Shown here one piece after another: positions 1 through 13,852 of a stretch of 13,852 nucleotides of DNA (positions within the stretch are counted from its first letter, which is position 1; the number at the start of each line of letters is the position of its first letter). The DNA is taken from contig JBKPAK010000047.1 of NCBI GenBank assembly GCA_046726415.1, positions 1 to 13,852 on the forward strand, given 5' to 3'. Position numbers and translations under genes: made by a program. The DNA comes from Candidatus Methylomirabilota bacterium (GTDB lineage: Bacteria; Methylomirabilota; Methylomirabilia; Rokubacteriales; CSP1-6). The notes under the pieces were generated by a model. The model was not told the origin of the DNA. It worked only from the letters and a program-made list of their open reading frames with translations, and ran no database searches.

Positions 1-582
1 ACCCGGCAGGACAAGACCTCGGACTACGTGGGGCGCGTGGTGGCCGTCTCCGGCCTGTCCTTGCCCGACTTCTGGCTGGGCACCCTGGTCATCACCTTTG
101 CCGCCATCTGGTTCCACTGGATTCCTCCGCTGGGCTACGCCAGCCTCTGGGATTCGCCGCTGAAGAACCTCCAGCAGTTCCTGCTGCCGGCGGCGGTGCT
201 CGGCTTTCGCCTCTCCGCGGCCACCATGCGGATGACCCGCTCCACCGTGCTCGAGGTGCTGCGCGAGGACTACGTGCGCACGGCCTGGGCCAAGGGGCTG
301 GCCGGGCGGATCGTCGTGTACAAGCACGCACTCAAGAACGCGCTCATCCCCGTCGTCACCATCGTCGGCGGTCAGCTGGGGACCTTGCTGGCTGGTACCG
401 TGATCGTGGAGACGATCTTCGCCCTGCCCGGCATGGGCCGATTGACCGTCGAGGCCATCCTGTTCCGCGACTACCCTGTCGTCCAGACGAACGTCATGCT
501 GGTGGCGGCAGTGCTGGTCACCCTCAATCTCATCGTGGACCTCACGTACGCGTGGCTCGACCCGCGGATTCGCTATCAGTGA
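1..582 (+). CDS. Peptide/nickel ABC transporter permease (DppB/OppB family), 5'-truncated by window edge
   Basis: Frame 1 is open from base 1 (TRQDKTSDYVGRVVAVSGLSLPDFWLG...). It has the EAA-loop region 'DYVRTAWAKGL' and the motifs 'HALKNALIPVVT', 'IVETIFALPGMG', 'RDYPVVQ' and terminal 'LDPRIRY', all typical of DppB. Confidence 0.93.
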   Translation, partial: TRQDKTSDYVGRVVAVSGLSLPDFWLGTLVITFAAIWFHWIPPLGYASLWDSPLKNLQQFLLPAAVLGFRLSAATMRMTRSTVLEVLREDYVRTAWAKGLAGRIVVYKHALKNALIPVVTIVGGQLGTLLAGTVIVETIFALPGMGRLTVEAILFRDYPVVQTNVMLVAAVLVTLNLIVDLTYAWLDPRIRYQ

Positions 583-595
583 GGGGCGGGCGGCC

Positions 596-1498
596 ATGTC
601 CACGGTGACGGCCCCCGTTCTGGCGCTGGAGGAGCGACCGGCGGATACCCTCAGCCGAGGCCGCGCCCTGTGGATCACCATCAAACGCAAGCCGCTAGGC
701 GCCGCCTCCGCTTCCGTCATCGCATTGCTCGTGCTCACGGCGATCTTCGCCGATGTCCTCGCTCCCTACGATCCGCTCGCCGCTCAGCCGGAAGTGCGAC
801 TGGCGTCGCCCAGCCGGGCGCATCCTTTCGGCACCGACGACATCGGACGCGACGTCCTCAGTCGCGTCATCTACGGCGCCCGGATCTCGCTGTGGGTGGG
901 CCTGCTGGCGGTGGGGATCGGGACGGTGGCCGGCATGATCATCGGCCTCGCCTGTGGCTACTGGGAGGGGCGCCTCGACCTCGTGCTCCAGCGCCTCATG
1001 GACGCGGTTCAGGCCATCCCCGGGCTCGTGCTCGCGCTGGCCATCGTGTCGGTGCTGCGCCCGAATACGACCAACGCGATGCTGGCCATCGCGATGGTGA
1101 TCATCCCGGGCAACTCGCGCATCGTGCGCGGGGCGGTGTTGTCGGCCAAGCAGAACCGGTATGTCGAAGCGGCCCAGGCTCTCGGCTGCCAGCAGCCGCG
1201 GATCGTGGCCAGCCACATCCTGCCCAACGTGACCGCGCCGATCCTGATCATCGCGTCGATCTGGCTGGGCAATGCCATCCTCATCGAAGCGTCGTTGAGC
1301 TTCCTGGGCCTGGGTACCCAGCCGCCTACGCCGTCCTGGGGCCTGATGCTCAGCAGCACTGGACGCGCCTACATGGAGCAGGCCCCCTGGCTCGCGATCT
1401 TCCCGGGGCTGGCCATCAGCCTAGCCGTGCTGGGGTTCAACCTCTTCGGCGACACCCTCCGAGACGCCTGGGACCCCAAGCTCCGCCGTCAGGGCTAG
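596..1498 (+). CDS. Peptide/nickel ABC transporter permease (DppC/OppC family)
   Basis: Motifs 'HPFGTDDIGRDVLSRVIYGARISL', 'YVEAAQALG', 'HILPNV', 'EASLSFLGLG...PPTPSWG' and 'FNLFGDTLRDAWDP'. Lies 13 nt after the upstream permease with a GAGGGG RBS-like sequence. Confidence 0.95.
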   Translation: MSTVTAPVLALEERPADTLSRGRALWITIKRKPLGAASASVIALLVLTAIFADVLAPYDPLAAQPEVRLASPSRAHPFGTDDIGRDVLSRVIYGARISLWVGLLAVGIGTVAGMIIGLACGYWEGRLDLVLQRLMDAVQAIPGLVLALAIVSVLRPNTTNAMLAIAMVIIPGNSRIVRGAVLSAKQNRYVEAAQALGCQQPRIVASHILPNVTAPILIIASIWLGNAILIEASLSFLGLGTQPPTPSWGLMLSSTGRAYMEQAPWLAIFPGLAISLAVLGFNLFGDTLRDAWDPKLRRQG

Positions 1499-1735
1499 CT
1501 CGCGGCCATCCATCGCATTCGCTTCAGTCATTCACATCGGGGCCGCGCGCCCGTTCGCCCAGGCGAATGGCGCATCCGCGGCCACGTCGTAGGCGACGGC
1601 AACCGAGTCGGTGGCGCGCGATCCGAGGTGCGCCGGTCGCGAGCGTGGTGATGGCGGCCGGGCTCATGATAGGGGCGGCGCGCGCGGTCACAAGGATCGG
1701 CCCTCGGGATCGATCGCGCTCGCCTTCGCTTGGCG

Positions 1736-2740
1736 TCAGCGGAGGCGGAGGAGGCGGCGCGCGTTGCCCTCGTAGATCGCCGCCTTCTCCGCGTCGCTGG
1801 CGCGCATGCGGTCCATGGCGGCGATGGTGTCGCGGATGAAGCCGGGGCCGTGCTCGGGATCGAATGGCATGTCGGTGCCGAACAGGATGTGGTCGGCGCC
1901 GAAGAAGGCCAGGCCGCTCTCCATGGCGTGCCAGGCGCCGAAGAGCGCGGTGTCGCCGTAGAACATCTTGAAGTAGTCGATGGGACGCCGGCGCAGCCGG
2001 CCGAGCGCGGCGGCGTCCTCTGCGTCATCAGACCGCATGCCCAGCTGATCCAGACCGCCGCCGACACGGCCGGCGCAGAACGGGACCATGGCCCCCATGT
2101 GGTGGGTGATCACCACGAGGGCGGGGTAGCGGTCGAAGAGACCCGAGAAGACGAGGCGGCCCATGGCCAGCGTCGTGTCATACGGCCAGCCGAACGCCCA
2201 CCATAGGTCGTACTTCGACCGCGGCTCGCCGGCATAGTCGGCCAGGGCGGGCCGCGCGGGATGCAGCCAGAGCGGCAGCCGGCGCTCGGCCAGCCGCGCG
2301 AAGAGCGGCTGGAACTCCGGCGCGTCGAGGGGCCGCCCCGCCACGTTGCTGAACATCTGCACCCCGGTGGCGCCCAGGGCGTCGAGCGCTCGATCGATCT
2401 CGCCGAGAGCGGCCTCGGGATTGTTCATGGGCAGCGAGGCGACGAAGGCCGGAAAGCGGTCGGGGTGTCGCTCCACGATCTCGGCCATGCAGTCGTTGGC
2501 CAGGCGCGCGAGATCAGGGCTGGCGTCGGGTCCGCCCACCACCTCGATCGGCGGGTTGGCCAAGGTGAGGACCTGGCGATAGTCCTCGTAGCGATCCATG
2601 ATCCGGAACCGCTCCTCGAGATCCACCAGCACCGGAATGCCCGACATTCGCTTCTGCAGGGCCATGCCTCGGGGCGCCACGTCGAGCATGCGCTCGAAGT
2701 AGCGGCGCGGCAGGATGTGCGGAAAGACGTCGATCTTCAC
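1736..2740 (-). CDS. Amidohydrolase_2 family protein (ACMSD/LigW-like TIM-barrel decarboxylase/hydratase superfamily)
   Basis: GTG start with AGAAGGG upstream. Motifs 'KIDVFPH', 'LARLAND', 'PDRF', 'PLWLHP', 'ITHHMG', 'ILFGTDMPF' and 'IYEGNARRLL'. Confidence 0.9.
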   Translation of the reverse strand: MKIDVFPHILPRRYFERMLDVAPRGMALQKRMSGIPVLVDLEERFRIMDRYEDYRQVLTLANPPIEVVGGPDASPDLARLANDCMAEIVERHPDRFPAFVASLPMNNPEAALGEIDRALDALGATGVQMFSNVAGRPLDAPEFQPLFARLAERRLPLWLHPARPALADYAGEPRSKYDLWWAFGWPYDTTLAMGRLVFSGLFDRYPALVVITHHMGAMVPFCAGRVGGGLDQLGMRSDDAEDAAALGRLRRRPIDYFKMFYGDTALFGAWHAMESGLAFFGADHILFGTDMPFDPEHGPGFIRDTIAAMDRMRASDAEKAAIYEGNARRLLRLR

Positions 2741-2773
2741 GGGCGCGCCCTTCTGGGCCGTCTCGTCGGCCCG

Positions 2774-3285
2774 CTACCGGCCGCCGGTGACCGGCAGCGT
2801 GACGCCGGTAATGTAGCTGGCCTCGGCCGACGCCAGGAACAGCACGGCGTCGGCGATCTCGTTCGGCTGGCCCAGGCGGCGCAGCGGCGTCATGTGGTTC
2901 GGGCTATATTCCACCGTCTCGTTCAGGGTGCGGAGCATGGCCCCCGCCCGTTCGGTGTCGATGGGGCCGGGCGCCACCGCATTGACGTTGATGCCGTACT
3001 CGGCGAGCTCCAGGGCCACGTCGCGGATGAACCCGTGAATGCCGGCTTTGGCCGCCGAGTAGGCGGAACCACCCTGGTAATAGGCGGTCCACGGTGTGCC
3101 TTCGCGCGCGCCGGAGGAGAGGCAGATGATGCGGCCGGAGCGCTGTCGGACCATGTGAGGCACGGCTGCCCGCGTACAGAGGAAAGCAGACCGCAGATTC
3201 AAGCGCAGCACGAAATCCCAGTCCTCGACCTTCATGTCCCAGATCCGCCGGTCACCACGGCCACCTGATCCTGTACGCGGCCCAT
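2774..3285 (-). pseudogene. SDR (FabG-like) oxidoreductase disrupted by an internal frameshifting deletion
   Basis: ATG at 3285 with GAGGAG RBS gives MGRVQDQVAVVTGGSGT* (SDR beta1 and start of the TGxxxGxG loop; stop at 3232-3234). A different frame carries the C-terminal half (IWDMKVEDWDFVLRLNL...GRIICLSS...YSAAK...INVNAVAPGPIDT...ASYITG, stop 2774-2776). The intervening Rossmann segment, including NNAG, is absent. Confidence 0.85.
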
Positions 3286-6200
3286 CAGCCCTCCTCGACC
3301 GACTGGCTTTGCCGACCGGCATCATAGCAAGGGGGGCCCGCCGCGGCCGCGCGCGCGATGCCGACCGCGGCCAGGCCGCCCTCCAGCTCCACGGTATGAA
3401 CGACAATGCCGCTCGGCGGCGGACCAATGGCCAGCTCGACCGCCAGCGTCTCCGCGCAGAGGTACTCGGAGTGCTCTTCGATCGCTGATTGCCGCTCGGG
3501 GTCCGACGAGACATACACCCGGATGCGATCGTCCACGTTGAGCCCTGTGCCCTTCCGAAGGCGTTGGATCTGGTGGGCGAGCTGTCTCGACAGTCCCTTG
3601 CGCCTCAGGGCGGGCGTGAGGTGCGTATCGACGGCGACGATGAGATCGCCCTCGAGGACCGCCCTGAACGGCCCCGCATCGACCGCCAGCGCGATCGAGG
3701 TCCTCCCCGGTGGCGTCCAGAGCGCGCGTCCGTCGGCCCGGAGCGCATCGGCGACGGCGCGCTCGATCGGCTCGACGTCGACCGCCTCGGCGTTCAGCTC
3801 CTCGCGAAGATCGGCCTCGAACTCGCGCAGCCAGAACACCTGACCAGGTGGCCCGAGGACGAGAACCCTGGCCACTGGCTGGCGCACCCTCAAGCCCGCC
3901 GCGTTCCGCACTGCCAGCCCCACGGTGAGCGCCCGCCGCACGAAGGCCACGCCGGCCTCGAGCTCCTGAGGCGTGTAAGAGGGCGACGTCGGAGCCATCC
4001 AGGCTACCCGCGCCGCCGACTCCGCCTCCGACCCGGGGAAGTCGGTCAAATGCACGCTGCGGGCCGCCCCGGCACTGCGCTCCCCGAGCAGCCCCTGATA
4101 GATGTGCTCGGCCACGAACGGGGTGACCGGGGCCAGGAGTTGACAGATCCGCACCAGAACGTGGAAGAGCGTCTGGTAGGCCACCGTCTTGTGCTCGGTC
4201 ATTTCGCCCTTCCAGAACAGGCGGCGCCGGCGACGGACATACCAGTTCGAGACGTCATCCTGGATGAAATCCTCGAGGGCGCGCACCGCCCGGCGAAGCT
4301 GATAGCCGTCGAGCGCGGCGCGAACCTCGCGGATCGTCGACTCGAGGCGGGCGAGAATCCAGGCTTCCAGCCCGAGCGGTACTTCGGGCGCCGCCGCATC
4401 CGACGGCAACGCCGGCTGGTCCATGTTGGCATACGTGACGAACAGCGTGTAGATGTTCCACAGGGTGAGGAACCGGCGCGTGACGTCCCGCGCCGCCGCA
4501 GAGCCGAACGCGATCGGCTCGGCGACCGCGTGTGATGCGAAAAGGTAGCGGACCACATCGGGTCCCACGCGATCGAGGGCCTCGTCGAGCCAGACCGCGT
4601 TGCCCCAGCTCTTGTGCATCTCGCGGCCGTCCTCTCCCAGCACGCGATCGTGGGCCATGACCGTGCGATAGGGCGCGCGGCCTTCCAGGGTTACCGCCAT
4701 GAAGAGCAACGCGTAGAACCACCCGCGGACCTGCGCCGCCATCTCCACCACGAAGTCGGCCGGAAACCACTGGGCCCAGCGCGACCGGTCGTCGAGATAG
4801 CCCAGGGTCGAGAAGGGGACGATACCCGCGTCGAGCCAACAGTCACCGACCTCGGGCACGCGGGGCACCTCCGAGCCGCACCCCGGGCACTTCAACGTCA
4901 CCTCGTCGATCCAGGGGCGATGCAGCTCGGGGAGAGCCGTGGCGACCGCGGGGTCGATGGCGAGTCGCCGCAATTCGTCGGGCGAACCCACCACCGTGAG
5001 TCGGCCGCACGTCGTGCATGGGTAGAAGGGCAGGGGGAGTCCCCACACGCGCTTGCGCGAGATGCACCAGTCGCCCATGTTGGTGAGCCAGTCCTTCATG
5101 CGCAGGCCCATGTGCTCGGGGTGCCAGCTCACCCCGGCGTTGGCGCGGAGCGCGCGCGGCCGAAGCTCGTCGGCCCGGATGAACCACTCGTCGACTAGAC
5201 GGAAGATCAGCTGGTGACCACAGCGCCAGCATGACGGGTAGCGGTGGCGGTGCGTCGCCTCGTGGTACAGTCGGCCCTCGGTGCGCAGCCTCCTCACCAC
5301 GTCGGCCGTCGCCTCGAACACGCTGCGATGTTCCATCTCGCCAAACCCCGGCCCATAACGACCTTCCTCGTCGATGGCCGCCACGATGGGCAGCCCGTAT
5401 CGCTGTCCCAGCTCGAAGTCGTTCTGACCGCAGCCGGGCGCGATGTGGACGATGCCGGTCCCTTCGCGGGCCGCCACGTCGTCCCATCCGACCACGCGAT
5501 GCTCGATGGACCGCTGCACCGGGAGATCGCTGAAGGGCGCCACGTAGTGAAGCCCCACGAGGTCCGTTCCCTTCACGCGCTGCTGAACGTCGCCGAGGCC
5601 GGGAAGACTGGGACGGGCCGCCGCCGCCACCCAGTAGCGCCAGTCCCCGCCGGCGACGCTCTCATATGCCGCGTCGGGATGGACGGCCACGGCCACGTTG
5701 GCGGGAAGCGTCCAGGGAGTGGTCGTCCACGCCAGGAGGGCCGTGCGTTCCTGGCCGAGGATCGGGAACGCGACCACCACCGACTGGTGGGTGACGTCGG
5801 CGTAGGACTCCAGCATCTCGTGCTGGGAGATCGAGGTGCCACAGCGGACGCACCACGGCATGACCCGGTGACCGGAGTAGATCCAGCTTCGCCGGTGGCA
5901 CTCCTGGAGGAAGTGCCAGATGTACCCGATGTTGGCATCCGACATGGTGTAGTAGGAGTGGGGCCAGTCCATCCACTGCCCCAGCCGCTTCGACTGCTCG
6001 GTCTGCAGCGCGGCGAAACACAGGACGCGCTCGCGGCAGGCCCGCGCGAACGCCGCGTGCCCCATCGCCTCGATGTCGCGCTTGGAATTGAGCCCGAGCG
6101 CCTTCTCGACCTCGACTTCCACCCACAAGCCCTGGCAGTCGAAGCCGTTCTGGAAGCGCTGCTCGAAGCCGCCCATGGCCTTGTAGCGCTGGACGATGTC

Positions 6201-6392
6201 TTTATAGGTTCGTCCGCGGGCGTGGTGGACTCCCATGGGGTTGTTGGCGGTGATCGGGCCGTCCAGGAAGGAGAAGCGTGGCCCGCCGCGATTCTTGGCC
6301 ACGAGCTGCGCGAAGACGTGTTCGCGCTCCCAGAAGGCTCGCGTTTTGCCGGCCATGGCCACGAAGTCGAGCGGTCCCGGCGTGCTGAACAT
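3285..6392 (-). CDS. ileS: Isoleucine--tRNA ligase, type 2 (IleRS2), with non-canonical GVHH/EMHKS signature motifs
   Basis: 1035 aa. Motifs 'FLDGPITANNPMGVHH', 'GFDCQGLWVE', editing 'WTTTPWTLPAN' and 'GTGIVHIAPGCGQND', 'DWCISRKRVWG', 'RVPEVGDCWLDAG', 'QVRGWFY', 'EMHKSWGN' and 'SNWYVRRRRRLFW'. It has an IleRS2-type C-terminus ('GLSRQLAHQIQRLRK...LNVDDRI...ETLA') and no C-terminal IleRS1 zinc finger. GGGGGA RBS upstream. Confidence 0.96.
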   Translation of the reverse strand: MFSTPGPLDFVAMAGKTRAFWEREHVFAQLVAKNRGGPRFSFLDGPITANNPMGVHHARGRTYKDIVQRYKAMGGFEQRFQNGFDCQGLWVEVEVEKALGLNSKRDIEAMGHAAFARACRERVLCFAALQTEQSKRLGQWMDWPHSYYTMSDANIGYIWHFLQECHRRSWIYSGHRVMPWCVRCGTSISQHEMLESYADVTHQSVVVAFPILGQERTALLAWTTTPWTLPANVAVAVHPDAAYESVAGGDWRYWVAAAARPSLPGLGDVQQRVKGTDLVGLHYVAPFSDLPVQRSIEHRVVGWDDVAAREGTGIVHIAPGCGQNDFELGQRYGLPIVAAIDEEGRYGPGFGEMEHRSVFEATADVVRRLRTEGRLYHEATHRHRYPSCWRCGHQLIFRLVDEWFIRADELRPRALRANAGVSWHPEHMGLRMKDWLTNMGDWCISRKRVWGLPLPFYPCTTCGRLTVVGSPDELRRLAIDPAVATALPELHRPWIDEVTLKCPGCGSEVPRVPEVGDCWLDAGIVPFSTLGYLDDRSRWAQWFPADFVVEMAAQVRGWFYALLFMAVTLEGRAPYRTVMAHDRVLGEDGREMHKSWGNAVWLDEALDRVGPDVVRYLFASHAVAEPIAFGSAAARDVTRRFLTLWNIYTLFVTYANMDQPALPSDAAAPEVPLGLEAWILARLESTIREVRAALDGYQLRRAVRALEDFIQDDVSNWYVRRRRRLFWKGEMTEHKTVAYQTLFHVLVRICQLLAPVTPFVAEHIYQGLLGERSAGAARSVHLTDFPGSEAESAARVAWMAPTSPSYTPQELEAGVAFVRRALTVGLAVRNAAGLRVRQPVARVLVLGPPGQVFWLREFEADLREELNAEAVDVEPIERAVADALRADGRALWTPPGRTSIALAVDAGPFRAVLEGDLIVAVDTHLTPALRRKGLSRQLAHQIQRLRKGTGLNVDDRIRVYVSSDPERQSAIEEHSEYLCAETLAVELAIGPPPSGIVVHTVELEGGLAAVGIARAAAAGPPCYDAGRQSQSVEEG
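3321..3329 (-). promoter_or_regulatory. Putative extended -10 promoter (TGCTATGAT) for the SDR/amidohydrolase genes
   Basis: The minus strand reads TG-C-TATGAT, an AT-rich island about 36 nt upstream of the SDR ATG, inside the last codons of the ileS ORF. Confidence 0.45.
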
Positions 6393-6583
6393 TGGTCTGT
6401 CCCCCGTGTCTGATCTCGTCGAACCCGGGTTCTGGCGCCGGTGACCACGCCCGACCTCACACGAGGTTGGAAACTCAACGGCCGCCAGGAACCCTGACGG
6501 CCGTGTGAAATCGATTGAGTCGATCCGGAACCGTCAGTTCACGGCGTCTCCCGGCCTATGACTGACGGTCTAATTCGACTCAT
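6393..6583 (-). promoter_or_regulatory. Putative leader-peptide attenuator (structured 5' leader of ileS)
   Basis: Minus-strand segments: 1 ACCGTCAGT (6569-6561), 2 ACTGACGGT (6538-6530), 3 ACGGCCGTCAGG (6504-6493), 4 CCTGGCGGCCGT (6489-6478), followed by TGAGTTT. The 1:2, 2:3 and 3:4 pairings are mutually exclusive. Confidence 0.7.
6539..6583 (-). CDS. Putative leaderless leader peptide MSRIRPSVIGRETP (14 aa)
   Basis: ATG AGT CGA ATT AGA CCG TCA GTC ATA GGC CGG GAG ACG CCG TGA. The ATG lies 6 nt after a TACTAT -10 box with no SD sequence. Two Ile codons flank helix segment 1, and the stop abuts segment 2. Confidence 0.65.
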   Translation of the reverse strand: MSRIRPSVIGRETP

Positions 6584-6589
6584 GGCGCG

Positions 6590-6618
6590 ATAGTAGCGCA
6601 CGCCGCCCCTCGGCACAA
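6590..6618 (-). promoter_or_regulatory. Putative sigma70-type promoter for the ileS leader
   Basis: TTGTGC (6618-6613), a 17-nt spacer, then TACTAT (6595-6590). The predicted +1 coincides with the A of the uORF ATG (6583). Confidence 0.65.
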
Positions 6619-6770
6619 GCAACACCTCGCTCGGCCATCGCGGCCGCCCGTCGCGGAGCGGCTTGACGAAGACCGCCCTGGCGATGCCCTCGACGGGCCC
6701 AGGTCTTTAGCGGCACTCTAGACGAGCGCAACGCGCGCGATGAGGTGAGGGCAGAATCCGAGGGGTGTTC

Positions 6771-9146
6771 ATGACCGTGATCCTGCTGCTCTACGCGGCG
6801 ACCTTGTTCGTGGGGGCCACCTTGCTGTTCGCGGTTCAGCCAATGGTCGGCAAGATGATCCTGCCCCTCCTCGGCGGCACCCCGGCCGTGTGGAGCACCT
6901 GCATGGTGTTCTTCCAGGCCGCGCTGCTGGGCGGCTACGCCTACGCCCATGCCACCACGGCCTGGCTGGGCGCCTCCCGGCAGGCGATCCTGCACCTCGC
7001 GATGCTGGCGGTGCCGCTGGGCGTATTGCCGCTCGTCGTGAACCCCGCCCTTCTGCGCGGCGGGGAGTCCAACCCGGTCCTGGATGTGCTCATCGTCCTC
7101 TCGGTGTCGGTGGGCCTGCCCTTCCTCGTGGTCAGCGCCACCAACCCGATGCTCCAGAGGTGGTTCACCCATACCGGCCACCCGGCCGCACGCGACCCCT
7201 ACTTCCTCTACGCGGCGAGCAACCTCGGGAGCATGCTGGCTCTACTCGGCTATCCCACCCTCATCGAGCCGCGACTGCACGTCAGGAGCTATGGCTGGTT
7301 GTCGCAGGCGCAGCTCTGGAGCCTGGGCTATATCGTGTTGGCCGTCCTGATCGTGCTGTGCGCGCTGATCCTCTGGCGCAGCCCTCCGGCGGCCGGCGCG
7401 GCGGTCCTCGAGGTGACGGCCTTGCCCTCGTCGCCCGGCGGAGGGCCGGTCAGCGCGGACGGTTCGAGCGCGTGGCCGCGGCGGGATGGCGCGCGCAGCG
7501 ATGCCCTCTCGGTGGGCCGCCGTCTGCGCTGGGTGGTCCTGGCCTTCGTGCCGTCGAGCCTCCTCCTCGGCGCGACGACATTCATCACGACCGACATCGC
7601 CGCCGTCCCTCTGCTATGGGTGCTCCCGCTCGCCATCTATCTCCTGAGCTTCATTGTCGCCTTCGGCCACTGGCCGGCCCGCTTCCATCGGATGGTGGTG
7701 GCGGTCATGCGGCCCCTGGTCCTCGTGGTGATCTTCCTCATGGTCTCTGGCTTCCGCCAGCGCATGTGGGTGACCGTGCTGTGGCACTTCTTGGCCCTTC
7801 TGGTGGTCGCGCTCGCCTGCCACGGAGAGCTGGCCCTCGATCGCCCGTCGCCCCGTCGCCTCACCGAGTTCTATCTGCTGATTTCGGTGGGGGGGGTGCT
7901 GGGCGGGTTCTTTAACGCCCTCGTGGCCCCGGCCATCTTCAGCGCACTCGTGGAGTACCCGCTAGCCATGGCGGCCGCGTGCGTCCTATCGAGCCGTCGC
8001 CGTCTGGCCCGCGACACGACGGGCCGCGCCCTGCTCCTGGACGTGGCGCTCCCCTTCGGGGTGATCGCGCTGGCGCTCGTCCTCTACTCCAAGTCCATCG
8101 CCGTTCGCGTCGACTTGGCCTCTCTCACCCGCGTGCTCGGCATCCCATCCGAGTGGGCCACGAAATGGCTGACGCCGGTCGAGGGGCCGCTGAGCGCGAT
8201 CCTCGTGTTCGGTCCGCCGCTGGTGGCCGCGTTCTTCCTGAGGCACCGGCCGGCCGCGCTGGCCCTCGCCCTGGTGGGCGTGCTGGTGGTGGCCGAGTTC
8301 GTCAATGCCCGGAACGGCGACCGAATCCATCAGGCGCGGAGCTTCTTCGGCGTCCTGGAAGTCACCCGCGACCGCGATAAGGAGGGCTATACCGAGTTGC
8401 GCCACGGCACGACCCTGCACGGCCGTCAGAGTCGCGATCCCAAGCGCCAGGGCGAGCCGCTCTCCTACTACCACCGTGCGGGGCCCGTCGGACAGATCTT
8501 CGCCGAGCTGGATCGACGGGACGGCGCCCGCCGCGTGGCGGTGATCGGGCTCGGCACCGGAACCCTGGCCGCCTACGCGCGGCTCGGTGACGCCATGACC
8601 TTCTATGAGATCGACCGACTCGTTCGGGACATTGCCTCCGACCGCACGTACTTCACGTACTTCGCCGACGCGCGCGATCGAGGGGCGACCTTGCGGGTGG
8701 AGCTGGGGGATGCCCGCGTCCGCCTGGAGGCCGTGAAACGAGACCGGCCGGGAGAGCGGTATGACGTGATCGTCGTCGATGCGTTCACTTCGGACGCTAT
8801 CCCCGTGCATCTGCTCACGCGGGAAGCCCTGCGACTCTATCTCGAGATGCTGGCGCCGGACGGGCTGCTCGCGCTCCACCTCTCCAACCGCTACCTCGAT
8901 CTCGAGCCGGTGGTGGCGAACCTCGCCGAGGACGCCGGCCTCCGTGGGCGGCTGCTCCAGCACGACGAGTCCGCGGAAACAGAGGGCGCCTCCGCATCGA
9001 CGTGGGCCGTGCTGGCCAGGACGCCCCAGGCGTTGGGAAACCTCGCCCGCGACCACCGCTGGACCACCGCGAAGCTCGAGAGCAACCCCCGGGTAAGCGC
9101 GTGGACTGACGACTTTCACAACCTGCTGTCCGTCTTCAAATGGTGA
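6771..9146 (+). CDS. Fused multi-TM membrane domain / spermidine synthase-like SAM-dependent transferase
   Basis: N-terminal hydrophobic helices ('LLFAVQPMVGKMILPLLGGTPAVWSTCMVFFQ', 'DPYFLYAASNLGS'). C-terminal class I SAM-fold motifs 'VAVIGLGTGTLA', 'FYEID', 'GDAR', 'YDVIVVDAFTSDAIPVHLLT' and 'WTDDFHNL'. GAGGGG RBS before ATG 6771; an alternative GTG lies at 6765. Confidence 0.9.
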   Translation: MTVILLLYAATLFVGATLLFAVQPMVGKMILPLLGGTPAVWSTCMVFFQAALLGGYAYAHATTAWLGASRQAILHLAMLAVPLGVLPLVVNPALLRGGESNPVLDVLIVLSVSVGLPFLVVSATNPMLQRWFTHTGHPAARDPYFLYAASNLGSMLALLGYPTLIEPRLHVRSYGWLSQAQLWSLGYIVLAVLIVLCALILWRSPPAAGAAVLEVTALPSSPGGGPVSADGSSAWPRRDGARSDALSVGRRLRWVVLAFVPSSLLLGATTFITTDIAAVPLLWVLPLAIYLLSFIVAFGHWPARFHRMVVAVMRPLVLVVIFLMVSGFRQRMWVTVLWHFLALLVVALACHGELALDRPSPRRLTEFYLLISVGGVLGGFFNALVAPAIFSALVEYPLAMAAACVLSSRRRLARDTTGRALLLDVALPFGVIALALVLYSKSIAVRVDLASLTRVLGIPSEWATKWLTPVEGPLSAILVFGPPLVAAFFLRHRPAALALALVGVLVVAEFVNARNGDRIHQARSFFGVLEVTRDRDKEGYTELRHGTTLHGRQSRDPKRQGEPLSYYHRAGPVGQIFAELDRRDGARRVAVIGLGTGTLAAYARLGDAMTFYEIDRLVRDIASDRTYFTYFADARDRGATLRVELGDARVRLEAVKRDRPGERYDVIVVDAFTSDAIPVHLLTREALRLYLEMLAPDGLLALHLSNRYLDLEPVVANLAEDAGLRGRLLQHDESAETEGASASTWAVLARTPQALGNLARDHRWTTAKLESNPRVSAWTDDFHNLLSVFKW

Positions 9147-9156
9147 CCACCGATGT

Positions 9157-10068
9157 TCAGCGTTGGAGCACCCGCAACCGCGGGTCGAGCGCGTCGCGGA
9201 GGCCATCGCCGAGAAGGTTCAGACTCAGGCTGGCCACGGTGAGGGCGAGACCCGGAAAGAGACACACCCAGAAAGCCTCGCGGATGACGTTCTTGCCACT
9301 GGCGATGACGTTCCCCCATGACGGCACGTACGGGGGAACGCCCACCCCGAGGAAGCCCAGGATCGCCTCGGCCAGCACGGCGTACGCGAAGATGAACGTC
9401 CCCTGGACCAGCAGGGGCGCCATGCAGTTCGGCAGAATGTGGCGGACGGCAATGCCGAGGTCGGGTCGGCCTAGGGCCCGGGCCGCCTGCACATAGTCGA
9501 GCTCCCGCACGCTCAGGACGGTGCTCCGGATCAGCAACGCCGTCCGCGGGGTGTAGACGATGGACAGGGCGAAGATCACGTTCCAGACGCCGGGACCGCG
9601 CGCCGCCATGAACGCGATGGCGAGGATGATCGCCGGAAAGGCCATGAGGCCATCGGTGACGCGCATGACGAGGAGGTCGAGCCGCCGGTAGTATCCGGCC
9701 ACGAGACCGATCACCACGCCGCCGAAGGACGTGAGCACCATGGTGATGCCACCAACCAGCAGCGACACCCGGCTGCCGAAGAGAACCAAGCTGTAGACAT
9801 CGCGGCCAAACTCGTCGGTGCCGAAGTAGTTCGCGGCGCTTGGCGGCTTGAGGCGGCTGGCCGGATTGAGTCGCGTCGGGCTGTGAGTCGCGGCCACCGG
9901 TGCGAGGATGGCGGCGAGCAGGAAGAGCACGAAGATCGCGCCACCTCCGAGGACGTTTCGATTCCTGAGCAGGCGGCCGAGCCACCGCGTCCGGACCTGC
10001 TCCGGCGCCCCCACCCCGAGCGCGGTCGCGACGGCCGCGGCCGACCGGGTCGATGCCGCCTCAGTCAT
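9157..10068 (-). CDS. Peptide/nickel ABC transporter permease (DppC/OppC family)
   Basis: Motifs 'YFGTDEFGRDVYS', 'YVQAARALG', 'RHILPNC', 'LGFLGVGVPPYVPSWG' and 'LNLLGDGLRDALDPR'. Overlaps the upstream permease by 8 nt. Confidence 0.95.
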   Translation of the reverse strand: MTEAASTRSAAAVATALGVGAPEQVRTRWLGRLLRNRNVLGGGAIFVLFLLAAILAPVAATHSPTRLNPASRLKPPSAANYFGTDEFGRDVYSLVLFGSRVSLLVGGITMVLTSFGGVVIGLVAGYYRRLDLLVMRVTDGLMAFPAIILAIAFMAARGPGVWNVIFALSIVYTPRTALLIRSTVLSVRELDYVQAARALGRPDLGIAVRHILPNCMAPLLVQGTFIFAYAVLAEAILGFLGVGVPPYVPSWGNVIASGKNVIREAFWVCLFPGLALTVASLSLNLLGDGLRDALDPRLRVLQR

Positions 10069-11005
10069 AGCGGATCCTCGGATCGATGAGGACGTAGACC
10101 ATGTCCACGGCGAGGTTGATGAGCACGTAAGCCGCGGCGGTCACCAGGACCACGCCCTGGACCACAGGGTAGTCGCGCCGCAGGATCGCCGAGATGACGA
10201 GTCGCCCGAGCCCCGGAATGTTGAACACGATTTCGGTCACCACCGCGCCGCCGATGAGGATCGCCATCGTGATGCCGATCACCGTGACCACCGGCACCAG
10301 CGCGTTCCGGAACGCGTGGCCGTACACGACGGCGCGCTCGCGCAGCCCCTTGGCGCGGGCCGTCCGGATGTAGTCCTGCTGGAGGACTTCCAGCATGCAC
10401 GAGCGCGCGATCCGCGCGATGAGGGCCGACTGGTTGAAGCCGAGAGAGAGCGCCGGCAGCACCATGAAGCGGAGGGCCGCGGCGGGATCGACGAACACCG
10501 ACGCGTAGCCCGCCGCCGGCAGCCAGCCCAGGCGCACCGCGAAGAGGTAGATGAAGTTGAGGCTCAGCCAGAAGCCGGGGATGCACACGCCGAGCAGCGC
10601 TCCCATCATGAGCGTTCGGTCCCACAGGGAGCCGGGCTTGGCGCCGGCCACGATTCCGGATGGCACCCCGATGGCGACGGCGACCAGGAGGGCCGACAGG
10701 GTCAAGAGCAACGTCGGCTCGGCACGGTCCCGGAGCACTTGAGTGACGGGACGGTCGAGAAAGTAGGAGCGCCCGAGGTCACCCTGGAGCACGCGTCCGT
10801 AGAACCTCAGGAGCTGCTCGTGGAGCGGTCTATCGAGCCCAAGCTGTCGCCGGGTCGCCTCGATCTGGGCCGTGGTGGCGTCCGGGCCGAGCATGGCGCT
10901 CGCGGGGTCGCCCGGGATGAGATGGATCAGGAAGAACACGACGGTGACGACCACCGCCATCACTGGGAGCACGGCGAGGATCCGACGGACGAAATAGGTC
11001 GTCAT
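10061..11005 (-). CDS. Peptide/nickel ABC transporter permease (DppB/OppB family)
   Basis: Motifs 'HLIPGDPA', 'LGLDRPL', 'GDLGRSY', 'DYIRTARAKGL', 'HAFRNAL', 'RRDYPVVQG' and 'IDPRIRYD'. Confidence 0.95.
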   Translation of the reverse strand: MTTYFVRRILAVLPVMAVVVTVVFFLIHLIPGDPASAMLGPDATTAQIEATRRQLGLDRPLHEQLLRFYGRVLQGDLGRSYFLDRPVTQVLRDRAEPTLLLTLSALLVAVAIGVPSGIVAGAKPGSLWDRTLMMGALLGVCIPGFWLSLNFIYLFAVRLGWLPAAGYASVFVDPAAALRFMVLPALSLGFNQSALIARIARSCMLEVLQQDYIRTARAKGLRERAVVYGHAFRNALVPVVTVIGITMAILIGGAVVTEIVFNIPGLGRLVISAILRRDYPVVQGVVLVTAAAYVLINLAVDMVYVLIDPRIRYD

Positions 11006-11144
11006 GTGAGATGGAGGCCCCGATCAGGCCCTCCGAGTTCCGCGGCGCTCGTCAGCCCGGCCACGCCGGAGCACTCCTGGATTCCCAGGCCTCGTGCCTT
11101 CCTCGAGAAGGTCGCCGTGAGGCCCGGGCGGGCAACCGTGGCGG

Positions 11145-12716
11145 CTACTTCTCGAGCCAGACGCCCCAGAAGCGGGGGCGCTCCACCTTGTCGTTGAACC
11201 CCTTGACGTGCTTGCGCGCGGCCCTGAGCCCAAAGAGGTCGCCGTAGCGCGCCACCGGGACTTTCTCGTAGAAGAGCTTGGTCTGCTGCTCCCACAGCGC
11301 GTAGCGCTTCTTGGGGTCGGTCTCCCGCGCGAGCTGGGCGCCGATGGTCAAGATGTCCTCGTCGGAGGTCCAACCCGGCCAGTTCGGCGTGAGGTAGATG
11401 TGGTGGGTTGGGTCGAAGAAGTTCCCCATCCCGGTGGTGAAGACATCGTATTCCTTGGGCTGAACCCGGCGCTGGCCGAGCGTCGACCAGTCCATCACCT
11501 GAAGATCGATGGTGAAGCCGACGTCCTCGAGCTGTTGCTTGGTGACCAGCGCGAAGTCGTACATCCACTTGTACTCCTGCGTGGTCATGAACCGGATGGG
11601 CTGGCCAGTGTAGCCGGCCTCCTTGAGCAGGCGCTTGGCCTTGTCCTTGTTCCGCTCGTTCCAGGGCAGACCGGCGATCTTGGTGTGCCAGGTGGGCAGT
11701 TCCTGGAAGGCCAGGCTCGAGTCCATGCGGTAGAACTCGGATTTGCCGCCGGCCACGGTCTTCATGATCGGCTCGATGTCGAGCGCCGCCTGCCACGCCT
11801 GGCGGAGCTTCTGGTTCGTCATCAGGCCTTCCTTCTTGTTGAAGACCGCCACGAGCCAATAGTACGGCCTCACGATGATGGGCTGTACGTTGGCGTTGGC
11901 CTTGAGCCGGTCGTAGGCATCGGCCACCAGGTCGTCGGCGAAATCGAGATCGCCCGACTCCACCTGCGCCGCCCGGCTTGCCGCGTCCGGCACCGGGATC
12001 CAGCGGAGCTCGTCCACATAGGCTATCTTGGCGCCGCCGTAGCCACTGCGCGGCTCACTTAGGGGCTTGTAGTCGTCGTAGCGAGCCATGCGGATGTACT
12101 GGTCGGGCTTCCACTCGGTGAGCTTGAACGGTCCCGTCCCGATGAACTCGCTGACGCGCTGGTCGGGCGGAAACTTCTCGGCGACCTCCTTCGGGTAGAT
12201 GGCGCCGAAGTTGTTGGGGACGGCCAGCGAGATCACGACGATGGCCGACTTCTCTTTGAGCTTGAACTGGACGGTGTGCTTGTCGGTCGCCTTGAAGTCG
12301 GCGACCTGCGCAAAGAGCGCCTTGCCGTACACCGAGCGCTGGCTCCAGCGCTTGATCGAGGCGACGACATCGTCCGAGGTCATCTCCTTGCCGTTGTGGA
12401 ACTTGACGCCTTGGCGGAGCTTGATGGTATAGGTGAGGCCATCTGGGCTCACCTGCGGCAAACTCTCGGCCAGCATTGGGGTGGGCCGGTAGCTGGCGTC
12501 GAGGCTGTAGAGGCCTTCGTAGATGTGATTCGTCAGGACCTCGGTGATGGTCTGGGTCCCCCAATGAGGGTCGAGGGAGGGCGGCTCGCCGAGGTTGCCG
12601 ATCTTGAGCACGCCGCCCTTCTTCTGCGCGTAGACGTCGCTCGCCGCGCCGGCCACCGCCAGGGCCACCGCGACCACTCCCGCCACGATTACATACCGGC
12701 CACGCTTGCCGTCCAT
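11145..12716 (-). CDS. ABC transporter substrate-binding protein, family 5 (DppA/OppA-like), Sec signal peptide
   Basis: GGAGG RBS and signal peptide ending 'VYA'. Motifs 'KKGGVLKIG...PPSLDP', 'YTIKLRQGVKFHNGKEMTSDDVVASI', 'IGTGPFKL' and 'KAKRLLKEAGY'. Confidence 0.95.
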   Translation of the reverse strand: MDGKRGRYVIVAGVVAVALAVAGAASDVYAQKKGGVLKIGNLGEPPSLDPHWGTQTITEVLTNHIYEGLYSLDASYRPTPMLAESLPQVSPDGLTYTIKLRQGVKFHNGKEMTSDDVVASIKRWSQRSVYGKALFAQVADFKATDKHTVQFKLKEKSAIVVISLAVPNNFGAIYPKEVAEKFPPDQRVSEFIGTGPFKLTEWKPDQYIRMARYDDYKPLSEPRSGYGGAKIAYVDELRWIPVPDAASRAAQVESGDLDFADDLVADAYDRLKANANVQPIIVRPYYWLVAVFNKKEGLMTNQKLRQAWQAALDIEPIMKTVAGGKSEFYRMDSSLAFQELPTWHTKIAGLPWNERNKDKAKRLLKEAGYTGQPIRFMTTQEYKWMYDFALVTKQQLEDVGFTIDLQVMDWSTLGQRRVQPKEYDVFTTGMGNFFDPTHHIYLTPNWPGWTSDEDILTIGAQLARETDPKKRYALWEQQTKLFYEKVPVARYGDLFGLRAARKHVKGFNDKVERPRFWGVWLEK

Positions 12717-12880
12717 GGTGATCCTCCGTCGCTCACGTCATCGAGAGAAGCGCTCGGCGTCTGGTCGGCCTCGATGCCGCGGCGCGCGGGCGCGGGCCCC
12801 CATGGTCAGGCAGCGCTCCACGACCGTCAAGCGGATTCACGCGGCGCGAACCCCCCGGGGTGGGCCGGCGGGCGCGGTCT

Positions 12881-13531
12881 CTAGGGAGGCGGCGGGATTC
12901 GGCCTACCACGTGACTGCCGGACACGCTGCCCGGCATCGGTTTCAGCACCACGATTTCAGACTGGCTTGGCACGAACCCGGTCAAGGACCGAACCGTCAA
13001 ACCGTGAGTCACGAGCACAAGCGTGCCCGGCCCCCGCCAATTGGCAACCATCTCCTTCAGTGCCCGAAGCGCGGCGGGGGCATTTGGGTTTCTGTCGGTC
13101 GCCGGAACGAGAGCCTCCGAACTCTCCACCTCGCCGGCGGCCATCAGGCGGGCCGTGTCCAGGCAGCGGCACCAGGGGGAGGACCGGATGCGATCCACGC
13201 GCACCCCGCGGGAGCGCAAAGCCTCGCCGAGCGCCTTGGCCTGTGCGCGTCCCAGCTCATCCAGGTTCCGCTGCGTCGTGCAGTCGTCGACCTTGAAGCC
13301 GGGCGGGTCGCCGCCCTGGCCGGGTGACGTGCCCGGTGCGTTGCCATGGCGAATCAGGGCCACATGGCCACCCGCGACGAGCGCGCCCCAGGCTTCCGTG
13401 GCATCCTGGGCGGCGCCAGCCGGCGTGATGGTCAACGACACGGCGAGAGCGGCGAGGGCGAGCCGAGCGCGTCGGCGGGCAATGCCGAGATCAATCATGA
13501 CGCGCCCTGGGGCAATGCCGAGATCGATCAT
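12881..13531 (-). CDS. Exported histidine phosphatase family protein (RHG motif; Ais/SixA-like branch)
   Basis: Motifs 'ALIRHG', 'DPPGFKVDDCTTQRNL', 'GRAQA', 'SSPWCRCLDTA' and 'LVLVTHG', preceded by signal-like 'RRRARLALAALAVSLTITPAGAA'. Start chosen at ATG 13531 (GAGGG upstream); an alternative ATG lies at 13498. Confidence 0.85.
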   Translation of the reverse strand: MIDLGIAPGRVMIDLGIARRRARLALAALAVSLTITPAGAAQDATEAWGALVAGGHVALIRHGNAPGTSPGQGGDPPGFKVDDCTTQRNLDELGRAQAKALGEALRSRGVRVDRIRSSPWCRCLDTARLMAAGEVESSEALVPATDRNPNAPAALRALKEMVANWRGPGTLVLVTHGLTVRSLTGFVPSQSEIVVLKPMPGSVSGSHVVGRIPPPP

Positions 13532-13536
13532 GACGC
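13477..13536. repeat. Direct repeat, 2 x 27 bp (1 mismatch), 33-bp period, duplicating the phosphatase start
   Basis: gggcaatgccgagatcaatcatgacgc (13477-13503) versus gggcaatgccgagatcgatcatgacgc (13510-13536). It encodes MIDLGIA twice in frame. Confidence 0.9.
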
Positions 13537-13607
13537 CCTCGCGTCCGCGGCTATTCATCCGCGTTACCACCATCGATTTGCTGGCTGTTTCAACCAATAC
13601 CGGAGGC

Positions 13608-13650
13608 CACGTCCGGCATAGGGTTCCTGCCGAAACCGGGGCCGGACGTG
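13608..13650. repeat. Inverted repeat / hairpin upstream of phosphatase gene
   Basis: CACGTCCGGC (13608-13617) and GCCGGACGTG (13641-13650) are perfect 10-bp arms. The minus strand has an inner GGTTTC-GGCA-GGAACC stem. Confidence 0.6.
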
Positions 13651-13852
13651 CATATGAGCGTGCATCGCCATCTGTCCGCCCACCACCCCGCAATTCCACC
13701 CACATTGTACCCATCGGGATGATGGTGCTCATCCATCCACGCTTTCACGTGTCCGAGGAGGGCAGTGGGTTGTCGCCGGGGGGTTGACCGACCGCCGGGT
13801 TCTCGTCTAACGTCGAGCCGTCATGACTACGCGGCGGTCCGCGTCGCTCACG

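Follow-up and report, generated by a model that had tools for sequence, protein, structure and literature searches.

A putative leader-peptide attenuator upstream of an accessory isoleucyl-tRNA synthetase gene in Methylomirabilota

Why should a bacterium keep an isoleucyl-tRNA synthetase gene among unrelated accessory genes, behind a short reading frame containing isoleucine codons, and under which conditions would such a gene be expressed? This question is raised by a 13,852-nucleotide stretch of DNA from a soil bacterium of the Candidatus Methylomirabilota (hereafter the window). In the initial annotation it was proposed that the gene is a resistant back-up synthetase, switched on when a ribosome stalls on the leader for lack of Ile-tRNA. 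We examined the gene, its genomic setting and the conservation of its leader.

The accessory synthetase gene and its housekeeping counterpart

The ileS2 gene (positions 3285..6392, minus strand) is an open reading frame of 1035 amino acids. Its product scored 691.8 bits with the ileS family model TIGR00392, above the cut-off of 621.4, and contains the Pfam domains tRNA-synt_1, Anticodon_1 and, at its C-terminus (residues 911-991), DUF5915. Structures of IleRS2 were matched at 629 bits (8c8w) and 609 bits (1ile), those of IleRS1 at 300 bits (8c9f) and 275 bits (1ffy). The protein is thus a type 2 enzyme with a DUF5915 tail in the place of the IleRS1 zinc finger, closer to IleRS2 than to IleRS1 structures. 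At the HIGH position it carries GVHH (residues 54-57), which aligns with the engineered GVHH of 8c8w and the HVGH of 8c9d, both structures of Priestia megaterium IleRS2. G/AXHH is found in each of the 72 related loci in which the motif is covered. The KMSKS position reads EMHKS (residues 591-595), which preserves the second lysine of the motif in this predicted synthetase; this variant is absent from the main text of PMC10485003. In that work, GVHH is described as a HIGH variant limited to IleRS2 and tied to mupirocin hyper-resistance, and the mupirocin Ki of IleRS2 with G/AXHH was as much as 10^3-fold higher, reaching millimolar values in the tested enzymes (PMC10485003). By analogy with these enzymes, the protein encoded in the window would be resistant to mupirocin. 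It is a relative but not an orthologue of MupA and MupB, for which it scored 528.8 and 527.9 bits, compared with an NCBIfam exception level of at least 1900.

As observed in the initial annotation, ileS2 lies in an accessory setting and not in a ribF-ileS-lspA context. Its neighbours are peptide ABC transporter genes, an amidohydrolase gene, a dehydrogenase remnant and a fused MFS/spermidine-synthase-like gene, and neither ribF nor lspA was found in the window. The second, housekeeping ileS that the annotation suggested looking for was found elsewhere in the genome, on contig C313. This gene encodes an IleRS1-type enzyme of 952 amino acids, 35% identical to the ileS2 product, and is followed by lspA and a gene for an RluA-family/RluD-like pseudouridine synthase. 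The expected co-occurrence of the leader with two-copy genomes was also observed: IleRS1 is present in all nine leader-bearing genomes, and the sole relative with IleRS2 only (G035) has no such leader. Among 151 sampled genomes of the phylum, the leader model matched four and IleRS2 matched five, so that the element is sporadic. The leader-bearing IleRS2 proteins form one clade (SH-like support 100%).

Next to the ileS2 stop codon lies a short-chain dehydrogenase gene (2774..3253, minus strand) that is truncated at its 5′ end and lacks about 85 N-terminal profile positions. The same gene is whole in a genome of the same genus and is broken here by the ileS2 segment; judged by this comparison, the remnant represents the 3′ junction of an ileS2 insertion. 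The comparison of GC3 and codon usage suggested in the initial annotation gave no compositional sign of a recent foreign origin, since ileS2 is typical of the genome in GC3 (0.87, 62nd percentile) and in a CAI-like index (0.72, 61st percentile). The truncated neighbour nonetheless records the insertion.

Because the window is one entire 13.9-kb contig of an assembly in 352 contigs with 4.66% estimated contamination, one could argue that it is a contaminant of the bin, that the two-copy genome is an artefact and that the leader provides simple feedback on a sole housekeeping gene. We consider this highly improbable. The flanks of ileS2 are 87-90% identical to contigs of a genome of the same genus, contigs from three soil runs bridge both insertion junctions, GC content (0.679 versus 0.675 for the genome), GC3 and codon usage are typical, and both synthetase genes are found in eight other genomes, four of which (G005, G041, G044 and G159) are placed by GTDB in the family of the window.

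A conserved leader with alternative helices

The candidate attenuator leader occupies positions 6583-6469 (minus strand), upstream of ileS2. We collected and aligned 38 distinct versions of it. The leader was present in 7 of 80 loci retrieved by protein and in 31 of 120 metagenome loci that were obtained with the terminator pattern. The sequence of helix 3:4 served as bait for 30 of the 38 leaders, and the conservation of this helix is therefore biased. Five of the seven protein-retrieved loci share an identical 29-nt terminator core, and the other two (L040 and L041) differ by a one-base loop insertion only; their proteins are no more than 51-76% identical to the IleRS2 of the window in the best tblastn segment. 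The gene that follows the leader is IleRS2 (MFxxPGPLDF...) in 34 of 39 loci; the other five have less than 100 nt of downstream sequence.

Four pairing regions were recognized on the minus strand. Region 1, GACCGUCAGU (6561..6570), lies within the upstream open reading frame (uORF) discussed below, where it spans codons 6 to 8 and the final base of codon 5, with an Ile codon on each side. Region 2, ACUGACGGUU (6529..6538), begins directly after the uORF stop and could pair with region 1 or, as an antiterminator, with region 3. Regions 3 and 4 form the predicted terminator hairpin (6478..6504), with a 12-bp stem of ACGGCCGUCAGG and CCUGGCGGCCGU and a GUU loop. The calculated energies in the window are -22.4 kcal/mol for 1:2, -18.5 for 2:3 and -22.6 for 3:4. 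As 3:4 is more stable than 2:3 at equilibrium, the switch would have to be kinetic. The GC-rich stem is invariant and is followed by a U-rich tail (6469..6477, minus strand), which reads UGAGUUUCC in the window and is weaker than the family consensus UUUCGUUUC. A mechanical scan of 6300-6800 called neither terminator nor promoter; the consensus tail is a good one, whereas that of the window, UUGAGUUU, is weak.

Across the 38 leaders, 99.8% of the aligned cells are paired for 3:4, 99.4% for 2:3 and 86% for 1:2. When the partners were slid by one to three columns as a control, these values fell to 23-57% for the structure of 1:2 and 3:4 and to 2-61% for 2:3. Three pairs of helix 1:2 are changed on both sides, which was matched by 4 of 500 shuffles; regions 2 to 4 are nearly invariant, so covariation support is limited to this helix. 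Judged from these pairing patterns, the leader is a candidate classical ribosome-mediated transcription attenuator, with 1:2, 2:3 and 3:4 as mutually exclusive helices.

Rfam searches returned no match at the gathering score or at E values up to 10, the T-box model RF00230 included, and a T-box-like string around 6445-6460 is not conserved in relatives; a T-box was accordingly rejected. True T-boxes were seen upstream of IleRS2 genes that are more distantly related, in 3 of 16 cases.

The octamer CGAAUUAG in the leader is invariant at the nucleotide level, which codon identity alone is insufficient to explain. A factor acting in trans, such as IleRS, uncharged tRNA or a small molecule, might therefore work the switch through this octamer or the 1:2 hairpin, with the uORF being incidental. 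The GGAG of the 1:2 loop is likewise conserved, no pairing partner was found for either element, and the stop arrangement TGAGCTGA closes two of three frames, which makes closure of the reading frame weak evidence of translation. On the other hand, the rest of the 1:2 loop varies, as does the spacer, so that there is no aptamer-like core, and no Rfam family or conserved T-box element was recognized. A start codon is also retained at the predicted +1 position in all 38 leaders, including one in which ATG is replaced by GTG. Taken together, control by such a factor seems quite unlikely.

The leader reading frame and its isoleucine codons

The uORF MSRIRPSVIGRETP (6539..6583, minus strand) consists of 14 codons and a TGA stop in the window and contains two Ile codons, ATT (6574-6572) and ATA (6559-6557). 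In the collected leaders it starts with ATG in 37 cases and GTG in one, and has 16 codons in 33 cases and 14 in five. Codon 2 takes 12 different forms, none of them a stop. Codon 4 is ATT in all 38 leaders, and codon 9 encodes Ile in 27 of them (ATA in 23). Overall, Ile accounts for 78 of 560 uORF codons (13.9%), compared with 4.3% in 2,725 long open reading frames of the genome, in which only 10% of the Ile codons are ATT and 1.6% ATA. The number of Ile codons per leader ranges from one to four and is one in 7 of 38. By its conservation, the uORF thus appears in all 38 leaders as a translatable leader frame with codons cognate to the downstream enzyme. The Ile-codon leader claimed in the initial annotation is real and conserved; with only two Ile codons in the window, its enrichment is modest.

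A putative promoter (6590..6618, minus strand) was recognized by its geometry, the consensus scan having called none: a -35-like TTGTGC (6618-6613), a 17-nt spacer and a -10 element TACTAT (6595-6590). In the 37 leaders that extend far enough upstream, the start codon lies 6 nt beyond the end of an extended -10 (TGnTAnnnT). The base at -1 is C in 36 of these 37, and a Shine-Dalgarno sequence is absent there. Since the -10 ends so close to the ATG, the uORF is probably leaderless. The ileS2 gene itself is preceded at 7 nt from its ATG by a Shine-Dalgarno-like GGGGGA (6400..6405, minus strand), conserved as GGGGAGG in relatives. Between it and the terminator lies a further conserved box, GGCGCCAGAACCCGGG (6424..6439, minus strand; 'region 5'), which is complementary to the apical part and the 3′ half of the terminator and, through its CCC, to the GGG of the Shine-Dalgarno sequence. 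A regulatory role of this box is hypothetical.

It could be asked whether the leader senses isoleucine or rather general translation stress, the terminator being opened by any ribosome slowed at the rare codons CGA, AUU, AGA, UCA and AUA within the first nine. These codons occur in the genome at 8.4 (CGA), 4.5 (ATT), 1.6 (AGA), 2.1 (TCA) and 0.7 (ATA) per thousand, and CGA-ATT-AG is invariant as a nucleotide string in 38 of 38 leaders. Among the 560 uORF codons, serine (116) outnumbers Ile, and arginine (72) lies just below it. Moreover, codon 4 is not strictly Ile: contigs from the soil runs contain two strain variants at positions 6572 and 6574, one ATG and one GTT, both of which retain the ATA at codon 9. 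Nevertheless, the rare codons for Ser and Arg fall within the structurally constrained regions 1 and 2 or next to them, Ile is threefold above the genome background and stands at both positions flanking region 1, and the regulated gene is always IleRS2. We therefore regard a general stress sensor as unlikely.

Proposed switch and comparison with known systems

We favour, with a probability of roughly 0.6, the reading that ileS2 forms a module with a promoter of its own, a leaderless leader frame of 14 codons and an attenuator that senses isoleucine. The transcription start would coincide with the A of the uORF ATG or lie close to it. With plentiful Ile-tRNA(Ile), a ribosome would reach the stop codon abutting region 2 and mask this region, so that the 3:4 terminator would form and end transcription ahead of ileS2. 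If the leader were not translated at all, 1:2 and 3:4 would both form and transcription would terminate too. When charging drops, either by Ile starvation or because a mupirocin-like compound inhibits the housekeeping IleRS1, the ribosome would stall at codon 4 (AUU) or codon 9 (the rare AUA) and, from either position, cover region 1. Region 2 could then pair with region 3, no terminator would form, ileS2 would be transcribed, and its GVHH product would restore charging. The switch would thus probably turn on the spare gene only when charging of tRNA with Ile has failed.

A more far-reaching reading, which we consider doubtful, is that the leader belongs to a class of attenuator not described before, leaderless and acting in two tiers, that serves a hyper-resistant IleRS2 specifically. 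Here, the first ribosome on the transcript would register the charging of Ile-tRNA very sensitively, owing to the invariant rare pair CGA-AUU at codons 3-4 and to AUA, the rarest codon, at codon 9. The box at 6424-6439 would have two alternative partners, the 3′ terminator arm once this is released and the Shine-Dalgarno sequence of ileS2, which would confine translation to genuinely antiterminated transcripts. If so, the cassette could be transferred as a complete resistance unit that is switched on by IleRS inhibitors, and its spread among uncultivated bacteria would suggest that such inhibitors are used in chemical warfare in soil.

The trp and pheST operons of E. coli are controlled by leader-peptide attenuators. 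The predicted module resembles them in its leader frame of 14-16 codons, its 1:2, 2:3 and 3:4 helices, its putative intrinsic terminator and a stop codon sited for masking of region 2 by the terminating ribosome. It differs from them in its regulatory codons, which are not in tandem but two rare Ile codons standing apart on either side of region 1, and by a uORF that lacks a Shine-Dalgarno sequence and is probably leaderless. In Streptomyces coelicolor, an auxiliary indolmycin-resistant synthetase, TrpRS1, is reportedly under ribosome-mediated attenuation, as described by Vecchione and Sello in 2010. That system likewise places an auxiliary resistant synthetase behind a leader peptide with codons for its own amino acid, with Trp codons and TrpRS in place of Ile codons and a putatively resistant IleRS2. 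Leaderless short frames are also known from mycobacteria, in which polycysteine frames at the transcript 5′ end, containing runs of Cys codons, sense the amino acid by ribosome pausing (bioRxiv 10.1101/834739). They control the availability of the Shine-Dalgarno sequence, and thus translation, of Cys metabolism genes, whereas the leader in the window has a strong putative intrinsic terminator and a synthetase as its target. In Streptomyces, trpS and leuS are predicted to lie behind classical attenuators, and in Actinobacteria ileS is predicted to lie behind T-boxes; the pheST leader-peptide attenuator is named in the same work (PMC1262725). A leader-peptide attenuator for ileS was not found in the literature searched.

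The closest parallel to the gene pair is P. megaterium, in which a constitutive IleRS1 is accompanied by an accessory, mupirocin-resistant IleRS2 whose expression responds when Ile-tRNA charging is lost and rises about 70-fold with mupirocin, and whose gene is also found at a variable genomic location (bioRxiv 10.1101/2022.02.09.479832). Control there relies on a T-box riboswitch together with a putative CodY site, and the HIGH motif is the canonical HVGH; in the window, we find a predicted leader-peptide attenuator without a T-box, and GVHH. The lineages differ as well, P. megaterium belonging to the Bacillota and the nearest records of the lineage in the window being labelled Rokubacteria/Methylomirabilota. 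In the swap of HIGH positions 1 and 3 on an IleRS2 scaffold, the predicted enzyme is instead like the hyper-resistant IleRS2 of Deinococcus radiodurans and Streptomyces griseus (PMC10485003); at its KMSKS position it has EMHKS. In the initial annotation, no description of this arrangement for IleRS2 was known. As far as these sources extend, the combination of IleRS1 with an inducible IleRS2 has been described before in Bacilli, and the proposed control of ileS2 by a leader peptide appears to be the only part not described before.

The ileS2 enzyme and the housekeeping ileS1

The ileS2 gene (3285-6392, minus strand) encodes an isoleucyl-tRNA synthetase of 1035 amino acids that scored 691.8 bits against TIGR00392 (cut-off 621.4) and carries the Pfam domains tRNA-synt_1, Anticodon_1 and, at the C-terminus, DUF5915. 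With the MupA and MupB profiles it reached about 528 bits each at a cut-off of 1900; it is a relative of these proteins, not an orthologue. The best structural matches were IleRS2-like (Priestia megaterium 8c8w, 629 bits; Thermus 1ile, 609 bits), and IleRS1 structures matched far more weakly (8c9f, 300 bits; 1ffy, 275 bits). The HIGH motif reads GVHH and, in the alignment, coincides with the engineered GVHH in 8c8w and with HVGH in 8c9d. Passages of PMC10485003 describe the G/AXHH variant as confined to IleRS2 and attribute to it a mupirocin Ki up to 10^3-fold higher, in the mM range. Thus, GVHH on a type 2 scaffold places the product in the predicted hyper-resistant subclass of type 2 enzymes, and the protein itself would be expected to resist mupirocin. 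At the KMSKS position we found EMHKS (residues 591-595; about 4608-4622, minus strand), a variant absent from the main text of PMC10485003. It also occurs in 70 of 80 related loci, a count that is biased because EMHKSWGN was one of the search patterns.

The initial annotation had placed ileS2 among accessory transport and catabolic genes, outside the ribF-ileS-lspA context, and the neighbouring genes agree with this. Next to a short-chain dehydrogenase fragment there are genes for peptide ABC transporters, in two sets, an Amidohydro_2 gene, a histidine-phosphatase-family gene and a fused MFS/spermidine-synthase-like gene; neither ribF nor lspA is among the neighbours in the window. The fused gene (6765-9146, plus strand), which is divergent from the ileS2 promoter, encodes a 793-amino-acid membrane protein with a C-terminal spermidine-synthase-like domain (NF037959, 45.8 bits).

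The assembly (7.6 Mb in 352 contigs, 98% complete, 4.66% contaminated), whose contig C47 is the window in full, was searched for the second ileS that an inducible back-up module presupposes. Such a gene is present on contig C313. Its product, 35% identical to that of ileS2, has 952 amino acids, HMGH and KMSKS motifs, a Cys-rich C-terminal tail and a TIGR00392 score of 886 bits. The gene is followed by lspA (TIGR00077, 95 bits, cut-off 74) and then by a gene for an RluA-family/RluD-like pseudouridine synthase, which scores below the curated cut-offs. The order of ileS and lspA is the housekeeping IleRS1 arrangement. Directly 5′ of the ileS1 start, a 32-nt unit (…GCGTCAAGCGCTGCGCGATCTGACCGCTCACC…; L002:3960-4095, the locus on C313) is repeated in tandem about 3.5 times.

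Among 40 relatives searched for IleRS (E up to 1e-50), 37 gave matches. IleRS2-type matches were observed in three only, namely G005 (66% identical), G035 (40%) and G033 (a 473-amino-acid fragment). All remaining matches showed 32-36% identity, close to the 35% of the genome's own IleRS1, indicating that IleRS1 is the ordinary enzyme of the lineage and IleRS2 is sporadic. The leader was expected to co-occur with two-copy genomes. IleRS1 was indeed found in 9/9 leader-bearing genomes (G000, the source of the window; G005; G041, identical to G106; G042; G043; G044, identical to G087; G045; G046; G159), each 69-75% identical to the G000 enzyme. The IleRS1 match falls into two frames or contigs in G005, G042 and G043, probably an assembly matter. 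The IleRS2-type gene is the only ileS of G035 (94% complete), where it directly follows the preceding gene and has no leader; this is one case. Just 3′ of this leaderless gene lies a cobalamin riboswitch (99.9 bits, L008:4735-4931). Splits of ileS1 or ileS2 over several frames were seen in assemblies with few, long contigs (G042:C2, G005:C31, G159:C2 and the loci L040 and L048) and are either indel errors or real pseudogenes.

The leader and its alternative helices

Between the ATG of ileS2 (6392) and the divergent gene at 6765, a uORF runs from the ATG at 6583 to the TGA at 6541-6539 (minus strand). It encodes MSRIRPSVIGRETP and contains the Ile codons ATT and ATA. In public genomes this leader was present in 7 of the 80 closest IleRS2 loci (L037-L042, L048), and G005 carries a recognisably homologous copy. 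When the terminator served as a search pattern against metagenome contigs, 120 loci were obtained: 31 contained the leader, two were too short to tell (L197 and L213, the same hairpin with less than 25 nt of upstream sequence) and 87 were unrelated hairpins; the search is unspecific. After one duplicate was dropped, 38 distinct copies remained and were aligned. The next ORF begins with the IleRS2 N-terminus MFxxPGPLDF... in 34 of 39 loci, and the remaining five extend for less than 100 nt on the downstream side. The motif occurs once in the window's own genome. Another hairpin of the same stem (GGCCGTCAGG-TTGTT-CCTGGCGGCC) was found in many metagenome contigs, including gut assemblies (L116, L118, L128, L133 and others); none of the leader motifs accompany it and, as far as inspected, it has no relation to ileS2.

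Across the 38 leaders, the uORF starts with ATG in 37 and GTG in one, and its length is 14 codons in five leaders and 16 in the other 33. Codon 2 varies among 12 different codons and is never a stop, codons 3 (CGA) and 4 (ATT) are invariant, and codon 9 encodes Ile in 27 (ATA 23, ATC 4). Isoleucine accounts for 78 of 560 uORF codons (13.9%), against 4.3% in a genome background of 2,725 long ORFs. In this background ATC makes up 88%, ATT 10% and ATA 1.6% of Ile codons, so the leader employs two rare Ile codons. Serine is more frequent in the uORFs (116 codons), arginine follows Ile closely (72), and seven of the 38 leaders have a single Ile codon. Closure of the uORF is weak evidence for translation because TGAGCTGA closes two of the three frames. 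Contigs from soil sequencing runs revealed strain variants of codon 4, ATG (6572 A>C, run X4) and GTT (6574 T>C, seen in one of the two X1 contigs), both of which retain ATA at codon 9. The octamer CGAAUUAG is invariant at the nucleotide level in all 38 leaders, which codon identity alone does not account for. Slow decoding of CGA via inosine wobble was dropped, as a tRNA-Arg(UCG) gene is present in the genome. A gene for tRNA-Ile(GAU) was not found in the assembly. A T-box reading of the string GGGCGUGGUCACCGG in the window was also rejected: the string is absent from relatives, and Rfam returned nothing, whether the gathering score was applied or E values up to 10 were allowed.

Upstream DNA was sufficient in 37 leaders, and in these the start codon comes 6 nt after the end of an extended -10 element (TGnTAnnnT). 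The base at -1 is C in 36 of these, and no Shine-Dalgarno sequence precedes the uORF. By its geometry, the putative promoter of the window consists of TACTAT (-10, 6595-6590, minus strand) and the -35-like TTGTGC (6618-6613) with a 17-nt spacer; a consensus scan of 6300-6800 returned zero promoters and zero terminators. Given the position of the -10 element and the lack of a Shine-Dalgarno sequence, the uORF is predicted to be leaderless, with a transcription start inferred from sequence. Leaderless uORFs are likewise described, in parts of bioRxiv 10.1101/834739, for mycobacterial short-ORF attenuators.

The leader (6583-6469, minus strand) contains four regions. Region 1 (GACCGUCAGU, leader nt 14-23) lies within the uORF, and region 2 (ACUGACGGUU, nt 46-55) starts right behind its stop codon. 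Region 3 ((AC)GGCCGUCAGG, nt 80-91) and region 4 (CCUGGCGGCC(GU), nt 95-106) form the 5′ and 3′ arms of the predicted terminator, followed by a U-rich tail, which in the window (UUGAGUUU) is poorer than the consensus (UUUCGUUUC). The regions allow three mutually exclusive pairings, 1:2, 2:3 and 3:4, with folding energies in the window of -22.4, -18.5 and -22.6 kcal/mol. Standard pairs fill 86%, 99.4% and 99.8% of cells across the 38 leaders, respectively; in slid controls, with partners moved by 1-3 columns, the structure made of 1:2 and 3:4 reached 23-57%, and 2:3 reached 2-61%. Both-sided changes were observed in three pairs of helix 1:2, a number reached by 4 of 500 shuffles, and covariation is limited to this helix because regions 2 to 4 hardly vary. 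Since 30 of the 38 leaders were fetched with regions 3 and 4 as bait, the invariance of 3:4 is partly by construction. Independently of this bait, the 29-nt terminator core is identical in five of seven protein-retrieved loci and has a one-base loop insertion in the other two (L040, L041); the proteins of these loci are 51-76% identical to that of ileS2 (best tblastn segment).

With generally known ribosome footprint sizes, a ribosome whose A site holds AUU (nt 10-12) or AUA (nt 25-27) would cover region 1 and leave region 2 free, and a ribosome at the uORF stop codon would cover region 2. This geometry fits the classical attenuation model.

A further conserved box, GCC(A/G)GAACCCGGG (region 5, 6424-6439, minus strand), lies between the terminator and the Shine-Dalgarno sequence of ileS2. 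Pairs between this box and the apical and 3′ half of the terminator are possible in 87% of cells, with covariation not above shuffles (25-58 of 500). In the RNAalifold consensus the CCC of the box pairs with the GGG of the Shine-Dalgarno sequence, over 3 bp only. A second, translational tier acting through this box is possible, as a hypothesis only.

Distribution and insertion of the cassette

In a single, evenly drawn sample of the phylum, R1, a covariance model of the leader, matched 4 of 151 genomes, once each, and IleRS2 was found in 5 of 151 (E up to 1e-120). G159 carries the leader, with its assembled ileS2 split into several frames. In a FastTree tree of 69 rows, all seven leader-bearing proteins form one clade with 100% SH-like support, which also contains L036, a contig without the 5′ end. 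The tree omitted 14 of 81 loci (longest ORF below 650 amino acids or no anchor motif), L048 included, and has long branches at the IleRS1 outgroup and L040. L036 and L041 carry near-identical ileS2 genes (tree path 0.015) in bins labelled Eisenbacteria and Methylomirabilia, respectively, and L037 is labelled Limnocylindria, its genome being placed in the family of the window; these are probably binning or labelling conflicts. T-box leaders (Rfam) were detected before 3 of 16 more distant IleRS2 loci, all three Chloroflexota or Thermomicrobiales records, and Rfam gave no match in five IleRS1 loci.

Codon usage and GC3 of ileS2, compared with the genome as the initial annotation had proposed, are typical (GC3 0.87, 62nd percentile; CAI-like index 0.72, 61st percentile), with no compositional sign of recent import. 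A short-chain dehydrogenase remnant (2774-3253, minus strand) adjoins the ileS2 stop codon and lacks its NAD-binding N-terminus (about 85 profile positions). Judged from the sequence, this truncation at the start of the ileS2 segment is an insertion scar. Contig C34 of G001, a genome of the same genus, is collinear with 1-3248 at 87-88% identity and continues past the homology break at about 3250 through the expected N-terminal stretch of the dehydrogenase. To the right of the leader, 6781-9147 and 9167-12875 have their counterparts on two further contigs of G001. No ileS2 was found in the same-genus genomes G001 (72% complete) and G002 (95% complete), and the genes flanking the cassette differ in 7/7 other genome loci. 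Soil-run contigs from three runs span both junctions (2710-4626; 6479-6938 and beyond), so the window contig is not a chimera; the best-matching run may be the source sample. Strain-level indels at the cassette borders comprise a 1-nt insertion at 3284, just beyond the ileS2 stop (two soil runs), and deletions of 2 nt, one at 2941 in X4 only and one at 6732 in both X2 and X4.

A probable attenuator-controlled back-up synthetase and known systems

Sequence analysis bears out the observation of an ileS2 with an Ile-codon leader and, within its limits, supports the interpretation as an inducible back-up synthetase. Most likely, ribosome-mediated transcription attenuation that senses Ile-tRNA would control an IleRS2 that is accessory and probably resistant to inhibitors. 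The module, a compact cassette about 3.5 kb long, has been inserted into different genomic contexts. Its host lineage, from soil and uncultivated, has nearest records labelled Rokubacteria or Methylomirabilota. The short, strongly conserved leader could act as a natural biosensor for Ile-tRNA charging or IleRS inhibitors, and it is a marker for environmental reservoirs of GXHH-type IleRS2.

In Streptomyces, TrpRS1 is reportedly under attenuator control; here, a predicted leader-peptide attenuator precedes ileS2. Classical attenuators have been predicted before Streptomyces trpS and leuS, and T-boxes before actinobacterial ileS (passages of PMC1262725). In P. megaterium, according to parts of Zanki et al. 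(bioRxiv 10.1101/2022.02.09.479832), IleRS1 is constitutive and mupirocin induces IleRS2 about 70-fold; T-boxes lie before both ileS genes and a putative CodY site before ileS2. The arrangement had been thought undescribed for IleRS2. This holds for the attenuator, as a full-text search of a limited literature library returned no description of a leader-peptide attenuator of ileS, but not for the idea of an inducible back-up IleRS2, which the P. megaterium precedent makes already known. The predicted leader-peptide attenuator would add a third regulatory solution, beside the T-box with CodY that controls IleRS2 in Bacilli and the leader-peptide attenuation of TrpRS in Streptomyces, to a shared problem: to retain a fast, drug-sensitive synthetase and to switch on a slower, resistant one only once charging fails.

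Follow-up and report, generated by a model that had tools for sequence, protein, structure and literature searches.

The window analysed here, a stretch of 13,852 nucleotides from a Candidatus Methylomirabilota bacterium, carries a gene for an auxiliary isoleucyl-tRNA synthetase (ileS2) and prompts one to ask in what way expression of such a backup enzyme is governed. Published control of auxiliary, mupirocin-insensitive IleRS2, in the accessible parts of the sources consulted, is exerted by a T-box, and the leader that precedes the gene in the window points to a second, ribosome-based solution for the same gene. Judged by its conservation among relatives, this is a real regulatory leader; it very probably acts as a ribosome-mediated switch that senses Ile-tRNA on behalf of the backup ileS2, and we consider it probable, with somewhat less assurance, that the switch is a transcription attenuator with termination as its main output. 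The initial annotation of this DNA had proposed an attenuator of this kind, an interpretation supported by the conserved upstream open reading frame (uORF) and its Ile codon, by the lack of a T-box, and by folding models of the nascent RNA. The elements involved are the following:

6613..6618, minus strand: -35-like hexamer TTGTGC, read from the sequence; position frequencies weak in 75 leaders
6590..6595, minus strand: -10 hexamer TACTAT, 17 nt past TTGTGC and 6 nt before the AUG
6539..6583, minus strand: leader uORF MSRIRPSVIGRETP, 14 codons plus stop (ATG at 6583, stop at 6541-6539)
6570..6577, minus strand: CGAATTAG, consisting of Arg3 (CGA), Ile4 (ATT, 6574-6572) and positions 1 and 2 of codon 5
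6557..6559, minus strand: Ile9 (ATA), auxiliary Ile codon, partly paired within helix 1:2
6561..6569, minus strand: segment 1 (codons 5-8), partner of segment 2
6530..6538, minus strand: segment 2, with segments 1 or 3 as alternative partners
6493..6504, minus strand: segment 3, partner of 2 (antiterminator) or of 4
6478..6489, minus strand: segment 4, which together with segment 3 makes a 12-bp hairpin (3:4) of about -23 kcal/mol
6504-6478, minus strand: the 3:4 hairpin, with one G-U and a GTT loop
6471..6477, minus strand: interrupted U-tract TGAGTTT after 3:4 (family consensus TTTCGTTT)
6423..6440, minus strand: segment 5, able to base-pair with the 3:4 loop plus segment 4 and, by its CCC end, with the Shine-Dalgarno (SD) region
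6400..6409, minus strand: segment 6, holding the ileS2 SD sequence
6575..6582 (5' arm) and 6523-6516 (3' arm), minus strand: outer helix, unconserved
3285..6392, minus strand: ileS2, encoding a 1035-aa IleRS2 with the GVHH signature, auxiliary copy

A re-reading of the sequence found all features of the initial annotation on the minus strand at their coordinates, including segment 1 (6569-6561) between Ile4 and Ile9, segment 2 (6538-6530) right after the stop, and an ATG without SD sequence, 6 nt after TACTAT, that opens the 14-codon uORF; the AUG and its spacing are also conserved in relatives. Segments 5 and 6 (6440-6400) extend the leader past the end originally given to it, and through them the ileS2 ribosome-binding site may come under additional control. 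From the leader AUG to the ileS start the fold reaches -94.4 kcal/mol (z = -4.98), with none of 200 shuffles equally stable. The leader is single-copy in the genome and has no plasmid match, and none of 50 pattern matches in viral sequences had a leader-profile or ileS match; a repeat or mobile element was rejected on these grounds. A generic scanner called neither promoter nor terminator in the window, and the labels given to these two elements therefore rest on conservation; the U-tract, whose weakness had been acknowledged at the outset, is indeed interrupted and falls below the scanner's threshold. The proposed promoter, TTGTGC and TACTAT separated by 17 nt, stands in part: the sequence is present and TAnnnT is kept, but the scanner was silent and the -35 hexamer is weakly conserved. 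Similarly, the outer helix (6582-6575/6523-6516) exists in the window but not as a conserved part of the leader, a role ruled out by the finding of a duplex of -8 kcal/mol or lower in 10/77 leaders, of which that of the window is the strongest. An extra helix (6515-6505/6462-6451, minus strand), whose 3' arm lies beyond the U-tract, lengthens 3:4 when the full-length leader of the window is folded.

The product of the ORF at 6392-3285 matches TIGR00392 with 692 bits, above the cut-off, and the MupA/MupB models below their cut-offs. Its translation carries the swapped GVHH signature, and GVHH or GIHH is found in the IleRS2 of all 13 genomes that encode one, whereas the second IleRS of the window's genome (G000), encoded on contig C313, has HMGH and KMSKS. 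Since GVHH raises the Ki of mupirocin 200-fold in two IleRS2 enzymes, according to the part of the report available (10.1101/2023.01.31.526100), the IleRS2 of the window is, by analogy, probably insensitive to a mupirocin-type antibiotic. Another ileS locus accompanies ileS2 in 13/13 genomes (full-length in nine, partial in four), with the signature motif of this other ileS examined in G000 alone.

Relatives of the leader were gathered by two independent routes, loci being chosen either by their IleRS2 protein alone or, in metagenomes, by a pattern built from segments 2, 3 and 4 only. A leader with CGAATTAG is present in all 13 protein-selected loci, and the uORF-free pattern led to 83 metagenome loci, 82 of which have an AUG 46-47 nt before segment 2 and a TAnnnT upstream; a uORF conserved in homologous leaders, as the proposal of an attenuator presupposed, is thus recovered by either route (82/83 and 13/13). 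The 83 metagenome and nine genomic loci make up a set of 92 with 75 distinct leaders (77 with two more genomic ones); all are kin from one family, and the counts are therefore not independent events. Wherever at least 140 nt of downstream sequence are available (85/92 loci), the leader runs into ileS2, the seven loci without a match having 120 nt or fewer. L190, the sole leader of the 92 that lacks the uORF start and CGAATTAG, retains segments 2-6 and ileS2, and may owe its form to decay of the leader, to a rearrangement or to chimerism of the contig.

In these leaders TAnnnT lies 6-7 nt before the AUG, with T at -7 in 74/75, and a TG at -15/-14 (65/75 and 72/75, respectively) makes up an extended TG-n-TAnnnT in most relatives, replacing the -35 hexamer. 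The position of TACTAT implies a leaderless transcript, whose putative start site coincides with the AUG at 6583. The family uORF follows the pattern M-x-R-I-[S/R] and has 16 codons in 68/75 leaders and 14 in 7/75, a one-base indel separating the two classes, both of which stop at or inside segment 2; its AUG is invariant, in contrast to codon 2, whose first two bases vary without restriction. A leader profile run against 69 upstream regions of related loci, 11/80 loci being omitted for short upstream DNA, gave seven matches, all within the clade and none outside. A relaxed promoter-plus-uORF pattern that allowed synonymous MxRI starts was matched in 20/251 genomes, 13 of them by their ileS2 leaders and the other seven, to be compared with six for the reversed-pattern control, by unrelated sequences.

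The three helices on which a switch would depend are mutually exclusive, with mean energies of -19.6, -18.5 and -22.9 kcal/mol for 1:2, 2:3 and 3:4, respectively. Within helix 1:2, the pairs at nt 16-23 are each kept in 64-77 of the 77 leaders, that at nt 14 in 77/77 and that at nt 15 in 23/77, while the nine pairs of 2:3 (fixed by the pattern in the metagenome loci) and the 12 pairs of 3:4 occur in 77/77. The segment 2 core, CTGACGG, is found in 13/13 protein-selected loci, and segments 2-4 are nearly invariant in this unbiased set too. The suggestion that the helices would be conserved with covariation is borne out as far as the pairs are concerned, but covariation is nearly absent, being limited to two two-sided changes, one in helix 1:2 (U-A in the window vs C-G) and one in 3:4 (A-U to G-C in G225). 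This near-absence counts against the model, in a set that stems from one family and in which segments 2-4 are fixed by the pattern in the metagenome loci. At least five T within 8 nt follow 3:4 in 70/75 leaders, exactly at the foot of the hairpin.

Folding of the nascent RNA was modelled in 70 leaders, with the RNA cut just after segment 3 and the ribosome represented as a mask with three footprint sizes. With Ile4 in the A site, 2:3 forms in 66-67/70 leaders (0.60-0.98 in the window); with the ribosome at the stop it forms in 0/70, a zero that follows from the mask itself. In the absence of a ribosome 1:2 leads in 39/70 leaders, being complete in the window, and 2:3 in 30/70, the latter being a point against the model. 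The A-site codons that induce begin at 2-4 and end at 12-13, according to the footprint assumed, a zone that ends short of the stop; Ile4 lies near its 5' edge and Ile9 in its middle. On full-length RNA with segment 1 masked, 3:4 still wins in 55/67 leaders, and forcing 2:3 costs 3.2 kcal/mol on average. Since 3:4 wins at equilibrium, the switch must be kinetic, with 2:3 acting during transcription, as in classical attenuators; the masking exercise proposed in the initial annotation hence yields a geometry that works on nascent RNA but not at full-length equilibrium.

The mechanism that we favour combines this modelled folding switch with translation of the uORF, stalling and termination, which we infer. 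Transcription would start at the AUG, and a ribosome would load on the leaderless uORF. With ample Ile-tRNA, the ribosome would get to the stop and cover segment 2, and 3:4 together with the U-tract would halt RNA polymerase (OFF). If IleRS1 were inhibited, mupirocin-type compounds being the presumed inducers, or if Ile were short, a stall at Ile4 (AUU), and secondarily at Ile9, would cover segment 1, and 2:3 would form before segment 4 is made (ON); segment 4 would then become available to segment 5, and their pairing may also release the SD sequence. Newly made IleRS2 would recharge tRNA-Ile and the switch would shut again. The genome encodes ilvC and TilS and thus probably makes Ile and reads AUA, which renders the inhibition of IleRS1 the likelier natural trigger. 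Two points from the literature, both drawn from partial texts, stand against the mechanism: theory predicts a shallow response from one or two control codons (PMC1183508), and peptidyl-tRNA drop-off has been reported where a codon-4 stall falls (PMC6920384, PMC10192219).

The alternative that survives best, possible although we would not expect it to hold, retains the Ile-tRNA sensor and shifts the output to translation. According to this scheme 3:4 would terminate poorly and leave segment 5 to mask the SD sequence (5:6), and a stalled ribosome would bring about 2:3, then 4:5, thereby freeing the SD in the manner of ermC-type cascades. The interrupted U-tract would fit such an output, as would segment 5 itself, which does not appear in the initial annotation; it is conserved between variable spacers and visible in most full leaders, and would be superfluous for a pure terminator. 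In 38/70 leaders, though not in the window (8/100), the 4:5 duplex outdoes 95 or more of 100 shuffles, and opening the ribosome-binding site is cheaper in the 2:3 state by more than 1 kcal/mol in 42/70 leaders, the reverse being true in 11/70. However, the mean effect is small (an opening cost of 12.0 in the 2:3 state vs 13.1 kcal/mol) and reversed in the window (14.7 vs 11.0), 4:5 forms in no more than 34/70 leaders when 2:3 is forced, and the location of the U-rich tract exactly at the 3:4 foot in 70/75 leaders counts against this output. The SD sequence is paired to segment 5 with P > 0.5 in 54/70 leaders with 3:4 forced and in 41/70 with 2:3 forced. An arrangement in which 1:2, 3:4 and 5:6 make up the OFF state and 2:3 and 4:5 the ON state is therefore possible as a second, translational layer, and is partly supported by these models.

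If the sensor is a ribosome, the codons at which it would stall are of particular importance. Both Ile codons of the window had been put forward in this role, but while Ile4 is invariant, roughly one leader in four lacks Ile9. All 77 distinct leaders read CGA-ATT at codons 3-4 (CGAATTAG 77/77), and codon 5 is AGN in 75/75; codon 9, in turn, encodes Ile in 57/75 (ATA 49, ATC 7, ATT 1) and is ATG in 12. A second Ile is present in 65/77 leaders, the other 12 having no Ile after codon 4. The number of Ile codons per uORF ranges from one to four, mostly two and non-adjacent, with adjacent pairs in few leaders (e.g. L012, L122), and the tandem run of control codons seen in classical leaders is absent from the family uORFs. 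Because Ile9 is not invariant, Ile4 is the likely sensor codon, and its location just outside helix 1:2 means that pairing cannot account for its invariance.

The identity of the codons is itself a puzzle. Across the genome ATT accounts for 10% of the codons for Ile and CGA for 10% of those for Arg, and CGAATTAG is fixed at its wobble positions despite the rarity of these codons, which argues for selection on bases and not on amino acids alone. By comparison, in 53 ileS2 coding regions 2/41 invariant residues keep a single codon, both C/G-ending, with a mean third-position identity of 0.69. Gene starts in the genome do not favour the pair, ATT making up 14/100 Ile codons at position 4 and CGA-ATT 0/11 Arg3-Ile4 starts; an N-terminal codon bias behind the invariance is thus unsupported, as far as approximate gene calls allow. 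Helix 1:2 accounts for G14, paired in 77/77 leaders, but not for CGA-AUU-A, the slow decoding of which could deepen the stall.

The same observations bear on a general stalling sensor, in which any slow ribosome at codons 3-12 (owing to Arg shortage at CGA, ribosome-binding antibiotics or uncoupling) would induce ileS2, with Ile4 kept for initiation or early elongation and not for sensing. In the model, a stall at any A-site position from about 3 to 12 is inducing, Arg3 CGA matches Ile4 in its invariance, and codons 3-5 are described as influencing early elongation in the available text of one study (PMC6920384). Nevertheless, the regulated gene encodes an IleRS and the matching invariant residue is Ile, and the pair is not favoured at gene starts; this explanation is improbable. 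Marginally less credible still is the notion that a protein or RNA would recognize CGAAUUAG at the nucleotide level and mask segment 1 by its binding, the uORF being incidental. This would suit a near-palindromic motif whose eight bases, wobble positions included, are invariant (77/77), as opposed to the 2/41 single-codon residues of ileS2. It is countered by the invariance of the AUG next to a codon 2 whose first two bases are free, by the fact that both length classes stop at segment 2, and by the 12 occurrences of the motif in the genome. As for RNA partners, pairing with 16S rRNA was discarded, there being no complementary site in the 16S of five relatives, and pairing with the tRNA-Ile T-arm was judged a chance match, since it needs two G-U pairs and would be improved by AUC, which never occurs.

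A degenerate T-box riboswitch, which the initial annotation had named as another possible source of the helices, is hardly conceivable: a covariance search with RF00230 gave no match at E up to 10 in window positions 6000-7200 and none that reached the gathering score in the window or in any of 11 related loci, but found T-boxes at 5/20 scanned GVHH-type ileS2 loci, all labelled Chloroflexota. In T-box specifier loops the codon is followed by A, as in AUU-A here, a likeness in favour of a T-box, as are the T-boxes of those related genes; however, this AUU sits in a 5' single strand and not in a Stem I loop, and TGGTNCC, the consensus of the T-box UGGN bulge, is lacking in the leader, its six window matches all lying elsewhere. 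On the strength of the covariance search and the missing bulge motif, the T-box was rejected. Rfam matches to GP_knot2 and microRNA families (E 2.7-8.9) were far below cut-offs and were taken as chance. Upstream of ileS2 at another locus, L063, a T-box-like antiterminator and terminator can be recognized by eye, below the Rfam gathering score.

The ribosome-mediated attenuator can be placed among known systems. The classical leader-peptide attenuators, those of E. coli trp, thr, ilv and pheST, have in common with it a uORF with cognate codons, alternative 2:3 and 3:4 pairings, and a GC hairpin with a U-tract; the leader differs from them in its one invariant control codon at position 4, where theirs form a run near the end, as well as in its leaderless start, weak U-tract, segments that reach the SD sequence, and ileS2 as target. 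In ermC-type translational attenuation, the SD sequence is freed through a helix cascade after a ribosome stall. The closest logical match, to go by the title of the 2010 report of Vecchione and Sello (as cited in PMC4787780), is Streptomyces coelicolor trpRS1, an antibiotic-resistant auxiliary synthetase that is reportedly under ribosome-mediated transcriptional attenuation, but which involves Trp and indolmycin in another phylum instead of Ile. Leader-peptide attenuators have also been predicted for Streptomyces trpS and leuS (PMC1262725, in part) and a uORF attenuator described for M. tuberculosis ilvB1 (PMC13236596, in part).

With regard to ileS itself, T-boxes (RF00230) act on the same gene and the same signal, which is read there by RNA and here presumably by the ribosome; actinobacterial ileS T-boxes are described as translational, with a masked SD, in the portion of the source available (PMC1262725). 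In Priestia megaterium, ileS2 rises about 70-fold with mupirocin, and control by a T-box and CodY has been proposed, according to the accessible part of a preprint (10.1101/2022.02.09.479832). A housekeeping IleRS1 is paired there with an auxiliary IleRS2 for which a response to uncharged tRNA-Ile is expected. This arrangement is shared with the genome of the window, where a probable uORF switch without a T-box contrasts with the T-box and CodY. The Caulobacter ileS leader CDS CCNA_03934, used as a negative control in a work available in part (PMC4117421), is alike in being a small ORF before ileS, a comparison made by description, with no mechanism given in that part. Within the literature covered, which included few subscription papers, no description of the leader or of an ileS2 uORF attenuator was found.

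A GVHH/GIHH IleRS2 is present in 13/251 Methylomirabilia genomes, within one family and six genera; a search of the two other genomes from the window's genus (95% and 72% complete) did not find it. Related loci are labelled Candidatus Rokubacteria or Methylomirabilia. In a FastTree phylogeny of 69 rows (midpoint root; two long, probably mistranslated branches; loci without a 700-residue frame omitted), the leader-bearing group stands apart from the 60 other rows. The upstream neighbours differ, with only two pairs among the 13 genomes sharing upstream DNA, which indicates that promoter, leader and ileS2 behave as one portable unit. It is tempting, if speculative, to think that this cassette, in the place that a T-box occupies in related genes, is dedicated to detecting IleRS1 inhibitors in soil: a leaderless ribosome would be caught at a hungry fourth codon, CGA-AUU-A would tune the stall, and a six-segment cascade would govern both termination and the SD sequence. 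The leader has a parallel in the Streptomyces trpRS1 case. It suggests that its host lineage, which comprises abundant uncultured soil bacteria, meets IleRS inhibitors in nature. It also poses the questions of whether an attenuator can be run by a single control codon, the fourth of a leaderless message, and of why a particular pair of rare codons is retained in every case. Being 190 nt long, it could serve as a reporter of Ile-tRNA charging for finding IleRS inhibitors.

Several minor observations were made along the way. A second uORF that opens with MSRIRP, here in common codons, occurs in the same genome (G000, contig C140, AUG at 2403, plus strand; L290), with 35 codons, a leaderless arrangement and an extended -10; a check of 158 family genomes did not find it to be conserved, and it runs into the start of a gene presumably related to MmgE/PrpD. 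A leader peptide was looked for at ilvB and none was seen. In the window, the ATG of an SDR gene (2774-3285, minus strand) overlaps the ileS2 stop; with respect to a 78% identical paralog on C340 this gene has an internal deletion of about 75-80 codons and a frame change, and may be a pseudogene or an assembly error. Divergent from the leader lies a fused MFS/spermidine synthase family gene (NF037959; 6765-9146, plus strand); it is the upstream neighbour in none of the other 12 genomes. The contig of L039, labelled Candidatus Eisenbacteria, encodes an IleRS2 almost identical to that of L044 (Methylomirabilia) with 10 nt of upstream sequence, and may reflect misbinning or transfer. Finally, L274 and L275 (from about 1513, plus strand) are two leaderless genes, which we take to encode AhpD/CMD-like proteins, in both of which an in-frame stop occurs at the same position, after Cys-Pro-Phe; conserved sequence continues beyond this stop, which possibly encodes selenocysteine.
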